From Candidatus Sericytochromatia bacterium (GTDB taxonomy: Bacteria; Cyanobacteriota; Sericytochromatia; S15B-MN24; JAQBPE01): a stretch of DNA of 64,000 nucleotides. The position numbers were made by a program, and so were the translations under genes. The stretch covers positions 10,910 through 74,909 of the forward strand of contig JAYKJB010000009.1 of NCBI GenBank assembly GCA_035285325.1, given 5' to 3'. Shown one piece after another: positions 1 through 64,000 of this stretch (positions are counted from its first letter, which is position 1; each line of letters begins with the position of its first letter). The notes beneath the pieces are model-generated. The model was given only the letters and a program-made list of their open reading frames with translations. It searched no databases and was not told where the DNA came from.

Positions 1-398
1 TCGACCGGTTCGAAGCCCCGCGTGCGGGGGGAATGGGCCAGGGGAATCGGGTCGATGCCGTAGCGAGGGGCAAAGCCGGGGAAATCAGGATCAGGGGCGT
101 GCAGGCGGGCAATGGCCGCGGCCCGCGCCACCGCGTCGCGAAGCCCTGCCGGGGACAGGTCATTCGTGCTGGCTTCCCCCAGTTTCTGCCCGAGCGCCAC
201 GCGCACGCTGACGCTGAGGTCACACTCACTGACGTTCTGATGAATCCGATTACCGGCAAAGCGGGTCAGATGGGCGGTCTCCCCGCGCAGGGTCACCTGA
301 GCCGCATCCCCGACCTGACGCGCTTGGGCGAGCACCTGTTCCGCCAGGGCGTGTAAAGACGCTTCGTCGCGAATTTCGGTTTGTACTGCCGACACGGG
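1..398 (-). CDS. pmbA: PmbA/TldE-family metalloprotease modulator, N-terminal part; gene runs off the window start
   Basis: The minus-strand frame is open from about 398 down to nt 1. It translates to VSAVQTEIRDEASLHALAEQVLAQARQVGDAAQVTLRGETAHLTRFAGNRIHQN...VSVRVALGQKLGEASTND, a typical PmbA/TldD-family N-terminus. It lies directly downstream of tldD on the same strand. Confidence 0.6.
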
Positions 399-432
399 GA
401 ATGCCTCGCGGTGGGTGGAGGGGAAACGGGAC

Positions 433-1908
433 TCAGCGAGCCAGGCCGACTTGCACCTGACGGAAGCGGGCAGGACTCGCGCCGTGGCCCACATGGGCCA
501 CTTGCATGGGTTGCCCCTTGCCGCAGTTCGGGGTTCCCCAGATCTGCCATTCCGAGGCGCCCGCAATCGCATCGCAGCCGGCCCAGAAAATCGGCGTGAT
601 ACCCGTGTAGGTCGGATTTTTCAGCATCCGCCCGAGTCGACCACGCTTGACCTCCCAGGCAATCTGCGCGCCGAACTGGAAATTGACCCGCTTGTCGTCG
701 ATGCTCCAGCTGCGGTTGGTGTGCATGTAAATGCCGTCGTCGGTGTCGGCGATGATGTCCGCCAAGGTGCCGCTGCCGGGCTCCAAGTTGACGTTGGTCA
801 TGCGCACCATGGGAATGCGATTCCAGTTGTCCGCGCGCGCCATGCCGCCGCTCGGCAGACCGAGCTGGGCTGCGGTCTCGCGACAAGAGAGAAAGCCCGT
901 GAAGCGACCGGCCTCGATGATCGGCACGCGCTGGGCCGGCACACCCTCATCGTCCCAGCCAAAGGTGCCCAGGCCGCCAGGCAGGGTGGCATCGGCCGAC
1001 ACGGTGACGATCGGCGAGGCGTACTGAAAGCTTTCCCGCATGCCCGGGTTCAGGAAGCTGGTGCCCGCGAAGGCGGCCTCGTAACCGAGCACCCGGTCGA
1101 GTTCGATGGCGTGACCGATCGACTCGTGAATCTGCAAGGCCAGCTGGGTGGGATCGAGAATCAGGGTCGTGACCGTGCTGGGGCACGGGTCCGCCCGCAG
1201 CAGCGCGGCCGCCTCTTCAGCGATGCGCGTGGCGTGGCCCGGCAGGTCGAGTTCGCGTACCATTTCGTAACCGCGGGTGGCCTGATGGCGTCCGAAAGAA
1301 TTGGGATACGAGCGCGTCTGAACTTCCGTCTCGCCGACGGCCGTGGCCTCGATGCCGCAGCCGGTCTCCGTCAGGACCTGCTCGAGGTAACTGCCTTCAC
1401 TGCTGAGAAACAGTTTGGTTTCCCGCTGACAGGTGATCACCCCACTGGTGACCCGCACCCCCGGAACGGCCCGCATGGCGCTCTCCGCCTCCATCAAGAT
1501 GGCCAGCTTGGTCTCCACGGGCACCTGGAAGGGGTCCTCCTGCAGCGGCGTTTCGTAGCGGCCTTGCACGACCAGCGGCGGGCCCAGCGAAACCGGGCGC
1601 CCGGCCACCGTGGCGCTGGCCTTGGCCGTGGCGATCGCCATCCGCGTGACCCGTTCGACTTCGGCTCGGGTCAGCTGTGACGAACTGGCGAACCCCCAGG
1701 CGCCGCCCAGCAACACCCGAACCCCAAACCCACGGCTGAGGTCCGTGGTGGTGCCTTCCGGCCTGCCATCGCGGGTGGCGACGGTGTCGACCAGCCGTTC
1801 GACGCAGCGCACGTCCGCATAGCTGGCCCCCAGCGAGCGGGCCAGGTCCAGCGCCGCTTGCGCCAAAGGCAGACAGGCGGTCGCCCATTGCGGCGTGGCA
1901 GCTAGCAT
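433..1908 (-). CDS. tldD: TldD metalloprotease
   Basis: 491-aa ORF with the HExxxGH-type motif IHESIGHAIELD and PmbA_TldD-family blocks (GFGVRVLLGGAWGFASS, SYPNSFGRH). Confidence 0.85.
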   Translation of the reverse strand: MLAATPQWATACLPLAQAALDLARSLGASYADVRCVERLVDTVATRDGRPEGTTTDLSRGFGVRVLLGGAWGFASSSQLTRAEVERVTRMAIATAKASATVAGRPVSLGPPLVVQGRYETPLQEDPFQVPVETKLAILMEAESAMRAVPGVRVTSGVITCQRETKLFLSSEGSYLEQVLTETGCGIEATAVGETEVQTRSYPNSFGRHQATRGYEMVRELDLPGHATRIAEEAAALLRADPCPSTVTTLILDPTQLALQIHESIGHAIELDRVLGYEAAFAGTSFLNPGMRESFQYASPIVTVSADATLPGGLGTFGWDDEGVPAQRVPIIEAGRFTGFLSCRETAAQLGLPSGGMARADNWNRIPMVRMTNVNLEPGSGTLADIIADTDDGIYMHTNRSWSIDDKRVNFQFGAQIAWEVKRGRLGRMLKNPTYTGITPIFWAGCDAIAGASEWQIWGTPNCGKGQPMQVAHVGHGASPARFRQVQVGLAR

Positions 1909-2065
1909 CGTCGAGGCGCCTCATCCAGCAAACGCGGCAAAAACCGCAGCGTATCCGAGCCTTCATGCTAGCACCCGCGAGAGTGAGCGTCACGGGCGCC
2001 TCAGGGCGGACGTCGAGGACCAGGGCAAGGTTGGGTATGAAACCCTGGGCGAAGGTCATCAAGGG

Positions 2066-3652
2066 ATGACGGGACCGCCCGTGCGGCAAGAGGTCGAGAG
2101 CGTGCGCGCCAGATGGCTGGTTCTGAGCTTCGCGGGAGTGGTGATGGCCGCGCAGGCCTGCCAGAGCCCCAGCACGCCAGAGACCAGCGAGCTATCAGGC
2201 ACGACGAAGAAGCCCAAAACGGCCTCCAAGAGCAGCCCAGCGGCCAATCAAAGCGATTCGCCATCTGCCAGCTTCGCCCCGGGGTCCCCCAATCCGACGG
2301 CCAGCAACACGGCGGTGACCGCCACCCCGACCGCCTCCGCGACCGCCCCCCCCTCGCCCACCCCCACCCCGATCGCGAGCACCACCCAACCCTCCACGGC
2401 CACGGGCACCCAAACGACCGTGAGCAGCGGCACGCAGCCCGTCGCGAGCCAGACGAACCCGATTCTCTACACCGGCCAGGCGTTTTCGATCGAGTTTCTG
2501 GCTGGTGGCCAGATTGACGGCAATCCCACAACCATCGTCAACCCAAAAGGCGACACGGCCTTGATCGGCAAAAGCCCGGAGGGCATCGGCATGGCCCCCA
2601 TGCCGCTGGCGGGCGCGACCAACGTGTTGGTCCACTACACCGACCCGGCCTACAAGACGCTGATGAACGTCAACCCAGCCGGCGCAGTGGGCTGGGGAGG
2701 AACGGGAGATCCCGACGCGCAGAACTCCACCTTGAACAAGCCTCGCGGGCTGGCCTACGACCCCAAGCGCGGCGCCCTCTACATCGCAGACTCCTTCCTG
2801 AAGCGCATCGTGCGGCTCACCTTTCCCAAAACGGCCACGGACACGCTCAAATTCGACGTCATCGCAGGCAACGCCAACACCCCACCAGACGCGGCCTACC
2901 TCGACGGTCCGGGTGCTTCGGCCACCCTGATGGAACCTCACGGCCTGTTGCTCATCAACGATGACCTGTACTTCGCTGACGCGGGCTATCACAGCATCCG
3001 CAAGGTCAATGTGGCCGCGGCGCCCTACAACGTGGAGTTCGTGGCAGGAGGGAAGTCAACCACCCCGGGCGTCGCCGTGGCAGGCACCGTTTCCGCCAGC
3101 GCCGCCCGGTTCAATCGCCCGACCGCCCTGTCCCTGAAATGCCAGGTGAGCCTGGCGTCCTTGCTGCTCTCTCCCACCTTGACGGGTTCCATCGTGGTCG
3201 CAGACACCAACAACCACTGCCTGCGCACCCTGCCAGGCACCGTCACGTTCTCGACCGCCCTGGTGCCGACCGCCTTCCTTCTGGAAGGCCAGGTGGGCTT
3301 GCTGGCTGGCACCCCGGGTTCGGAGGGGGCCATCGATGGCCCGGCGGGCACGGCCCGCCTGAAATCGCCGATCGCGCTGGCCGCCGACCTGGCCGGCCAT
3401 GTCTATTTTGGCGAGCGCGAAACGCCGCGCCTGCGGCGGGTCGAACCCGATGGCCGGGTCCTGACCGTGCTGGGCAGCCAGGAGGCCGCCTACACGAATG
3501 CAGCCAGCGGCAGCCTGGCCCGGGTCGGGGCGATTCTGGGGTTGGCGGAACACATCGACCGCAGCAACGGCAACATGCTGGGCCTGTTCGCGTATGACCT
3601 GGGGGTTTCGGGCAGCGCAGCCCGGCTGCGCTATGTGCGAAAGACGCCCTGA
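2066..3652 (+). CDS. secreted NHL-repeat protein with Thr/Pro/Ser-rich linker (possible lipoprotein)
   Basis: Signal-like N-terminus RARWLVLSFAGVVMAAQAC. A long low-complexity stretch (TPTASATAPPSPTPTPIASTT) follows. NHL-like repeats include LYIADSFLKRIVRL, LYFADAGYHSIRKV, IVVADTNNHCLRTL and VYFGERETPRLRRVEPDGRV. The start could be ATG 2066, GTG 2081 or GTG 2102. Confidence 0.6.
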   Translation: MTGPPVRQEVESVRARWLVLSFAGVVMAAQACQSPSTPETSELSGTTKKPKTASKSSPAANQSDSPSASFAPGSPNPTASNTAVTATPTASATAPPSPTPTPIASTTQPSTATGTQTTVSSGTQPVASQTNPILYTGQAFSIEFLAGGQIDGNPTTIVNPKGDTALIGKSPEGIGMAPMPLAGATNVLVHYTDPAYKTLMNVNPAGAVGWGGTGDPDAQNSTLNKPRGLAYDPKRGALYIADSFLKRIVRLTFPKTATDTLKFDVIAGNANTPPDAAYLDGPGASATLMEPHGLLLINDDLYFADAGYHSIRKVNVAAAPYNVEFVAGGKSTTPGVAVAGTVSASAARFNRPTALSLKCQVSLASLLLSPTLTGSIVVADTNNHCLRTLPGTVTFSTALVPTAFLLEGQVGLLAGTPGSEGAIDGPAGTARLKSPIALAADLAGHVYFGERETPRLRRVEPDGRVLTVLGSQEAAYTNAASGSLARVGAILGLAEHIDRSNGNMLGLFAYDLGVSGSAARLRYVRKTP

Positions 3653-3837
3653 GCGGACCGGACAATCACAGCTCAGGTTATCTCAAGATTAAGCCAGCTC
3701 AGCTTGGGTGAGATTTCCGCTTGAGCCGCTCAAGCTTGGGTAAGAGCCCATTAGAGCAACGGAATTCACACGTTCCGTTCGAGAACGTGTTGACCATTTG
3801 TGTGCCCCGCCCCCGTGGGATTGAAAGGAGAATCGTG

Positions 3838-6156
3838 ATGAACCGCGCCACATTGACCCGATCCAGCATCGCTATGCTGCTGCTTGCGGTGGCGGCATGT
3901 CAGGCCGCCCCGCCGACGGCTTCTGAGGACACCGGCAAGGTGACCAGCAGCGCCAAGGTCAAGGCAGACCCTCAGGCCAAAGCGGCGCAGCTGATGCGCG
4001 ATACGGGCCTCGAATCTCCCACCGTCTCCCTGGAAGCGAACCAGTTTCAGCTGCGAGACCTGGCGGGCCAACCCATCGAAGGGGCGGTCCTGCAGGTGGG
4101 CGAGGAGCGACTCACGTCAGACGCCCAAGGCATCGTGACGATGCAAACCAGCCTCCCCCAAGGCCAGGAATACCTGGTGGCCATCGCCCAGGCCACCGGT
4201 ATCGTGCCCTCGCGGATCAAGGTCGTGCCTCGCTACTCGGTGCGCTTGCATCCGGCCAACGGAGACATCCACAGCGTGACGGCAGAGAAAGGGGGCAAGT
4301 TCGCGAACGCGGACGGCACCATCGAGGTGACCTTCTCGCCCGGCGCCCTCAACAAAGACGCCCAGGTGCGCGTCACCCGCATCTATGAGGCGCAGCCGAG
4401 TTCAGTCAAGGCCGTCTCCCCGGGTTTTGACCACATCGACACGACCAAATTCGGAGACAACCTGCCGCTGGGACGCTACTCGTACGCGCTGGACCTCGGC
4501 GGGGCTGAAATCACGCCGGGCGCGTCCGTGCGCGTGAACTTCAAGGCTGAGCCGCCCCTCAAGGAGTTCGTGCAAACCTCGCTCAAGAACAACCCCACGG
4601 GCTTTTCGATGAAGGACCTGTTCTCCGTGAGCGCGAACGGAGACGTTCACTTCGCCATGATGGTGCCCGCACCGGCAGCCGAGCCCCCGCTGGCGGATCT
4701 GGCGAGCAAGGCCTTTCGCCTGATGAACGCGGTCTGTAACCAACCCAACGATCCGGAGAATTACACGGTCCAGGTTTGCACGTCTCGTCAGGTCCAGGAT
4801 TGCGTCGACCACGGCAGCCAGTTGCAAATTCATGATCCGGCTATGAACAACGGGCACTGCGTCTACATGAACACCAATCGGTCGTGCAGCGAGATCACCG
4901 TGACCTCCTGCACCAACGAAACTCGGACGCGCTACCACCAGTCGTCCACCATCAACGCCCGGGTGATGTACAGTTCCAATGACAGTCGCTATTCAGGCCA
5001 AGCTGCCTCAGGAGCTCGCGTGAGCTTCTCCCACGTCGGGACCCCGGTACGCGCGCCAGGCTCGACGGCCACTGCGGGCTCCACTGGATACTGCTGGGTT
5101 TATGGGGCGGCCAATGCCGGCGGCTCGGCGACCGCATCGATGCCCGGTGATGCCGGCTCCTATGGCACGATCGCTGGCTACAGCGTGAACTGTGGCACCG
5201 TCAACCTCTCTATCGTCAAGAACATGCCGCGGGTCACCTTTGCCTTCAGTAACAACGGCAGCCCGCTCAATGGCAGTTACTCGCGCGGCACCAGCCACGG
5301 AGACCAGGGTTTCAGCGGATTCAGCAACGTCACCCGGGACATCGCCATGAAAGCGGCCACCGCGGCCAGCGAAGGGTTCACCCTGACGGGGGCCAACTTT
5401 GCCATGGACGGCGGCCAGGTGGATATGAACGACGCGGCTGGAACCATCGGCTGGAACCAGGACAACACCATCAACCTGACGGTCTACCACAACAAGCCCG
5501 TAAGCAGCTCGGCCTCGTATGCCTCGGACGACGCCTCGGTGCCGGACGACCAGCAGCCGACGATCAAGTGGAATGGCCAGAGCGCCAGTGACCTGGCCTA
5601 CCAGTTCACGCACAACGTCTCCGCCTCCTCGAAGAAACCGGCCGGACGCGATCAGCTGTCGTTCAACAACGTCAACACGGCCAGCACCTGGGGCCTCAAT
5701 GGAGCCTCCACCAGTGTGACCGCGACCCGCACCTTCAATGGCGTGTCGCTGTCCGGGGTGGGAACCGGCACGGTCAACGGCGGCAACGTCCCGGTGCAGA
5801 TCAATGCGAACCTGCCGAAGATGACCATCAACTTCGCAGGGTCGAGCCAGGGGGCCTGGATCCTGAACTACCGCGTGACGGATTCCAGTGGCGTGGCCAA
5901 GAACAGGACCACCTCCGTGACCCCGGCTGGCGGCAAGTTGGTCTTCAGCCTGCCCGTCGAGGAGGCGGTCAACAACCCGCTCAAGCACACCATGCAACTG
6001 GACACGATCCTGTCGCAAGATGGCACCTACAGCCTGTCGTTCGAGGAAAGTGCCAACACCCTCACCTTCAACTATCCGGCCATGGGCAACTTGCAGCGTG
6101 GACAGGTATACACCTATCCCCACACCCTGAAGTCCTCGCTGATCGCACCCAAGTGA
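3838..6156 (+). CDS. large surface lipoprotein, Ser/Thr/Asn/Gly-rich with a Cys-rich module; function unknown
   Basis: ATG 3838 is preceded by a GGAG RBS. Lipoprotein signal MNRATLTRSSIAMLLLAVAAC (lipobox VAAC). An 8-Cys cluster lies around AVCNQPNDPENYTVQVCTSRQVQDCVDHG...CVYMNTNRSCSEITVTSCTNE. A long beta-rich S/T/N/G low-complexity C-terminal region follows. Confidence 0.7.
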   Translation: MNRATLTRSSIAMLLLAVAACQAAPPTASEDTGKVTSSAKVKADPQAKAAQLMRDTGLESPTVSLEANQFQLRDLAGQPIEGAVLQVGEERLTSDAQGIVTMQTSLPQGQEYLVAIAQATGIVPSRIKVVPRYSVRLHPANGDIHSVTAEKGGKFANADGTIEVTFSPGALNKDAQVRVTRIYEAQPSSVKAVSPGFDHIDTTKFGDNLPLGRYSYALDLGGAEITPGASVRVNFKAEPPLKEFVQTSLKNNPTGFSMKDLFSVSANGDVHFAMMVPAPAAEPPLADLASKAFRLMNAVCNQPNDPENYTVQVCTSRQVQDCVDHGSQLQIHDPAMNNGHCVYMNTNRSCSEITVTSCTNETRTRYHQSSTINARVMYSSNDSRYSGQAASGARVSFSHVGTPVRAPGSTATAGSTGYCWVYGAANAGGSATASMPGDAGSYGTIAGYSVNCGTVNLSIVKNMPRVTFAFSNNGSPLNGSYSRGTSHGDQGFSGFSNVTRDIAMKAATAASEGFTLTGANFAMDGGQVDMNDAAGTIGWNQDNTINLTVYHNKPVSSSASYASDDASVPDDQQPTIKWNGQSASDLAYQFTHNVSASSKKPAGRDQLSFNNVNTASTWGLNGASTSVTATRTFNGVSLSGVGTGTVNGGNVPVQINANLPKMTINFAGSSQGAWILNYRVTDSSGVAKNRTTSVTPAGGKLVFSLPVEEAVNNPLKHTMQLDTILSQDGTYSLSFEESANTLTFNYPAMGNLQRGQVYTYPHTLKSSLIAPK

Positions 6157-6251
6157 TCAGGCAGGGCGACCTGGGTTGATGCGGACGGGCTGAGCCCCTG
6201 AAGGCCTCGCCTTCAACGAGCCAGGCCCATCCCGAATCAAGGCTCTAAGAC

Positions 6252-6284
6252 GCGGCTCCCTCCTACGAGGGGGCCGCTCTTTTG
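6252..6284 (+). terminator. Rho-independent terminator after the large lipoprotein gene
   Basis: GCGGCTCCCTC-CTAC-GAGGGGGCCGC gives an 11-bp stem including one G.U pair, followed by TCTTTTGGG. It sits between the convergent lipoprotein and tatD genes. Confidence 0.55.
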
Positions 6285-6330
6285 GGTGACACTCGGATGC
6301 GCCGTTCCAAGCGCGGCGTCCGCCGGGAGG

Positions 6331-7107
6331 TCAGGCGCCGAGGCCGAACAGGCGACGGCCGTTCTCCCGCGTGCGGCGAATCATCTCGTCAGGTGCCAGC
6401 CCATGCAGGCTGGCCAGTTTTTCCGCCACGTGGACCACGTGAGCTGGCTCGTTGCGCTTGCCCCGGTGAGGGACCGGCGCCAGATAGGGCGAATCCGTCT
6501 CGACCAGCAGACGGTCCAGCGGCACTGAGGCCGCTGCCTGCTGCAGGTGATGGGCATTCTTGAAGGTCACCGGACCCGCAAACGAGATGAACATCCCGAT
6601 GGCGACACATTCCCGGGCAAACTCAGGCGAGCCTGAAAAGCAATGCATGACCCCACCCACCTCCCGATTCAAGTGGTTGGTCAGGATGGCCAGCACATCC
6701 GCGTGACTGTCACGGTCATGCACGATGATGGGTTTGCCGAGTTCCGCGGCCAGTTGCACCTGGGCGGCAAAGGCCTCACGCTGGATCTCACGGGGCGGCT
6801 CCGGATAGTAATAATCCAAGCCCATCTCGCCGATCGCCGCGACCTTGGGATGAAGCGCCAGGGCCCGCAACGCGTCGATGGCCTGCGGGGTCCAGCTGGC
6901 CGCCTCGTGCGGATGCACCCCGACGGCCGCCCAGACGTCAGGCTCCCGCTCGGCCAGGGCCAGCACGCGCGGCAGGTCAGGCAAGGAGATGCCAGGCACC
7001 AGCATCGTGCCCACGCCCCCCCGCCGGGCTCGCTGCAGCATCTCCTCCCGGTCGGCGTCGAAGGCCGGCACATCCAGGTGGCAGTGCGTGTCAAACAGCA
7101 GCTCCAC
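6331..7107 (-). CDS. tatD: TatD-family hydrolase (metal-dependent DNase)
   Basis: 258 aa. Begins MELLFDTHCHLD, with the other TatD metal-ligand blocks IGEMGLDYYY, IIVHDRDSHADV and LVETDSPYLAP. Confidence 0.85.
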   Translation of the reverse strand: MELLFDTHCHLDVPAFDADREEMLQRARRGGVGTMLVPGISLPDLPRVLALAEREPDVWAAVGVHPHEAASWTPQAIDALRALALHPKVAAIGEMGLDYYYPEPPREIQREAFAAQVQLAAELGKPIIVHDRDSHADVLAILTNHLNREVGGVMHCFSGSPEFARECVAIGMFISFAGPVTFKNAHHLQQAAASVPLDRLLVETDSPYLAPVPHRGKRNEPAHVVHVAEKLASLHGLAPDEMIRRTRENGRRLFGLGA

Positions 7108-7113
7108 GGGCGC

Positions 7114-8661
7114 TTACTTCTTCTTGGCCCCGGCCTCAGCCAGCGCATCCTCGATGCGAGGATAGACCGGCCCCGCCTTGCGCGTGCGCGTCCCGGAAGT
7201 CAGCCCTCCCCAGGCCAGATCCGACAGGCGCTGCTCGTCCAGCGGCCTATCGAGGCCCAGCTGGTCCCACATCTGGGCCGCCAGCGCAGGAATGAAGGGA
7301 CTGACGAGGATGGCCACGCCTCGCAGCGACTCGAGCACGCCATATAGCACGCCGGCCAGCTTTTCCCGCTCACCCGCCTTGGCCAACGCCCAAGGGGCCT
7401 GCACGTCGATGAATTTGTTGACCGCATCAATCAGGCGCCAGATCGTTTCCAGGGCTTCCTGAATCTCGTAGCCCGCCATGTGGGCTGCCACCTGCTGCTG
7501 CGTGTCACGGACCCGCGCGGCCAACTCCGCGGTCAACGCCGGCAAGTCGTCCGGCACGACCCCGTCAAACTGCTTCTCCAGCATGCCGAGGGTGCGGTTC
7601 AGGGCGTTGCCGAGGTTATTGGCCAGGTCGGCATTCACCCGCACCTTGAACAGGTCAAAGGTGTAAGCGCCGTCCTTGCCATAGGTGATCTCCCGCATCA
7701 GGTAGTAACGCAACGCATCGGCGCCATATTGGGTAGCCAGGGCATTGGGCTCCACCACGTTGCCAAGCGACTTGCTCATCTTCTGGTCCCCGATGCTCAC
7801 CCAGCCGTGCCCGTGAATGGTTCTGGGCAGGGGCAAATCGAGCGCCATCAGGATCGTGGGCCAGATGATGCAGTGGAACTTCATGATGTCCTTGCCGACG
7901 ATGTGAACGGCCGCCGGCCAGTAACGCTGGAAGGAGGCCTCATCCCAGCCCCAGCCGATGCCCGTGAGGTAATTCAACAAGGCATCGATCCAGACGTAGA
8001 TGACCTGCGACTCATCGCCCGGAACCGGGATTCCCCAGCGCACCTTCTGGCGCGAAACGGAGACGTCCGGGAAGCTGTCGAGCAGGTTGAGGATCTCGTT
8101 GCGACGGCTTTCCGGTTGAATGAACTCGGGATGCGTGTCGATGTGGTGGCGAATCCGGTCCCGGTAGCGCGAGATTCTGAGGACATAGTTCTCCTCGGAA
8201 AATGGCTGTGGCGCGGCGTCGTGGTTGGGGCAACGGCCGTCAATCAGGTCTCGTTCATTCTTGAACTCCTCGCACCCGGCGCAATACAGGCCCTCGTAGG
8301 TGGCCTTGTCCACGTCGCCCTGAGCCACCAGACGCGCGAAAGCCGTTTGAACGGCCTGCTCGTGGAAGGCGTCGGTGGTGCGAATGAAGCGATCGTAGCG
8401 AACCCCCAGCGTCGCCCAGGTCGACACGAACTGAGGCGAGATCCGGCCCACGAAGTCGCGGGGCGAAATGCCCTCTGCAGCGGCGGCTTTCTCGATCTTG
8501 ACGCCATGTTCGTCGACGCCCGTCAGAAAGAAGACGTCCTCTCCCAGCAGGCGATGCCAGCGGGCCAGCACGTCAGCGGCGATCTTCTCGTAAGCGTGCC
8601 CCAGATGCGGGGGGGCGTTGGTGTAGTCGATCGCAGTGGTAATGTAATAGGGCGTGGCCAC
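7114..8661 (-). CDS. metG: methionyl-tRNA synthetase (short form, no C-terminal tRNA-binding extension)
   Basis: HIGH motif PHLGHAY and KMSKS motif DQKMSKSLGNVV. The track ORF starts at 8676 (GTG), but GTG 8661 (giving M-ATPYYITT) has a GAGGAAG RBS 8 nt upstream and is the more likely start. Confidence 0.9.
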   Translation of the reverse strand: MATPYYITTAIDYTNAPPHLGHAYEKIAADVLARWHRLLGEDVFFLTGVDEHGVKIEKAAAAEGISPRDFVGRISPQFVSTWATLGVRYDRFIRTTDAFHEQAVQTAFARLVAQGDVDKATYEGLYCAGCEEFKNERDLIDGRCPNHDAAPQPFSEENYVLRISRYRDRIRHHIDTHPEFIQPESRRNEILNLLDSFPDVSVSRQKVRWGIPVPGDESQVIYVWIDALLNYLTGIGWGWDEASFQRYWPAAVHIVGKDIMKFHCIIWPTILMALDLPLPRTIHGHGWVSIGDQKMSKSLGNVVEPNALATQYGADALRYYLMREITYGKDGAYTFDLFKVRVNADLANNLGNALNRTLGMLEKQFDGVVPDDLPALTAELAARVRDTQQQVAAHMAGYEIQEALETIWRLIDAVNKFIDVQAPWALAKAGEREKLAGVLYGVLESLRGVAILVSPFIPALAAQMWDQLGLDRPLDEQRLSDLAWGGLTSGTRTRKAGPVYPRIEDALAEAGAKKK

Positions 8662-8759
8662 GTCGCGCTTCCTCACTGATTCGGTGCTAGACCGGGGGCA
8701 GAAGAGCTGCCCTGCGCGAGCCTACCAAATCGTGGGGGCCATGGCAAACCGCCCGGCGC

Positions 8760-9365
8760 GTGATCTCGCCCCCTGACCGCCCCCTCACCCCAGGGTTTTC
8801 GAGGCCCCCCTCCATGACGGCGAATTTACCTCGCTTTCGCGACAAGGCCGGACGTGTGGTGTCCGACTATCCGTTCTTTCTCGTGATCGACCCGATCCTC
8901 AACCAAGGACGCATCTATCCCGATGAGACCAGCATCGCCGAAGACCTGAACGCGCAGGAATGGCCGGAGGCGCTTCGCGCCGACACCGTACTGTCCGGTC
9001 TCACCCAGCGGGGCTGGCAGTTTCATCACCTGCGTTCCGATGCCGATTGGCTCGATGCCTTGCGACCTTATTTCCTGGTCACGGATGCCCAGCTCCAGGA
9101 GGCCCTTGCCGCCAACTGGGTTTCGGCGGATTTCACCTTTCCAGGAGCCGAACACGTCTGCTGGGAGGCCACCACGGTCCAGCTTTACACCGACGGGGCC
9201 GAGTTATTCCAGCTGGGTGAAGCGGTGGTCCTGCGCGCGGATACGCCGGACGCAGAGACGTTGAGGACCTTCGTGCTGGCCTGGCTCAACGACTTCGCTC
9301 GGCGCGTGGCCGGTGACCTCAAGCTTCCGCTGACCCGCCGGCCTTCGGCGCTCGGACCAGGCTGA
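8760..9365 (+). CDS. hypothetical protein
   Basis: 201-aa ORF in a genome-typical GC3-rich frame. No recognisable domain. The start is uncertain (8760 or ATG 8814, giving MTANLPRF...). It is divergent from metG. Confidence 0.45.
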   Translation: MISPPDRPLTPGFSRPPSMTANLPRFRDKAGRVVSDYPFFLVIDPILNQGRIYPDETSIAEDLNAQEWPEALRADTVLSGLTQRGWQFHHLRSDADWLDALRPYFLVTDAQLQEALAANWVSADFTFPGAEHVCWEATTVQLYTDGAELFQLGEAVVLRADTPDAETLRTFVLAWLNDFARRVAGDLKLPLTRRPSALGPG

Positions 9366-9376
9366 CGCCGCGCTGG

Positions 9377-10738
9377 TCAGTGAAGGGTCACGGCCGCCGG
9401 AATGCCCTGGCCCTGGAGCTGGCGGGCGGCAGCGCCGGCGGCGCTGGGGTTCCGATAGTTGCCGACATAGACCCGGCTCATCCCGGCGCTGTGGCCCGTG
9501 TAGGACTGAATGCCCTGGGAACGCAACTGGCTGACCAGCAAGGCGGCATTGTCCGGATTCGAAAAGGAGCCGACCTGGACGCCGTAGCGGCCGCCCTGCG
9601 GGCGAGCGGAGCGCTGGTGGGCACGGCGGCTGTGCGGCTGGCCTTGACCGCCACCCCACGGAATGTAGGAGGAATGCCCCGGAATCCAGGGGGTGCTGCG
9701 ATAGCCCGGCGCCGTGTACCGCGCGTGCCAATGACCCCGACCGGGGGCCTTCCGCGCGTAACGGGTCGCCTGGGCCATCCGCTTCTTGGCGTAGCGAGAG
9801 GACAGGCGGTAGGCCCGGGCCTGGCTCCTGGCATAGCGCCCTCCCGGAGCGCGCTGCATAGCCACCAGGCGAGGCTGGCCAAGGTAAACCCGGCTCATAC
9901 CGGCGTGTCGCAGCACAAAGGCGGGCCGCCCTTGGGCTCGCAATTGCTGGACCAGCCGGGAGGCGTTATCGGGATTGGCAAAGGAGCCCACCTGCAACCC
10001 ATGGCGGCTGGGTACCCCCGCGATGGCAGCAGCGGCACGTCCCCCCGTTGGCCGAGGGGCGGCCTTCGGGAGCACCCGCGTCACGGGTTCTACCGGTTCG
10101 ATGTCCTTTGGCTCTTCATCGGCCTTCGGAACAGGCGGAATCGTGAAGGTTGGCTTGGGCTTGGGGCGGGGCGCAGGCTTGGCGGGCGCCGTGTCCGCGG
10201 GGGGGGCCGCCGCAGGCGCCCCCTCCCCGGCAGGGGGCGCTTCATTGGGAGGCGGGGCTTCCCCTTCGCCGGGCGCAGGCTTGCCCGCCGTCTTGACCGG
10301 CGCACCCCCTTGTTTGGGCTCGGAAGGCGGCGGAGGGGCTGCCTCATCCGGTTTGGCGGGGTCAGCGGCAGGCTCGGAGGCTGGCGCGGGCGCCTGGGCA
10401 ACGGGGTCAGCTGGCGCCTCTTCGGGCGACGAGATGCTGTTGACGATCTCGTCCACCACCTCCGGAGCAAACACCAGCATGGCGTAGTAGCCACCGCCAC
10501 CAAGGAACAAGAGGGCCGCAATGCCAATCAGGGCACTCTTGACCCAGTTTTTCGAGCCAGAGGGCTTGGCGGAAGCGCCCTCTTCATCTTCCTCCTCGTC
10601 GTCCTCCTCCTCCTCCTCGTCGTGCTCGTCATCGCCCTCCTCGCCGTCCTCTTCTCCGTAATATTCGTCCTGGTCCTGATCGTAATCAGGCACGCTGCTG
10701 ACGAACTCAGGCGAATCGGGACGGCGATTGAAAAACAC
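9377..10738 (-). CDS. SPOR-domain cell-division/septal peptidoglycan-binding protein with acidic N-terminal tail
   Basis: GTG start at 10738 with an AGGAGG RBS 6 nt upstream. The N-terminus carries a poly-acidic run DEHDEEEEEDDEEEDEE. One TM helix (ALIGIAALLFLGGGGYYAMLVF) is followed by a long Pro/Ala-rich linker. Two SPOR-like repeats: GLQVGSFANPDNASRLVQQLRAQG and YGVQVGSFSNPDNAALLVSQLRSQG. Confidence 0.75.
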   Translation of the reverse strand: MFFNRRPDSPEFVSSVPDYDQDQDEYYGEEDGEEGDDEHDEEEEEDDEEEDEEGASAKPSGSKNWVKSALIGIAALLFLGGGGYYAMLVFAPEVVDEIVNSISSPEEAPADPVAQAPAPASEPAADPAKPDEAAPPPPSEPKQGGAPVKTAGKPAPGEGEAPPPNEAPPAGEGAPAAAPPADTAPAKPAPRPKPKPTFTIPPVPKADEEPKDIEPVEPVTRVLPKAAPRPTGGRAAAAIAGVPSRHGLQVGSFANPDNASRLVQQLRAQGRPAFVLRHAGMSRVYLGQPRLVAMQRAPGGRYARSQARAYRLSSRYAKKRMAQATRYARKAPGRGHWHARYTAPGYRSTPWIPGHSSYIPWGGGQGQPHSRRAHQRSARPQGGRYGVQVGSFSNPDNAALLVSQLRSQGIQSYTGHSAGMSRVYVGNYRNPSAAGAAARQLQGQGIPAAVTLH

Positions 10739-11018
10739 GAAGGTCCTCCTGGGAGAGCCGCCAAAACCCGTTTATCAGAGCACGGGGCGCGGGTTGAAGT
10801 TCCGTCGACGGGCCGGTCCGGCCCCCGGTGATGTGACACGCAAGCGCGACGGAAGGATTATACCCCGTCCCCACCCGCCCATGCCCGAACGACCGGACAA
10901 TTCCGGCATGAACCGTGAAGGTGTGCCTCGTACCGCACGGCGCGCCCGACGCGTGCTACCCTAATGCCACCAGCCCATCGCTGAACGACCGCCCTCGCCC
11001 AACCCCAGGAAGCCGCGC

Positions 11019-11840
11019 GTGACGTTGCCATCACCGATTGCGCTCTATGACTCCGGCCTCGGAGGGCTGTCTGTTCTGCGCGTGCTGACGGCGCGCCTGC
11101 CCGGCGAGTCGTTTCTTTATTTTGGCGATACGGCTCGCGTGCCCTATGGGCCCCGTCCCGCCGCCGAGATCGTGGCCTTCAACCTGCAGATCGCCGACTG
11201 GCTGGTTGCCGAAGGGGCCAAGTGCCTGGTGGTGGCCTGCAACACCTCCTCGGCGTTGGCCCTCACCCGGCTCGAAAATGAGGTGTCCGTCCCGATCGTG
11301 GGGCTGATCCAGGCTGGCGCGGAAGCCGTCGTCGACGCCGCCCCCGACGGTCCGATCGGCCTGATCGCCACCCAGGCGACCGTGGCCAGCGGTGCTTATC
11401 AACGGGCGATCGCCGCCCGGGCCCCCTCCGCCCCGGTGCTGGCGCAGGCGTGCCCCGCCCTGGTGCCGCTGGTGGAGTCCGGTGCCTGGGCCGGCCCCGA
11501 GGCCCACGAAGCGCTGCGTGACTGCCTCGCGCCCTTTCTTGCGACCCCGCCCCGCGCCCTGCTGCTCGGATGCACCCATTACCCTCACCTGGCGCCCCTG
11601 ATCGCATCCTGGCTACCCGGCGTGCCCCTGATCGATCCGGCGATTCGCCTGGCGGACCACGTGGAATCCGTGCTGAGCACGCGCGGGATCGGCGCCTGCC
11701 GGCCGGCCGTGCCCCCGTTGCGCGTCACGGTCAGCGGGGACGCTCAGCGATTCCGGGCCGAGGCGGAACGGCTGATTCCGGGACTGGTTTCCGAAGTGGA
11801 GCGCGTCACGCTGCCGACGCTGGCAGCTGGTCGGCCGTGA
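11019..11840 (+). CDS. murI: glutamate racemase
   Basis: GTG start with an AGGAAG RBS. Glutamate-racemase motifs DSGLGGLSV, CNTSSA and LGCTHYP. Confidence 0.9.
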   Translation: MTLPSPIALYDSGLGGLSVLRVLTARLPGESFLYFGDTARVPYGPRPAAEIVAFNLQIADWLVAEGAKCLVVACNTSSALALTRLENEVSVPIVGLIQAGAEAVVDAAPDGPIGLIATQATVASGAYQRAIAARAPSAPVLAQACPALVPLVESGAWAGPEAHEALRDCLAPFLATPPRALLLGCTHYPHLAPLIASWLPGVPLIDPAIRLADHVESVLSTRGIGACRPAVPPLRVTVSGDAQRFRAEAERLIPGLVSEVERVTLPTLAAGRP

Positions 11841-11926
11841 GCGGCTACGGGCGTCACCGCATGGGACGTGGCCGGAAGGGGTATATAGGGTTGAACCGAC
11901 CTGCCTGCTTCATCAACGGAGTTTCC

Positions 11927-13348
11927 GTGCGCGCCCCTCGTCTCGCCCTGACCGCCCTGCTGGGCGCCGCTGCCTCGCTGGCCCTGACGGCTTGTCCGAT
12001 GCAGATCGTGATCTTCCAGGTCAACCTGGAAAATCCCAACTTGCGGGTCGGCGAGCGAACCATGGTGCGCCTCGAAGCCCAGGTGGGATGGTTTCGCCAA
12101 CCGTTCTTTTACTATCGCGCGGAGCGCGGCCGGCTGGTCGGCCTGAATGGGGAAACCGCACCGCAAGGCGGCTACCTGCGCGCGGGTAACCAGGTCTGGT
12201 ACCACGCCCCCTACACGGCGAGTTATCCCTCGGCGGAGGGCATCCGACAAAACGACACGATCGAAATCATTGCGCAAGATGGCCCCTACACCACGCGCAC
12301 CCAGCGCGTCGTGACCATCACGGGCTCCACCGTGGTCTTCGCCAGCACCGACAACAACGGCCCCAACGGGACCTTGATGACGGCGATCGACAGCGGCGGC
12401 GGCCAGATGCAAAGCCAGCCGCAACCCCTGCTGGACCTGAGCAAGCAGCCCATCAAGGGCTCCTCGCCCGTGATCTCGCCGAACGGGGAGCGCATCGCCT
12501 TCGTGTACTACCCGGGCGATGGCACCAGCAAGGTGGCCATGCGCGACGCGGCCGGCCAGGTGTTGTATCTGACCAACTTCAACCGGGGCCTGGCCCTGGA
12601 CCCCTCCTGGAGCCCGAATGGCTCCTACCTGCTGTTCGCCAGTAACCACGCCGACGACTCGGCCGGCACCTATGACATTTACATGATGAACGTGGATCAG
12701 AACAGTGGCGGCGGCCGCGCCATCACGCGCTTGACCAGCAACACCTGGGATGAGCGTCATCCGGCCTGGAATCCACTGCCGACGGCCCCGGAAGACCGGA
12801 TCATCGCCGTCTCGGCCCGCGCCAATAGCATGAACACCCCGGGCGACCGGACCCAGAACTGGAACATCTTCCTGATGAACCGGCGGGGAACCTACACCCG
12901 GAGTGTCAGCGACATGCAGGGGGACGGCAGCAACTGGGCGGTGGAGCCGGCCTGGCATCCCAACGGTCAGTTGCTGGCCTATACCCGCTTTGGTCCGGTC
13001 GTGAACTACCAGAGCGGAGCGAACAAGTTCCAGCGCATCTTTGTGCAGGACCTGGCGCAAAGCACGGCCATCACGCCGCTGAACATCTCCAATACCGACC
13101 CGATGGGGCGCGAGAGCTCGCCGATCTGGTCGGTGGACCGGCTCAATACCCTTTACTTCTTGCGCACCGAGGCCAACTCGCCCAACATCTCGCGCATTTT
13201 TCAGACCCAGTACCTGCCGGGCAACGTGGGCGGAAACACCTTCCCACCGCAGCTGGTGGCGCCATTTCAGAGTTTGATGTTGCCGCTGACGCTGGTGGGG
13301 GGAACCAATCGAGACATCTCGGGGTTCCACCCGCTGGACTGGCGTTGA
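11927..13348 (+). CDS. TolB-like beta-propeller (PD40/WD40-like) lipoprotein
   Basis: GTG 11927 is preceded by GGAG. Lipoprotein signal MRAPRLALTALLGAAASLALTAC. PD40-like repeats: SPVISPNGERIAFVYYPGDGTSKVAMRD, DPSWSPNGSYLLFASNHADDSAGTYDIYMMN and EPAWHPNGQLLAYTRF. Confidence 0.75.
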   Translation: MRAPRLALTALLGAAASLALTACPMQIVIFQVNLENPNLRVGERTMVRLEAQVGWFRQPFFYYRAERGRLVGLNGETAPQGGYLRAGNQVWYHAPYTASYPSAEGIRQNDTIEIIAQDGPYTTRTQRVVTITGSTVVFASTDNNGPNGTLMTAIDSGGGQMQSQPQPLLDLSKQPIKGSSPVISPNGERIAFVYYPGDGTSKVAMRDAAGQVLYLTNFNRGLALDPSWSPNGSYLLFASNHADDSAGTYDIYMMNVDQNSGGGRAITRLTSNTWDERHPAWNPLPTAPEDRIIAVSARANSMNTPGDRTQNWNIFLMNRRGTYTRSVSDMQGDGSNWAVEPAWHPNGQLLAYTRFGPVVNYQSGANKFQRIFVQDLAQSTAITPLNISNTDPMGRESSPIWSVDRLNTLYFLRTEANSPNISRIFQTQYLPGNVGGNTFPPQLVAPFQSLMLPLTLVGGTNRDISGFHPLDWR

Positions 13349-13372
13349 CCCCTCCCCCAGAAAGGACAGGCC

Positions 13373-14881
13373 TTGTCACTCCGTCTTGCTCGCATCCTGT
13401 GCTTGTCGATGCTGTGCCTCACGCCTGCCTGGGACCAGGCCGCAGAGGCGGCTCCGGTCCCGCTGACCATCCTGCACACGAACGACACCCACGACCATCT
13501 GGAAGCCTTCGACACCCGGCACGGCAAGGGGCTCGGGGGAATCGCGCGGCGCGCCAGCTTGATCCGTCAGGTCAAGAAGGAAAACCCGGCCACCCTGGTG
13601 CTCGACGCCGGAGACGTGTTCCAGGGAACGCCCCTGTTCAATTTTTTCTCGGGGGAGCCGGACTTCATCACCATGAAGCAGGCAGGCTATGACGCCATGG
13701 CCGTGGGCAACCACGACCTCGACAACGGCATCCAGAACCTGCTCACCCAGTCACGCCATCTGGATCACCCGCCCCTGGCCATCAACCTCTATGACCCCAA
13801 AGGTCAGCGCTACTTCCCGACCCATCGCATCTTCGAGCGAGGGGGGCTGAAAATCGCCGTGGTGGGGGCACTCGGTCGCAACGCCTTCGAGGCGGTGGCC
13901 GCGCCGCGTCGCGCCGGGATCACCTTCAAAGACCCGGAGCCCGAATTGAAGCACCTCGTCCAGAGACTGCGCAGCCAGGTGGATCTGGTCGTGCTGCTGA
14001 CCCACATCGGGCACGAGGAGGAGGTCAGCCTGGCGAAGGCGATGCCTGACGTGGACCTGATCGTGGGCGGGCATAGCCACACCAAGGTTGAAAAGCCCGT
14101 GGTGGTGAAACATGCCAAGCGAGACACGCTGGTGGCCCAGGCCTTCCAGTGGGGCGAATTCATGGGTCGCATCGACCTCCAGGTGGAGGGGGGACGGATC
14201 GTGCGTCATGAGGGACGCCTGCTGACGGTCGGCACGGAAATCCCGGAGGACCCCACGGTGGCAGCCACCGTGGCTCATTACGCGAAGCAGATCGCGACCC
14301 AGATGCAGGAAGTGGTGGGACGGACGGCTATCGAGTTCAGCAACAGCCGCAAACGCGAGGGGGACACGCCGATTGGCAACCTGGTGGCGGACGCTGTCAA
14401 AGAGGAGACCGGCGCTCAGGTGGCGTTCATGAACAGTGGCGGCATTCGCGCGCCGCTGCCCCAGGGGGATATCACGCGCGGCATGGTGTTCTCGATGCTG
14501 CCTTTCGAGAACACCCTGGTGACGTTTACATGCACGGGCGTTCAGTTGCAGGCCATTCTGGACTTCGCGGCCAGTCGCAACGGCAAGAGCGGGAGCCTGC
14601 AGGTGGCTGGGCTGCAGTACGAGGTCGATGGCGAGCGCGCCAGGGCTGTTCAGGTGGAGGGCAAGGCCCTTGAACCTGGTGCCGTCTACCGCGTGGCCAC
14701 GATCGACTACGTGGCCCAGGGCAATGATGGCGCCGACGTCTTCCGGAGCGTGTCGGAGGTGGTCAATACGGGCACCCTGGTGCGGGACGCCTTCATGCGT
14801 TTCATGAAAAAGCGTGCCGGAGCCGTGGAGGCTCCCAGCGGTGGCCGGATTCGGAAACGCACGCCGGCCACGGCCTCCTGA
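13373..14881 (+). CDS. secreted bifunctional metallophosphatase / 5'-nucleotidase (UshA-like)
   Basis: TTG start with an AGGA RBS and a signal peptide. Calcineurin-like metallophosphatase motifs ILHTNDTHDHLE, DAGDVFQGT and GNHDLDNG, plus a 5'-nucleotidase C-terminal domain. Confidence 0.85.
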   Translation: MSLRLARILCLSMLCLTPAWDQAAEAAPVPLTILHTNDTHDHLEAFDTRHGKGLGGIARRASLIRQVKKENPATLVLDAGDVFQGTPLFNFFSGEPDFITMKQAGYDAMAVGNHDLDNGIQNLLTQSRHLDHPPLAINLYDPKGQRYFPTHRIFERGGLKIAVVGALGRNAFEAVAAPRRAGITFKDPEPELKHLVQRLRSQVDLVVLLTHIGHEEEVSLAKAMPDVDLIVGGHSHTKVEKPVVVKHAKRDTLVAQAFQWGEFMGRIDLQVEGGRIVRHEGRLLTVGTEIPEDPTVAATVAHYAKQIATQMQEVVGRTAIEFSNSRKREGDTPIGNLVADAVKEETGAQVAFMNSGGIRAPLPQGDITRGMVFSMLPFENTLVTFTCTGVQLQAILDFAASRNGKSGSLQVAGLQYEVDGERARAVQVEGKALEPGAVYRVATIDYVAQGNDGADVFRSVSEVVNTGTLVRDAFMRFMKKRAGAVEAPSGGRIRKRTPATAS

Positions 14882-15016
14882 ACTCGCCCACAGATAGGAG
14901 CGAGGCGCCCCCAGGCCGCCGAGGCCTTCTCGCCCGCTCGATGGACTCAGGCCGTCCACGGAAGTGGGGGGCGCAATCGGGTGTTCGGACGACCGGAGCC
15001 GGTGCCGGGGCCTCCC

Positions 15017-16507
15017 TCACGCCTGAGGGGCAGCCGTGGGATTGGCTCCCGATGCATCGAAGGGGCTGTTCGGCGCGGAACTGGATCCCTCCGTTCCCCC
15101 GCCAGGCCGCGCCACACCGGAGCTTCGCTTCCATGCCCCGGCGGACTTTCGCGCGGCTTTGCGGGCCTTGCCCTTGGCCACTTGCCGAGCGGTGGGAGCC
15201 TTCTGGCCAGACTTCTTGGCGGCCCCCTTCTTCTCCTCCGTCTTCGCCCGCCCGCCTGACGCCTCGGCCTTGCCAGGCTTCTCTTTGGACGCGCCGCGTT
15301 CGGCACGGGCCGCCGCGCGCCGGCGGGCGCGGACCTCGTCGACGGGTTCGGGCGCGCGCAACTCTCCAAAGGCGTAAACGGCCGGTTCGAATGACAAGCC
15401 GAGCGCTCGCTCGAGCACGCTGAGCAGGCGAGTTTCAGTCGGGTCCACCAGGGTGATCGCCAATCCAGCACGCCCCATGCGTCCCGTGCGTCCGACGCGA
15501 TGCACGTACTGCTCCGCCGAACGCGGCAGATCGAGGTTGAACACGAGTTCACAGCCGCCCAGGTCGAGGCCGCGGGCCGCCAGTTCCGTGGCCACCAGAA
15601 GCTGTAACTGGCCGCCACGGAAGGCCCGCATGGTTTCCGTGCGCTGGAGTTTGCGCAGTCCGGCGTGCAACCCGGCCGCCCGCACCCCATGATGAACCAG
15701 CTTCGCCACCAGCCAGTCGATGTCTGCGGCCCGGTTGAAAAAGGCGATCGCCCCCGTGGGCGCCAGGTGATGCAACAACTTCCGCAAGGTGGGGAGCTGA
15801 TCACGCTCCGGCGTCACGAGCACCTGGTGCCTCAGCGTCGCTGGCAGCGTCAGTTCGGTGGCGAGGTCGACCACGACCGGCTCCGACAACAGACCGGCCA
15901 GCCAATCACGCGAGGCCGAGCTCAGGGTGGCTGAGCAAGCCACCACCTGACGCCCCGAGGGCGCCGCATGAAACAGAGACACCACGTCGGCACGATGGGG
16001 CGCTTCAGCCAGGTGATCGGCCTCATCCAGAACGATCGCCCGAACAGCTGATAGCGTCAAAGCCTGACGACTGACAAAGTCAGCCACCCGCCCCGGTGTT
16101 CCCACCACCACTTCCGGGGCACGTTTCAGCGCTTCGCGCTGGCGCTCTGGATTGGCGCCCCCGATCAAAGCCAGAACGGCCCCTGGGCGCTCCCCCCAGA
16201 GCAAACGCACCACGTCACGCACCTGCACGCCCAGCTCTTGGGTGGGCACCAGGATCAGCAAGCGCGGCGCGGCGGGGCGACCTGGCACTGGCGGAGGAGC
16301 AGAAGGCAGGGACTCCAAGCGCTTCCAAAGCGGCAGCAAATAGGCCAGGGTCTTGCCGCTACCGGTTTGCGCGCTGAGCAAGAGGTGACGCCCCTCCACC
16401 AGCGGCGTGAAGGACTGCGCCTGCGGCTCGGAGGGGGTTTCGATGCCCTCTTGTAGCAACAGGTCGCACAGCGCGGCAGGAAGGCCCAGTTGGTGAAAGG
16501 TGGTCAT
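15017..16507 (-). CDS. DEAD-box ATP-dependent RNA helicase with basic C-terminal tail
   Basis: Q-motif region TFHQLGL. Helicase motifs AQTGSGKT (Walker A/motif I), VLDEAD, SAT and HRVGRTGRMGRAG. Lys/Arg/Ala-rich C-terminal tail. Start taken at the MTTFHQ Met. Confidence 0.9.
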   Translation of the reverse strand: MTTFHQLGLPAALCDLLLQEGIETPSEPQAQSFTPLVEGRHLLLSAQTGSGKTLAYLLPLWKRLESLPSAPPPVPGRPAAPRLLILVPTQELGVQVRDVVRLLWGERPGAVLALIGGANPERQREALKRAPEVVVGTPGRVADFVSRQALTLSAVRAIVLDEADHLAEAPHRADVVSLFHAAPSGRQVVACSATLSSASRDWLAGLLSEPVVVDLATELTLPATLRHQVLVTPERDQLPTLRKLLHHLAPTGAIAFFNRAADIDWLVAKLVHHGVRAAGLHAGLRKLQRTETMRAFRGGQLQLLVATELAARGLDLGGCELVFNLDLPRSAEQYVHRVGRTGRMGRAGLAITLVDPTETRLLSVLERALGLSFEPAVYAFGELRAPEPVDEVRARRRAAARAERGASKEKPGKAEASGGRAKTEEKKGAAKKSGQKAPTARQVAKGKARKAARKSAGAWKRSSGVARPGGGTEGSSSAPNSPFDASGANPTAAPQA

Positions 16508-16584
16508 AGCCAGGGATGGTACCACGCCGCTCCCTCGCTGCGGGAAGCGTTCCCCTGTGGCCTCCGGCTGGCTACAATGGCGGC

Positions 16585-17727
16585 ATGTTGCGTGCCCCGC
16601 TGCCCCCCTCGCCGGCCGGCCCCCCCGCGCCGGTCGAACGCCGGCTGGCCATCGACCTGTTGCGAGGCCTGGCCGTGGTGGTGATGGTGCTGGACCATCT
16701 GGTGGGACATTCCTGGTTCCACATGCTCACCCTCGGCACCCTCTACATCACCGCGGCCGAGGGCTTCGTGCTGTGCTCGGGGCTGGCGCTTGGCTGGCGC
16801 AGCCGCGAAAGATTCCTGCAAGCGGGTCACTGGGGGGCGATCTACCCGGTGCTGCGACGCACCCTCGTGGTCTGGGGTTGTGCCAGCGGAAGCCTGCTGG
16901 CCGTCGGAACCCTGGCGATGCTGGTGCCAGGAGCAGGCCGGCCGGCCTTCACGGACGCCCCACCGGCGTGGGGCGAGCTGGCCCGCGCCGCGCTGTCGCT
17001 TCAGCTGGCCCCCCCGTTGCTGGACATCCTGCCGATGTACGTGGGGCTGCTCGGGCTGACCCCACTGCTGATCGCCGGATGTGCCCGTGGCCACTGGCCT
17101 TTCCTGGTGCTGGCCAGCCTGCTGGCCTGGGGCTGGAACTGGTGCGACCCCTATGCGCTGTCCACGCCCCCCCTGGATCGAGATGGGCGAACCTATTTCA
17201 GCCTGGCATCCTGGCAGATCATCTATGTCGGTGGGTTTCTGGTGGCCTGGTACGGCGAGTCCCTGAAGCGACGCTGGGCCTGGGTCCCTCCTCACGGCTG
17301 GTGGCTGAGTTTGGCGGTGATCGGCCTGAGCCTCGCCGTGGCCTCCTTCCACGACAGCGATGTGAGAAGCTGGCCGCTCGAGGCGCCGGAACGGGCCACC
17401 TGGCTTGCGGCGACTGATCGCAGCCTGCTCGGACCGATCCGCTTGCTGGCCGTGATGACCTACTTTCCCCTGCTCTCGGCAGCCCTCTCCTGGTTGACGG
17501 GGTTTCCATCCACCCACTGGCTGCATGAGGGCTTGCTGCTGCTGGGGCGAAACGCGCTGCTGCTGTACATGCTGCACCTCCCCCTGGTGCTGTTCTGGAG
17601 TCAGGCGATCGCCCCCTGGCTGGGGGGCCGGGTCTGGTTGACCAGCCTGGGCCAAGCCGCCGCCCTGCTGCTGTTATGGGGGTTGGTGCGGCAGCGACAC
17701 CGGTATCGCGCCAGAGCCGGCGGGTGA
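16585..17727 (+). CDS. integral membrane acyltransferase-3/OpgC-like family protein
   Basis: The N-terminus RRLAIDLLRGLAVVVMVLDH resembles the acyltransferase_3 / DUF1624 signature. Several hydrophobic helices follow. It is divergent from the helicase gene across a 78-bp gap. Confidence 0.55.
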   Translation: MLRAPLPPSPAGPPAPVERRLAIDLLRGLAVVVMVLDHLVGHSWFHMLTLGTLYITAAEGFVLCSGLALGWRSRERFLQAGHWGAIYPVLRRTLVVWGCASGSLLAVGTLAMLVPGAGRPAFTDAPPAWGELARAALSLQLAPPLLDILPMYVGLLGLTPLLIAGCARGHWPFLVLASLLAWGWNWCDPYALSTPPLDRDGRTYFSLASWQIIYVGGFLVAWYGESLKRRWAWVPPHGWWLSLAVIGLSLAVASFHDSDVRSWPLEAPERATWLAATDRSLLGPIRLLAVMTYFPLLSAALSWLTGFPSTHWLHEGLLLLGRNALLLYMLHLPLVLFWSQAIAPWLGGRVWLTSLGQAAALLLLWGLVRQRHRYRARAGG

Positions 17728-17804
17728 GCGGAGCCGTTCCGGGGCAGGCGAGGCGAGTCCGAGCCCTGGTGTCGCGCCCTCCAGGCCCGCCTCACAAGCA
17801 GAAA

Positions 17805-17827
17805 GGGGCGCCCCGAAGGGCGCCCCC
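17805..17827. terminator. GC hairpin between convergent genes (terminator without U-tract)
   Basis: GGGGCGCCC-CGAA-GGGCGCCCC is a perfect 9-bp stem. It lies between the 3' ends of the membrane protein gene and the S8 protease gene. Confidence 0.4.
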
Positions 17828-17859
17828 AAGAACCATCGCGACGAATCGCGCGTGGCCGC

Positions 17860-19086
17860 TTACTGCTGGGTGATGGCGCGACCGACGTTGATCCGGCCGT
17901 GGCCGAAGTACTTGTCGAAGCCCTTATCGCCCAGGTCATCCGCGGTCTTCTCGATCCGCTCGCGGATCTGCGCCGCCGTGAAGGAAGGGTTGGCGCTCTT
18001 CACCAGAGCGGCCAGGCCGGCGGTGTGCGGGCAGGCCATCGAGGTGCCCGAGAGGGTGCGATAGCCGCCGCCAGGAACGGTCGACAGGATGTCGGAACCG
18101 GGCGCGCCCACCGAGATGTGCTTGCCGAAGTTGGAGAACGAGGAACGCACGTCGCCGCTGGTGGTGGCGCCGACGGCCATCACACCAGGCGCAGCAGCCG
18201 GGTAGCTGGGACGCTCGGAGTTGTTGTTGCCCATCGCGGCCACCACCAAGGAGCCCTTGTTGATGGCGTGCTTGACGGCTTCATCAATCACGGCCGAGCT
18301 CTGAGGACCACCCAGGCTCATCGAGATGACCTGGCAACCCTGGTCAGCAGCATAGATGATGCCGTTGGCCACACCGGCGTACGACCCGGACCCGCTCTTC
18401 GACAGGACCTTGACCGCGACCATCGAGACCGCCGGAGCCACCCCGACGACGCCACCGTTGCCCAGGCCGGCGCCGACCGAACCGGCGCAGTGGGTGCCGT
18501 GGTAGTGGTCGTCGAACGCATCGTCGTCGTTGTTGACGAAGTCCTTGCCCTTGGCGACCCGGCCACCGAAGTCGACGTGCTTGTGGTCGATGCCGGTGTC
18601 CACCACGCCCACCTTGACCTCAGGCGAACCGGTCGTGACGGCCCAAGCCTTGGCGGCGGCAATCTTTTCCATGCCCCACAGCTTGCCGAGCAGTTCGTCA
18701 TCGGCCTTCACGCCGAAGCCCATCCGCGGGGCCAGGTTGCCGTTGTCGATGATGCGGGCAATGTAGTTGGGCTCCGCGTAAGCCACGTTCGGGTCAGCCT
18801 TGAGGGCGCTGATGGTCTGAGCGGCGTTGGCGGTCTTCACCACCACGGCTTCGATCCGCTCGACCTTGGAGACGGCCTTGAGGCCCATCTTCTGGAGCAC
18901 CGACTGGCGGCCGCGGGCGTCGCGGAACTTGACGACGACCTCACCGGGCACCGCTTGCGCCATCATGTCCCCGGAGCGGGTGTTGGCGAGGTTCAAGCCG
19001 TTCGGCGAAACGCCGCAGCCGACCAGAGCGAGAGTGGTGACAGTGGCGGAAGTCATCAGGACGACTTGCTTCATGCCGTTCTTCAT
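17860..19086 (-). CDS. subtilisin-like serine protease (S8) lipoprotein with I9 propeptide
   Basis: GAGGAG RBS. Lipoprotein signal LALVGC. Catalytic D in VVDTGID, H in HGTHCAG and S in GTSMACPH. An inhibitor-I9-like N-terminal prodomain is present. Confidence 0.9.
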   Translation of the reverse strand: MKNGMKQVVLMTSATVTTLALVGCGVSPNGLNLANTRSGDMMAQAVPGEVVVKFRDARGRQSVLQKMGLKAVSKVERIEAVVVKTANAAQTISALKADPNVAYAEPNYIARIIDNGNLAPRMGFGVKADDELLGKLWGMEKIAAAKAWAVTTGSPEVKVGVVDTGIDHKHVDFGGRVAKGKDFVNNDDDAFDDHYHGTHCAGSVGAGLGNGGVVGVAPAVSMVAVKVLSKSGSGSYAGVANGIIYAADQGCQVISMSLGGPQSSAVIDEAVKHAINKGSLVVAAMGNNNSERPSYPAAAPGVMAVGATTSGDVRSSFSNFGKHISVGAPGSDILSTVPGGGYRTLSGTSMACPHTAGLAALVKSANPSFTAAQIRERIEKTADDLGDKGFDKYFGHGRINVGRAITQQ

Positions 19087-19422
19087 TGAACTTGTTTCTC
19101 CTCGTGGGCCCAGGGGCCGGGGGACAGGGTCATTGGTTAGCTTATGTTTAATTTAAGCTTAACCTTGTGGACCCACTTTAGCACCCGTCCGATTGTGATT
19201 CAAGTACCAGATCGCACATTTAACCTTTCCTTAACCCCGACACGGTAAAACCTTAGAGAAAGGGTTGATTCAAGCAGGCCTCCCACCTCCCCAAAGTCCG
19301 GTGAGACCTACTTCTTCAAGGAACCAACGTGTCCCTTGGAGCAGCGCTGACCCGCCCGCAAAAAAGAATTGAAATCGGCCCGCCGAGGCTCTGATCGCAG
19401 CCTGCTTCAACATAACGCTGCG

Positions 19423-19457
19423 TGCTATAATCCGGACCCCGCGTGTGACGGCACACG
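19423..19457 (+). promoter_or_regulatory. extended -10 promoter (TGcTATAAT) plus 5'UTR hairpin upstream of the TPR gene
   Basis: TG-n-TATAAT at 19423-19431. The hairpin CGTGTG-ACGG-CACACG lies at 19442-19457, just downstream of the predicted transcription start site. Confidence 0.35.
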
Positions 19458-19483
19458 GTCCTCCGCGCTGAGCGTGGGCTACC

Positions 19484-22400
19484 ATGGTGAACGCATCGAT
19501 GCCGAGACGCCGCTCTCTTTTCCGTCTGACTTCCCTGCTCCTGGCCGGGGCCACCTGGCTGGCCGCGCCGGCCTTGCCGGTGCTGGCGGCCTCGGGCGCC
19601 ACGCCCGCCGCAGAGGGGCGGACACCGGGCTCAGACCTGGCCTGGTGGACCAAGCTCAACCAGTTGCTCGAGCGCCGTGCCTACCCGGCGGCCGAAGCCG
19701 AATTGAGCGTGGCCTTCAATCTGCCGGGACGCGGCGGCGGCGAGGCGGATCGCCTGGCTTACTGGCTCGGCCACGCGCAGCGTCGCAATGGGAGGAATGC
19801 GGAAGCCCTGCAACACCTGGCGCTGGTTCCTGCCGATTCCCGCTGGTTTCTGCCGGCCCTGCTGGAACGGGCCTTCATTCGGCGCGACCTGGGCGAGGAC
19901 GAGACGGCCATCGGTTTGCTGGAGCAAGCGATCGCCATTCTGCCCGAAGACCTCAAGTCACCCGCCCGCGCCGCATTGGCTGACCTGTATTTCACCAGCG
20001 GACAGTATTCCAAGGCGCTGGAACTGTACCGCGTGCTCGCCAACACCTACGGTCCCGCGCAGGAAAGAGGACTGTTTGCCTGGGGCTGGTCGCTGCTGCG
20101 GCTCAAACAGGAGGAGGCGGCCACCAATGTATGGAAGCAGGCACTCGAGCGCTTTCCGACCAGCCGTTACAGCCAGGCCGTCCGACTGGCCCTGGGCAAT
20201 GTCATGCTCACGCGCGGGGAGCACCTCGCGGCCAGCACTTTCTACAATGAGGCTGCCCGCCATGGCGCAGACGACGCCCTCATGGCCCGCGCGGAGTTGC
20301 TGGCCGGCGAAGCCTACGCTGACGCGAAGGAATATGCCCTGGCCCTGAGCCACTATCGGGCGGTCCCTCCCGAAAGCCCGTTGCGGGAACCGGCCAGTTA
20401 TGGAGAGGCCTGGGCCACCTGGCAACAAGGGCGTGGACCGGAGGCGCTGAACATGTTCACCGCCTGGTTGAAACGCTATCCCCGCAGCAACTACCGCGGG
20501 GGGGTGTACTTCGCGTTGGGGGCACTGGCCCGTGACGCGGGCAACCAGGCTGAGGCCAGCAAGCATTTCGAGCAGGTGCAAAAAGTCGCCCCCCGCTCCA
20601 TCTGGGCGGAAGAAGCGCTTTACGAACTGACCCGCCAGGCGTTCGCCGCGCGCACGCACGACGACGTGCTGACGCTTTGCAAGAAAATGGAGCTTCAATT
20701 TCCGCGCAGTCGCTGGCTGGGGCCGGTCTACTGGATGCGCGGAGAGACCTACCTCGTTCAGGGAAATTTCAGCGAGGCCGTGAAGGCCTATTCGCAACTG
20801 GCGGTACTGGGTAACCAGGCTTTTTTGGTGGGTAAGGGCGAGGAGGTCGACTTCAAGATCGGGTTGGCGCAGTTCTATGCCGGGAACTACCAGGAAGCCG
20901 CGCGCGTGCTGGAGGCCGTCGATCAGGGGCCCTTGCTGGCCGATGCCGTCTTCTGGCAGGGGGAAGCCCGCTACCGGCTGGGCCAGTATGATTCCGCCCG
21001 GGCCTTGTACGGAAAACTGGTTCAGCAACATCCCGACTTCAGCCGACTCACGGAGGCTTTTTACGGACTGGGCTGGGCCTCCTACAAGCTGAAGGACCTG
21101 CCGGGCGCGCGCTCCGCATTCAGTGAAGCCGTTCGACGCTTTCCCGAGGGCCGCATGCGACAAGATGCCCTCTATCGACTCGGGCTGGTGCTGGTGGAGA
21201 TGCGCGAGTGGGAAGCCGCGCGCAAGACGTTCGAAACCCTGCTGAAAAGTCCGCTCGAACCAAACCTGGCGGCGGAGACTCGATTTCAGATCGCCTGGAG
21301 CCTGAACCGACAGGACCGTCTGGAGGAGGCGGCCGAGGCATTCGGCGCGTTGCTCAATCTGCCCGCGGCTCAGGACCTGGTCCCCCGCGCCCTGCTGTGG
21401 CGAGGACGCGCCTATTTCCGTTTGAAGCGATTTCCCGAAGCCATCACGGCCCTCAAAGCGGCCACCGAGCATCCGGAAAGTTCCCCCTCCTTGCGAGTGG
21501 AGGCCGGTCAGCAGCTGGCCGCAGCCCACTTCAACATTGGCCAATTCGTCGAATCCCGCAAGGCATACGAAGCGCTGCTCAACTCCGGCTCCCTGCCCCC
21601 TGACCACCAGCAGGAAATCAAGCAGGGCGTCGTGCAGTCCCTGCTGAAGGCCGGAGATTACAAGCAGGCACGCCTCGAGATTTCCCGGAGCGGTGCCGTG
21701 TCGGACAGCGACGTGCCCACCCTGCTGGCCATCGGCCAGGGCTTCGTCGATCAGGCCAATTGGGACGAAGTGCTGGAGACGTATCGCATCGCTGGCAAGG
21801 CCTGCCCCCCCACGCTGCGCCACTGGGCCGGGCGAGCCCTGCTGGAAAAGCGCCAATGGGCCGACGCGGCCGCGGTGCTGCAGCCGTTGCGCGAAACGAC
21901 GGACCAGGAGTTGAAACCGCTCGCGCAGTACGATCTGGCCCGCGCTCAGCGGGGCGCCGGGGACCTGGCCGCCGCCAAAGACAACCTGGTGGCCCTTTCG
22001 GAGGCCTATCCCGGCAAGGACATCGGGGCCCTGGCCCTGCGCGAAGCCGCTGAGGTGGCGCGGGAACAAAAGGACTTCCCAGCCGCCCAAAATCTGTTCC
22101 GGCGCGTGGCCGAAAACCACGGTTTCCCGCTGGAACGACGCAGACAGGCCTGGATGGACTTGGGAGACCTGCACCGCCAGGCCAAGCAATGGGGTCCCGC
22201 GCTGCTGGCCTATCGCGGCGCGCGCGGCTTGAGCTCCCCCAACAGCCTGCCGGCTGCCTTGGGCGGCTACTGGGCGGGTCACGTGCTGGTGGAGATGCGG
22301 CAGTTCAAGGAAGCCGTGCGAGAGCTCTCGGGCCTCAAATTCCCGGACAATGCCGAACCTCTGCCTTCCCTCGCGGCGCTCAAGCTGGGCGAGGCACTCG

Positions 22401-22537
22401 AGCAACTGGGGCGCTGGCGAGAGGCCGTCGAGGTGTACAACCGCCTGTCGAACTTGCCCCCGTCAACCGAGCGCACGGATGCGCGCGCCCGCCTTGACTG
22501 GATCGAAAAAAATATCCCCAAGGAGGCCCGCCAATGA
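19484..22537 (+). CDS. large secreted tetratricopeptide-repeat (TPR) protein
   Basis: 1017 aa. Signal peptide RRRSLFRLTSLLLAGATWLAAPALPVLAAS. The rest is TPR-like helical repeats with recurring Y/F/W/A/L/G patterns. Confidence 0.8.
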   Translation: MVNASMPRRRSLFRLTSLLLAGATWLAAPALPVLAASGATPAAEGRTPGSDLAWWTKLNQLLERRAYPAAEAELSVAFNLPGRGGGEADRLAYWLGHAQRRNGRNAEALQHLALVPADSRWFLPALLERAFIRRDLGEDETAIGLLEQAIAILPEDLKSPARAALADLYFTSGQYSKALELYRVLANTYGPAQERGLFAWGWSLLRLKQEEAATNVWKQALERFPTSRYSQAVRLALGNVMLTRGEHLAASTFYNEAARHGADDALMARAELLAGEAYADAKEYALALSHYRAVPPESPLREPASYGEAWATWQQGRGPEALNMFTAWLKRYPRSNYRGGVYFALGALARDAGNQAEASKHFEQVQKVAPRSIWAEEALYELTRQAFAARTHDDVLTLCKKMELQFPRSRWLGPVYWMRGETYLVQGNFSEAVKAYSQLAVLGNQAFLVGKGEEVDFKIGLAQFYAGNYQEAARVLEAVDQGPLLADAVFWQGEARYRLGQYDSARALYGKLVQQHPDFSRLTEAFYGLGWASYKLKDLPGARSAFSEAVRRFPEGRMRQDALYRLGLVLVEMREWEAARKTFETLLKSPLEPNLAAETRFQIAWSLNRQDRLEEAAEAFGALLNLPAAQDLVPRALLWRGRAYFRLKRFPEAITALKAATEHPESSPSLRVEAGQQLAAAHFNIGQFVESRKAYEALLNSGSLPPDHQQEIKQGVVQSLLKAGDYKQARLEISRSGAVSDSDVPTLLAIGQGFVDQANWDEVLETYRIAGKACPPTLRHWAGRALLEKRQWADAAAVLQPLRETTDQELKPLAQYDLARAQRGAGDLAAAKDNLVALSEAYPGKDIGALALREAAEVAREQKDFPAAQNLFRRVAENHGFPLERRRQAWMDLGDLHRQAKQWGPALLAYRGARGLSSPNSLPAALGGYWAGHVLVEMRQFKEAVRELSGLKFPDNAEPLPSLAALKLGEALEQLGRWREAVEVYNRLSNLPPSTERTDARARLDWIEKNIPKEARQ

Positions 22538-24105
22538 GGCATGCCCGGGTGCGCCTCCTCTCTTGTCTGGCCTGGTTGCCCGGGTTGCTGGTGATGGCCA
22601 CTCCTGCGCTCGCGGAGGCCGAGGGTGGCGACGAAAAGCTGCCGGCCCAGTTGCCCACCGTGACCATTCAGGGCAAGGATCTGTCGCAGCAGGAAGGGGA
22701 TGCCAACCTGCGCATCGCCCCTCAACTGGGGCAGTGGAATTCGCGCGTAACCATTCCGGAAACGCCGCAGCGTCGCGCCACGGCCGAAGACAACCGGACC
22801 TTGATGGTGGGGGTGACCCCTACGACCGTGGAGCCTCCCACCCCCTTGCCGACAGCCCAGATGCCCTACACGAGCGTGATGGGTGGCTGGGGCCCCCTGC
22901 TTCAATACCGGGCCGGCGTGTATGATGCCCGCTGGTGGGGCCCCGCCATGGGGGTCACGGAAATTGAGGGTCGCGCAGGCTGGGGCTGGTCCGGCTGGCA
23001 AGCCCGGGAATGGCTCGATTGGCCGGGTGTCGCGCGCGCGGGCGGCAACGGGGAAGGGTTTTTCTGGCAGGCGGGCGGCAAGGAGGGTCGGCAAAACGCC
23101 TATGGGCTCACGCTCGACCTGGGTCCCAAGCGTCCCTGGGGGGCGTCGCTGCGCTATGAACGAGGCGCGGCCGAGGGGGCGAGCCAGTCGCTCTACACCC
23201 AGCGTGCCGCGGCCGTCGCCAACTGGCGACCCCAGCTGGGGGGCAAGGACCATCGGTCGGAGCTGGACCTCACGCTGCAGCACCGAATCTGGGGCAAACA
23301 AGACGGCGCTGAGGGTTACGTGCGATTCTCGGACGTCTGGACTCTGTCCGATCACCTGGAACTGGAAGGCGCGCTGGGGGGAGGCTACTGGGGACGTGAG
23401 CCGATCCTGGATCCCAGCGTGCTCTTTCACCTGCGCCCCTCGGTCCTGACCCACCTGTTCGTCGGCCTCAAAGCGCGCAGTGAGTTACCCGACTTCGAGG
23501 CACTCTATCTGCGTCGACCAGCCACCGCCGCCAACGATGATCTGCAAGCCGAGCGCGTCCAGGGCTGGGCTCAGCTGGGCGGCAGCCACCGCCTGACCGA
23601 CCAGGTCTGGGCGCACATCAGTGGCGACCTGCGTCAAAGCAAGCGTCTCATTTTCTGGTCCGACAAGGATGGCGACGGCCTCTGGCAGCCGGCCAACAAC
23701 GCCGATGACCAATGGACCCAGGTGCTGGATGGCCGCCTGCAGATCAACTGGCTGCCTGGCTTGCAGCAGAACATCAAGGCCCTGGTGCGCTCGACCCAGC
23801 CGCTCGGATTCAGCGAGCTACGTCTGGCCACCAATGCGGAGGGCAGCCTGCCCGGCCCGGCGGCGCCGATCGCCTATTCCGTCTCGCTGGACCACCGCCA
23901 GGCCCAACTGTCCACCGAGCAAATTCAAGGGGGCGGACTGGCCAATGGTCTGTTCGCCGAGGCGGACCTGCGCTATCCGCTCAGTCAGGACCTGCACCTG
24001 GGACTGCGGATTGCGGATGTGCCATTGATCCTGAACCAGCCGAGCGCCCCGAACTATTTTGCCCCCACTCCCCTGCTCACGGGCCACGTCCAGTACCTGT
24101 TCTGA
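22534..24105 (+). CDS. outer-membrane beta-barrel protein
   Basis: The ATG overlaps the TGA of the upstream TPR gene (ATGA coupling). Signal peptide LLSCLAWLPGLLVMATPALA. The C-terminus ...GHVQYLF ends in an aromatic Phe, as BAM substrates do. Alternating beta-strand-like pattern. Confidence 0.65.
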   Translation: MRHARVRLLSCLAWLPGLLVMATPALAEAEGGDEKLPAQLPTVTIQGKDLSQQEGDANLRIAPQLGQWNSRVTIPETPQRRATAEDNRTLMVGVTPTTVEPPTPLPTAQMPYTSVMGGWGPLLQYRAGVYDARWWGPAMGVTEIEGRAGWGWSGWQAREWLDWPGVARAGGNGEGFFWQAGGKEGRQNAYGLTLDLGPKRPWGASLRYERGAAEGASQSLYTQRAAAVANWRPQLGGKDHRSELDLTLQHRIWGKQDGAEGYVRFSDVWTLSDHLELEGALGGGYWGREPILDPSVLFHLRPSVLTHLFVGLKARSELPDFEALYLRRPATAANDDLQAERVQGWAQLGGSHRLTDQVWAHISGDLRQSKRLIFWSDKDGDGLWQPANNADDQWTQVLDGRLQINWLPGLQQNIKALVRSTQPLGFSELRLATNAEGSLPGPAAPIAYSVSLDHRQAQLSTEQIQGGGLANGLFAEADLRYPLSQDLHLGLRIADVPLILNQPSAPNYFAPTPLLTGHVQYLF

Positions 24106-24125
24106 CCCCCTTGGCGAGTCTGCCC

Positions 24126-25064
24126 ATGTACCCACCCCCTCCCTCCCCGCGCCCATCGCCACTCGCTGCTCCCCCAGCGGGCAGGCGGCGTGCCGGTCGG
24201 AAGGCGGCCCCTCGCTGGCTGAACCGGGAGGTGCCGCCCCCCCCACTGGGCCTCACCCCGCGGCGAACGACCGCCTGGGGAGCTTCGCTGAGCCTGCACG
24301 CGTTGCTGGCAGCCCTGCTGGCCCTGGGCACCTTCGCTCCCCCCGCCGCGCAGAAGGAACCCGAGACCAGCCGGGTGATCGAGGTGGAGTTCATCGAAGC
24401 GCCGGTGGTGGTGACCCAACGCCAGGCCGCGGCACCGCAGCGCGCCGCGCCTCAACCGGACCCGGTGCAGGCCCAGGCGCCTCCCAGGCCAGCGCCCAAA
24501 CCGGCCCCTGCGACCGCCGCAGCCCCCAGGCGCGCGCCGAAACCGCTGAGCAAGCCCGTGGTCTCGCGCCCGGTGCGGGTGACTCATCAGGCGCCGGAGT
24601 TGCCGGTGAACCAGACCCCCTCCCCGGAGGAATTGATTCGCCTGGCCGCGGCGGCACGCGCCAAGCGCTCGGAGAGCGATGCGGCCACCCGCCTGGCCAA
24701 TCTGCGCGAGGAGGGTACCCCTCAGGCGGTGGCCAATGGTCAACCGGATGCGCGTCAAGGCACGGCAAGCGTCCGCCAGGCGAGGCCACAGGGCGAACTG
24801 TCGGGGCGGGGGGTGCTGAGTGCCCCCTCTCCGCAGTACCCGGAGGTGGCGCAACGGAATATCTGGGAAGGCACGGCCCAGATCCGCGTCTACGTGAATC
24901 CCGACGGCAGCGTCCGCGACGCGGAGGTCGTCGGGTCTTCGGGCTTTGCCGTGCTCGATGCGGCCGCCCGTCGCGCGGCGACCGGCTACCAGTTCACGCC
25001 CCTGGCGGGTGGGGAATCCCAGATCGAGAGCGGCGTGATCCCGTTCAGCTTCGTGATCCGCTGA
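24126..25064 (+). CDS. TonB-family C-terminal domain protein, proline-rich
   Basis: TM helix LHALLAALLALGTF, then a Pro/Ala-rich spacer. C-terminal TonB-like domain: PQYPEVAQRNIWEGTAQIRVYVNPDGSVRDAEVVGSSGFAVLDAAARRAATGYQFTP. Confidence 0.75.
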   Translation: MYPPPPSPRPSPLAAPPAGRRRAGRKAAPRWLNREVPPPPLGLTPRRTTAWGASLSLHALLAALLALGTFAPPAAQKEPETSRVIEVEFIEAPVVVTQRQAAAPQRAAPQPDPVQAQAPPRPAPKPAPATAAAPRRAPKPLSKPVVSRPVRVTHQAPELPVNQTPSPEELIRLAAAARAKRSESDAATRLANLREEGTPQAVANGQPDARQGTASVRQARPQGELSGRGVLSAPSPQYPEVAQRNIWEGTAQIRVYVNPDGSVRDAEVVGSSGFAVLDAAARRAATGYQFTPLAGGESQIESGVIPFSFVIR

Positions 25065-25118
25065 CGAACGCCTCCAGGGCCGGGCCCGTGGCCAGGAGCC
25101 CCCAAGGCCAAAGGCGCG

Positions 25119-25313
25119 CTATTCGGGTTCTTCCTCGGGCTCGGCTTTTTTCGGCTGGATGCCCAGCGTCTTCTGGGCTTCCGCCACAAACTGGTCAAAC
25201 CCCTTCGGGTCGGCCGTTCTCACAATGTGAACCGTCAGGGCGCACACCCCGATTCCAACCAGAATCGTCAGGAAAGCGGCAAACCAGGAGGGGCCTTCTT
25301 CTTCGTCCGCCAT
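25119..25313 (-). CDS. small membrane protein (64 aa), hypothetical
   Basis: Acidic N-terminus, one TM helix (WFAAFLTILVGIGVCALTVHIV) and a charged tail. It lies downstream of phnE on the same strand. Confidence 0.4.
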   Translation of the reverse strand: MADEEEGPSWFAAFLTILVGIGVCALTVHIVRTADPKGFDQFVAEAQKTLGIQPKKAEPEEEPE

Positions 25314-25383
25314 CGTTATCCCTCACCCGAGCGCGTCCGGGCGCTCGCCGCCAGGGGCCGTTCCATCCGCAGGCCGCCTGGGC

Positions 25384-26325
25384 TCACGTCACCAGCTTGC
25401 GCAACTGGGCGCTCATGTAATCCACCGCCATCACCAGGACGATCAGGACCAGCACCGTCATGGAGGCCTGCTGGTACTGGAACATGCGGAAGTCGCTCAC
25501 CATCAGGAAGCCGATGCCGCCCGCGCCGATCATGCCCAGCACCGCCGCAGCCCGGATGTTGGTCTCGAAACGGTAGAGCACGAAGGAGATGAAGGCCGGC
25601 ATGACCTGAGGCACCACCGCAAAACTCAAGACCTGACCATAGCGAGCCCCAGTGGCTCGCAACGCCTCCACGACCCCCTCGTCGATTCCCTCAATGGCCT
25701 CGGCGAACAGCTTGATCAGAACCGTGGCGGTGTGGAAGGCCAGGGCCAGGGTTCCTGCAAACGGTCCCAGGCCGATCGCCGCGACCAGCACAAGGGCCAC
25801 GGCGAAGTCCGGGATCGTGCGCAGGAAGTTGGTCACCAGTTTGATGGCGTGATACACCGTCGGGTGCGGGGTGGTGTTGCGCGCCCCCAGAAACGCCAGC
25901 GGAAAAGCCAGGATCAGGGCCAGGACCGTTCCGGCCAGGGCCATCTGGATCGTTTGCAGGGTCGCGCCCACGATCGTTTGAGGGAAAGTGTTCTGCCACC
26001 AGTAGGCCTTCAGCGAGGCCTTGCCCGACTCCAGCGGCAAGGGAGTCAGAAGTTCCAGCGTGGACAGTTCCACAGGCTTGTCGTACACCGCGGGGTCGGT
26101 CACCCGTGAGAAGTCCGGTGGCACCATCCGACCGAGCGTATCCACCATTTGCGGCGTGCCCCGGGCGAGTTCGGCCAGATTCAGCTGAACGCCGGCAAAC
26201 GACCACCAGAGGAGCCACAAGGCGAGCAGCCAGAGCGCGACTCGCCGCAGGGGCAACCAGGACGACGCCGTCACCGGCGCCACGGTTGCCTCGGTCGCCG
26301 GCGGGGGCGAGGTCAGATCAAGCAT
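25384..26325 (-). CDS. phnE: phosphonate ABC transporter permease
   Basis: ABC TMD with the PhnE-type motif EAIEGIDEGVVEALRATGA. It overlaps phnC by 8 nt. Confidence 0.85.
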   Translation of the reverse strand: MLDLTSPPPATEATVAPVTASSWLPLRRVALWLLALWLLWWSFAGVQLNLAELARGTPQMVDTLGRMVPPDFSRVTDPAVYDKPVELSTLELLTPLPLESGKASLKAYWWQNTFPQTIVGATLQTIQMALAGTVLALILAFPLAFLGARNTTPHPTVYHAIKLVTNFLRTIPDFAVALVLVAAIGLGPFAGTLALAFHTATVLIKLFAEAIEGIDEGVVEALRATGARYGQVLSFAVVPQVMPAFISFVLYRFETNIRAAAVLGMIGAGGIGFLMVSDFRMFQYQQASMTVLVLIVLVMAVDYMSAQLRKLVT

Positions 26326-27166
26326 CAGAAGCCTCGCTTTCCAGCAGCGACGGTCCGCCCGCGCGGCTGTAGATGCGCTCGACGGCTTCGTCCGTGAGCG
26401 CGTCAGGGGGACCGTCGAACACCACTCGCCCCCCCTGGAAGCCGACGATTCGATCGGCGTAGCGCCGGGCCAGTTCCAGCACGTGCAAGCTGACCAGCAC
26501 CGTGATCTGGTCCTCCTGGGCCACCCGACGCAGGGTATCCAGCACCACCACCGACAGCTTGGGATCGAGTGAGGCGACGGGCTCGTCCGCCAGGATCAAC
26601 GCCGGGCGTTGCATCAGGGCCCGGGCGATCGCCACCCGCTGCTGTTGCCCCCCCGAGAGCCGGTCAGCCCGTTGATGAGCCTGTTCCAGCAACCCCACCC
26701 GCGCCAGATTGACCAGCGCACGCTCCCGTTCCACCGCCGGAAAGAAACGCATCACGCTGGGCAGCAAAGCCATGTAGCCGAGGCTGCCGGAGAGCACATT
26801 TTGCAGCACCGTCAGGCGCTTCACCAGGTTGAACTGCTGAAAGATCATGCCCACTCGTCGACGCCAGTGGCGAAGTTCGCCCGCCGACATCAAGGCCACA
26901 TCCGCGCGAGCCGCTCCGGAATTGCCGACCAGTTCGCCCGGCACCTGAATGCGGCCCGCCGTGGGGGCGACCAGGCGATTCAAGCAGCGCAAAAAGGTGG
27001 ACTTACCGGCCCCGGACAGGCCAAGGATGACGACGAACTCACCGGGCCGAAATTGCAGGTTGATGTCCGACAGAATGGCCGGCCCCGCCCCGTAGGCTTT
27101 GTGCAGTCCCTCGATCTCCAGCAAGGACGGGGCCGCAACAGGCATGACGACCGGGGTGACAGACAC
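26318..27166 (-). CDS. phnC: phosphonate ABC transporter ATP-binding protein
   Basis: Walker [10 protein letters not shown], signature [15 protein letters not shown], and the PhnC-like N-terminus IEGLHKAYG. Confidence 0.9.
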
Positions 27167-27184
27167 GATGGGGGGCTCCGAGGG

Positions 27185-28105
27185 CTACTTGATCGGCAAT
27201 CCCACCTTGCTGAAGGCTTCGCGAACGGGTTCGAAGTCCTCAGGGGTGGAGTCGACGAAGGCATCGATACGATAGAGGTCCCACAATTGCTTGCGACCTT
27301 GTGGCGTGGCACTCATGCCGGTGAACACCTTGCGCACCTGCTGAATCAAGGGGGCTTCCATCTCCCGATGCACGGCAATCAGGTCACTGGGAATGGGCTT
27401 GCTGAAGGCGATCGCCTGGATCGCAGCGGCCTCTCCCGGCTTGGTGAGGAACTGAGTCCAGGCGGAGTCTTCCCCGCGGGTGTCGTTGGAGAAGGTGGCC
27501 GCGGCATCCACTTTCTTGTTCAGAACCGCCAGCACTGCGGCATCGTGCCCACCGGCGTAAATCACGCGCGTGAAATCCCGGTCGGGATTGAGGCCTGCAT
27601 TCAAGAACATCACCTTGGGATACACGCCGCCACTGGTGGAGGCAGGGTCGACAAACGCGAAGGTCTTGCCTTTCAGATCGGTGAGCCGCTTGATGCCACT
27701 GTCCCGATGGGTGATCACCGAGGAATAAAAGAACGACTTGCCTTTTCGCTGGGCCTTCAGAATGACCAGGGCGTTGGCCTTTTTCTCAGCCAGCACGTAG
27801 GCACCGGGCGCAAAGAAAGCCACATCAAGCTTGTTCGCCCGCATGGCCTCGATGATGCCGGTGTAATCCGTCGCGACGAAGGGCACCACCTGGAGCTTCA
27901 GCTCACGGTGCAGCGCATCGATGACGGGACGCGTCTTTTTCAAGATGTTCTGCAGATTCTCGGAGGGCACAAAGCCCACCCGCAGCACCTTCGGGGTGTA
28001 CGCCTGCGCAGGCCCGGCCCAGGCCAACACGGCGACCAAAGCCGCGCCCAGTGCCTGGGAGAGCGGGAGGGCAAGCTTGCGGGCACCCTTGTTCATGTCA
28101 GCCAT
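27185..28105 (-). CDS. phnD: phosphonate ABC transporter substrate-binding protein
   Basis: Signal peptide, then PhnD-family blocks LRVGFVPSEN, FAFVDPASTSGGVYP and AIQAIAFSKPIP. It is first in the phnDCE operon. Confidence 0.85.
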   Translation of the reverse strand: MADMNKGARKLALPLSQALGAALVAVLAWAGPAQAYTPKVLRVGFVPSENLQNILKKTRPVIDALHRELKLQVVPFVATDYTGIIEAMRANKLDVAFFAPGAYVLAEKKANALVILKAQRKGKSFFYSSVITHRDSGIKRLTDLKGKTFAFVDPASTSGGVYPKVMFLNAGLNPDRDFTRVIYAGGHDAAVLAVLNKKVDAAATFSNDTRGEDSAWTQFLTKPGEAAAIQAIAFSKPIPSDLIAVHREMEAPLIQQVRKVFTGMSATPQGRKQLWDLYRIDAFVDSTPEDFEPVREAFSKVGLPIK

Positions 28106-28210
28106 TTCGTCTCGTGAATCGCCCGACGCGCCTGGCCGGGCATTGCCCTCGGATTATACCCCGAAGCAAGGGGTTGGGGGCAGGCTTCACAAGAGGCGGG
28201 ACGGGCCCGC

Positions 28211-28660
28211 TCAGACTTCGGAGGACAGGTCGTACGCGAGGTGTTCCGCCACTGCCCGCACCAGGGAGGCGCTGCGCCCATCACGACCGGCGTATTTCAA
28301 GGCACGACGCAGGGCCCCACCCGCCGCCTCGAAGTGATCTTCGGTGTGACAGGCCAGTGCCACTTTGATCAGGGTCATCGGTTCGATCGCACTCGCCACG
28401 GCCCGACGAAAGGCCAGCAAAGCCTGCTCGGCATTTCCCTGCAAGACGTGAAAGGTGGCCTTTTCCAGGTGGCGGCAGGTTAACGTCGGCATCGGCATCC
28501 GCACCACGTAGGCAGGCAACTGATACTCCGCACGGCGGTAAAAGAGTGGAAGCAAGTCGCCCTCCACCCCGTCGAACTGAAAGCTCGTGACGCGGGAAGA
28601 GACCACCACGCTGACGGGTGCGGCTTCAACGAGCGGAGACTTCAAGCGTTTGGTGGGCAT
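28211..28660 (-). CDS. hypothetical protein
   Basis: The track ORF begins with TTG at 28720. The internal ATG 28660 (MPTKRLKSPL...) has a GAGG RBS. No recognised domain. Confidence 0.4.
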   Translation of the reverse strand: MPTKRLKSPLVEAAPVSVVVSSRVTSFQFDGVEGDLLPLFYRRAEYQLPAYVVRMPMPTLTCRHLEKATFHVLQGNAEQALLAFRRAVASAIEPMTLIKVALACHTEDHFEAAGGALRRALKYAGRDGRSASLVRAVAEHLAYDLSSEV

Positions 28661-28803
28661 GAGCGATGCTACCTCGGAATCGCGTTGGGGGCGTTCAGCG
28701 GGCCGCTGTCCAGGTTTCAATTTCCCGAACGGCCGTGGGCCACACGCACTTTATACCTTGGCGTGTCGTCGCGCCCGACGACGTTGATGCGGATTTGCCG
28801 AAC

Positions 28804-28822
28804 TATTAATCAGCCATTAATA
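28804..28822. promoter_or_regulatory. perfect inverted repeat TATTAAT-CAGCC-ATTAATA in a divergent intergenic region
   Basis: 7-bp perfect IR with a 5-bp spacer. It is AT-rich in a GC-rich background and lies between the divergent hypothetical gene and the CCA-type nucleotidyltransferase gene. Confidence 0.35.
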
Positions 28823-28883
28823 TGACCCGACACGTCGCCGGCCGGGCTGCTGCGCCCGCGAGAATGCGTGTCCTGAGGTTTCC

Positions 28884-30212
28884 ATGACCTGCCCCTCGCA
28901 GCCGTCGCTGCCCCCTGCTCCGCTCAAACGCCCCCCCGCATCGCTGCCGGTCTGGCTGGCGGAGCACCGCTTGTGGGGCGAACTTTCGCGCGTCGCGGTG
29001 CGTCTGGGGGTGCGCCTGCTGGTGGTGGGCGGCGGGGTCCGTGATTGGCTACTCGGGCGCACCCCGGGGGATTGGGACCTGGTGGTTTCCCACTCGCCTC
29101 AACGTTTCGTCGCCGCGCTGCGAGACGCCCTGCCCGTCACCGCCACCGTCCTGCTCGACGAGGCGATGCAGGTCTGGCGCCTGCAACTCGCCGATGGAAC
29201 GGTCCTGGATGTCGCCGCTATGCAAGAGGGGAACCTCATCGCGGACCTCAGCCGACGGGACCTGACCCTCAACGCGATCGCCTGGGAATTGCCCGATGGC
29301 ATCTGGCACGATCCGCTGTCCGGGATCGCCGATTTGCAAGCGGGGCTGCTGCGGGTACCGGCCCGTCAGAACCTGGAAGATGATCCCTTGCGGGTGCTGC
29401 GGGTCTACCGCTTCGCCGCCACCCTCGGCTACACCATCAGTGAACCGTTCGCTGCCTGGGCGGGCGAACTGGCGCCCCTGTTGCGACACCCGGCGGGGGA
29501 GCGGATGGGGGCCGAATGGGCCAAGATTCTGGCCAGTGGACGAGCGGCCTGCACCCTCCAGTTGATGCAGGCCCACGGCACCCTCGGCGAGGCGCTGGGC
29601 TGCCCGCAGGCCGACTGGCAGGCCGGCATCCTGACCATTGCGGCCGGCGAAAAATCCTGGAACCAGCGCCCGGGCGACGCCTGGGCCCGCACGCGCACCT
29701 GGCTGGAGGGCCCCGTGCGCGAGGACCGCCCCCGTCTCCAGGCCGTGATGCTGGCCGCTCTCCTCGCCCCGCTCGCCGAGGCGCCCCGAGCAGGCGTGAT
29801 GACCCGCCTACGTCTGAGCCGCAAGGAGGTCCAGCTGGTCCGCTGCCTCTGCGAGGAGGCGGAGGGCTTCGCACGGGCCCTGCGCGAGCGGTTTGGCAAG
29901 CGCGCACAGCATCGTCTGTTCAAACGATGCGGTGAAAATTTCCCGGGGCTGGCCTGGCTTCAGGCCGCGACGGCCACCCCGCCTGATCGGGAGCTCATCG
30001 GCGCATGCCTGGCGGATTACTGGCAGCGGGTCGACCACCCCCTGCCGCGCCACGTCAATGGACACGACCTGCTGGGGCTGCCGGGGCTCGGGCCCGGGCC
30101 GGCGATCGCCGATTGGCTCACGGCAGTCGAGGAGGAGACCGCGGTCGGCGCGCTGCACTCACGCGAGGAAGCCCTCGCGTGGGTGGCGGCGAGGCTCGGG
30201 GACGCGGTATAG
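28884..30212 (+). CDS. tRNA nucleotidyltransferase / poly(A) polymerase family (CCA-adding-type) protein
   Basis: Pol-beta NTase head motifs VVGGGVRD and RRDLTLNA. 442 aa. Confidence 0.8.
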   Translation: MTCPSQPSLPPAPLKRPPASLPVWLAEHRLWGELSRVAVRLGVRLLVVGGGVRDWLLGRTPGDWDLVVSHSPQRFVAALRDALPVTATVLLDEAMQVWRLQLADGTVLDVAAMQEGNLIADLSRRDLTLNAIAWELPDGIWHDPLSGIADLQAGLLRVPARQNLEDDPLRVLRVYRFAATLGYTISEPFAAWAGELAPLLRHPAGERMGAEWAKILASGRAACTLQLMQAHGTLGEALGCPQADWQAGILTIAAGEKSWNQRPGDAWARTRTWLEGPVREDRPRLQAVMLAALLAPLAEAPRAGVMTRLRLSRKEVQLVRCLCEEAEGFARALRERFGKRAQHRLFKRCGENFPGLAWLQAATATPPDRELIGACLADYWQRVDHPLPRHVNGHDLLGLPGLGPGPAIADWLTAVEEETAVGALHSREEALAWVAARLGDAV

Positions 30213-30231
30213 AAATCCTGACTGGCCCTGC

Positions 30232-30269
30232 CCCGTCTTCCCCGCCGTGCGATCGCGCGGGAACGGGGT
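30232..30269 (+). terminator. GC hairpin after the nucleotidyltransferase gene (no U-tract)
   Basis: CCCCG-TCTT-CCCGC ... GCGGG-AA-CGGGG forms nested inverted repeats. Confidence 0.35.
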
Positions 30270-30327
30270 GGTCCAAGGGCACGCCGAGCGATGCACCGAG
30301 GGACGCTCCGGGAGGTGAGCGGAGGCC

Positions 30328-31584
30328 GTGGCCGACGAAGACAAGCGACACGATCCGACGCCTCACAAATTGGATGAGGAGCGCAAAAAGGGCAACGTCC
30401 TGAAGGTGCAGGACCTGCTCGCCGCCGCCATCATCTTCGTCTCGGCTTACGCCCTGGCGTGGTCGGCAGAATTCGCCTACCAGTACGTCTATGCCTTTAT
30501 CGTCGAGATCCTGCGCAGCATTCCGGAGTATCAGGGGCTGAGTGTGGCCCAGGCCCGCTGGTTGCTCTGGCGGGTGGTCCTGGTGGTCGTCATCAGCACC
30601 ACGCCCTTCGTGGTCCTGATCCTGCTGACGGTGCTGGTGGTCCTGTATGCCCAGGTGGGCTTCCTGATCACGTTCAAACCGCTGGAGCCGAAATACGAAA
30701 AAATCGACCCGGTCAACGGCTTCAAAAACAAGGTCAATCCGTTCAAGGTCAAGCAGCTGTTCAACCTGGTCAAAACCCTGCTGGTTTGCCTCGTGATCGG
30801 TTACTTGGTGTTCGACGTGGTCCGGGACAACCTGGCCACGATTCTGCAGAGCGCCACCCTCTCGGTCACCGGCGCGCTGGGCCTGATTGGCTTCCTGATA
30901 CTGGAGGTGGCCAAAAAAGTCGCCCTGTTCATGCTCGTGGTCGCCTTCGTCTCGTACCTGTTCGAGCGCTGGCAATGGTGGAAAGGCCTGAAGATGTCCG
31001 ACAAGGAGATCAAGGATGAGTACAAGAAGCTGGAAGGCGACCCCCATATCAAGGGCAAGCAACGCCAGAAGATGATGGAAATTTCTTCCGGCGCCATGCG
31101 TGAGGTGGTCCCCAATGCCGACGTGGTGGTCACCAACCCGACCCACTTTGCCGTGGCGCTGGAATACAAGCCCAAGCGCGGAATGAAGGCGCCCAAGGTG
31201 CTGGCCAAGGGCAAGGGGCGCCAGGCGCTGCTGATCCGACAAATTGCAGAGGAAAACTTCATCCCCACGGTCGAAGACCCCCCGACGGCACGCGCCCTCT
31301 ATGACCAGGTCAAGGTGGGGCAAAGCATTCCCCCCGAACTGTTCGTGGCGGTGGCCAAGATCATCGCCACCATCATGCGCAAACGGCAAAGGCCGGCCGC
31401 CCTGCCGGTCGTTCCCTCTCTGACCGGTTACGTCCCTGCCCTGATCGAGCCGGCTCCGCCACCAGCCCGCACCCAAGCGGGGTCCCCGCCGTCAGCCGCA
31501 GCGAGCGAACCGGCCGCGGAAACGAGGCCCGAAATCGATGCGGCCGAAGCCATCCCCCCCGCCCCCCCCTCAGCCCCCACCTGA
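30328..31584 (+). CDS. flhB: FlhB/YscU-family type III export-gate protein homolog (orphan)
   Basis: GTG start with a GGAGG RBS. Four N-terminal TM segments. The conserved NPTH autocleavage site (VTNPTHFAVAL) and a PKVLAKGKG block are present. A ~70-aa Pro/Ala-rich C-terminal extension follows. Confidence 0.8.
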   Translation: MADEDKRHDPTPHKLDEERKKGNVLKVQDLLAAAIIFVSAYALAWSAEFAYQYVYAFIVEILRSIPEYQGLSVAQARWLLWRVVLVVVISTTPFVVLILLTVLVVLYAQVGFLITFKPLEPKYEKIDPVNGFKNKVNPFKVKQLFNLVKTLLVCLVIGYLVFDVVRDNLATILQSATLSVTGALGLIGFLILEVAKKVALFMLVVAFVSYLFERWQWWKGLKMSDKEIKDEYKKLEGDPHIKGKQRQKMMEISSGAMREVVPNADVVVTNPTHFAVALEYKPKRGMKAPKVLAKGKGRQALLIRQIAEENFIPTVEDPPTARALYDQVKVGQSIPPELFVAVAKIIATIMRKRQRPAALPVVPSLTGYVPALIEPAPPPARTQAGSPPSAAASEPAAETRPEIDAAEAIPPAPPSAPT

Positions 31585-31623
31585 CAGCGACGGCGATGAA
31601 AGGGTTTCGACCGGGAACCCGTT

Positions 31624-31652
31624 TTGACGCTCGCATACCCCCGTGCTATCTT
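31624..31652 (+). promoter_or_regulatory. strong sigma70-type promoter for the SLH-porin gene
   Basis: TTGACG, a 17-nt spacer, then TATCTT. The ORF starts at TTG 31713, with a GGAGG RBS upstream. Confidence 0.5.
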
Positions 31653-31712
31653 GCCTGGGCGCGTCCTGAGCCCAACCCGGCAGACGTCGCCGTCGATTGG
31701 AGGGTCCCCGTC

Positions 31713-33467
31713 TTGAACGCACGTCTTCGCTTGATCACCTGCCTGACGGCTGGCCTCGCGCCGTGGTTCGCAACGCCCGTTCTGGCGTACACGCCGGTCA
31801 GTGAGCTGAAGGACGTGGGGTCGGACCACTGGGCCCGGGAAGCCATCGTGGCCTTGGTCGAGAAATATGAAGTCATGGATGGCTTCAGCGACAAGACCTT
31901 CCGGGGCTCGCGGACCCTCACGCGCTATGAACTGGCTGCGGCCCTCGCCAAGGTGATGGCCAAGGTCGAGGAACAAATTGCCAGTGCGACGGGCAATCCG
32001 ATCAGCCTCGACCCCAGCGTCAACACCGACGATCTTCGGACGATTGCGCGCCTGCAGCGGGAATTCCGGGACGAACTGGAGGTGCTCAAGGGCCGCACGG
32101 ACAGCCTCGACTCGCGGCTTTCCACCGTCGAGAAGCGCGCTCGCCTCAGCGGCGAGATTCGCAACGAATACCGCTCGTATCTGGGCGCGATGCCGGCCGC
32201 CCAGTGGCCGACAGATGACACCCGCGTTCGCAGCCGGCTCAACCTGGATGCCGCCCTCGCCGACGACGTGGCGGCTCACAGCAGCCTGTTCTGGGACGTT
32301 TACGGGCCGGTGGGAGCCGGGGCTGCCTTCGCGACGCCCGGTCGCCCGGACACGCCCTTCACCGAAGCGTACCTTTCGCGCGCCTACGTGAGCTACACCC
32401 CCGGGACCTGGGCCCTGCACACGGGCGTGATGAACGCCAGCGACGTGCTGACCCTCGGCTCGAGTTTCAAGAACCCCTTCACCCAGAATGTCTGGCGCGA
32501 TGGCCTGGGCGGCTATGGGTTCGTGGGTACGCCCGGCCTGGCCCTGGGCAGCGGTGACCTGGTGGCCCGGCTCAAGCTGAATGGGGAGGCCCGCCCGGCC
32601 AACCCGGCCTGGTGGCTGCCGGGCACGGATGTGGCCCTGCAGGCGCTGGACCCCAACGCCACGCAGCCACTGGCCCCTCGCGGGAATTACATGGCAGCCG
32701 CAGGCACCCAGATGGGCCCCTTCCAGCTGGGCCTGGCCTATTACCAGGGCGGACTTTCCGGACGAGACGTGGAACGCCTGAACACGCTGGGCTACGCGGA
32801 CAGTCTGCCTCAACTGGAAGGCACGCTGCCTGGCGGACGGATGCTGGCCACCGTGGGAGGAGACTTCGGCGTCGTGCGTGCTCAGCTAGCGGCCAAGACG
32901 GTGGGATTGCCGACCGATGCGCCGGATGCGGCCAACAAGACCCTGACGAGCACACTGGATGTCGGCAGCGAGGCCTTGGGTCTCAGTCTTCAAACCGTTT
33001 CCCGGACTGCCTTTACGGGCAATTTCAACCCTTCGCAAGCCAGCCTCACGCTGGCCAGCAATGACCTGTTTGGCACGGGGTTCGGCCTGGGTCTGGGCCT
33101 GAATGCCGGCAGTGTGGTCGGTACCCGTCTCAGCAACGGTCAGCCGTTTCAGTTCAGTGGCCGGAATCTGATGCAAGGCCTGGCAGGAGCCGATTATGCC
33201 AGCTACGGAGCGACGCTGCGGATCCCTGGCTTCTCGATCTTCCCTCACCTGACGCTGGCGGCCCAGCAGACAGGCGGCCCCAATCTCGAACGCACGCTGG
33301 GCTCGGGGCTGACGCTGCAAACCGAAATCCAGATCGCCCAGTTGCCGCGTATCCAGGTGGAGTATTCCTCCGGCAAGTTCGACCCCGGCACTGACAACGG
33401 CCTGCTCAACAACGCCGCCCTCGTGTCCCACGAACTGCTCGCCGCCCAGATGCTCGTGCCCTTCTGA
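31713..33467 (+). CDS. SLH-domain outer-membrane porin (SlpA/OmpM-type): SLH, coiled coil, C-terminal beta-barrel
   Basis: Signal peptide MNARLRLITCLTAGLAPWFATPVLA. SLH motif: ELKDVGSDHWAREAIVALVEKYEVMDGFSDKTFRGSRTLTRYELAAALAKV. A heptad coiled coil is followed by a beta-rich C-terminal half ending ...MLVPF, with a terminal Phe. Confidence 0.85.
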   Translation: MNARLRLITCLTAGLAPWFATPVLAYTPVSELKDVGSDHWAREAIVALVEKYEVMDGFSDKTFRGSRTLTRYELAAALAKVMAKVEEQIASATGNPISLDPSVNTDDLRTIARLQREFRDELEVLKGRTDSLDSRLSTVEKRARLSGEIRNEYRSYLGAMPAAQWPTDDTRVRSRLNLDAALADDVAAHSSLFWDVYGPVGAGAAFATPGRPDTPFTEAYLSRAYVSYTPGTWALHTGVMNASDVLTLGSSFKNPFTQNVWRDGLGGYGFVGTPGLALGSGDLVARLKLNGEARPANPAWWLPGTDVALQALDPNATQPLAPRGNYMAAAGTQMGPFQLGLAYYQGGLSGRDVERLNTLGYADSLPQLEGTLPGGRMLATVGGDFGVVRAQLAAKTVGLPTDAPDAANKTLTSTLDVGSEALGLSLQTVSRTAFTGNFNPSQASLTLASNDLFGTGFGLGLGLNAGSVVGTRLSNGQPFQFSGRNLMQGLAGADYASYGATLRIPGFSIFPHLTLAAQQTGGPNLERTLGSGLTLQTEIQIAQLPRIQVEYSSGKFDPGTDNGLLNNAALVSHELLAAQMLVPF

Positions 33468-33479
33468 GCTGCGCCCCCC

Positions 33480-33516
33480 TGCCGGCGCGCCAGCCTTCGG
33501 GTGACAGGCGCCGGCA
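33480..33516 (+). terminator. hairpin after the SLH-porin gene
   Basis: TGCCGGCGC ... GCGCCGGCA is a perfect 9-bp stem with a 19-nt loop. No U-tract. Confidence 0.4.
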
Positions 33517-33534
33517 CATTCAAGGAGACTGCCC

Positions 33535-34722
33535 GTGAGTCGCGCCCTGTACCTGGTCGACGGTGCCCGAACCCCTTTCGGGACCTACATGGGAGAACTT
33601 CGCCACCTGTCCGCCGCGGATCTGGCGATCGCCGCGACCCGCGAGGCCCTGTCCCGGGCCCGCGTCGCGCCCGATGCGTTCGACGCGGTGGTGCTCGGCA
33701 ATGTCATGCAAGCCGAACGGGAAAGTTACTACCTGGCCAAGTACGTGGGCCTGCAAGTGGGCATGGCGGAGACCATCACCGGCCTGACCGTCAATCGGCT
33801 ATGCGGCTCCGGCATGCAGGCGGTCGTGAGCGCGTGTCAGGCGATGCGTCTGGAGGAAAGTGAACTGGCTCTGGTGGGCGGCACCGAGTGTATGAGCCGG
33901 GCCCCCTTTATCCTGCGAGGGGCCCGCGAAGGCCTGCGCGGCGACCAGACCCTGGAAGACCCCCTGCTCGGGCCCCACTCCGTGTTCGTCGACCCCGCCT
34001 GTGGGCTGATCATGGGAGAAACGGCCGAGGTGCTGGGCGACGAGTACGGAATTTCCCGCGAGGCCATGGACACCTTTGCGTTGCGCTCGCAGGAAGCTGC
34101 GCGGCAGGCCATCGAACGGGGGCGTCTGGCCCGAGAGATCGTGCCGGTCGAGATTCCCGGCAAGGGAGGCCCCAAGCTCGTGTCCCGTGACGAGCATCCG
34201 CGAGAGACCTCGCTCGAGAAACTGGCAACCCTCAAACCGGCCTTTCGCAAGGGGGGACATGTCACCCCGGGCAACGCCTCCGGCATCAACGACGGGGCCT
34301 GTTCCCTGGTCCTGGCCACGGAAGAACGCGTCGCGGCCCTCAACCTCACCCCCAAGGCGCGCGTCGTGTCCTGGTCCGTGGCCGGGGTTTCGGGTCGCCG
34401 TATGGGCATCGGGCCCGCGCCCGCCATCCAGGTGGCCCTGCAGCGCGCTGGCTTGACCCTGGCCGACATGAGCGTGATCGAGGTCAACGAGGCCTTCGCG
34501 GCCCAGTATCTGGCAGTGGAGAAGGAACTCGGTCTCGACCGGGACAAGGTCAACCCGAACGGCGGGGCGATCGCCTTGGGGCACCCGATCGGCGCCTCGG
34601 GCGCCCGCATCCTGCTCTCCCTGATGTATGAGCTCGAGGAACGGCAAGCCCGCTATGGCGTGGCTTCCGCCTGCATCGGCGGCGGCCAGGGCATCGCCAT
34701 GGTGCTGGAACGCGTCTCCTAG
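33535..34722 (+). CDS. acetyl-CoA C-acetyltransferase (thiolase)
   Basis: GTG start with an AAGGAG RBS. Thiolase blocks NRLCGSGMQAV, NEAFAAQ, GGAIALGHPIGASGARI and CIGGGQGIAMV. Confidence 0.9.
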   Translation: MSRALYLVDGARTPFGTYMGELRHLSAADLAIAATREALSRARVAPDAFDAVVLGNVMQAERESYYLAKYVGLQVGMAETITGLTVNRLCGSGMQAVVSACQAMRLEESELALVGGTECMSRAPFILRGAREGLRGDQTLEDPLLGPHSVFVDPACGLIMGETAEVLGDEYGISREAMDTFALRSQEAARQAIERGRLAREIVPVEIPGKGGPKLVSRDEHPRETSLEKLATLKPAFRKGGHVTPGNASGINDGACSLVLATEERVAALNLTPKARVVSWSVAGVSGRRMGIGPAPAIQVALQRAGLTLADMSVIEVNEAFAAQYLAVEKELGLDRDKVNPNGGAIALGHPIGASGARILLSLMYELEERQARYGVASACIGGGQGIAMVLERVS

Positions 34723-34836
34723 GACACCATCACCGGACAGGCGGGAAGCGCCTGCGCCGGCCCCTCGGTGCATCGCGCCCCCCTCGCGTTCTGCGGTGGG
34801 CCGAACCTGGACACGGCCGGCTGGCCGAGCCCCGTG

Positions 34837-34845
34837 TGTTATAAT
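34837..34845 (+). promoter_or_regulatory. extended -10 promoter TGtTATAAT upstream of accD
   Basis: Perfect TATAAT at 34840-34845 with TG at 34837-34838. It lies about 45 nt upstream of the accD ATG. Confidence 0.4.
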
Positions 34846-34888
34846 CCTTCGGTTCAGTGGCAGCCTCGCCTGCCTGTTCGAGTGAGCG

Positions 34889-35785
34889 ATGACCCTCAAA
34901 GACTGGTTCGCCAATCGCAGCGCCCGCACCGAAGTCAAGGGCGCCACCTTTCGCCGGGACATTCCGGACGGCCTGTGGGTCAAGTGCACCGCCTGTGAAG
35001 AGGCACTCTTCACCAAGGAACTGCAAAGCAACCTGCAGGTGTGCCCTCGCTGCGGCTTTCACTTCCGTCTGAACGCGCGGGAACGCATCGAACAGCTGGT
35101 CGATGAGGGCTCCTTCGAAACGATGGACGCCCACCTGCGCTCCACGGACCCGCTGGCCTTTGTTGATACGAAGCGTTACAGCGAGCGATTGAAAGACGCC
35201 TACGCCAAACATGGGCCCGAAGAAGGGGTCATCACGGGCATCGCCACGATCGATGGCCAGCGCGTGGCGCTCGGCGTCATGAACTTCTATTTCTTGGGCG
35301 GCTCGATGGGCTCGGTCGTGGGTGAGAAAATCACCCGCCTGATCGAGCGAGCCGGCGACGAACAACTCCCGTTAATCACCGTCACCGCCAGCGGCGGCGC
35401 CCGCATGCAAGAGGGCGCCCTGTCGCTCATGCAAATGGCCAAAACGACGGCGGCGCTGCAACACTTCCACCGGGCGCGCAAGGTCTATATTGCCGTGATG
35501 GCGGACCCCACCACCGGCGGCGTGACCGCCAGCTTCCCCTCCCTGGCCGACATTCTGGTGTCCGAACCGGGCGCCTTGATCGGATTCGCCGGGCGTCGGG
35601 TGATCGAGCAGACAATCCGCCAGAAGCCCCCCGCGGACTTCCAGATGGCCGAGTCGTTGCTGCGCCACGGTCTGATCGACATGATCATCCCGCGTCCGAA
35701 ACTGAAGGGGGAACTGTCCCGGCTGCTCAAGTTACATCGGTTGGTCGACGTGACCTCGAATGAGGGGGCGGTCTCGCATGGCTAA
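34889..35785 (+). CDS. accD: acetyl-CoA carboxylase carboxyltransferase beta subunit
   Basis: N-terminal zinc ribbon CTACEEALFTKELQSNLQVCPRCGFH, then the carboxyltransferase domain. Confidence 0.9.
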   Translation: MTLKDWFANRSARTEVKGATFRRDIPDGLWVKCTACEEALFTKELQSNLQVCPRCGFHFRLNARERIEQLVDEGSFETMDAHLRSTDPLAFVDTKRYSERLKDAYAKHGPEEGVITGIATIDGQRVALGVMNFYFLGGSMGSVVGEKITRLIERAGDEQLPLITVTASGGARMQEGALSLMQMAKTTAALQHFHRARKVYIAVMADPTTGGVTASFPSLADILVSEPGALIGFAGRRVIEQTIRQKPPADFQMAESLLRHGLIDMIIPRPKLKGELSRLLKLHRLVDVTSNEGAVSHG

Positions 35786-36740
35786 GCGTTTCGAGCTGGA
35801 GTTCGAACGCCCGCTGGTCGAACTCGAAGACAAGATCGCGCAGTTCAAGCGCATGGCCGAGGAAAACGGCATCAACCTGGACGGCGAGGTGGCGCGGCTA
35901 CAGGAACGGGCCAGCGAACTTCGGCGGGGCATCTTCGACAACCTGACGCCCGCCCAACGCATTCAGATCGCCCGTCATCCGCGACGCCCCACCACCCTCG
36001 ATTACATCGGCGCGATCGCCGAGGACTTCGTGGAATTGCGTGGCGATCGGCAAGGCGTCGATGACATGGCCCTGGTCGGGGGGATTGGACGCTTCATGGG
36101 GCGCTCGGTGGTGTTCGTCGGCCATCAGAAGGGCCGCGACACCAAGGACAACATCGCCCGCAACTTCGGCATGCCTCAGCCTGAGGGGTACCGCAAGGCG
36201 ATCCGGTTGATGCGTCACGCGGCGCGCTTCCGGATGCCGCTGATTGCCTTCATCGACACCCCCGGCGCCTATCCCGGGATTGCCGCGGAGGAACACAACC
36301 AGGGCGGGGCGATCGCCCATTCGATCTACGAAATGGCCCAACTGCCGGTGCCGTGCGTCGCGGTGGTGCTGGGCGAGGGGGGCAGCGGGGGCGCTTTGGC
36401 GCTGGGCGTGGCCGACCGGGTCCTGATCATGGAGCACGCGTACTACTCGGTGATCAGCCCCGAGGGCTGCGCTGCGATTCTCTGGAAAGACGCCGCCAAG
36501 GCCTCCGAGGCGGCCAGTGCCATGAAGATCTCGGCGCAGGACCTCAAGCGACTATCAATCGTCGACGAAGTCATTACGGAGCCCGTCGGCGGGGCCCACC
36601 AAGACTCGGTCGAAGCGGCGCGACGGCTGGGTGAGGCCATCCGGCGCCACCTGAGCACGATTGTCGACCAGCCGGAAGATGTGCTGCTGGCGTCGCGCTA
36701 CGCGCGTTTCAGGGCCCTGGGTCGGTTTCAAGAGGGTTGA
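35778..36740 (+). CDS. accA: acetyl-CoA carboxylase carboxyltransferase alpha subunit
   Basis: MAKRFELEFERPLVELE... and the AccA block AFIDTPGAYPGIAAEE. It overlaps the accD 3' end. Confidence 0.9.
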   Translation: MAKRFELEFERPLVELEDKIAQFKRMAEENGINLDGEVARLQERASELRRGIFDNLTPAQRIQIARHPRRPTTLDYIGAIAEDFVELRGDRQGVDDMALVGGIGRFMGRSVVFVGHQKGRDTKDNIARNFGMPQPEGYRKAIRLMRHAARFRMPLIAFIDTPGAYPGIAAEEHNQGGAIAHSIYEMAQLPVPCVAVVLGEGGSGGALALGVADRVLIMEHAYYSVISPEGCAAILWKDAAKASEAASAMKISAQDLKRLSIVDEVITEPVGGAHQDSVEAARRLGEAIRRHLSTIVDQPEDVLLASRYARFRALGRFQEG

Positions 36741-36741
36741 G

Positions 36742-37716
36742 ATGAAACGCCTTGCGGTCCTGACAAGCGGTGGGGATGCCCCCGGCATGAATGCGGCCAT
36801 CCGATCGGTGGTTCGCAAGGCGCTGCACGCCGGTTGCGAAGTGTGGGGCATCGAATATGGCTACAACGGGCTCCTGAAAGGCCAGATGCGACTGATGGAG
36901 TATCACGATGTAGGCAACATCCTGCAGCGTGGGGGCACCATGCTGAAGACCGCACGGTCCACCCAATTTCCCACCCCCGAAGGTCAGGAGATGGCCATCC
37001 GCGAGTTGGAGCGTCGGAGTATCGAAGGGCTCGTCGTCATTGGTGGCGACGGTTCTTTCCGAGGCGCCCAGTTGCTGGGTAAGAAAGGTATCGCCATCGT
37101 GGGCGTGCCGGGCACCATCGACAACGACATCTACGGCACGGACTACACGATTGGCTTCGATACGGCTGTCAACACCGTGCTTGACGCCATCAACAAGATT
37201 CGCGACACCGCCAGCAGTCACAAGCGCATCGTCATCATCGAGGTGATGGGGCGTGACAGCGGCTGGATTGCGCTGTCCAGCGGGCTGGCCGGTGGTGCCG
37301 AGTTCGTGATCGTGCCGGAAATTCCGCATGATCTGGACTTCGTCTCCGACAAGATCATTCGCGGCATGAACCAGGGCAAGGAGCACTCCATCGTGATCGT
37401 GGCCGAGGGCGCTGCCCACGGCTTCGACGTGGGCGAACGCCTGCGCATCAGCACGGGATACGACACCCGCGTCACGGTCTTGGGACACATTCAGCGCGGC
37501 GGCAGCCCGTCGGCCTTCGACCGTCTGCTGGCCACGCGCCTGGGGGCTGCGGCCGTGGACGTGCTGCTCGGTGGCACCTCCAACGTGATGGTTGGCCTCT
37601 CGGGGAATGAGGTGTCCGTTCAGAACCTGGATGACGTGATCGGTCAGAAACGGGGGTTGGACGTGGGGCTCTACGAACTGGAGGCCATCCTCGCCAGCCG
37701 CGCCACGGGCGGCTGA
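36742..37716 (+). CDS. pfkA: ATP-dependent 6-phosphofructokinase
   Basis: MKRLAVLTSGGDAPGMNAAIR, GGDGS and MGRDSGWIA. The start codon sits 1 nt after the accA stop. Confidence 0.9.
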   Translation: MKRLAVLTSGGDAPGMNAAIRSVVRKALHAGCEVWGIEYGYNGLLKGQMRLMEYHDVGNILQRGGTMLKTARSTQFPTPEGQEMAIRELERRSIEGLVVIGGDGSFRGAQLLGKKGIAIVGVPGTIDNDIYGTDYTIGFDTAVNTVLDAINKIRDTASSHKRIVIIEVMGRDSGWIALSSGLAGGAEFVIVPEIPHDLDFVSDKIIRGMNQGKEHSIVIVAEGAAHGFDVGERLRISTGYDTRVTVLGHIQRGGSPSAFDRLLATRLGAAAVDVLLGGTSNVMVGLSGNEVSVQNLDDVIGQKRGLDVGLYELEAILASRATGG

Positions 37717-37740
37717 GCCGAACGCAACTGAACCAGGCGC

Positions 37741-38874
37741 TCAGGAGGCCTGCTCCCCGGCCTGGCTCCGGGCCAGAGCTACCTGAGTGGGCGCTTCGCC
37801 ACTGGCCCAGCTCTCCGCACGCTGAGCCACACGCAGAATATGGCCCAGTGCGGCGGCCAGCGACAGCATGATCCACAGGCGGGGCCCGAGGCGTTCATCA
37901 ATCTCCTCCGGGGCCGCGATGCGCGCGTCGAGTTCGCGCAGTCGGCGAACCTCCGCGCGCGCCAGTTCCCCGCCCTGGGCCGATCGCCCGGACGCCACTT
38001 CCGCCAGCGCGGTCGCGCCCGCCCGCAGCGTCTCCACACAGGTTCCGAGCAGCAAGAAATCCTCGGGGGGGCTTGCGGCTTCCAAACCCGCGATCACGGA
38101 GCGCGCAGCGCCCGTGGCGTCTTGCAGGTGATGCACGACCTGCTCGAGTTCGAAGGCCACCTGCACGACCTCTGCGGCGGAAGCCGCCGTCGCCCCAGGC
38201 AGCAAAGGCGCCACTCGCACATCCCGGCTCAGGTCGGCCAGTTCGCCACGCAACTCCACCAGCAGCGCATATTCCCGGTCGAACAGAGTGGCGGTCCGCC
38301 CCAGCGTGCTCGGATTGGCCTGCTGCAGATCCGTCGCGAGGGTCTCCATGAAACGCTGCACGCGCTGCATGCCCTCGGCAAGGCGAACGCGCAGGTTGAG
38401 GGGGCCCAGCCAGGGAGCCGCCAGCACGTTGACCGCCAGCGCCACGGCCACACCGAGCAGCAGGGAGGTTTCCCGCAGAAGGATCCGCTCCGTCCAGGGG
38501 GCGTCACTGGGGTAGCCCAGGTAGGCCACCGACAGCAACATGATCACAAAGGCATTGAACCCCCAGCCCAAGCGGGCCTCGAGCGCCCAGACCAGGGCAG
38601 CGGCCAGGGCCACGCCTGGGGGACCGTGGCCGATCGCCGCAAAGACGAGCACCGCCACGGCACACCCCAGAAGGCTGGCCAGAACCTGCTCCCTGGCGTC
38701 TCGCAGCGCAGAGGAGACGGCCGGCCTCGTGCAGATCAGGGCGATAAAGATGACGGACAGGACATCCCCCGGCACCCAGCGCGCCCCGGCGGCTGCGGCA
38801 AGGCCGCCCGAGCAGGCGAACTTGGCTACCACCAGCAGGCGGTGGCCCCAGACCGCCCGAGGGGCGATGATCAA
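37741..38874 (-). CDS. FUSC/aromatic-acid-exporter-like integral membrane protein
   Basis: An N-terminal block of TM helices is followed by a long helical cytoplasmic region. There is FUSC-like spacing of small and charged residues. The family assignment is tentative. Confidence 0.5.
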   Translation of the reverse strand: MIIAPRAVWGHRLLVVAKFACSGGLAAAAGARWVPGDVLSVIFIALICTRPAVSSALRDAREQVLASLLGCAVAVLVFAAIGHGPPGVALAAALVWALEARLGWGFNAFVIMLLSVAYLGYPSDAPWTERILLRETSLLLGVAVALAVNVLAAPWLGPLNLRVRLAEGMQRVQRFMETLATDLQQANPSTLGRTATLFDREYALLVELRGELADLSRDVRVAPLLPGATAASAAEVVQVAFELEQVVHHLQDATGAARSVIAGLEAASPPEDFLLLGTCVETLRAGATALAEVASGRSAQGGELARAEVRRLRELDARIAAPEEIDERLGPRLWIMLSLAAALGHILRVAQRAESWASGEAPTQVALARSQAGEQAS

Positions 38875-39185
38875 TGCCCGTGGTCCTCGTCGCCGTGACT
38901 GTGGCCGCCCGGGAACATGTGCAGCGCCTGGTGAAAGGCCTGCTCCAGATCGATCAGTTCCAGCACGGCCTGGGCATCGGACTTCGCGCCCATCGCTTTG
39001 ACCAGGTCAGCCTCATCGAACATCTGGGGCATCTTGTCGAGCACGCCAGGGAAACGCAATTCGCGGAGGCTGGCACACGCCTCCATCAAGGTTTCGCATT
39101 CCTGGCGGTTGAGGGTGTAGCGCACCTGCGTCTCGTCGGTGCCCAGGTTCAGAACGTCCATGCGCATGGGGTGGGGTCTCCTCAA
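38871..39185 (-). CDS. small hypothetical protein with His-rich C-terminus
   Basis: GAGGAG RBS. Its TGA stop overlaps the start of the downstream membrane-protein gene (ATGA, 38871-38874). The protein ends ...HMFPGGHSHGDEDHGH. Confidence 0.45.
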   Translation of the reverse strand: MRRPHPMRMDVLNLGTDETQVRYTLNRQECETLMEACASLRELRFPGVLDKMPQMFDEADLVKAMGAKSDAQAVLELIDLEQAFHQALHMFPGGHSHGDEDHGH

Positions 39186-39280
39186 GGGTCTTGCCCGGAT
39201 CAGGGGCGGCGTTGACCTGTTCGAAAAAAAATGACCGCCTGCCTGTCTCCATCAGGAGTGCGAGGCAAAGGCGGCCAAGA

Positions 39281-39351
39281 GAGCCGGTGATGGGAATCGA
39301 ACCCACGCCCCAAGCTTGGGAAGCTCGTTTGCTACCATTACAACACACCGG
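39281..39351 (-). tRNA. tRNA-Gly (anticodon CCC)
   Basis: The reverse complement folds as a cloverleaf: acceptor stem GCCGGTG/CACCGGC, D-arm TTGT-AATGGTA-GCAA, anticodon stem-loop CGAGC-TTCCCAA-GCTTG, and a T-arm GTGGG-TTCGATT-CCCAT. No CCA is encoded. Confidence 0.85.
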
Positions 39352-39394
39352 CAGCGCGTGTTGGCGGTATTGTAGGCCGCCAGCCATCGTGGCG

Positions 39395-39922
39395 TCAAGG
39401 GAGCGCAGGAGCGGGGGTGGCAAGCGCCACCAGCGCCGCACGCAAACTGAGATAGGGGGTGACACCCTCGAATCGGGCGCGAACCTGCCCCTGAGGGGTA
39501 ACCAGGACATAGGTGGGCGTCCGTTCGAGCGCCAGCGCCTCGGCCCAAGCAAATCCCTGCAGGTGCTCGGGCGTCCCGGGCTTGAGACGGTCCAACACGA
39601 TGCGCCGCACGCGCACCTGGCCGGCGAATTCGGATTCGAGGCGGGAGACCACGGGACCCATGGTCAGGCAGGCCGGTCAACGGGAGCCGTCGAAGACCAG
39701 CAGGGTCGGCGCGGATTGCGGCCCGAAGCGCAAGGCCTGCAGGCGCGGCGGTAATGGCTCGGGCGCGGTGGGCAGCACACATCGCACCAGCAGCACCGCC
39801 AGCACGGCGCCCCAGAGCAACCGGTCGAGCCAGCGACTCCAGGCCACCCGAACGTTGGCACTTGGCCAGGTCAGCGGTGTCACGCGATGGCCCCTCCTGA
39901 GCGGGCAGGCCGGGCGGCTCAA
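39395..39922 (-). CDS. membrane-anchored thioredoxin-fold protein interrupted by a single in-frame TGA (candidate selenocysteine; otherwise a pseudogene or two ORFs)
   Basis: Track ORFs 39677..39922 and 39395..39661 are in the same frame. They are separated only by TGA (39677-39679) plus five sense codons. The read-through gives ...PTLLVFDGSR-U-PACLTMGPVVSRLESEFAGQVRVRRIV...TPTYVLVTPQGQVRARFEGV. This resembles the thioredoxin pattern ...[21 protein letters not shown]...PTLLLF.NG. The TGA sits where the first Cys of CXXC is expected. Confidence 0.45.
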
Positions 39923-39945
39923 CGACAGCGCAGCCTGGCCTCGGA

Positions 39946-39984
39946 AAGAAAAACGCGGCGCTCTTTGGAAGAACGCCGCGTTTT
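39946..39984. terminator. bidirectional Rho-independent terminator at the tRNA-fMet 3' side
   Basis: AAAAACGCGGCG-CTCTTTGGAAGAA-CGCCGCGTTTT. Perfect 7-bp G+C stem (CGCGGCG/CGCCGCG) extended by A-U pairs, flanked by an A-run and a T-run. Confidence 0.6.
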
Positions 39985-39988
39985 GCAG

Positions 39989-40062
<74 letters not shown>

Positions 40063-40209
40063 AAGCTATCGTAACAGCATGCGCCGCGGGTGTCAAAGCA
40101 CCGGATCACGAACCAGTTGGTGGGAATCGGACAACCGCGCCTCGCCCCGTTGGCTTGGGCCCCGCCGGAGCGGTGCCTGTCACGTGTGGCAGCGACGCGT
40201 TGGCTTACA

Positions 40210-40557
40210 ATGGAGCCCATGAAATACATGCTGGCTTCCTGGACCGCCGCGACCCTGGCCTTTTTCATCGCCGCTTACCTGGTCCCTGGCTTTACCGTCA
40301 GTGGCCTGGTGCCCGCGATGATCGGCGCGCTCGTGCTGGGCTTCGCCAATGCCGTGATCCGACCGATCATCGTGCTCTTCTCGATTCCCCTGACGTTCCT
40401 GACGCTGGGCCTGTTCCTGTTCGTGATCAACGGGGCCATGCTCTGGCTGGTGACCCTGGTGGTGCCCGGCGTCGCGGTCGCCCATTTCGGCTGGGCCATC
40501 CTGGCCGCCGCGGTGATCGCGGTCGTCAACTCGTTTTTCGGCCTGTTCCTGGGCTAG
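40210..40557 (+). CDS. DUF360 / phage-holin-4_2 superfamily membrane protein
   Basis: Four predicted TM helices. Family-like blocks YLVPGFTVSG and LGFANAVIRPIIVLFSIPLTFLTLGLFLFVINGAML. Confidence 0.55.
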   Translation: MEPMKYMLASWTAATLAFFIAAYLVPGFTVSGLVPAMIGALVLGFANAVIRPIIVLFSIPLTFLTLGLFLFVINGAMLWLVTLVVPGVAVAHFGWAILAAAVIAVVNSFFGLFLG

Positions 40558-40656
40558 CGCACCGTTCAAGTCCCAAGCCCGCGTGGATGGAGCCGGGCGG
40601 GGGTCGCCAACGGCCAGAGACTTCGTGACGCACCAGCGCGCCAAGCTGGTCTCGAC

Positions 40657-42093
40657 TTATCGGTAAATCGAGACCGGCAGGCCCTGGCCCCCGCCCAACC
40701 AGGGCTTTGGCAGGTCGAGCTGCCGCGGCGGCGCGTAGCGCATGGCGATCGCCTCGTTCACGCCCCGCGCGCGAATCACCTCTTCGTAGGCGTAGGCGCC
40801 TTCCGTGCGCACCCGCCGGAAGTTCTGGTTGCGGCAATCGACACTGAACAAACCGAAGCGAGGGGAGAACGATCCCCACTCGTAATTATCGGTGATCGAC
40901 CAGTGCACGTAACCCAGCACCGGGATCCCCTCTGCCGCCGCCCGCTGGACCTGTTGCACGTGGGAGACCAGGTAAGCACCGCGCGTCCAACGGTCCTTGC
41001 GAGGCGCCAGATCGTAGGTCGCCAGACCGTTCTCGGCCACCAGGACGGGCAGCTTGTAGCGCGCATGATAGCGTTTGATGGCGTTGTAGAGGCCCTCAGG
41101 ATAAACCTCCCAGGTGTCCGAACGCGGAAACACGAACGGCAGGTAGAGGTAAAACTTGCAGTAGTAGTCGAGCGCCGCGTAGTCGAGCGTCTTGCCCCGC
41201 TTCTGCAGTTCATCGAGGAAGGCCGTGTCGGAACACACCTCGTGCTCCGCGAATTTCTCGACGTCCGAGGCATCTTTGGCCGAGAGGGGCGCCGTGGGAG
41301 CCCCCAGGGCCCACTGGGCGGTGTACATATTGAAGCCCACCTGGGCATCGGCGTCGTTGGCATGCAGCGCCTCGTAGGCAGCGGCGTGACCCTGGATCAT
41401 GCGGCGCATGGCCCTCAAGCCAGCCACGGGGTCGACCTTGCCAGGCGGGGTCATCGGCGTGAGCCAACCTCCCATGAGGAAGATGTTGGGCTCATTGAAG
41501 GTCATGTACCATTTGATCTGGCTGCCGAACTCCTTCGCGACAAACGCCGCAAAGCGAGCAAACGCCTTGGGGGCCTCGGGGCTCTCCCAGCCGCCGTAGC
41601 GGTCGAGCCAGGCGGGATAGGAAAAGTGCATCAAGGTGACCATCGGCTCGAGGCCGCGCGCGCGCATCGCGTCGAGCAGGCGATGGTAGTGGGCGATCGC
41701 CTGAGGGTCATAGCGGCCCTCCTGGGGTTCCAGGCGCGCCCACTCCAGGCTCGTGCGAAAGGCGTTGCAGCCCATTCCTTTGGTGAGGTCCAGGTCTTCG
41801 GCGTAGCGATTGAGCCCGTCGGCCCCGTACAGGTTGCGTTCAGCGGTCTTGCCGGCCGCGTCGAAGGCGGCCCACTGCGAGGACTTGTCGTACCCCTCCC
41901 ACTGGTAACCGGCGGTGGAAACGCCCCACAGGAAGCCCTTCGGCAGAGAGGCCGTCGACGACATGCCTCGGGCCTGCACGGGCTTGGAGCCAGAGTTGCC
42001 CGGCAGGCTTCCCAGCGTCCCCGGGGTCCGGGCGCACGCGGTCGCCAACAACAAGGCCAGCAAGGCCATCCACGACTTGGATTTCACTCGCAT
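40657..42093 (-). CDS. glycoside hydrolase family 1 beta-glucosidase with secretion/lipoprotein-type signal
   Basis: GH1 motifs YMTFNEPNI (acid/base NEP), VLVAENG (nucleophile ENG) and WSITDNYEW. N-terminus MRVKSKSWMALLALLLATAC. The track ORF extends to TTG 42147. Confidence 0.85.
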   Translation of the reverse strand: MRVKSKSWMALLALLLATACARTPGTLGSLPGNSGSKPVQARGMSSTASLPKGFLWGVSTAGYQWEGYDKSSQWAAFDAAGKTAERNLYGADGLNRYAEDLDLTKGMGCNAFRTSLEWARLEPQEGRYDPQAIAHYHRLLDAMRARGLEPMVTLMHFSYPAWLDRYGGWESPEAPKAFARFAAFVAKEFGSQIKWYMTFNEPNIFLMGGWLTPMTPPGKVDPVAGLRAMRRMIQGHAAAYEALHANDADAQVGFNMYTAQWALGAPTAPLSAKDASDVEKFAEHEVCSDTAFLDELQKRGKTLDYAALDYYCKFYLYLPFVFPRSDTWEVYPEGLYNAIKRYHARYKLPVLVAENGLATYDLAPRKDRWTRGAYLVSHVQQVQRAAAEGIPVLGYVHWSITDNYEWGSFSPRFGLFSVDCRNQNFRRVRTEGAYAYEEVIRARGVNEAIAMRYAPPRQLDLPKPWLGGGQGLPVSIYR

Positions 42094-42319
42094 GAGGGGT
42101 TCGCTCACGTCTCGTTGCTCGGTCAGGGCGCCTCGGGGGTATGCCAAAAGGTTAAGCGACTTAATTTTATTTTAACCAAAGCCCAGTGTAGCACGGCCGC
42201 CAACCCGGTGCAATGACAGCCAGGGGGGCCATGTGTTATCTAAAGAACGCGTTTTCCAGCCCCACGGCGGTCCGACCGGTGCCTGAACCACGCGGACGCC
42301 CCCTCGGAGATATGTCGCC

Positions 42320-44026
42320 ATGACCATCGCGCGCGAGCAAAATCCAGTCGACGTCCTGTTCGTCGGCGCCGGTCCGGCCAGCCTGGCCGGGGCGATCCAC
42401 CTGGCGCGTCTGGTCAAGGCCCACAACGCCAAGAATCCTGCCGCAAAGCTGGACGATCCCATGATCGCGGTGCTCGAAAAGAGCGCCGAGGTGGGGTATC
42501 ACGGATTCTCCGGCGCGGTCATGGACCCCAAGAGCCTGCGCAAGCTCTTCCCGGATTTCGACGCCGCCGGCGTGCCGGTCGAGAGCCCCGTCACCGAGGA
42601 CGAAGTCTGGTTCATGACGGCCAGCCGCAAGCTCAAGCTGCCGATCACGCCGCCACCACTGCAAAACCACGGAAACTTCGTCGTTTCGCTGCAGAAACTG
42701 GTGGCCTGGCTGGCGCAGAAAGCGGAAGAAGAAGGCGTGACGGTCGCACCTGGTTACCCGGCCGCTGAGCTGCTTTACGATGACCAGGACCGCGTGACCG
42801 GGGTGCGCACGACGGACCAGGGGCTCGACCACCACGGTCAACCCAAAGGAAACTTCCAGCCGGGCATGGACTTCCTGGCCCGCTGCGTGGTGCTGGGCGA
42901 GGGCACGCGCGGCACGCTGACCAAGGCGCTGATTCAGAAGAAGCAACTCGACGCCGGCAAGAACCCCCAGGTCTGGGCTTGCGGCGTCAAGGAACTCTGG
43001 AAGGTCAAGCCCGAGAAGTTCAAGAAGGGTCGCGTGATCCACACCATGGGCTTCCCCCTGAAAGCCGATGAATTCGGCGGCGGCTTCATCTACCACCTCG
43101 ACCACAACCTGGTTTACGTGGGACAGGTCGGCGGGCTCGATACCCACGATCCGACCTTTGACCCACACCTGCAGCTGCAGCGCTTGAAAACCCACCCGGC
43201 GATCGCCGAACTGCTCGACGGCGCCGAACTGGTGCGATATGGCGCCAAGACCATCCCGGAGGGCGGCTACTGGTCGATTCCGAGACTGTATGACGACGGC
43301 GTGGTGCTGGTGGGTGATTCGGGCAGCCTGCTCAACCCGATGCGCCTGAAAGGCATTCACACGGCGATCGAATCCGGGATCCAAGCTGCTGAGACCATTT
43401 TCGAAGGCCTGCTGGCCCAAGCCGGGCAGGACCCTGCTCCCATGCCCGCCAGCCTGCTGGCCGGTTACGAGCAGCGCATCCTCAATGGCGAGGTCGGCAA
43501 GGAACTCTACGCCGCCCGCAACTTCCACCAATCGTTCGAAGACGGCCTCTACCCGGCCATGTTCTTCCATATTCCCCTGCAGATGGTGACCGGTGGGCGT
43601 GGCTTGCACGATCGCTACGCCGCGGTGCCTGGCTACCGCCGCATGCGCAAGCTGAAGGACAAGTTTCCTGATGGCCGCAAGCCCCAGAGTGACTTCAAGC
43701 CCGACGGCAAGCTGACCTTCTCGAAACTGGATGATGTCTACCGCAGCGGCACCAAGCACGAGGAAAACCAGCCCCCTCACCTGCGCATCGCCGATTGGAA
43801 CATCTGCAACACCCGCTGCAAAGAGGAATACGGCAATCCCTGCCAGCACTTCTGCCCCGCCGCCGTCTACGAGATGGTCGACCTCAAGGGTAACGGGCAG
43901 ACCGAGTTGAAACTCAACCCGAGCAACTGTGTCCACTGCAAGACCTGCGACATCGCAGACCCCTACCAGCTGATCACCTGGGTCGCGCCGGAAGGGGGCG
44001 GTGGCCCGGTCTACGTGGGCATGTAG
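42320..44026 (+). CDS. electron-transfer flavoprotein:ubiquinone oxidoreductase (ETF-QO)
   Basis: FAD-binding N-terminus VLFVGAGPASLAGAIHLA and a C-terminal 4Fe-4S block CNTRCKEEYGNPCQHFCPAAVYEM. 568 aa. Confidence 0.9.
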   Translation: MTIAREQNPVDVLFVGAGPASLAGAIHLARLVKAHNAKNPAAKLDDPMIAVLEKSAEVGYHGFSGAVMDPKSLRKLFPDFDAAGVPVESPVTEDEVWFMTASRKLKLPITPPPLQNHGNFVVSLQKLVAWLAQKAEEEGVTVAPGYPAAELLYDDQDRVTGVRTTDQGLDHHGQPKGNFQPGMDFLARCVVLGEGTRGTLTKALIQKKQLDAGKNPQVWACGVKELWKVKPEKFKKGRVIHTMGFPLKADEFGGGFIYHLDHNLVYVGQVGGLDTHDPTFDPHLQLQRLKTHPAIAELLDGAELVRYGAKTIPEGGYWSIPRLYDDGVVLVGDSGSLLNPMRLKGIHTAIESGIQAAETIFEGLLAQAGQDPAPMPASLLAGYEQRILNGEVGKELYAARNFHQSFEDGLYPAMFFHIPLQMVTGGRGLHDRYAAVPGYRRMRKLKDKFPDGRKPQSDFKPDGKLTFSKLDDVYRSGTKHEENQPPHLRIADWNICNTRCKEEYGNPCQHFCPAAVYEMVDLKGNGQTELKLNPSNCVHCKTCDIADPYQLITWVAPEGGGGPVYVGM

Positions 44027-44069
44027 GGCACGCCACCGACGCCTCGGGGCGAGGCCAAACAGAGGGGCT

Positions 44070-44087
44070 GAGGCCCTTTCGGGCCTC
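44070..44087. terminator. hairpin between convergent ETF-QO and small-ORF genes
   Basis: GAGGCCC-TTTC-GGGCCTC is a perfect 7-bp stem. A second small inverted repeat, GCCTC-GGGGC-GAGGC, lies at 44041-44055. Confidence 0.4.
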
Positions 44088-44092
44088 GCGTC

Positions 44093-44311
44093 TCACATCC
44101 CGAAGTAACGTGTCAGAATGCTCTCGGCATGCCCGATCATCAACTGGGCCTCCAGCACCTGATCGTCGCTGAGGTGTTCACCCCAGGTATCGAGCTGGTC
44201 ATAAACCGCATCCACTGCTTCCATCAGGGGGATCTGGGCCCTAGGAGCCGAGGCGATGGCCGATTTGAGGGCCGCGACCGCTTCCTGCAGCGCGTCAGCC
44301 GCTGCGCTCAC
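44093..44311 (-). CDS. small hypothetical protein (72 aa)
   Basis: The GTG start overlaps the TGA of the upstream small lipoprotein ORF (GTGA), suggesting translational coupling. Acidic, helical, no recognised domain. Confidence 0.35.
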   Translation of the reverse strand: MSAAADALQEAVAALKSAIASAPRAQIPLMEAVDAVYDQLDTWGEHLSDDQVLEAQLMIGHAESILTRYFGM

Positions 44312-44547
44312 GGGGATTTCCGCTCTGGCACGGGGACACTCACGCGGCTCTGTTCCGGCCCGTCCGATTCCTGGTCGCGCCGTTGCTGGTCCTGATGCCT
44401 GGCGTCAGCGATCGCATGGCGCGCTGGCGTCCTGACGAGCACCGAGTCGATTGGCGGAATGCCGGCCTCCAGGTTCGCCACACGCCCACAGGCGGAGAGC
44501 AGCAGACTGGCCAGCAGGGATAGGGGGATCAAAAACGGGGCGCGCAA
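44308..44547 (-). CDS. small putative lipoprotein (79 aa), low confidence
   Basis: TTG start with a GGGAGAG RBS. Lipobox signal LIPLSLLASLLLSAC. The C-terminal half is low-complexity and charged. Confidence 0.3.
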   Translation of the reverse strand: MRAPFLIPLSLLASLLLSACGRVANLEAGIPPIDSVLVRTPARHAIADARHQDQQRRDQESDGPEQSRVSVPVPERKSP

Positions 44548-44934
44548 GCCATCTCTCCCGCGGCGGGTCGAAGGGGATCCTGCGCATACTATCGGCCATG
44601 TTCGGCCTCAGGTGGCGTCAAAAAGGGAGAATCGGGGTTAAAGTTGGTTAAAACTTCTCGCTTTCAGCCTGCATCTCACCCGCGGGAGGCTCCTCACCGT
44701 CGTCCTTGACGAAGCGTATGGCGCACCACGCCGCTTGGAATGGACTCCTGGCAACTGTCCACTCTCACGTTTGTCGCCTCCAAGCCCCGGGTAAGTCGAC
44801 AACAGGGGATCCTTGTGGCAGTGCAGTCCGTCCATCTGTCTCAACGAAGAACGTCACGGTTCGTCGATGCGGCTCGCTCGCAAGGCGCCGTGACGCGCGC
44901 AGTTCCACGCAAGCTCAGCAAGCGAGGAAAACGG

Positions 44935-45324
44935 ATGATCCGCCGGGCCAGACGTCTGATGGGGGCAACCATCCTGGGGGCACTCCTGGTGGGTTGCTCC
45001 TGGTTCGGTTCCCACGCCTCTGGAGGCGGCAGTCAGGCCAGCGGCGCATCCAAAATGTTGCGCCCCGGCCTCGGGCCCGTCGTGGTGGAGCCTGGCCGTC
45101 CCCAAACGGCCCGGATCTCCTGGTATTCACCCTGGCAGGGGCAGAGCGTGATTCGGGTGTCACGCCAGGCGAGCCTGGAACAGCCCATCCTGACCAGTCC
45201 GACCGACGCCCAGCGCACGACCCTGAAAAACCTTGATTCTGGTGTCCGCTACTACTTTCGCGTGGAAACCCGAACCGATATGGGGATGGCGCATTCCTCG
45301 GTTTGCTCCTTCGTGGCAAAGTAG
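44935..45324 (+). CDS. small lipoprotein with fibronectin-III-like fold
   Basis: Lipoprotein signal MIRRARRLMGATILGALLVGC. Beta-sandwich-like ISWYSPWQGQSVIRV...YYFRVETRTDMG. The track ORF starts upstream at 44740. Confidence 0.5.
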   Translation: MIRRARRLMGATILGALLVGCSWFGSHASGGGSQASGASKMLRPGLGPVVVEPGRPQTARISWYSPWQGQSVIRVSRQASLEQPILTSPTDAQRTTLKNLDSGVRYYFRVETRTDMGMAHSSVCSFVAK

Positions 45325-45369
45325 GCCCCGTCACCGTCATCCGCGACGGTCATCGGGTAGCATAGCCTC

Positions 45370-46824
45370 ATGCGACTTCTGATTGCCGCCGTGGCACTTA
45401 CCCTTCTCGCGGCCCCAGCGCTCGGCGCCTCGATCGCGCCTGCCCAGGTCCGCAAGCTGGAGCAGGCACGCGAATCGTACCTGGCCAGCCTGCCGCGTCC
45501 GATCAGCGCTCAGGACTGGGAGGCCCGCTATCGCGCCCCGCGCTGGTTCTGGGAAGCCCCCCCGCAAGGGCCGCTGGCCGACTATGAGACGCTGGTAAAG
45601 GAAACGGCCCAGACCGCGCAGGTGGGGGACCCGGGCGACCCCTATTTCAGGCGGAAAGCCATCTGGGTTCGTCCCTACGCAGCGGATGCGATCGACCTGC
45701 GGGTGCTGGAGGTCCTGGACCGCGCGCAAGCGATGGGCATCACCGAGATCTACCTCGAGACCTTCTATCACGGCCGCGTGTCCTACCTCGGCAGCCAGGT
45801 GTTCCCAGCGCGCTGGCCCAAGCTGAATGTGGCTCGGGTCTATGCGCGCGAAGCTCACCACCGCGGCATGAAAATTTACGCGTGGCTGCACGCCTTGCGT
45901 TGGGGCGAAGACCAGATTCAGAGCGGCTGGGTCGAGGGCGTGACCAACGGTTATGGGGACACCCCTCTGGCCGCCGAAGGGCCCGGTTCTGCCTTCGTCT
46001 CGCCCTCGTCCCCGCAGGTGGGGGAGCGGCTGGGGGCGCTGCTGGAGGAAGTGGGACAGCTGGGCTATTTTGATGGGGTCTGGCTGGATTATATGCGCTA
46101 TCCGGTGGCAGCCAAATCCCGCACCGGTCATCCGGATCCGAGAGACTTCTGGGGGTACTCGCCAGCCACGGTGACGGCGTTACGCAGCAAGCGCAAGGAC
46201 CTTGACACGGCTGAGTTCCGACACTTCCTGACCGATGGTGATGCCCCGAGCGAACAGACCCGCCAGCGCTGGCTGACGGCCTGGCGAGGCTTTTTGAGTG
46301 ACGAACTGCGGGACCTGATCGCCAACTTGCGGACCCGCCTACCGGCGTCGGTGAAGTACGGCCTGGTGTTTCATCCCAGCAGCTACATGCGCGGTCACGA
46401 CGTTCGCGCCCAGGACGCCCTGGCCTGGACGCCGCTGTTCGATGAACTCGCACCGATGTGCTATGCGTTCGATCCAGAACTGGATCCGGTCGACGCGAGC
46501 CAGCTTCGCTCCACCATCGACAAGGAACTGGCCTCGGTCGATGACCATCTGGCTGCCCTGCCAGGGCGACGTCCGGCCCTGGTTGTGGCCCTGGCAGCCG
46601 AACCGCAGCCCGGTACCCCGCGCGTCCAACCACCGCGTCGCCACTGGCCGGTCAGCGCGCAGGTAGCCTACCTGAAGGGGCGCCGGGTCGAAGGGGCATT
46701 CCACCACGTGGAAGGCGTGGCACTGTTCAATTATGGCTGGCTCTGGCCGGCCTCGGACGCCTCGCGCCGGGCCAGCGACGACCCGTGGACCGGTGCTGGT
46801 CGAGGCGGGCGTCCCCCGCTATAA
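45370..46824 (+). CDS. glycoside-hydrolase-like family 10 (YngK/YddW-type) secreted protein
   Basis: Signal peptide MRLLIAAVALTLLAAPALGA. A TIM-barrel-like domain follows, with ITEIYLETFYHGRVSY, KIYAWLHALRWG and GVWLDYMRYP blocks. Confidence 0.7.
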   Translation: MRLLIAAVALTLLAAPALGASIAPAQVRKLEQARESYLASLPRPISAQDWEARYRAPRWFWEAPPQGPLADYETLVKETAQTAQVGDPGDPYFRRKAIWVRPYAADAIDLRVLEVLDRAQAMGITEIYLETFYHGRVSYLGSQVFPARWPKLNVARVYAREAHHRGMKIYAWLHALRWGEDQIQSGWVEGVTNGYGDTPLAAEGPGSAFVSPSSPQVGERLGALLEEVGQLGYFDGVWLDYMRYPVAAKSRTGHPDPRDFWGYSPATVTALRSKRKDLDTAEFRHFLTDGDAPSEQTRQRWLTAWRGFLSDELRDLIANLRTRLPASVKYGLVFHPSSYMRGHDVRAQDALAWTPLFDELAPMCYAFDPELDPVDASQLRSTIDKELASVDDHLAALPGRRPALVVALAAEPQPGTPRVQPPRRHWPVSAQVAYLKGRRVEGAFHHVEGVALFNYGWLWPASDASRRASDDPWTGAGRGGRPPL

Positions 46825-46852
46825 TTGACACTTTCAAGGAGTCGTCGTTTTC

Positions 46853-48115
46853 ATGGCGGGCGAAGTCCACGTCAATTGCACGATGTGCCATGCCCTGGCA
46901 GGGGACCAGTGCAGTCTGCACGGCGTCGAGATCGAAAATCCGGCCTACACGGTCTGCGCCCAGTTCCGCGCCCCTGATGAGGCAGCGGATTCACCGCCTC
47001 ATCGCTTGCCGGGTCTGGCTGATCTCAGTCCGGACTGGATCTACGAAATCGACACGACCGGGGAGCCGACCCCCTTGGTGCAGGTGGCGCGCCGTCGCCG
47101 CAACCGTCCCTCCACGGGCAAGCTCCCTCCCGCCTCCGACCTCAGGGCTGCGCAGCCTGAGCGCGGGCAAACGGATCTGGTGGACCGCTTTCGAGGGGCG
47201 CTGCTGGGGCTGGCCGCCGGGGAGGCGCTCGGATTTCCTGCGGAGGGTCGCTCACCGCAAGACATCGAGATGATCTACGGCGGTCCGCTAGCCGGCATGA
47301 CCGCACGCATCGGCCGACGCCACACCTGGCCCGTGGGCCAGGGCGCCAAAGATACCCAGCTGGTGCAGCTTGTGGGCCAGTCCCTGCTCGAAGCACACGG
47401 CGCCCTCGATGCCGATGACCTGGCCGAACGACTGGTGCGCTGGCTGCCTGCCGCCCTGAAACCAGGCAAATCGACCATCGCCGCCATCGAGTCTCTGGCA
47501 GAGGGTCATCATTGGTGCGTCAGCGGGGTCGACTCGAACGGGGCAGGCGGCACGACCCGGGTGGTCCCGCTGGCCCTGCTACGACACCGACAACTCGGGC
47601 GCCTGCGTCAGGAAGCCGTGTTGCAATGTCTGCTCACCCACACCGGGGCGAAATCCCTGGCCGGCACCGTGCTGTTTGCCACGGCGATCGCCTCGCTGGT
47701 CGAGACCCCGCCCGGCCGCTTGCATCGTGCCGCCTGGATGTCCCTGCTGGAACGAGCCATTCGCGGCATCGACTTGGAAGCATCCGCCCGGCTGCACGAG
47801 GTGACGCTGGCGCTCGATGATGGGCAAGCCCCACACGCCGTGCTGGGCCGGTTCAAGACCGGCGGCTTCGTGCTCGAGTGCCTGCCCTCCGCGCTGTACT
47901 GTTTTCTACGCTGGCCTCAGGATCCCGTCCGGGCGGTGCTCACTGCCGTCAACGCTGGTTTCGACGCCTGTGCCACGGGCGCGATGACCGGTGCGCTCGC
48001 CGGAGCCTACCTGGGACTCAGCGGGCTGCCGGAGGCCTGGTCCCGCGCCCTTCCGGTGACCGACCCGTTGCTCCGCCTGGCCGATCAGCTGCACGCGCTG
48101 GCTGAGGAGACCTGA
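46853..48115 (+). CDS. ADP-ribosylglycohydrolase (DraG/ARH family) with N-terminal Cys4 zinc-ribbon-like extension
   Basis: The ARH domain begins DLVDRFRGALLGLAAGEALGFP and includes GAGGTTRVVPLAL and ACATGAMTGALAGAYLG. About 120 aa precede it, including CTMCHALAGDQCSLHGVEIENPAYTVC. Confidence 0.8.
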   Translation: MAGEVHVNCTMCHALAGDQCSLHGVEIENPAYTVCAQFRAPDEAADSPPHRLPGLADLSPDWIYEIDTTGEPTPLVQVARRRRNRPSTGKLPPASDLRAAQPERGQTDLVDRFRGALLGLAAGEALGFPAEGRSPQDIEMIYGGPLAGMTARIGRRHTWPVGQGAKDTQLVQLVGQSLLEAHGALDADDLAERLVRWLPAALKPGKSTIAAIESLAEGHHWCVSGVDSNGAGGTTRVVPLALLRHRQLGRLRQEAVLQCLLTHTGAKSLAGTVLFATAIASLVETPPGRLHRAAWMSLLERAIRGIDLEASARLHEVTLALDDGQAPHAVLGRFKTGGFVLECLPSALYCFLRWPQDPVRAVLTAVNAGFDACATGAMTGALAGAYLGLSGLPEAWSRALPVTDPLLRLADQLHALAEET

Positions 48116-48219
48116 CCGACGTCGATGCTGCCGGAAGCCTCTGCTGGCTCCTGACTCTCCGTCCCGCCCCCCTTATGCTGGAGGCGGGTCGCGTGCAGGC
48201 CGGTGCACAAGGGGGGCAG

Positions 48220-48822
48220 ATGGAACACGACATTCTCGGCGCCAGGGTCCATACCCACGATGGCGAGGCGGGACGGGTCACGCGAATCGTGGTGAGCGCC
48301 GCCAAGCCCTGCGTCAGCCAGCTGGTCGTGCGCCGCCCCCCACCCGGCGAGCGGGAAGTGCTGGTGCCCACCTCCCTGATCGCCCTGACATGCGAGCAGA
48401 CGCTGTGGTTGGATTGCAGCCTGGCAGACCTCGCCAGCATGCCTGATTACGACGCCGACCGGTTTGAAGAAGCCAACCCCGCCTGGCCCGTGCCCGTGGC
48501 CTTGCCCTTCGGGGGAATCTGGTGGGCCCCTCATCTGGAAGCGCCCCACGCGGACGCGGGGGAGCAGCGCGGCCCCAAGGGACTGGAGGTGAGCCTCGTC
48601 CGGGGCACGCCCGTTACCTGCACGGATGGTGGCTGCGGCCGGATGGAGAACGTGCTGCTGGATGATGACAGTCACGCCCTGACCGCCCTCGTGATCCGGC
48701 AGGGGCTATTCTTTCCCCGCGACCTGGCAGCCCCGAGTGACTGGATCGATCACATGGACAACAGCGGAATCCACCTGAAGCTGAGCTGCCAGCAACTCGA
48801 TGAGCGTGCCGAATACTACTGA
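48220..48822 (+). CDS. PRC-barrel domain protein (two tandem PRC barrels)
   Basis: Two PRC-like blocks: ILGARVHTHDGEAGRVTRIVV and RGTPVTCTDGGCGRMENVLLDDDSHALTALVIRQG. The track ORF starts at 48175. Confidence 0.65.
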   Translation: MEHDILGARVHTHDGEAGRVTRIVVSAAKPCVSQLVVRRPPPGEREVLVPTSLIALTCEQTLWLDCSLADLASMPDYDADRFEEANPAWPVPVALPFGGIWWAPHLEAPHADAGEQRGPKGLEVSLVRGTPVTCTDGGCGRMENVLLDDDSHALTALVIRQGLFFPRDLAAPSDWIDHMDNSGIHLKLSCQQLDERAEYY

Positions 48823-48843
48823 GCCACCCGGTCATCCGCCCCT

Positions 48844-49695
48844 TCAGGCGCGATAGTTGCGGACGAGTACCTCGTTGACCGGCCCCCGCTTGCTCGCGTC
48901 ACGGTTGACCAGGCGAGGGGCCGCCACGATCTCCACCAAGTAATCCCGATACAACTCCTGAATGTAAGGGGTGTCGGAGTTGCTCAACATCACCTTGCAG
49001 CCTCGCAAGGAGAGCGTGCGGAATACCTCGGCCAGCTGGCGCTGATCCCGCGCATCGAAGGCCCCCGCCGTGTAGCCGGTGAAATTCGCCGTGCTGGAAA
49101 CCGGGTGATAGGGGGGATCGAAATAGATGAAGTCCCCGCGGCGGGCCCTCAACAGAACTTGCTCGTAACCCTGGTGTGCCAGCCCCGTGCCGCGCAAGGC
49201 CGCCGAGGCAGCCCGCAAGCCCACCTCGTTGCAGATCTGTGGATTCTTGTAGCGACCGAAGGGAACGTTGAAGGCGCCTCGCGAATTGACACGATACAGG
49301 CCGTTGAAGCAGGTCCGGTTGAGAAAGATCAGGCGCGAGGCGCGCTCGATGCCATCTAGCTGGCGCACATCGAGGGCGCGAATGGCGTAATAGTAATCCT
49401 CGTCCGCACGATGGCCCCGCAAATGGCGAATCAACCGCTCCACATCATCGCGAATGACCTGATAGGTGTGAACCAATTCCGCGTTTTCATCGGAAAGATG
49501 AGCCCGCACCGGTTGCAGCGCAAAAAACACCGCGCCGCCGCCAACGAATGGCTCGTGATAAGAATTAAAACGAGCTGGAAGACGCCCCGTAATCTGAGGC
49601 AATAATGATCGCTTCCCTCCAACCCATTTTACAAATGGTGCGGCATCAGGAATTCGAACTTGAATTGCTGAATTTTTGATTGCGGCTTGTGGCAT
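48844..49695 (-). CDS. Dam-family DNA N6-adenine methyltransferase (D12 class), orphan
   Basis: Motifs FVKWVGGKRSLL, EPFVGGGAVFF and FIYFDPPYHP (DPPY). The 5' ~250 nt of the gene is conspicuously AT-rich compared with the rest. Confidence 0.85.
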   Translation of the reverse strand: MPQAAIKNSAIQVRIPDAAPFVKWVGGKRSLLPQITGRLPARFNSYHEPFVGGGAVFFALQPVRAHLSDENAELVHTYQVIRDDVERLIRHLRGHRADEDYYYAIRALDVRQLDGIERASRLIFLNRTCFNGLYRVNSRGAFNVPFGRYKNPQICNEVGLRAASAALRGTGLAHQGYEQVLLRARRGDFIYFDPPYHPVSSTANFTGYTAGAFDARDQRQLAEVFRTLSLRGCKVMLSNSDTPYIQELYRDYLVEIVAAPRLVNRDASKRGPVNEVLVRNYRA

Positions 49696-49986
49696 AACGC
49701 CACTTTAATTACATAAGCCACCGGACTGCTGTACCTATTGTCACAAGGGCTTTCACATTTTTGACGAATGAATCACTGTGACCATTGCACAGATAAATAC
49801 AGTCAGTGATAGATTCACCAATGACTGATTTCGCCCCCCAGAAGCATCGATAACAAACATTATCTGGCAAGCAGAACACGAAGCGACCTTCCCGCCCATG
49901 CAGACCAGGTAATCATTGTTATATGGCCAAATCACCCGAGCGCGACGGCTTGGGCGTACAATGATGGCCCCGAAGGGAGGTTCCCC
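49696..49986. promoter_or_regulatory. AT-rich divergent control region (Dam MTase on one side, VOC/photolyase on the other) with palindromic operators
   Basis: By eye the region is close to 45% G+C. It contains the palindrome GATAAC-AAAC-ATTATC (49849-49864), the inverted repeat TGTCACA ... TGTGAC (49739-49782) and a TACAAT -10-like hexamer near 49957. Confidence 0.4.
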
Positions 49987-50355
49987 ATGTTTCTTCACGT
50001 GCGGCTCAAGGTTCGCGATATGGCGCGTGCGATCCAGTTTTACACGTCCCACCTGGGTTTCAGCCTGCGCGACAATGCCACGTCGCCCCGCGGTTCGCAA
50101 CTCGCTTTCCTGACCCACCCGGACAGCCCGACCGAACTGGAACTGGCCTACCTGCCCTGGGATCCCGACTTTCAGCTGCCGGAGGACATCTTTCATCTGG
50201 CGTTTTCGGTCCCACGGATGGACGAGGCGCTGGCCGCCTTGCGTGCGGCCGGTGTGAAGGTCACGGAGGAAGCCAGTCCCCGCCGGCACGGCGGTTTCAT
50301 GGCGTTCATCGAGGATCCGGACGGCTACGAGATCGAGCTGCTTTCGGAGGCCTGA
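49987..50355 (+). CDS. VOC-family (glyoxalase/bleomycin-resistance/dioxygenase fold) protein
   Basis: GGGAGG RBS. 122 aa, with the glyoxalase-like blocks MFLHVRLKVRDMARAIQFYTSHLGF...HLAFSV...GYEIELL. Confidence 0.8.
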   Translation: MFLHVRLKVRDMARAIQFYTSHLGFSLRDNATSPRGSQLAFLTHPDSPTELELAYLPWDPDFQLPEDIFHLAFSVPRMDEALAALRAAGVKVTEEASPRRHGGFMAFIEDPDGYEIELLSEA

Positions 50356-50357
50356 AC

Positions 50358-51839
50358 GTGATGTCCGTCCCCGTCTTGGCCGAGCGCCTGCGCCCCCTGA
50401 ATGCCGCCCCCCCTTGTCCGGAGCGTGCTTACGTCCTCTACTGGATGGTCGCCTACCGCCGCCTCGGCTGGAACCTGGCGCTGCAGCGAGCGGTGGAACT
50501 GGCCAACCAGTTTCAAGTGCCACTGGTGATCCTGGAAACCATGCGGGTGGGGCACCACCTGATGAACGATCGGATGCACCGCTTCGTGCTGGATGGCATG
50601 GCGGACCAGGCCGCCGCCCTCGCGGGGCGCCCAGGGGTGGTATACCGGGCCCACGTGGAGTTGCGACCTGGGGAGCAGGACGGCTTGCTCGAGTGCCTGG
50701 CCCAGGACGCCTGCGCGGTGGTGACGGATGATTGGCCGGGGTTCTTCGTGCCCGCCTTGCAGGCGGCCGCCGCCCAGCGCCTGCCGGTGCGGGTGGAAGC
50801 CGTGGATGGGAATGGCTTGATGCCGCTGTCCGCCTCACCGTCGCCCTTCCCCACCGCCCACGGCTTCCGTCGCCACCTGCACAAGACCCTACCGGGCCTG
50901 TTGCCGCGCGATCGTTTTCCGAGCGCCGCCCCGCTGGAGGCGTTGCGGGCCACCGTGCGTCCTGACCTGCAGGCTCGGCTGGAGGCCTGGCCCGAACCCT
51001 CCCCGGCCCTGCTGGAAGGCACGCCCGGCTGGGCCGAAGCCATCGCGATCGACCATACCGTCGGGCCCGTGCCGGGGGTTCGAGGGGGAGAACAGGCCGG
51101 GCGCCTGCTGTTGCGTCGGTTCGTGAGTGAACGACTGGCTCGCTATCAGGAGGATCGGAACGAACCAGGGCTGGCAGGAAGTAGCGGGCTATCACCCTAT
51201 CTCCACTTCGGCCATATCGGCGCCCACGAGGCGATCGCCGAAGTCTGGCAGTCGGAGGCCTGGACGCCTGAGCGCCTGGCTCCCAAGCCCACGGGGGCCA
51301 AGGCTGGCTGGTGGGGGCTGTCTGAGCCGGCAGAGGCTTTTCTGGATGAACTCATCACCTGGCGAGAAGTCGGCCTGAACGTGGCTCACACCCTACCGAG
51401 CCACGATCGCTATGAGAGCTTGCCGGCCTGGGCCCGCGCCACCCTCGCGAAACACGCGGGGGACCCCCGCCCCCACTGTTACAACCGCGCCAGGCTCGAA
51501 GCGGCCGCGACCCACGATCCCATCTGGAACGCCGCGCAGCGACAACTGTTGCGTGAAGGACGGATCCATAACTACATGCGCATGCTATGGGGCAAGAAGG
51601 TGCTGGAATGGTCGGCCAGCCCGCAGGAAGCCCTGGAGACCTTGCTGGAATTGAACGACCGCTGGGCCCTCGACGGTCGGGACCCCAACAGCGTCAGTGG
51701 CGTTTTCTGGTGCCTGGGGCGCTTCGACCGCGCCTGGGGACCGGAGCGCCCCATTTTCGGTACGATCCGCTACATGAGCTCTGACAACACCGCCCGCAAG
51801 TTGGACCTGAAGCCCTATCTGGCCCGCTACGGACGTTGA
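50358..51839 (+). CDS. deoxyribodipyrimidine photolyase, class II-like
   Basis: The start codon sits 2 nt after the VOC stop. N-terminus YVLYWMVAYRRLGWNLALQRAVELA. Class-II-like GLSPYLHFGHIG and C-terminal FAD-binding helical domain blocks. Confidence 0.75.
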   Translation: MMSVPVLAERLRPLNAAPPCPERAYVLYWMVAYRRLGWNLALQRAVELANQFQVPLVILETMRVGHHLMNDRMHRFVLDGMADQAAALAGRPGVVYRAHVELRPGEQDGLLECLAQDACAVVTDDWPGFFVPALQAAAAQRLPVRVEAVDGNGLMPLSASPSPFPTAHGFRRHLHKTLPGLLPRDRFPSAAPLEALRATVRPDLQARLEAWPEPSPALLEGTPGWAEAIAIDHTVGPVPGVRGGEQAGRLLLRRFVSERLARYQEDRNEPGLAGSSGLSPYLHFGHIGAHEAIAEVWQSEAWTPERLAPKPTGAKAGWWGLSEPAEAFLDELITWREVGLNVAHTLPSHDRYESLPAWARATLAKHAGDPRPHCYNRARLEAAATHDPIWNAAQRQLLREGRIHNYMRMLWGKKVLEWSASPQEALETLLELNDRWALDGRDPNSVSGVFWCLGRFDRAWGPERPIFGTIRYMSSDNTARKLDLKPYLARYGR

Positions 51840-51906
51840 AACCGGCCCGGCCACTCGGTGGCCTGCCGCACCTTTCCTCGTTACGCCCCGTTTTGCCAGG
51901 AACGCT

Positions 51907-53544
51907 GTGTTCCCCCAAGACCAGGTTGATACCATGAGCCGCTCACCTGCTCCTTCCCTGCCTGAGGCCACCACCCGCCTGCTCTCCGTGCGCAGCTTTC
52001 AGTGGTACGCGACCTTGGTCGCAAGCGCCCTGCTCCTCTGGCTCTACGCCATCATGGTCGGTAAGACCGGAGGCCGGCTGATTTACACCCTGGATGACCC
52101 TTACATCCATCTGGCCCTGGCTGAGAACATTTTGAGAGGCAGCTACGGCGTGAACCTCGGGGAACTGTGTGCCCCCTCCTCCTCCATTCTCTTTCCGTTT
52201 TTGCTGACCTTGCCCCTGGCGATGGGCTGGGGAGACCAGGCCCCCCTGCTCTACATCGTGCCTGCCACGCTCGGCACCGTCTGGCTCATGGCCGGCCTGG
52301 TCTGGCAAAACGCAGGCCCGGGCTTCGGACGCCTGGCCCCTCTGGCGTTTCTGGTCATTCCACCGGCCCTGATTCTGGCCCTCAACAGCCTGGCCCTGAT
52401 GTTCACTGGCATGGAACACCCTCTCCACGTGCTCGGCATGACCATGTTCCTGACAGGTCTGTATCAAGCCTTTCAGCCTGGCGGTCGGCCAACGTTGGCT
52501 GCCTGCGGCATCGCGCTGTGTGCGCTGATTCGTTTCGAGGGCCTGGCGATCGCCCCTTTCGGCCTGGTCGCCCTGTACCTCGCGGGGCACAGAAAGACGG
52601 CTTGGATACTGGGAGGGGGCCTGGCAGGGGTGCTCGGAGCCTACGCCAGTGCCATGTGGGCCTGGAATCTGCCCCTCCTCCCCAGTTCCGTGCTGACCAA
52701 ATCCCTCGCGGCCACGTCGCTCAGCGAGGGGCACGCCCTGGTGGGCCTGAAAACCGCCATCTGGGGCGTCTACTCCTCACTCGAGACCCGAACCGGGGCC
52801 TTGCTTGCGCTGGCCGCCTTGCTGTTCACGGCAGGACTCTTCCAGCGCGAAGGCCACGCCCGGCCGGCTCAGGTGATCCAGGGCCTGGCGCTCCTGACGA
52901 TCGGGGCGCACCTGTGTGCCGGCCACTTTGGCTTCTTCGCCCGCTATGAGGCTTACGTGGTGGCAACCGCGCTGTGTGCCGTGTTTCTGATTCCGCGAGA
53001 TTTCGGCCTCGGCCGGGGCGCCCTGGTGTCACTGACCAGCGTGCTCGGGATCTTGCTTGTGACCGGGCTGCCGTACTTCGCCCTGATCCTGCACACCCCG
53101 CCCGGCTCGCTGAATATCTATCAGCAGCAGTACCAGATGCATCGGTTTGCGACCGAGTACTTTCCGGAACCAGTCGCCATCAACGACCTGGGCTGGGTGG
53201 CATTTCAAAATGATCAGTACGTGCTCGACTTCATTGGGCTAGGCTCCGAACGGGCCCGACTGCTGACCCGTGCCGAGGGCCGCACGGTGGAGACCCTGCA
53301 ACGTCTTGTGCGCGAACACCACATCGCCTACGCCATGATCTACGACAGCTGGTTCCCGAATCGGCCCCCCTCCTGGCGCCACGTCGCGACCCTGCAGACG
53401 ATCCGGGTGCTGGCCGCCTCAGACAAGGTGGCTTTTTACCTGATCGCCCATGACCAGGAGGCGCGCATGCGGGCAGCCCTGCAGGCGTTTGCCAAGACCC
53501 TGCCGCCGGGGGCCAGCTTGACACTGACGGCTCCGACCCCGTAA
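51907..53544 (+). CDS. polytopic membrane protein, GT-C-like (putative membrane glycosyltransferase)
   Basis: About 11 TM helices. An early extracytoplasmic-loop motif YTLDDPYIHLALAENI resembles the GT-C DD/DE catalytic-loop signature. A soluble C-terminal domain follows. Confidence 0.5.
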   Translation: MFPQDQVDTMSRSPAPSLPEATTRLLSVRSFQWYATLVASALLLWLYAIMVGKTGGRLIYTLDDPYIHLALAENILRGSYGVNLGELCAPSSSILFPFLLTLPLAMGWGDQAPLLYIVPATLGTVWLMAGLVWQNAGPGFGRLAPLAFLVIPPALILALNSLALMFTGMEHPLHVLGMTMFLTGLYQAFQPGGRPTLAACGIALCALIRFEGLAIAPFGLVALYLAGHRKTAWILGGGLAGVLGAYASAMWAWNLPLLPSSVLTKSLAATSLSEGHALVGLKTAIWGVYSSLETRTGALLALAALLFTAGLFQREGHARPAQVIQGLALLTIGAHLCAGHFGFFARYEAYVVATALCAVFLIPRDFGLGRGALVSLTSVLGILLVTGLPYFALILHTPPGSLNIYQQQYQMHRFATEYFPEPVAINDLGWVAFQNDQYVLDFIGLGSERARLLTRAEGRTVETLQRLVREHHIAYAMIYDSWFPNRPPSWRHVATLQTIRVLAASDKVAFYLIAHDQEARMRAALQAFAKTLPPGASLTLTAPTP

Positions 53545-53632
53545 GGCCACGGAAGCAAGGTGCGGCGGGCGTCACGGAGTCAGAGAGGAATCAAGCCGCC
53601 ATCGGTGCCCAGGGCGCTCCGGACCGCCCGAC

Positions 53633-53667
53633 TTGAATTGTGCCCGCTGAGGAACTAAACTTAAGTT
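53633..53667 (+). promoter_or_regulatory. sigma70-like promoter with a perfect palindrome overlapping the -10
   Basis: TTGAAT, a 17-nt spacer, then TAAACT. The palindrome AACTTAAGTT (53658-53667) overlaps the -10 and the transcription start site. A GGGAGGAG RBS precedes ATG 53705. Confidence 0.45.
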
Positions 53668-53704
53668 AGGCTGAATCTTTCGTTAAGGTAGGGAGGAGCA
53701 TCCG

Positions 53705-54946
53705 ATGCGTACCCGTTGGCTTCCCCTGGCCATGTGCTTGCTTCCCCTGACGGCCTGTGGCCTCGAGCCCGGCTCCTCGCGCGCAACCTTGCGAACCACC
53801 CAAGCGTCCCGTCCCGCCGGCGCCCCAGCGATCCAAGCGGCCACTCAGCCGGCCGCGGCCGGGCCGGGGCTGGACGCCGGGGCCCGTGTCCTCCCAGGCG
53901 TCAGGAGGGAGACGCCCTTTGTGGAGCCCGAAACGCCCGCCGAGCCGGACGAGAACAGCGCGGAAACCAGCGCAGGGGTAGACCCCGAAGCGGCCGGAGG
54001 AATTCAAGCGGAAGCCCCCGCGGCCCCCCGCGCCTACGCCGAGGTCGAGCGGACGGATGCCGCAGGGCGCGCCCTGACGGACCCGTTCACCGATTTGCAA
54101 GCTCCGGTCTACCTGACGCCGCGCCACTACCCCCTCATCCTGCCCGGTAGCCCGGCCCCCCTTCCCGCCTTCTCGCCCCGCCCGGTGGACGTGTCGAAAC
54201 TGCCCACGGACGCCATCGTGGAACTGGCCCGCTTGGGCCGCCTGCGACAACGTAGGCGCGGTGCCTTGGCCTGGCTGGTGGGTTACAGTTTTCCGAAGCT
54301 GACGGCGGAGGCGACGCGAGCCCGATTGGCTGCCGGCGGCTCCATCTGGCTGGCACCGAGCGGCAGTCACTGGCATCGTGACCGTGCTTACTCGGAGGTG
54401 AAGTCCGCGGCGGTGCTGGACGCCATGCTGGAGGACTTGCGTCGCGCGGCGCTGGATGCCGCCGCCCGCGTCGCCCGCGAAGCCAACATCGAGGGACGCA
54501 TGCTGCTGCTGCCGGCCTTCAACAACACCTTCGACGTCTACAAGTTGTGGCTGCTGGAGCGGGTCATCGACGGCTATTCCTTTGGTGGCGAACCGGTGCG
54601 GCGCGGGGTTGTCACGGCTGCCAGCCTGCATGAGCAACGCGAGGTGAGACGTCGCGTCGCCACCTACTGGGAGGACCACCCGGGTTGCACCGCCGGGGAG
54701 TTGCGCACGGTCACGACCAGTGCCCTCGTGTCACGCTTCGCTGACCTCGAGCGCAGTGCCGCCACGTATGCGGCCAATCCGGCGGCCTATCTCGACGTCC
54801 AATGCATTCCCGGCTTGCGCGACCCGCGGCCCGTGCTCAACGGCGATCGCCGCTGGTACGACACCGACGTGCGATACAACGAGGAGGCCATCCGCACCAT
54901 GTGTCAGTCCATGCCCCAGGTGCTGCGGAGCGCGGTCTACCCCTGA
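53705..54946 (+). CDS. hypothetical lipoprotein
   Basis: Lipoprotein signal MRTRWLPLAMCLLPLTAC. Ala/Pro/Glu-rich linker, then a globular domain with no recognised family. Confidence 0.6.
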   Translation: MRTRWLPLAMCLLPLTACGLEPGSSRATLRTTQASRPAGAPAIQAATQPAAAGPGLDAGARVLPGVRRETPFVEPETPAEPDENSAETSAGVDPEAAGGIQAEAPAAPRAYAEVERTDAAGRALTDPFTDLQAPVYLTPRHYPLILPGSPAPLPAFSPRPVDVSKLPTDAIVELARLGRLRQRRRGALAWLVGYSFPKLTAEATRARLAAGGSIWLAPSGSHWHRDRAYSEVKSAAVLDAMLEDLRRAALDAAARVAREANIEGRMLLLPAFNNTFDVYKLWLLERVIDGYSFGGEPVRRGVVTAASLHEQREVRRRVATYWEDHPGCTAGELRTVTTSALVSRFADLERSAATYAANPAAYLDVQCIPGLRDPRPVLNGDRRWYDTDVRYNEEAIRTMCQSMPQVLRSAVYP

Positions 54947-55008
54947 CGCCTCCCCGGGCGGTCTGGCTGAACGGCCCTGCCCCGTGCAGGGCACCCGAGC
55001 ATTTTCAC

Positions 55009-55170
55009 GATAATAGGTATTATCCAGCCGGGCGCAACCTCTCAACGGTAGATTGCGGGTTTCCAGCCTTTCACCCCAGATAATGCGAGCACACCTCGCC
55101 CGCCCAGGGGGCCACCCTCCAGATAATGGAAGGCCCGTCGCGGGCTGGCCTGGTTTTGATTCAGATAATC
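55009..55170. promoter_or_regulatory. Fur-box-like GATAAT repeat array in a convergent intergenic region
   Basis: Palindrome GATAAT-AGGT-ATTATC at 55009-55024. Three direct CAGATAAT(G/C) copies start at 55077, 55120 and 55162, spaced 43 and 42 nt apart. A GC hairpin followed by TTTTCTTTC lies near 55184-55250. Confidence 0.45.
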
Positions 55171-55270
55171 GGGCCTGCCAAAGGAGGGCGAACAGGGGCA
55201 GGTCGATGATGGCGCCGAAGCCCTCACCCTCCTGAACGGTTTTCTTTCATAACGCCAGGATCTGTCGCGT

Positions 55271-55915
55271 TCAGCGCCGCACGATGTCATTGGCGGAATA
55301 CTGCCCGGCCTCCTCGACCCGCAGGACCACCGCCTCCATGGCCTCTTTGGCGCCGCGCGTCCGCGCACAGGCGATGCTCTCCTCGATCGGGCAGGTGAAC
55401 CCCACGAACAGACGCGTGGGAGCGCCCTTGGCGCGTGGCCGGAAGGGCCGGACCGTGTGCAAGCAGTCCGGATTCGCACAGGCGATCTCGACGGCCATCA
55501 GCCGCTCGGCCTCCGCCAGCGAGGCCACGCGCGCCTCCAAACGCCGCCGGGTGCCGCCCCGCACGAGGCGATCGCCCTCGTAGGCATTCACGTAGAGGTT
55601 GGGCAGGATCCCCTGCTCGAAGTCTGGATGCACCAGCAGGTTGCGTGGCACGCGGCGATCGCCGATCAGGCTATCCATCCGTCGCTGCTGGTGGCCCAGA
55701 AAGGCCACCAGCGACTCCCACGACGCCCGCCCGACCATCTGACCGTCCCGGACGAGCTGAACGCCCTGAGGTCCTACGCGCAGGGTAAAGGTCTCACCAT
55801 TGGCGTGAACCCACATGGCCCCCTCACCCAGTCGCTCGAGCAAGGCAGACTGCACCAGTGGTCGGGTCGAATCCAACATCATGGACTCCTCTCGAAAAAC
55901 GTCAGGGGCACCCAC
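55271..55915 (-). CDS. hypothetical protein with C-terminal 4-Cys zinc-ribbon-like motif
   Basis: 214-aa ORF with CANPDC ... CPIEESIAC near the C-terminus. No recognised family. The start may be at the internal MMLDSTRP. Confidence 0.45.
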   Translation of the reverse strand: MGAPDVFREESMMLDSTRPLVQSALLERLGEGAMWVHANGETFTLRVGPQGVQLVRDGQMVGRASWESLVAFLGHQQRRMDSLIGDRRVPRNLLVHPDFEQGILPNLYVNAYEGDRLVRGGTRRRLEARVASLAEAERLMAVEIACANPDCLHTVRPFRPRAKGAPTRLFVGFTCPIEESIACARTRGAKEAMEAVVLRVEEAGQYSANDIVRR

Positions 55916-56151
55916 GCACGCGTGGCGCGGAGGGGAGGGGGAGATGAAGACCGGTCCTCACTATACCCCAGCCGGATCCGGGGGTCGATCCCCAGTGTCC
56001 GCGCCCGGCCAATGGTCCAGCTCAGGCCAGCGCCTCGATGCTTGAAAAACCCGCCCCGGTTCGAGGGTTCCGGACATCCCCACAGCGGGTGTGGAACCCG
56101 CACTTCTGAGGAATATGGAACTTGTGGCCTCGCCCCTGAGGGAGATTCCGG

Positions 56152-57576
56152 TTGGCCTCCGAGATTCAGCCCAATCGCCCCACGGGGAAGGTGCCCGGCG
56201 GCTTGCCGAGCTCCGACTCCGTTCATATGAACACCCGAGGCGGTAACGGCCGGGGTGGCGGACGCCGTCGCCAAAACCCGGACGACGAGCCGGAGGAGGG
56301 CCCCGCCTCCAGTGAGGAGGAAGGCAAGCTCGAGGCGGATTCCTTTCTGGGGGCCAGTGCCTCGTCCCAGATGGCCCAGCTGTTCTCCGAAGCCCTGCCG
56401 TGGGAAGGGGCGCAGGCCGAGCCCGCTCCCCACCCGCCGCAAGGGCGCACGCCAGGCCCACGCCTGAAGGGTGCGACGCCCTTGCCCCCCAGGACGACCA
56501 AGCTCTCGAACCCGGGAGCTCAGGGCTCGAGCGCGGGCCAGGGCGACACGGACCTGGCACACATCCGGATTCCGGAGGCCCCCACCGCCAGAAGGACGCC
56601 CCTCGCTCCGCTGGTTCCTCCCGGCAGCGGACGCCGCGTCGATGCCCACTTCGATCCCACGGCGGCGCTCAACCAGACCATCCTGGCGCAGCAGGAGCTG
56701 CAAAATCGAAAGCAGGAAGCGCCGCCTCCCTCCGTCACTCCGGTCCTGCCATCCCAGCAAGGGGCAACGGAAATCTCGCGTTTGCTGCGACAGCCCACCC
56801 CCTCCGTGGCGCCGGTCGTGCCGCCACTGGAGGCCGAACCGTTCGTGGGACCGGTGCTGCCCACCGAAGTTCCAGACCAGAGCGAGGTCGGGGCGGGAGC
56901 CGCCACAGTTCCGGAGGCGAACCGCTCCCCCATTCCCCCGCCGCCTGCCCCCTCGGGGGGCCCCGCCCGTTCTCCCCTGCCCTCGCGTCCCGTGCCTCCC
57001 CCGGCGGCGGACCCGCGCCGCCCTGCCCCCGTCGCGCCCCCGCCGCCGGCAAACCACGCGCCCGGCGAAGGCCTCTCCGCGGCGCACGCCACGCCCGGCG
57101 GGGCACCTGAACGCCCACGCGCCCCCACGTTGCCGAATGCCCCAGAGGCCAAGGGAATCGCCGCGCGCTCCCCGGAGCGACCCCGCCTTTCCGCGCTCTC
57201 GGATGCGATCGAGGCACTCCCCGTGCTGACGGCCGCTCCCCCCCAGGCGGCCCCCCCTCATTCGGAACCACAAGCTCCGGCCAAGGCCGGAGGTCCGGCG
57301 TCGAGCGGACGCGCCGCCTGCATGTACCGGGTGGTGGACCTGCTGACGGACATCCCCGTTGCGCGGGCCCGGATCGAGATTGAGCCCCTGCACGATGACC
57401 TGCTGCCTGTCATCAACGGTCAGACCGACAGCGATGGATGGTTCAGGCAGTCGGACATTCCCCCCGGGGAGTATCGCGTGGCGGTTCGGGCAGCGGGCTA
57501 TGTCCCCGTCTACAAGGAACGTGGCCTGGCACCATCGAGCATCGATGACCTGGCGATATTTCTCGCAAAGCCGTGA
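56152..57576 (+). CDS. proline-rich protein with C-terminal carboxypeptidase-regulatory-like (transthyretin-like) domain
   Basis: TTG start with a GAGGGAG RBS. About 380 aa of Pro/Ala-rich low complexity are followed by ACMYRVVDLLTDIPVARARIEIEPL...GQTDSDGWFRQSDIPPGEYRVAVRAAGYVPV. No signal peptide. Confidence 0.5.
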   Translation: MASEIQPNRPTGKVPGGLPSSDSVHMNTRGGNGRGGGRRRQNPDDEPEEGPASSEEEGKLEADSFLGASASSQMAQLFSEALPWEGAQAEPAPHPPQGRTPGPRLKGATPLPPRTTKLSNPGAQGSSAGQGDTDLAHIRIPEAPTARRTPLAPLVPPGSGRRVDAHFDPTAALNQTILAQQELQNRKQEAPPPSVTPVLPSQQGATEISRLLRQPTPSVAPVVPPLEAEPFVGPVLPTEVPDQSEVGAGAATVPEANRSPIPPPPAPSGGPARSPLPSRPVPPPAADPRRPAPVAPPPPANHAPGEGLSAAHATPGGAPERPRAPTLPNAPEAKGIAARSPERPRLSALSDAIEALPVLTAAPPQAAPPHSEPQAPAKAGGPASSGRAACMYRVVDLLTDIPVARARIEIEPLHDDLLPVINGQTDSDGWFRQSDIPPGEYRVAVRAAGYVPVYKERGLAPSSIDDLAIFLAKP

Positions 57577-57989
57577 GGCGTTCGCAGACAGCGCGGCTCG
57601 GGAGCGTTTCAGACGAACCATGACTCTCTGGCAAGGCGCAGGGGGACGCCCTGCTCGACGTCCCTCTGCGACGAGCGGCGTTGCCATCCACGCGCAGCGT
57701 CCGCGATGTTGGCCGTGCTCATCGCCACCCCGCGATGAGGCCTTGATCACAACATAAGCTTTTCCTGATCTGAAGTTTGTATCTCGCAGCAGGTCCTGCG
57801 GAATATTCCGTTCGAGCCTGCAAAGTCGCGTGATGCTTGCACAATGTGAAACTGACGGCCCTTCCGCTTCACAATACATTACAATAATTACCACTGCTTC
57901 ACAAAAGTTGACTGGAAGTGATTTTCGCGATCCGATACGATCATCCTTGGCTTGGAAACCAACCTCCCAAACTCACGAAGGAGACCTGA

Positions 57990-58727
57990 ATGAACAAGGT
58001 GTACGCCGGCGCGAGTCCGAAGGAGAAGGAAAAACTCGTCAACGAGTATCTGCCTCTCGTCCACAAGATCGCGCGGGGCCTTGCTCGTCGTAGCACCGAC
58101 CCGGTGGATGACCTGATTCAGGTGGGTTCGATCGGGTTGCTCGAAGCGATCAATCGCTATGAGACCGGTCACAACACGGAATTCAAGACCTACGCGGTCC
58201 ATTTCATCACGGGCCACATCCGGCACTATCTGCGGGACAGGCAGACCCTGGTGCGGGGCCCGCGCGCCCTCCAGGAACTCTCCTACCGCTTGCGGCAAGT
58301 CACCCAGGAACTGGGTCACCGCTTGGGACGCGAAGCGACGAACCAGGAACTGGCCGACACGCTCAACGTTTCGACGGACCTGATTGACCAGGCCCGCGTG
58401 TACGACCGCCGCGTCACCGTGATGTGGCTCGACCAGGAGACCGGCGACGGCGAGGAAGACGAACAACGCTCGTTGCTCAACACCCTGGCTGATCCGACCA
58501 CCAGCAACGCGCATCAAAACGAGCGAGATGAACGCTTGGTGCTGACGGAAGCCATGAAGCACCTGCCCGACCACCAGCGCGAGTTGCTTCAGATGCGTTA
58601 CTTCGACGACCTGACCCAAGCGGAACTCAGCCGTCGTCTGGGCATCAGCCAGATGGAAGTCTGTCGGCGGCTGAAGAAGGCCGAAAAAGGACTGCGGCTG
58701 ATCGTCTCCAACGCGCCGGCGCGCTGA
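57990..58727 (+). CDS. RNA polymerase sigma factor, sigma-70 family group 3 (SigB/SigF-like)
   Basis: GAAGGAG RBS. Region 2 DLIQVGSIGLLEAINRYETGHNTEFKTYAVHFITGHIRHYLRD and region 4 LTQAELSRRLGISQMEVCRRLKKA. 245 aa. Confidence 0.85.
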   Translation: MNKVYAGASPKEKEKLVNEYLPLVHKIARGLARRSTDPVDDLIQVGSIGLLEAINRYETGHNTEFKTYAVHFITGHIRHYLRDRQTLVRGPRALQELSYRLRQVTQELGHRLGREATNQELADTLNVSTDLIDQARVYDRRVTVMWLDQETGDGEEDEQRSLLNTLADPTTSNAHQNERDERLVLTEAMKHLPDHQRELLQMRYFDDLTQAELSRRLGISQMEVCRRLKKAEKGLRLIVSNAPAR

Positions 58728-58746
58728 GCGCGGGAACTGAACCAAT

Positions 58747-58790
58747 GGCGAGGACGGTGCCCCGACAGGCGCCGTCCTCGCCGTTTGGGG
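58747..58790 (+). terminator. terminator after the sigma factor gene
   Basis: GGCGAGGACGG ... CCGTCCTCGCC is a perfect 11-bp stem, followed by GTTTGGGGG. Confidence 0.5.
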
Positions 58791-58890
58791 GAGCCCCTCT
58801 CAGGGGGCCCGGTTGTGGTAGGATTGGAGCCGTCTCGGGCCCCTTGCCGGTGGACCCCGATGGAACTGGATTTCTCGCAGAGGGAAACTC

Positions 58891-59415
58891 GTGGTCGATT
58901 CCAGCAAGCAAGGCCCCAAGCTAGCCAGCATGTTCGTCTACGCGACGGTGGCGTTGGTCCTGGACCAGTTGCTCAAGGCTTGGGTCGTGACCCACATGAC
59001 CTTGCATTACCCCTCGATTCCACTGATTCCCGGCTACTTTGCCCTGACCTACACGCAAAACTTCGGGTCCGCCTGGAGCATGTTCTGGGGGCAGACCTTG
59101 CTGCTGATTGGCATCGCAGGCTCGGTGGCCCTCGGGATCGTGTTCTATGCCATTCAGCTGAGGGAACGTACCTGGCTGCAGATGGCTGGTCTTGGTTTCC
59201 TGCTCGGAGGCGCCCTGGGCAACCTCTACGACCGGGCTCGACTCGGATACGTCATCGACATGTTCGACCTGCAGCGGCACGGGCAGAATATCTTCCCCAT
59301 CTTCAATGTGGCAGACATGTGCATCGACGTCGGCGTCGGTTTGATGCTGCTATGCACCTACCTGGTGAGCAAGCAGGACGCCCTGAACGAGGCGCTGGGT
59401 AAGGGAGAGGGATAA
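58891..59415 (+). CDS. lspA: lipoprotein signal peptidase (signal peptidase II)
   Basis: LspA blocks NFGSAWS, FNVADMCI and GALGNLYDR. The start may be the internal ATG 58930. Confidence 0.85.
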   Translation: MVDSSKQGPKLASMFVYATVALVLDQLLKAWVVTHMTLHYPSIPLIPGYFALTYTQNFGSAWSMFWGQTLLLIGIAGSVALGIVFYAIQLRERTWLQMAGLGFLLGGALGNLYDRARLGYVIDMFDLQRHGQNIFPIFNVADMCIDVGVGLMLLCTYLVSKQDALNEALGKGEG

Positions 59416-59422
59416 AGGCGTC

Positions 59423-60118
59423 ATGCGAGTCACCACGCGCCGTTTTTTCGTGACCGTGACCTGTCTGGGCGTGCTGACACAGACGGCGGGATGCGCCTGG
59501 CTCTTCCAAGGTTCTCCGGAGGCTCCCAGCAAACAAGCCGAGCAATTGAAGCTGGCAGGGCCGACCCTCGAAGAACTGCAGCGGGAGACGCACCGTCGGT
59601 TTCGCCCCAATCCCCTCTGGGTGAAGGAAACCGGGGCCCGCGGTTTGCCGCTTGGTGCCAACAAGGAAACAGTCCGGCTGCGCTGGGGCAAGCCAGAACG
59701 GGTGGCCGCGAGCAACCGAGGAGAGTGGTGGGAGTACGAGGAAGTGTCGGCGACGCTGCCCGGAGCTCGCGCCAAAGAGGAGGGATTGGGAGGCGACGTT
59801 CCGCAGACCGGCCTTCACGTCAAACTCTTCTTCGCGGACGCCGCGGAGCCGGTGGTCAATCACATCCAGGTGTGGGCGCCTTCCCGCCTGCAAACCCGAA
59901 CCTTCCTGCGGCCGCTTGACCCCGCGACGCGCGTCATCCGCAAGTATGGCCCGCCGGCAGCGAGCCTGCGCTGGGGTTTCGGCGGCGGTGAGGTCTGGAT
60001 CTATCCTGCGGCCGACGTGGCCTACGTGGTCACGCCCGAGCATCCTCAGCAACCCCGGGCCATCGCGGCCATCTTGATGGGGCTTCAGCCCCCAGTTCAG
60101 GAGCGTCCTTCGCCATGA
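59423..60118 (+). CDS. hypothetical lipoprotein
   Basis: Signal MRVTTRRFFVTVTCLGVLTQTAGC, immediately after lspA. Its 3' end overlaps the enoyl-CoA hydratase start (ATGA). Confidence 0.55.
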   Translation: MRVTTRRFFVTVTCLGVLTQTAGCAWLFQGSPEAPSKQAEQLKLAGPTLEELQRETHRRFRPNPLWVKETGARGLPLGANKETVRLRWGKPERVAASNRGEWWEYEEVSATLPGARAKEEGLGGDVPQTGLHVKLFFADAAEPVVNHIQVWAPSRLQTRTFLRPLDPATRVIRKYGPPAASLRWGFGGGEVWIYPAADVAYVVTPEHPQQPRAIAAILMGLQPPVQERPSP

Positions 60119-60906
60119 CATCCCCGGTCGACAGCGTGATGGTATCGCGCGAGGGTGCTATTGCCACTCTGACGCTTCATCGCCCCGAACGGATGAATGC
60201 CCTCGACCGGGCCACCCTGCGAGGGCTTCGCGAGGCCGTCGACGCGATCTGGGGAGACCGCGACGTGCGCGCCGTGATCGTGACAGGCGCCGGCGACAAG
60301 GCCTTTTGCGCCGGGGCAGACCTGAAAGAACGCGCCGGAATGTCGCCGGATGAGGTCAGGCGCTTTCTCAAGCATATCCGGGAACTGATGAACGAAATCG
60401 AACATCTTCCCAAGCCAGTCATCGCGGCGGTCAATGGCTTGGCCCTCGGCGGTGGAACGGAACTCGCGCTGGCTTGCGACATCCGGATCGCCGCGGAACA
60501 AGCCTTGATGGGGCTGACCGAGACCACCTTGGCCATCATTCCGGGGGCGGGCGGGACGCAACGCCTTCCTCGCCTGGTGGGCAAGGGGCGCGCCAAGGAG
60601 CTAATCTTCACCGGACGCCGGGTGGCGGCGCCTGAGGCGCTGTCGCTGGGCCTGGTGGAACGGGTGGTACCGGCGGACCGTCTGCTGGAGGAGGCCCGCG
60701 CGCTCGCCACGCAGATCATCGAACAGACGGGGCCCGTGGCGATCGCCCAGGCCAAGTTCGCGATCAACCGCGGCCTGGAGGTCGACCTGGAGACGGGCCT
60801 GGCACTGGAAGCGAAGGCCTATGAGGTGACCATCCCGACCTGGGATCGCCAGGAAGCCTTGCGGGCTTTCAGCGAGAAGCGCAAACCCGAATTTCGCGGC
60901 GAGTGA
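60115..60906 (+). CDS. enoyl-CoA hydratase/isomerase (crotonase family)
   Basis: Crotonase blocks TLHRPERMNAL, AFCAGADLKE and the oxyanion-hole region GLALGGGTELALACD. Confidence 0.9.
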   Translation: MTSPVDSVMVSREGAIATLTLHRPERMNALDRATLRGLREAVDAIWGDRDVRAVIVTGAGDKAFCAGADLKERAGMSPDEVRRFLKHIRELMNEIEHLPKPVIAAVNGLALGGGTELALACDIRIAAEQALMGLTETTLAIIPGAGGTQRLPRLVGKGRAKELIFTGRRVAAPEALSLGLVERVVPADRLLEEARALATQIIEQTGPVAIAQAKFAINRGLEVDLETGLALEAKAYEVTIPTWDRQEALRAFSEKRKPEFRGE

Positions 60907-60985
60907 GGTCAAGGGCGTCCTTGATCCCGCCTGAAAATGGCCGTAAAATCAAGCTTCCCAGCATTGTGAATCGAAGGAGCTTCCG

Positions 60986-62533
60986 ATGACCGCCCCCACT
61001 GTGTCCCCCACGACGGACGAACTGCACAGCCGCATCCAGGCCATTCAATCGGGCGGTGCGCCCAAGTACCACGAGAGCGCCAAGGCCGCCGGGAAGCTGT
61101 TCGCCCGCGATCGCATTGCCTTGCTGGTCGATGAAGGTTCCTTCCAGGAAGACGGTCTCTTCGCCAACTGCAACGCCAAGGATCTGCCTGCGGATGGCGT
61201 GGTGACCGGCATCGGAATGATTGACGGTCGCCCCGTTGCGATCATGGCCAACGATTCCACCGTCAAGGCGGGTTCCTGGGGGCAGCGGACGGTCGAAAAA
61301 ATCATCCGCATCCAGGAAACCGCGCAGAAACTGCGCATCCCGCTTTTTTACCTGGTCGACTCGGCCGGCGCGCGCATCACCGACCAGGTGGAGATGTTCC
61401 CGGGCCGCCGCGGAGCGGGGCGTATCTTCTTCAATCAGGTTCGCCTGTCCGGCGTGATCCCGCAGGTCTGCGTGCTTTTCGGGCCATCGGCTGCCGGAGG
61501 CGCCTACATTCCGGCCTTTTGCGACGTCGTGATCATGGTAGAAGCCAATGCCAGCATGTACCTGGGCTCGCCTCGTATGGCGGAGATGGTGATCGGCGAA
61601 AAGGTCTCGCTGGAAGAGATGGGCGGCGCGCGCATGCACTGCACCACCAGCGGTTGTGGTGACTTCCTGGCGAAGACCGAGGAAGAGGCCATTGAAACGG
61701 CCAAACGCTACATTTCCTATTTCCCCTCGAACTGCACGGAACCTGCGCCCATGGTCGAAGGCAAGGCCATCGTGGCCGGTGGCAAGCCGATCGAAGAGGT
61801 GGTGCCCCCCAACCAGAACACCCCCTTCGACATGATGAACGTCATCACCCAGCTGGTGGACGAGGGCAGCTTCCTGCCGGTCAAGAAGTTGTTCGCCCAG
61901 GAAATGCTGACCGGGCTCGGCCGGATTGACGGACGCGTGGTGGGCATCCTGGCCAATCAACCCAAGGTCAAGGGCGGCGTGCTGTTTGTCGACTCGGCGG
62001 ATAAGGCCGCGCGCTTCATGTGGCTGTGTGACGCGTTCAACATTCCTTTGCTGTTCCTCTCCGACGTGCCGGGCTTCATGATTGGCTCGAAGGTGGAAAA
62101 GGAAGGCATCATCCGCCACGGCGCCAAGATGATTTCCGCGATGTCGGACGCCACCGTCCCGAAGATCTGTGTGGTGGTGCGAAAGGCGTACGGGGCTGGC
62201 CTTTACGCGATGAGCGGCCCCGCTTTCGAGCCTGAATGTACGATCGCCCTGCCCACTGCCTCGATCGCGGTGATGGGGCCGGAAGCGGCCATCAACGCGG
62301 TCTATGCCAACAAAATTGCGGAGCTCGAGGGAGAGGCCAAACAAGCCTTCATTGAAGAGAAACGGCGCGAATATCAAGCGGATATCGACATTTACCGCCT
62401 CGCCTCCGAACTCGTGATCGACGACATCGTGCCAGGTAACGCCCTGCGGGAGGAACTGATTCGCCGCTTTGCGCGCGCCGAATCGAAGGAGGTCGAGACG
62501 CCCCTGCGCAAGCATGGCGTCTACCCGGTCTGA
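60986..62533 (+). CDS. acyl-CoA carboxylase carboxyltransferase subunit (methylcrotonoyl-/propionyl-CoA carboxylase beta-type)
   Basis: Carboxyl-transferase domain blocks VTGIGMIDGRPVAIMANDSTVKAGSWG and ADKAARFMWLCDAFNIPLLFLSDVPGFMIG. 515 aa. Confidence 0.9.
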   Translation: MTAPTVSPTTDELHSRIQAIQSGGAPKYHESAKAAGKLFARDRIALLVDEGSFQEDGLFANCNAKDLPADGVVTGIGMIDGRPVAIMANDSTVKAGSWGQRTVEKIIRIQETAQKLRIPLFYLVDSAGARITDQVEMFPGRRGAGRIFFNQVRLSGVIPQVCVLFGPSAAGGAYIPAFCDVVIMVEANASMYLGSPRMAEMVIGEKVSLEEMGGARMHCTTSGCGDFLAKTEEEAIETAKRYISYFPSNCTEPAPMVEGKAIVAGGKPIEEVVPPNQNTPFDMMNVITQLVDEGSFLPVKKLFAQEMLTGLGRIDGRVVGILANQPKVKGGVLFVDSADKAARFMWLCDAFNIPLLFLSDVPGFMIGSKVEKEGIIRHGAKMISAMSDATVPKICVVVRKAYGAGLYAMSGPAFEPECTIALPTASIAVMGPEAAINAVYANKIAELEGEAKQAFIEEKRREYQADIDIYRLASELVIDDIVPGNALREELIRRFARAESKEVETPLRKHGVYPV

Positions 62534-62563
62534 ACGCGGCCGCACGCCCTCATCAGCAGGTTT

Positions 62564-62601
62564 CCGCACGTCCCTATGACGCAGGACGTGCGGTTTTTTT
62601 T
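62564..62601 (+). terminator. classical Rho-independent terminator
   Basis: CCGCACGTCC-CTATGACGCA-GGACGTGCGG is a perfect 10-bp stem, followed by TTTTTTTT. Confidence 0.8.
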
Positions 62602-62603
62602 GC

Positions 62604-62632
62604 TTGTCACATGGGCATGGAAGGGGTAACAT
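62604..62632 (+). promoter_or_regulatory. sigma70-like promoter for the GAF/HD-GYP gene
   Basis: TTGTCA, a 17-nt spacer, then TAACAT. An AGGAG RBS precedes ATG 62669. Confidence 0.4.
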
Positions 62633-62668
62633 AATCCATTGTTTTGCTTCCGGGGACAGGAGATCGCG

Positions 62669-64000: not shown

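Follow-up and report, generated by a model that had tools for sequence, protein, structure and literature searches.

What is an ordered set of short repeats doing in a place where no gene evidently needs it? The question arises in the roughly 300 gene-free bases between two convergent genes, for a 413-aa and a 202-aa protein, in a 64-kb stretch of DNA (the whole stretch analysed, hereafter the window; GC content 65%) from a Sericytochromatia-type bacterium. An earlier note had read the region as a Fur-family operator array combined with a metal-responsive small RNA. All of the motifs listed there are present in the sequence and the flanking genes do converge; its description of an operator-like array, in which one half-site occurs in inverted and in phased direct copies without an obvious target gene, is strengthened by comparative data that place the array under selection. 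The region is most likely a multi-site operator or nucleoprotein array, and neither a classical Fur box nor a structured small RNA. In its specific form, to which we give a probability of about one half, this reading makes the region a clade-specific, cis-acting array of docking sites for one putative sequence-specific DNA-binding protein; the docking platform is proposed because 12 related genomes of uncultured Sericytochromatia share the layout.

The element has the same orientation in all 12 contigs, that of the strand of the 202-aa gene, which is the minus strand of the window. Read in this direction it consists of four half-sites, a block and a palindrome. The first half-site, R0, has the consensus GTTATG; R1 (RTTATCYGG) lies about 83 bp on (81-84 bp across loci), R2 (GTTATCTGGA) follows R1 after 42 or 43 bp, and R3 (again GTTATCTGGA) follows R2 after 42 or 43 bp, or after 31 bp in one clade. 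Then come the block, AAACCCGCAT..CCGT, and the palindrome, GATAA-N6-TTATC, 69-71 bp after R3 (70 bp in the window, from the start of TTATC in R3 to TTATC in the right arm). The coordinates of these features in the window are given in Table 1.

Table 1. Features of the element and its surroundings, with positions in the window.
Feature	Position	Strand	Remarks
Second palindrome, GATAAC-AAAC-ATTATC-TGG	49849-49867		In AT-rich divergent gap between methylase and glyoxalase genes
413-aa gene, lipoprotein-like N-terminus	53705-54946	+	Converges on the element
7-bp GC hairpin, GCCCTGC/GCAGGGC	54974-54992	+	After the 413-aa stop; outside the conserved element
Palindrome P1, GATAATAGGTATTATC (GATAAT-AGGT-ATTATC = GATAA-N6-TTATC)	55009-55024		Distal boundary of the conserved element
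Conserved block, GGAAACCCGCAATCTACCGT	55045-55064	-	Consensus AAACCCGCAT-N5-CCGT; between R3 and palindrome
Half-site R3, ATTATCTGGG	55075-55084	-	CAGATAAT of the earlier note at 55077
Half-site R2, CCTTCC-ATTATCTGGA	55118-55133	-	CAGATAAT of the earlier note at 55120; 43 bp from R3
Half-site R1, GATTATCTGAA	55160-55170	-	CAGATAAT of the earlier note at 55162; 42 bp from R2
Imperfect GC-rich inverted repeat	55182-55233		Within the R0-R1 spacer; not a conserved feature
Degenerate half-site R0, GTTATGAAA	55245-55253	-	84 bp from R1; proximal element boundary
202/214-aa gene	55271-55879/55915	-	Convergent partner of the 413-aa gene

The three CAGATAAT repeats start exactly where the earlier note had placed them and keep the spacings of 43 and 42 bp that it gave. 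They are far above chance, since the window holds 4 copies of CAGATAAT where chance predicts 0.28, and no shuffle out of 100 gave that many. The 6-4-6 palindrome that the note described also stands: GATAATAGGTATTATC is the sole exact GATAAT-N4-ATTATC in the window, with a single one-mismatch relative (49849-49864), and on the + strand its arm at 55009-55014 is GATAAT. The GC hairpin behind the stop codon of the 413-aa gene is real, about 3 nt away from where the note had put it. It has no excess stability (z = -0.99 against dinucleotide shuffles) and no counterpart in the relatives, whose neighbouring gene differs; it may be a weak terminator of the 413-aa gene.

The same element, constant in order and orientation, was found in the window and in 11 further contigs, beside 202-aa proteins that are 65-80% identical. 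Two to four same-sense half-sites are present per element, all on one side of the palindrome. Across the 12 loci the R3 10-mer has a mean pairwise identity of 91% and the R2 10-mer one of 80%. R1 occurs in 9 of the 12 loci and is missing from a short form of the element (L008, L139, L140); all nine long-form loci have R0, as (G/A)TTATG, before R1. A pyrimidine-rich prefix (CTTCC, CCTCC or CTCC) precedes R2 or R3 in many loci, and the block core AAACCCGC is intact in 8 of 12, its core positions being invariant or at least 90% conserved. The palindrome keeps its relative position throughout (12/12); its hexamer facing the window + strand is NATAAT in every locus (TATAAT in L003 and L137), and the other hexamer is GATAAG in 7 of 12. 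Position and spacing kept in 11 further contigs show that the repeats and the palindrome are functional and did not arise by chance.

The earlier note attributed the array to the Fur family (Fur/Zur/PerR) and the locus to a metal-responsive small RNA of the RyhB/PrrF type. Fur boxes are defined as 7-1-7 (TGATAATnATTATCA) or 6-1-6 inverted repeats, or as at least three hexamers in direct succession, or as overlapping sites shifted by 3 or 6 bp (PMC2189734). The likeness is genuine to the extent that GATAAT/ATTATC hexamers occur in both orientations and overlap -10-like sequence, and that TGATAAT/ATTATCA, found in palindrome 1 of L004, L012 and L013, is identical to the Fur 7-mer half-site; but in all 12 loci the arms of the palindrome are separated by N4 and not N1 (6-4-6 or 7-4-7; GATAA-N6-TTATC), and the remaining hexamers are isolated, 31-84 bp apart, where Fur sites would have them adjoin or overlap with a shift of 3 or 6 bp. 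A 7-1-7 scan allowing up to three mismatches gave no site in the element. Nor does the neighbourhood speak of metals: Pfam identified no genes for iron or zinc uptake or storage among the genes scanned (about 37 of the 51 called in the window) or among those called at the related loci. The small RNA fares no better, with no Rfam match to any known iron-responsive family and no structure or terminator of the expected kind, and the whole proposal is very improbable.

A degenerate mobile element, which the earlier note had named among the outcomes that would refute its reading, is likewise not what was found. A multi-copy repeat of the MITE or REP kind is not supported by a sequence-only model of the core, which detects a single copy in the window and no copy at the loci without the element; BLAST against plasmids and phages gave no match to the element, and a pattern scan of viral contigs gave chance matches only, none of them with the palindrome.

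The surroundings of the element in the window are chromosomal housekeeping genes, and its position among them is regular on one side only. In 12 of 12 loci it lies downstream of the 202-aa gene and on the same strand, either directly or with one or two genes between, usually a gene for a DUF6935 lipoprotein. That gene, with its own terminator, intervenes in L003, L005, L137, L138 and L140, and for this reason the element was rejected as a 3'UTR of the 202-aa gene; in L006 other genes lie between the two, and the element is intact in all loci with intervening genes. In L005 and L140 it begins past the intrinsic terminator that ends the upstream gene. At least two lineages (L007/L011 and L009/L016) keep the 202-aa gene without the element within 2.5-3 kb. 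On the other side, synteny ends exactly beyond the palindrome: only one pair among 11 loci has an orthologous downstream gene, the following gene is convergent in 7 of the 11 loci where it can be read, and four relatives have a gene start 22-180 bp past the palindrome. A promoter for a conserved downstream gene was rejected because what follows is a set of unrelated, mostly convergent genes, and autoregulation of the 202-aa gene because a palindrome lies upstream of it in L138 only.

Coding capacity does not account for the conservation. The argument of the earlier note against coding holds, as the repeats fall in phases 0, 1 and 1 of the open reading frame at 55053-55235; as a gene, this 60-aa frame was rejected for want of a conserved start codon and frame. 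The same fate met a candidate frame that begins at the conserved ATGCGGGTTT and in which the repeats of three loci translate as PDNG. The start codon there is lost in 5 of 12 loci, and the ATG contained in the conserved block on the + strand is not a conserved start; the repeats read PDNG in some loci and QIT or KIT in others, and with spacings of 43 and 31 bp the frame is not kept. A small protein gene with 14-residue repeats thus fails on conservation of both start codon and reading frame.

A second alternative retains the small RNA of the earlier note without the Fur label: a non-coding RNA would be transcribed across the array, and the repeats would act in it as a protein sponge or as repeated seed regions (units UCCAGAUAAYGGRAGG on the + strand, CCUUCCCGUUAUCUGGA on the minus strand), and the palindrome would be a regulated promoter. 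The hexamer NATAAT, present in all 12 loci and TATAAT in two, hints at a -10 element in the orientation assumed by the earlier note; the repeats carry extensions resembling a Shine-Dalgarno sequence (GGGAAGG) or its complement (CCUUCC), and the element behaves as a stand-alone unit where it follows the terminator of an upstream gene. Searches for promoter signals gave no consensus sigma-70 promoter, while a promoter matrix scan repeatedly placed the best -10 on the arms of the palindrome, with no conserved -35. A sigma-54 or ECF promoter in the AAACCCGC block was rejected on inspection of the sequence because the spacing does not fit.

Tests for an RNA gave no signal. Rfam 15 at gathering thresholds gave two tRNAs elsewhere in the window only, and a permissive scan of 54700-55500 added two chance-level matches, both outside the element. 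The RNAalifold consensus fold has -6.2 and -3.2 kcal/mol on the two strands with only the palindrome paired, and covariation contributes no favourable term (-0.16 and +0.92 kcal/mol). Folding of the spacers is near chance, with mean z between -0.8 and +0.4 per spacer class (-0.62 and +0.19 for the R0-R1 spacers of the relatives). The 'terminator-like hairpin' with a U-rich tail of the earlier note exists as an inverted repeat (AGGAGGGCGA at 55182-55191 and TCACCCTCCT at 55224-55233, 90% complementary) followed by TTTTCTTTC, but its terminator character does not stand: it is not conserved, its stability is that of shuffled sequence (z = -0.02 on the + strand, -0.84 on the minus strand), and a scan for intrinsic terminators found none in the element and scored neither hairpin of the window as terminator-like. 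Two further points are awkward for an RNA. Spacings that differ by about one helical turn of DNA (31 against 42 bp) are something an RNA has no reason to keep, and a transcript would contain the inverted copy as the complement of the motif and not as the motif. That the repeats act in an RNA is on balance unlikely.

What has been conserved is better described as geometry. Between the sites, spacer sequences are 30-33% identical in pairwise comparison, against 27-29% for shuffles, and yet the spacer between half-sites is held at 29-30 nt, to within 1 nt, or in one clade at 18 nt, that is, 11 nt or about one helical turn shorter. Length and phase are selected and sequence is free, as a constraint on DNA geometry predicts. 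The half-site TTATC(T/C)GG moreover occurs in direct and in inverted sense, which a protein reading duplex DNA explains and an RNA motif does not. The palindrome also occurs alone, 5 kb from the element in the window and 1.9 kb from it in L138, with central regions that differ from that of the element. The copy in the window lies between a Dam-like methylase gene (48844-49695, - strand) and a glyoxalase gene (49987, + strand), and about 0.006 such sites are expected by chance in the whole window (an estimate based on composition); that in L138, the near-identical GATAACAAAGGTTATCTGG (L138:946), precedes the 202-aa gene by about 155 bp. Solitary sites in two promoter regions point to a trans-acting factor with other targets, and together with the half-site in both senses they indicate recognition at the level of DNA by a dimeric protein.

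From these patterns we infer protein binding, cooperativity and promoter activity as follows. A dimer would bind the palindrome, with the consensus CCAGATAA-N6-TTATCTGG, and further copies of the protein would occupy the two to four same-sense half-sites GTTATCTGGA. As the half-sites are placed at whole helical turns (31, 42/43 and about 84 bp), the bound proteins would lie on one face of the DNA and could cooperate by looping or wrapping. The arms of the palindrome are -10-like hexamers (GATAAT/TATAAT), and the most likely output would be control of initiation there according to occupancy; initiation toward the repeats (+ strand of the window) would give an unannotated non-coding transcript, and initiation in the other direction, in relatives with a following gene, would run toward that gene.

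Several observations sit uneasily with an array of this kind. No regulator gene adjoins the element in the window or in the related loci, and the following gene is so often convergent that there is no obvious target. A -35 is not conserved, and the scan for consensus promoters was negative. The palindrome lies about 65 bp from R3, centre to centre, and is thus out of simple helical phase with it. One clade shows a joint change of both arms of the first palindrome to TTATCAATGAAA, which agrees less well with one fixed specificity than with a hairpin or a second protein.

The element might instead belong to chromosome maintenance, either as a dif-like site for dimer resolution or island integration or as a centromere-like site for the 202-aa protein; these two forms together have an outside chance. 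In the dif-like form, the palindrome would be a Xer-type core (ATAAT-N4-ATTAT) for a tyrosine recombinase with a 6-bp overlap, made self-sufficient by accessory recombinase-binding repeats on one side, which would impose resolution selectivity as in the Tn4430 TnpI IRS and integron attI; the site would serve chromosome-dimer resolution, or integration of an island, in the clade. Inverted arms do surround a short central region in all loci and direct repeats of the same motif do lie on one side, an inverted pair with accessory direct motifs being the arrangement of integron attI as well. The centre of the palindrome is also that of E. coli dif. It is the centre of the proposed dif of Frankia, CACGCCGATAATGCACATTATGTCAAGT, and dif has not been found in Cyanobacteria (PMC3025954). 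With dif/Xer sites (PMC3025954) the element further shares the 5-6-5 inner geometry and the position at a non-coding break of synteny, exact at the palindrome; it differs from them in its outer arm positions, which are poorly conserved, unlike the XerD arm TTATGTnAAnT, in about 240 bp of one-sided repeats, in not being demonstrably single-copy and in the lack of a skew switch. The IRS of Tn4430, 116 bp long, combines IR1-IR2, separated by a 4-bp spacer, with DR1 and DR2 (PMC2847244), and the element likewise has an inverted motif pair with a 4-bp spacer, two direct copies of that motif to one side of the pair and, in its short form, a total of about 116-130 bp; but its direct repeats are 42 bp apart, it is chromosomal and keeps its syntenic position in many species, and solitary palindromes occur in promoter regions.

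Transposon and integron sites adjoin the gene of their recombinase, and dif is a single copy at the replication terminus with a conserved XerD arm; here, recombinase genes are absent from the Pfam-scanned window genes (about 37 of 51) and from the genes called beside the related loci. The solitary palindromes would also put the chromosome at risk of deletions, and their centres differ from that of the element. No GC-skew turning point or gene-orientation switch accompanies the element, which counts against a recombination site of this kind, itself a doubtful candidate on balance, and led to the rejection of a replication origin or terminus. An iteron-type origin was rejected on the period of 31-43 bp, the GC content of the element (0.49-0.70) and the lack of a rep gene. 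Iteron origins have tandem iterons of 17-22 bp at a period of about 22 bp, beside a rep gene, an AT-rich region for unwinding and DnaA boxes; for the Rep proteins of pSC101 and pPS10, one or two inverted repeats come after the iterons and contain part of the iteron sequence. The succession of direct repeats and inverted arms, with a 5' extension (CTTCC in the element) on the direct repeats that is missing from the inverted arms, is common to the element and these plasmids, but the element has a period of 42 instead of about 22 bp, has no rep gene, AT-rich unwinding element or DnaA boxes and sits in a chromosomal housekeeping context. Compared with the DnaA box, TTATCCACA, the half-site in its commonest form, TTATCTGGA, differs at three of nine positions (6, 7 and 8) and the variant TTATCCGGA at positions 7 and 8, a further point against an origin.

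In the centromere-like form, the element would serve the 202-aa protein, encoded by an orphan gene beside it, for partition or would titrate it. In parB-parS and sopB-sopC the gene for the binding protein is closely followed by its site, and the 202-aa gene has the element after it, on its own strand, in every one of the 12 loci; in L138 a palindrome lies upstream of that gene too, the protein is basic with an invariant Cys/His cluster, and the period of 42-43 bp recalls the 43-bp units of F sopC. This form is nonetheless rather improbable, as neither a DNA-binding domain nor a structural relative is recognizable for the protein (no Pfam, NCBIfam or PDB sequence match; best Foldseek E-value against the PDB 0.7), no partner ATPase is present, the lineages noted above keep the gene without the element nearby, and in L140 another gene separates the two.

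Sericytochromatia are uncultured non-photosynthetic relatives of Cyanobacteria whose regulation and chromosome biology are almost uncharted, and the element offers a testable handle on them: a core of about 130 bp, usable as bait for the binding protein, a half-site GTTATCTGGA, and strict spacing rules (whole turns between half-sites and a constant distance of 69-71 bp between R3 and the palindrome) amid spacers that have drifted. Spacing that is conserved where sequence is not provides a way to tell elements acting at the DNA level from those acting as RNA. If the element is an operator array, it is an ordinary motif of a new regulon; if it is a site of recombination or segregation, it bears on the question of dif in the cyanobacterial lineage.

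For the multi-site docking array, the closest known counterparts are gal OE/OI, lac O1-O3, deo, and Lrp at pap and ilvIH, which are multi-operator arrays with phased auxiliary sites. The element differs from these in that its auxiliary sites are single half-sites in one orientation that recur regularly, about every 42 bp (every 31 bp in one clade), that it mostly lies between convergent genes, and that its regulator and target are putative. What it has in common with them is a symmetric site at a -10-like sequence, additional sites at whole helical turns from one another, and spacers fixed in length and free in sequence.

The convergent 413-aa and 202-aa genes are separated by a 324-bp gap, and a sequence check found in it all the motifs described in an earlier note. 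The 8-mer forming the three phased repeats has four copies in the window (0.28 expected; 0 of 100 shuffles reached four), the fourth being part of a second palindrome. Neither of the two hairpins exceeds dinucleotide shuffles in stability (z = -0.99 and -0.02), and a consensus promoter and terminator scan of the gap called none; the earlier terminator-like reading of one hairpin, the one with the z of -0.02, is not supported.

Related loci (contigs with handles between L003 and L140) were gathered by a genome-contig scan with a protein alignment of the 202-aa protein (A1), a metagenome-contig scan, and exact-protein look-ups. The protein is confined to this clade; it has 45 homologues, a few of which are assigned to Candidatus Sericytochromatia or to cyanobacterial MAGs without further classification, while the others come from metagenome assemblies. 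Comparison across relatives upheld the array: the same element occurs in 12 loci, including the window (GC 65%), in each case sharing its strand with the 202-aa gene. With 202-aa proteins at 65-80% identity, the loci come from separate species or genera; selection on the element is strong. A covariance model of its core, built from sequence alone, has exactly one match per element-bearing locus, a single copy in the 64-kb window, and none in loci without the element.

The element consists of same-sense half-sites (R0-R3), a conserved block, and the palindrome. In the L004, L012, and L013 clade, R2-R3 spacing is 31 instead of 42 bp and an extra palindrome with the usual arms lies 69 bp further on; the first-palindrome arms are jointly altered to TTTCATTGATAAT/ATTATCAATGAAA, a 13-bp perfect inverted repeat. 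This joint change, with the second palindrome, suggests a second specificity, or a hairpin/cruciform. The L008, L139, and L140 clade is reduced to R2, R3, block, and palindrome; HIP1-like GCGATCGC octamers are abundant in its element and flanks, one position being directly 3' of R3 (CTGGATCGCGATCG), while other loci are not rich in them.

Features of the locus, the element, and their surroundings (window positions unless a contig or R0-R3 scale is given; on that scale the minus strand is read and 0 is TTATC of the palindrome's right arm)
Feature	Location	Strand	Remarks
tRNA genes (two)	39282-39352, 39989-40062	-	sole Rfam matches in window
Phage_holin_4_2 family membrane protein gene	40090-40557	+	adjoins tRNA genes
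Low-GC patch	48822-49987		1.1 kb; 0.55 vs 0.65
D12-class (Dam-like) methyltransferase gene	48844-49695	-	within low-GC patch
Fourth 8-mer copy with palindrome	49849-49864		1 mismatch
Solitary palindrome GATAACAAACATTATCTGG	49849-49867		AT-rich divergent gap, D12/Dam-like methylase vs glyoxalase genes
Solitary palindrome GATAACAAAGGTTATCTGG	L138:946-964		~155 bp upstream of 202-aa gene
413-aa gene	53705-54946	+	lipoprotein-like N-terminus
7-bp GC hairpin	54974-54992
Core model match	55003-55102	-
Palindrome GATAATAGGTATTATC	55009-55024
8-mer CAGATAAT	55077, 55120, 55162 (starts)		spacings 43 and 42
Imperfect inverted repeat	55182-55191 / 55224-55233		then TTTTCTTTC
202-aa gene	55271-55879	-
Divergent CarboxypepD_reg synteny	55880-56151, 56152-57576	+ (56152-57576)
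Intergenic region	57577-57989		413 bp; GC 0.52-0.54
Group-3-type sigma factor gene	57990-58727		downstream of that region
R0, (G/A)TTATG	about -238	-
R1, RTTATCYGG	-155	-
R2, GTTATCTGGA	-113	-	pyrimidine-rich CTTCC/CTCC-like prefix in many loci
R3, GTTATCTGGA	-70/-71	-
Block AAACCCGCAT-N5-CCGT	after R3	-	then ~20 variable bases
Palindrome GATAA-N6-TTATC	0 (right arm)		consensus CCAGATAA(K)NNNN(A)TTATCTGG
Altered first palindromes	L004:3851-3880, L012:3357-3386, L013:1841-1870

Mean pairwise identity is 33% in the R1-R2 spacers and 30% in the R2-R3 spacers (shuffled, 29% and 27%), and every locus has spacers of 29-30 nt, or of 18 nt where the spacing is 31 bp; selection acts on the length of the spacers, not on their sequence. 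Spacings of 31 and 42-43 bp are at most 1 bp off three or four B-DNA helical turns, in agreement with the same-face phasing noticed earlier for the 42-43-bp repeats, and the R0-R1 spacing (81-84 bp) is within ~3 bp of eight. RNAalifold gives the palindrome as sole consensus structure on the minus strand (-6.2 kcal/mol) and nothing beyond it on the plus strand (-3.2 kcal/mol, covariation term unfavourable); folding z-scores average -0.8 to +0.4 per spacer class on both strands. An Rfam search had no match for the element, which is a member of no described RNA family, leaving the suggested RyhB/PrrF-type small RNA without a counterpart there. The half-site occurs in direct and inverted orientation, and since an inverted half-site in RNA would be the complement and not the motif, this favours duplex DNA. 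Together these data favour duplex DNA recognition by one protein, and action of the element at the DNA level is given a probability of roughly 0.7. A protein dimer would bind the palindrome and further copies the half-sites, all on the same helix face; such a looped operator, palindromic with phased auxiliary half-sites, is given about even odds. One candidate binder of the array is the 202-aa protein itself, which matches nothing in Pfam, NCBIfam, or PDB; its AF2 model is confident (pLDDT 82.7), Foldseek against PDB found no relative of it (best E-value 0.7), and C134, C139, H141, C163, C171, and many arginines are invariant.

A sigma-70 weight matrix repeatedly places the best -10 on the palindrome arms; all 12 loci have NATAAT as the hexamer facing the window plus strand (a perfect TATAAT in two, L003 and L137), and the oppositely facing one is GATAAG in seven. 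The difference between the two hexamers speaks modestly for transcripts starting towards the repeats, the orientation proposed originally; no -35, extended -10, or far-end terminator is conserved across loci. A regulated non-coding transcript may originate at the palindrome. On the plus strand the block contains ATGCGGGTTT, and in L003, L137, and L138 an ORF from its ATG gives the repeats as PDNG every 14 residues. A coding reading was rejected: the start codon is missing in 5/12 loci, a 1-nt difference in the R3-to-block distance makes the repeats of L005 and L006 translate as QIT or KIT, and the 43- and 31-bp spacings break the frame.

The 202-aa gene and the element have a DUF6935 lipoprotein gene between them in L003, L005, L137, L138, and L140, with a clear intrinsic terminator of that gene in L005 and L140, and other genes intervene in L006; these six loci and two terminators rule out a 3'UTR of the 202-aa gene. 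The following gene, readable at 11 loci, has a common orthologue in L012 and L013 only; a histidine kinase follows in L008 and L139, in opposite orientation. Seven of the 11 are convergent and four co-directional, starting 22-180 bp past the palindrome. Since following genes differ, the palindrome ends the conserved synteny block; these differences and the convergent majority rule out the promoter of one conserved gene. On its other side, the 202-aa gene is divergent from a gene for a proline-rich CarboxypepD_reg-ended protein in the window, L012, L014, L016, L139, and L140, and has a conserved TATAGT -10 upstream (TGTATAGT in L138).

Outside the element, relaxed searches of all collected sequence found the palindrome at two sites only, with a chance expectation of ~0.006 per 64 kb (own base-composition estimate). 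These near-identical sites, GATAACAAA(C/G)(A/G)TTATCTGG, lie in two genomes, in promoter regions unrelated to each other, a location that speaks more for a transcription factor than for a recombinase; both may belong to a regulon of the element's putative binding protein. The Dam-like N6-adenine methyltransferase gene near the window site is an orphan, with no restriction partner seen adjoining it, and may have been acquired horizontally.

A tyrosine-recombinase site is a minority reading: the element's centre, ATAAT-N4-ATTAT, is identical to the centre of a dif site proposed in Frankia, and no dif has been found in Cyanobacteria (PMC3025954), and an inverted core with one-sided direct repeats of the same motif is also seen in the Tn4430 TnpI resolution site (PMC2847244). 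However, the outer palindrome arms are variable, the centres of the solitary palindromes differ, and GC skew and gene orientation give no origin/terminus signal. Recombinase genes are likewise absent among those scanned: Pfam found no integrase, transposase, rep, or Fur-family gene in ~37 of 51 called window genes (a set with every gene from 40 to 61 kb), nor are there any among genes called in related loci.

In Fur sites, 7-1-7 or 6-1-6 units overlap at 6-bp offsets (PMC2189734), whereas the geometry here is 6-4-6, the other hexamers are isolated, and a 7-1-7 scan of the element found nothing. The half-site is Fur-like (TGATAAT in one clade), but the element is not a Fur box; the favoured reading is a clade-specific array of predicted protein-binding DNA sites. 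Iteron origins of the pSC101 type comprise repeats plus inverted repeats, and the sopC centromere has 43-bp units. The element falls outside this class in period, partner genes, and composition; what it has in common with these systems is the logic of repeats plus a palindrome.
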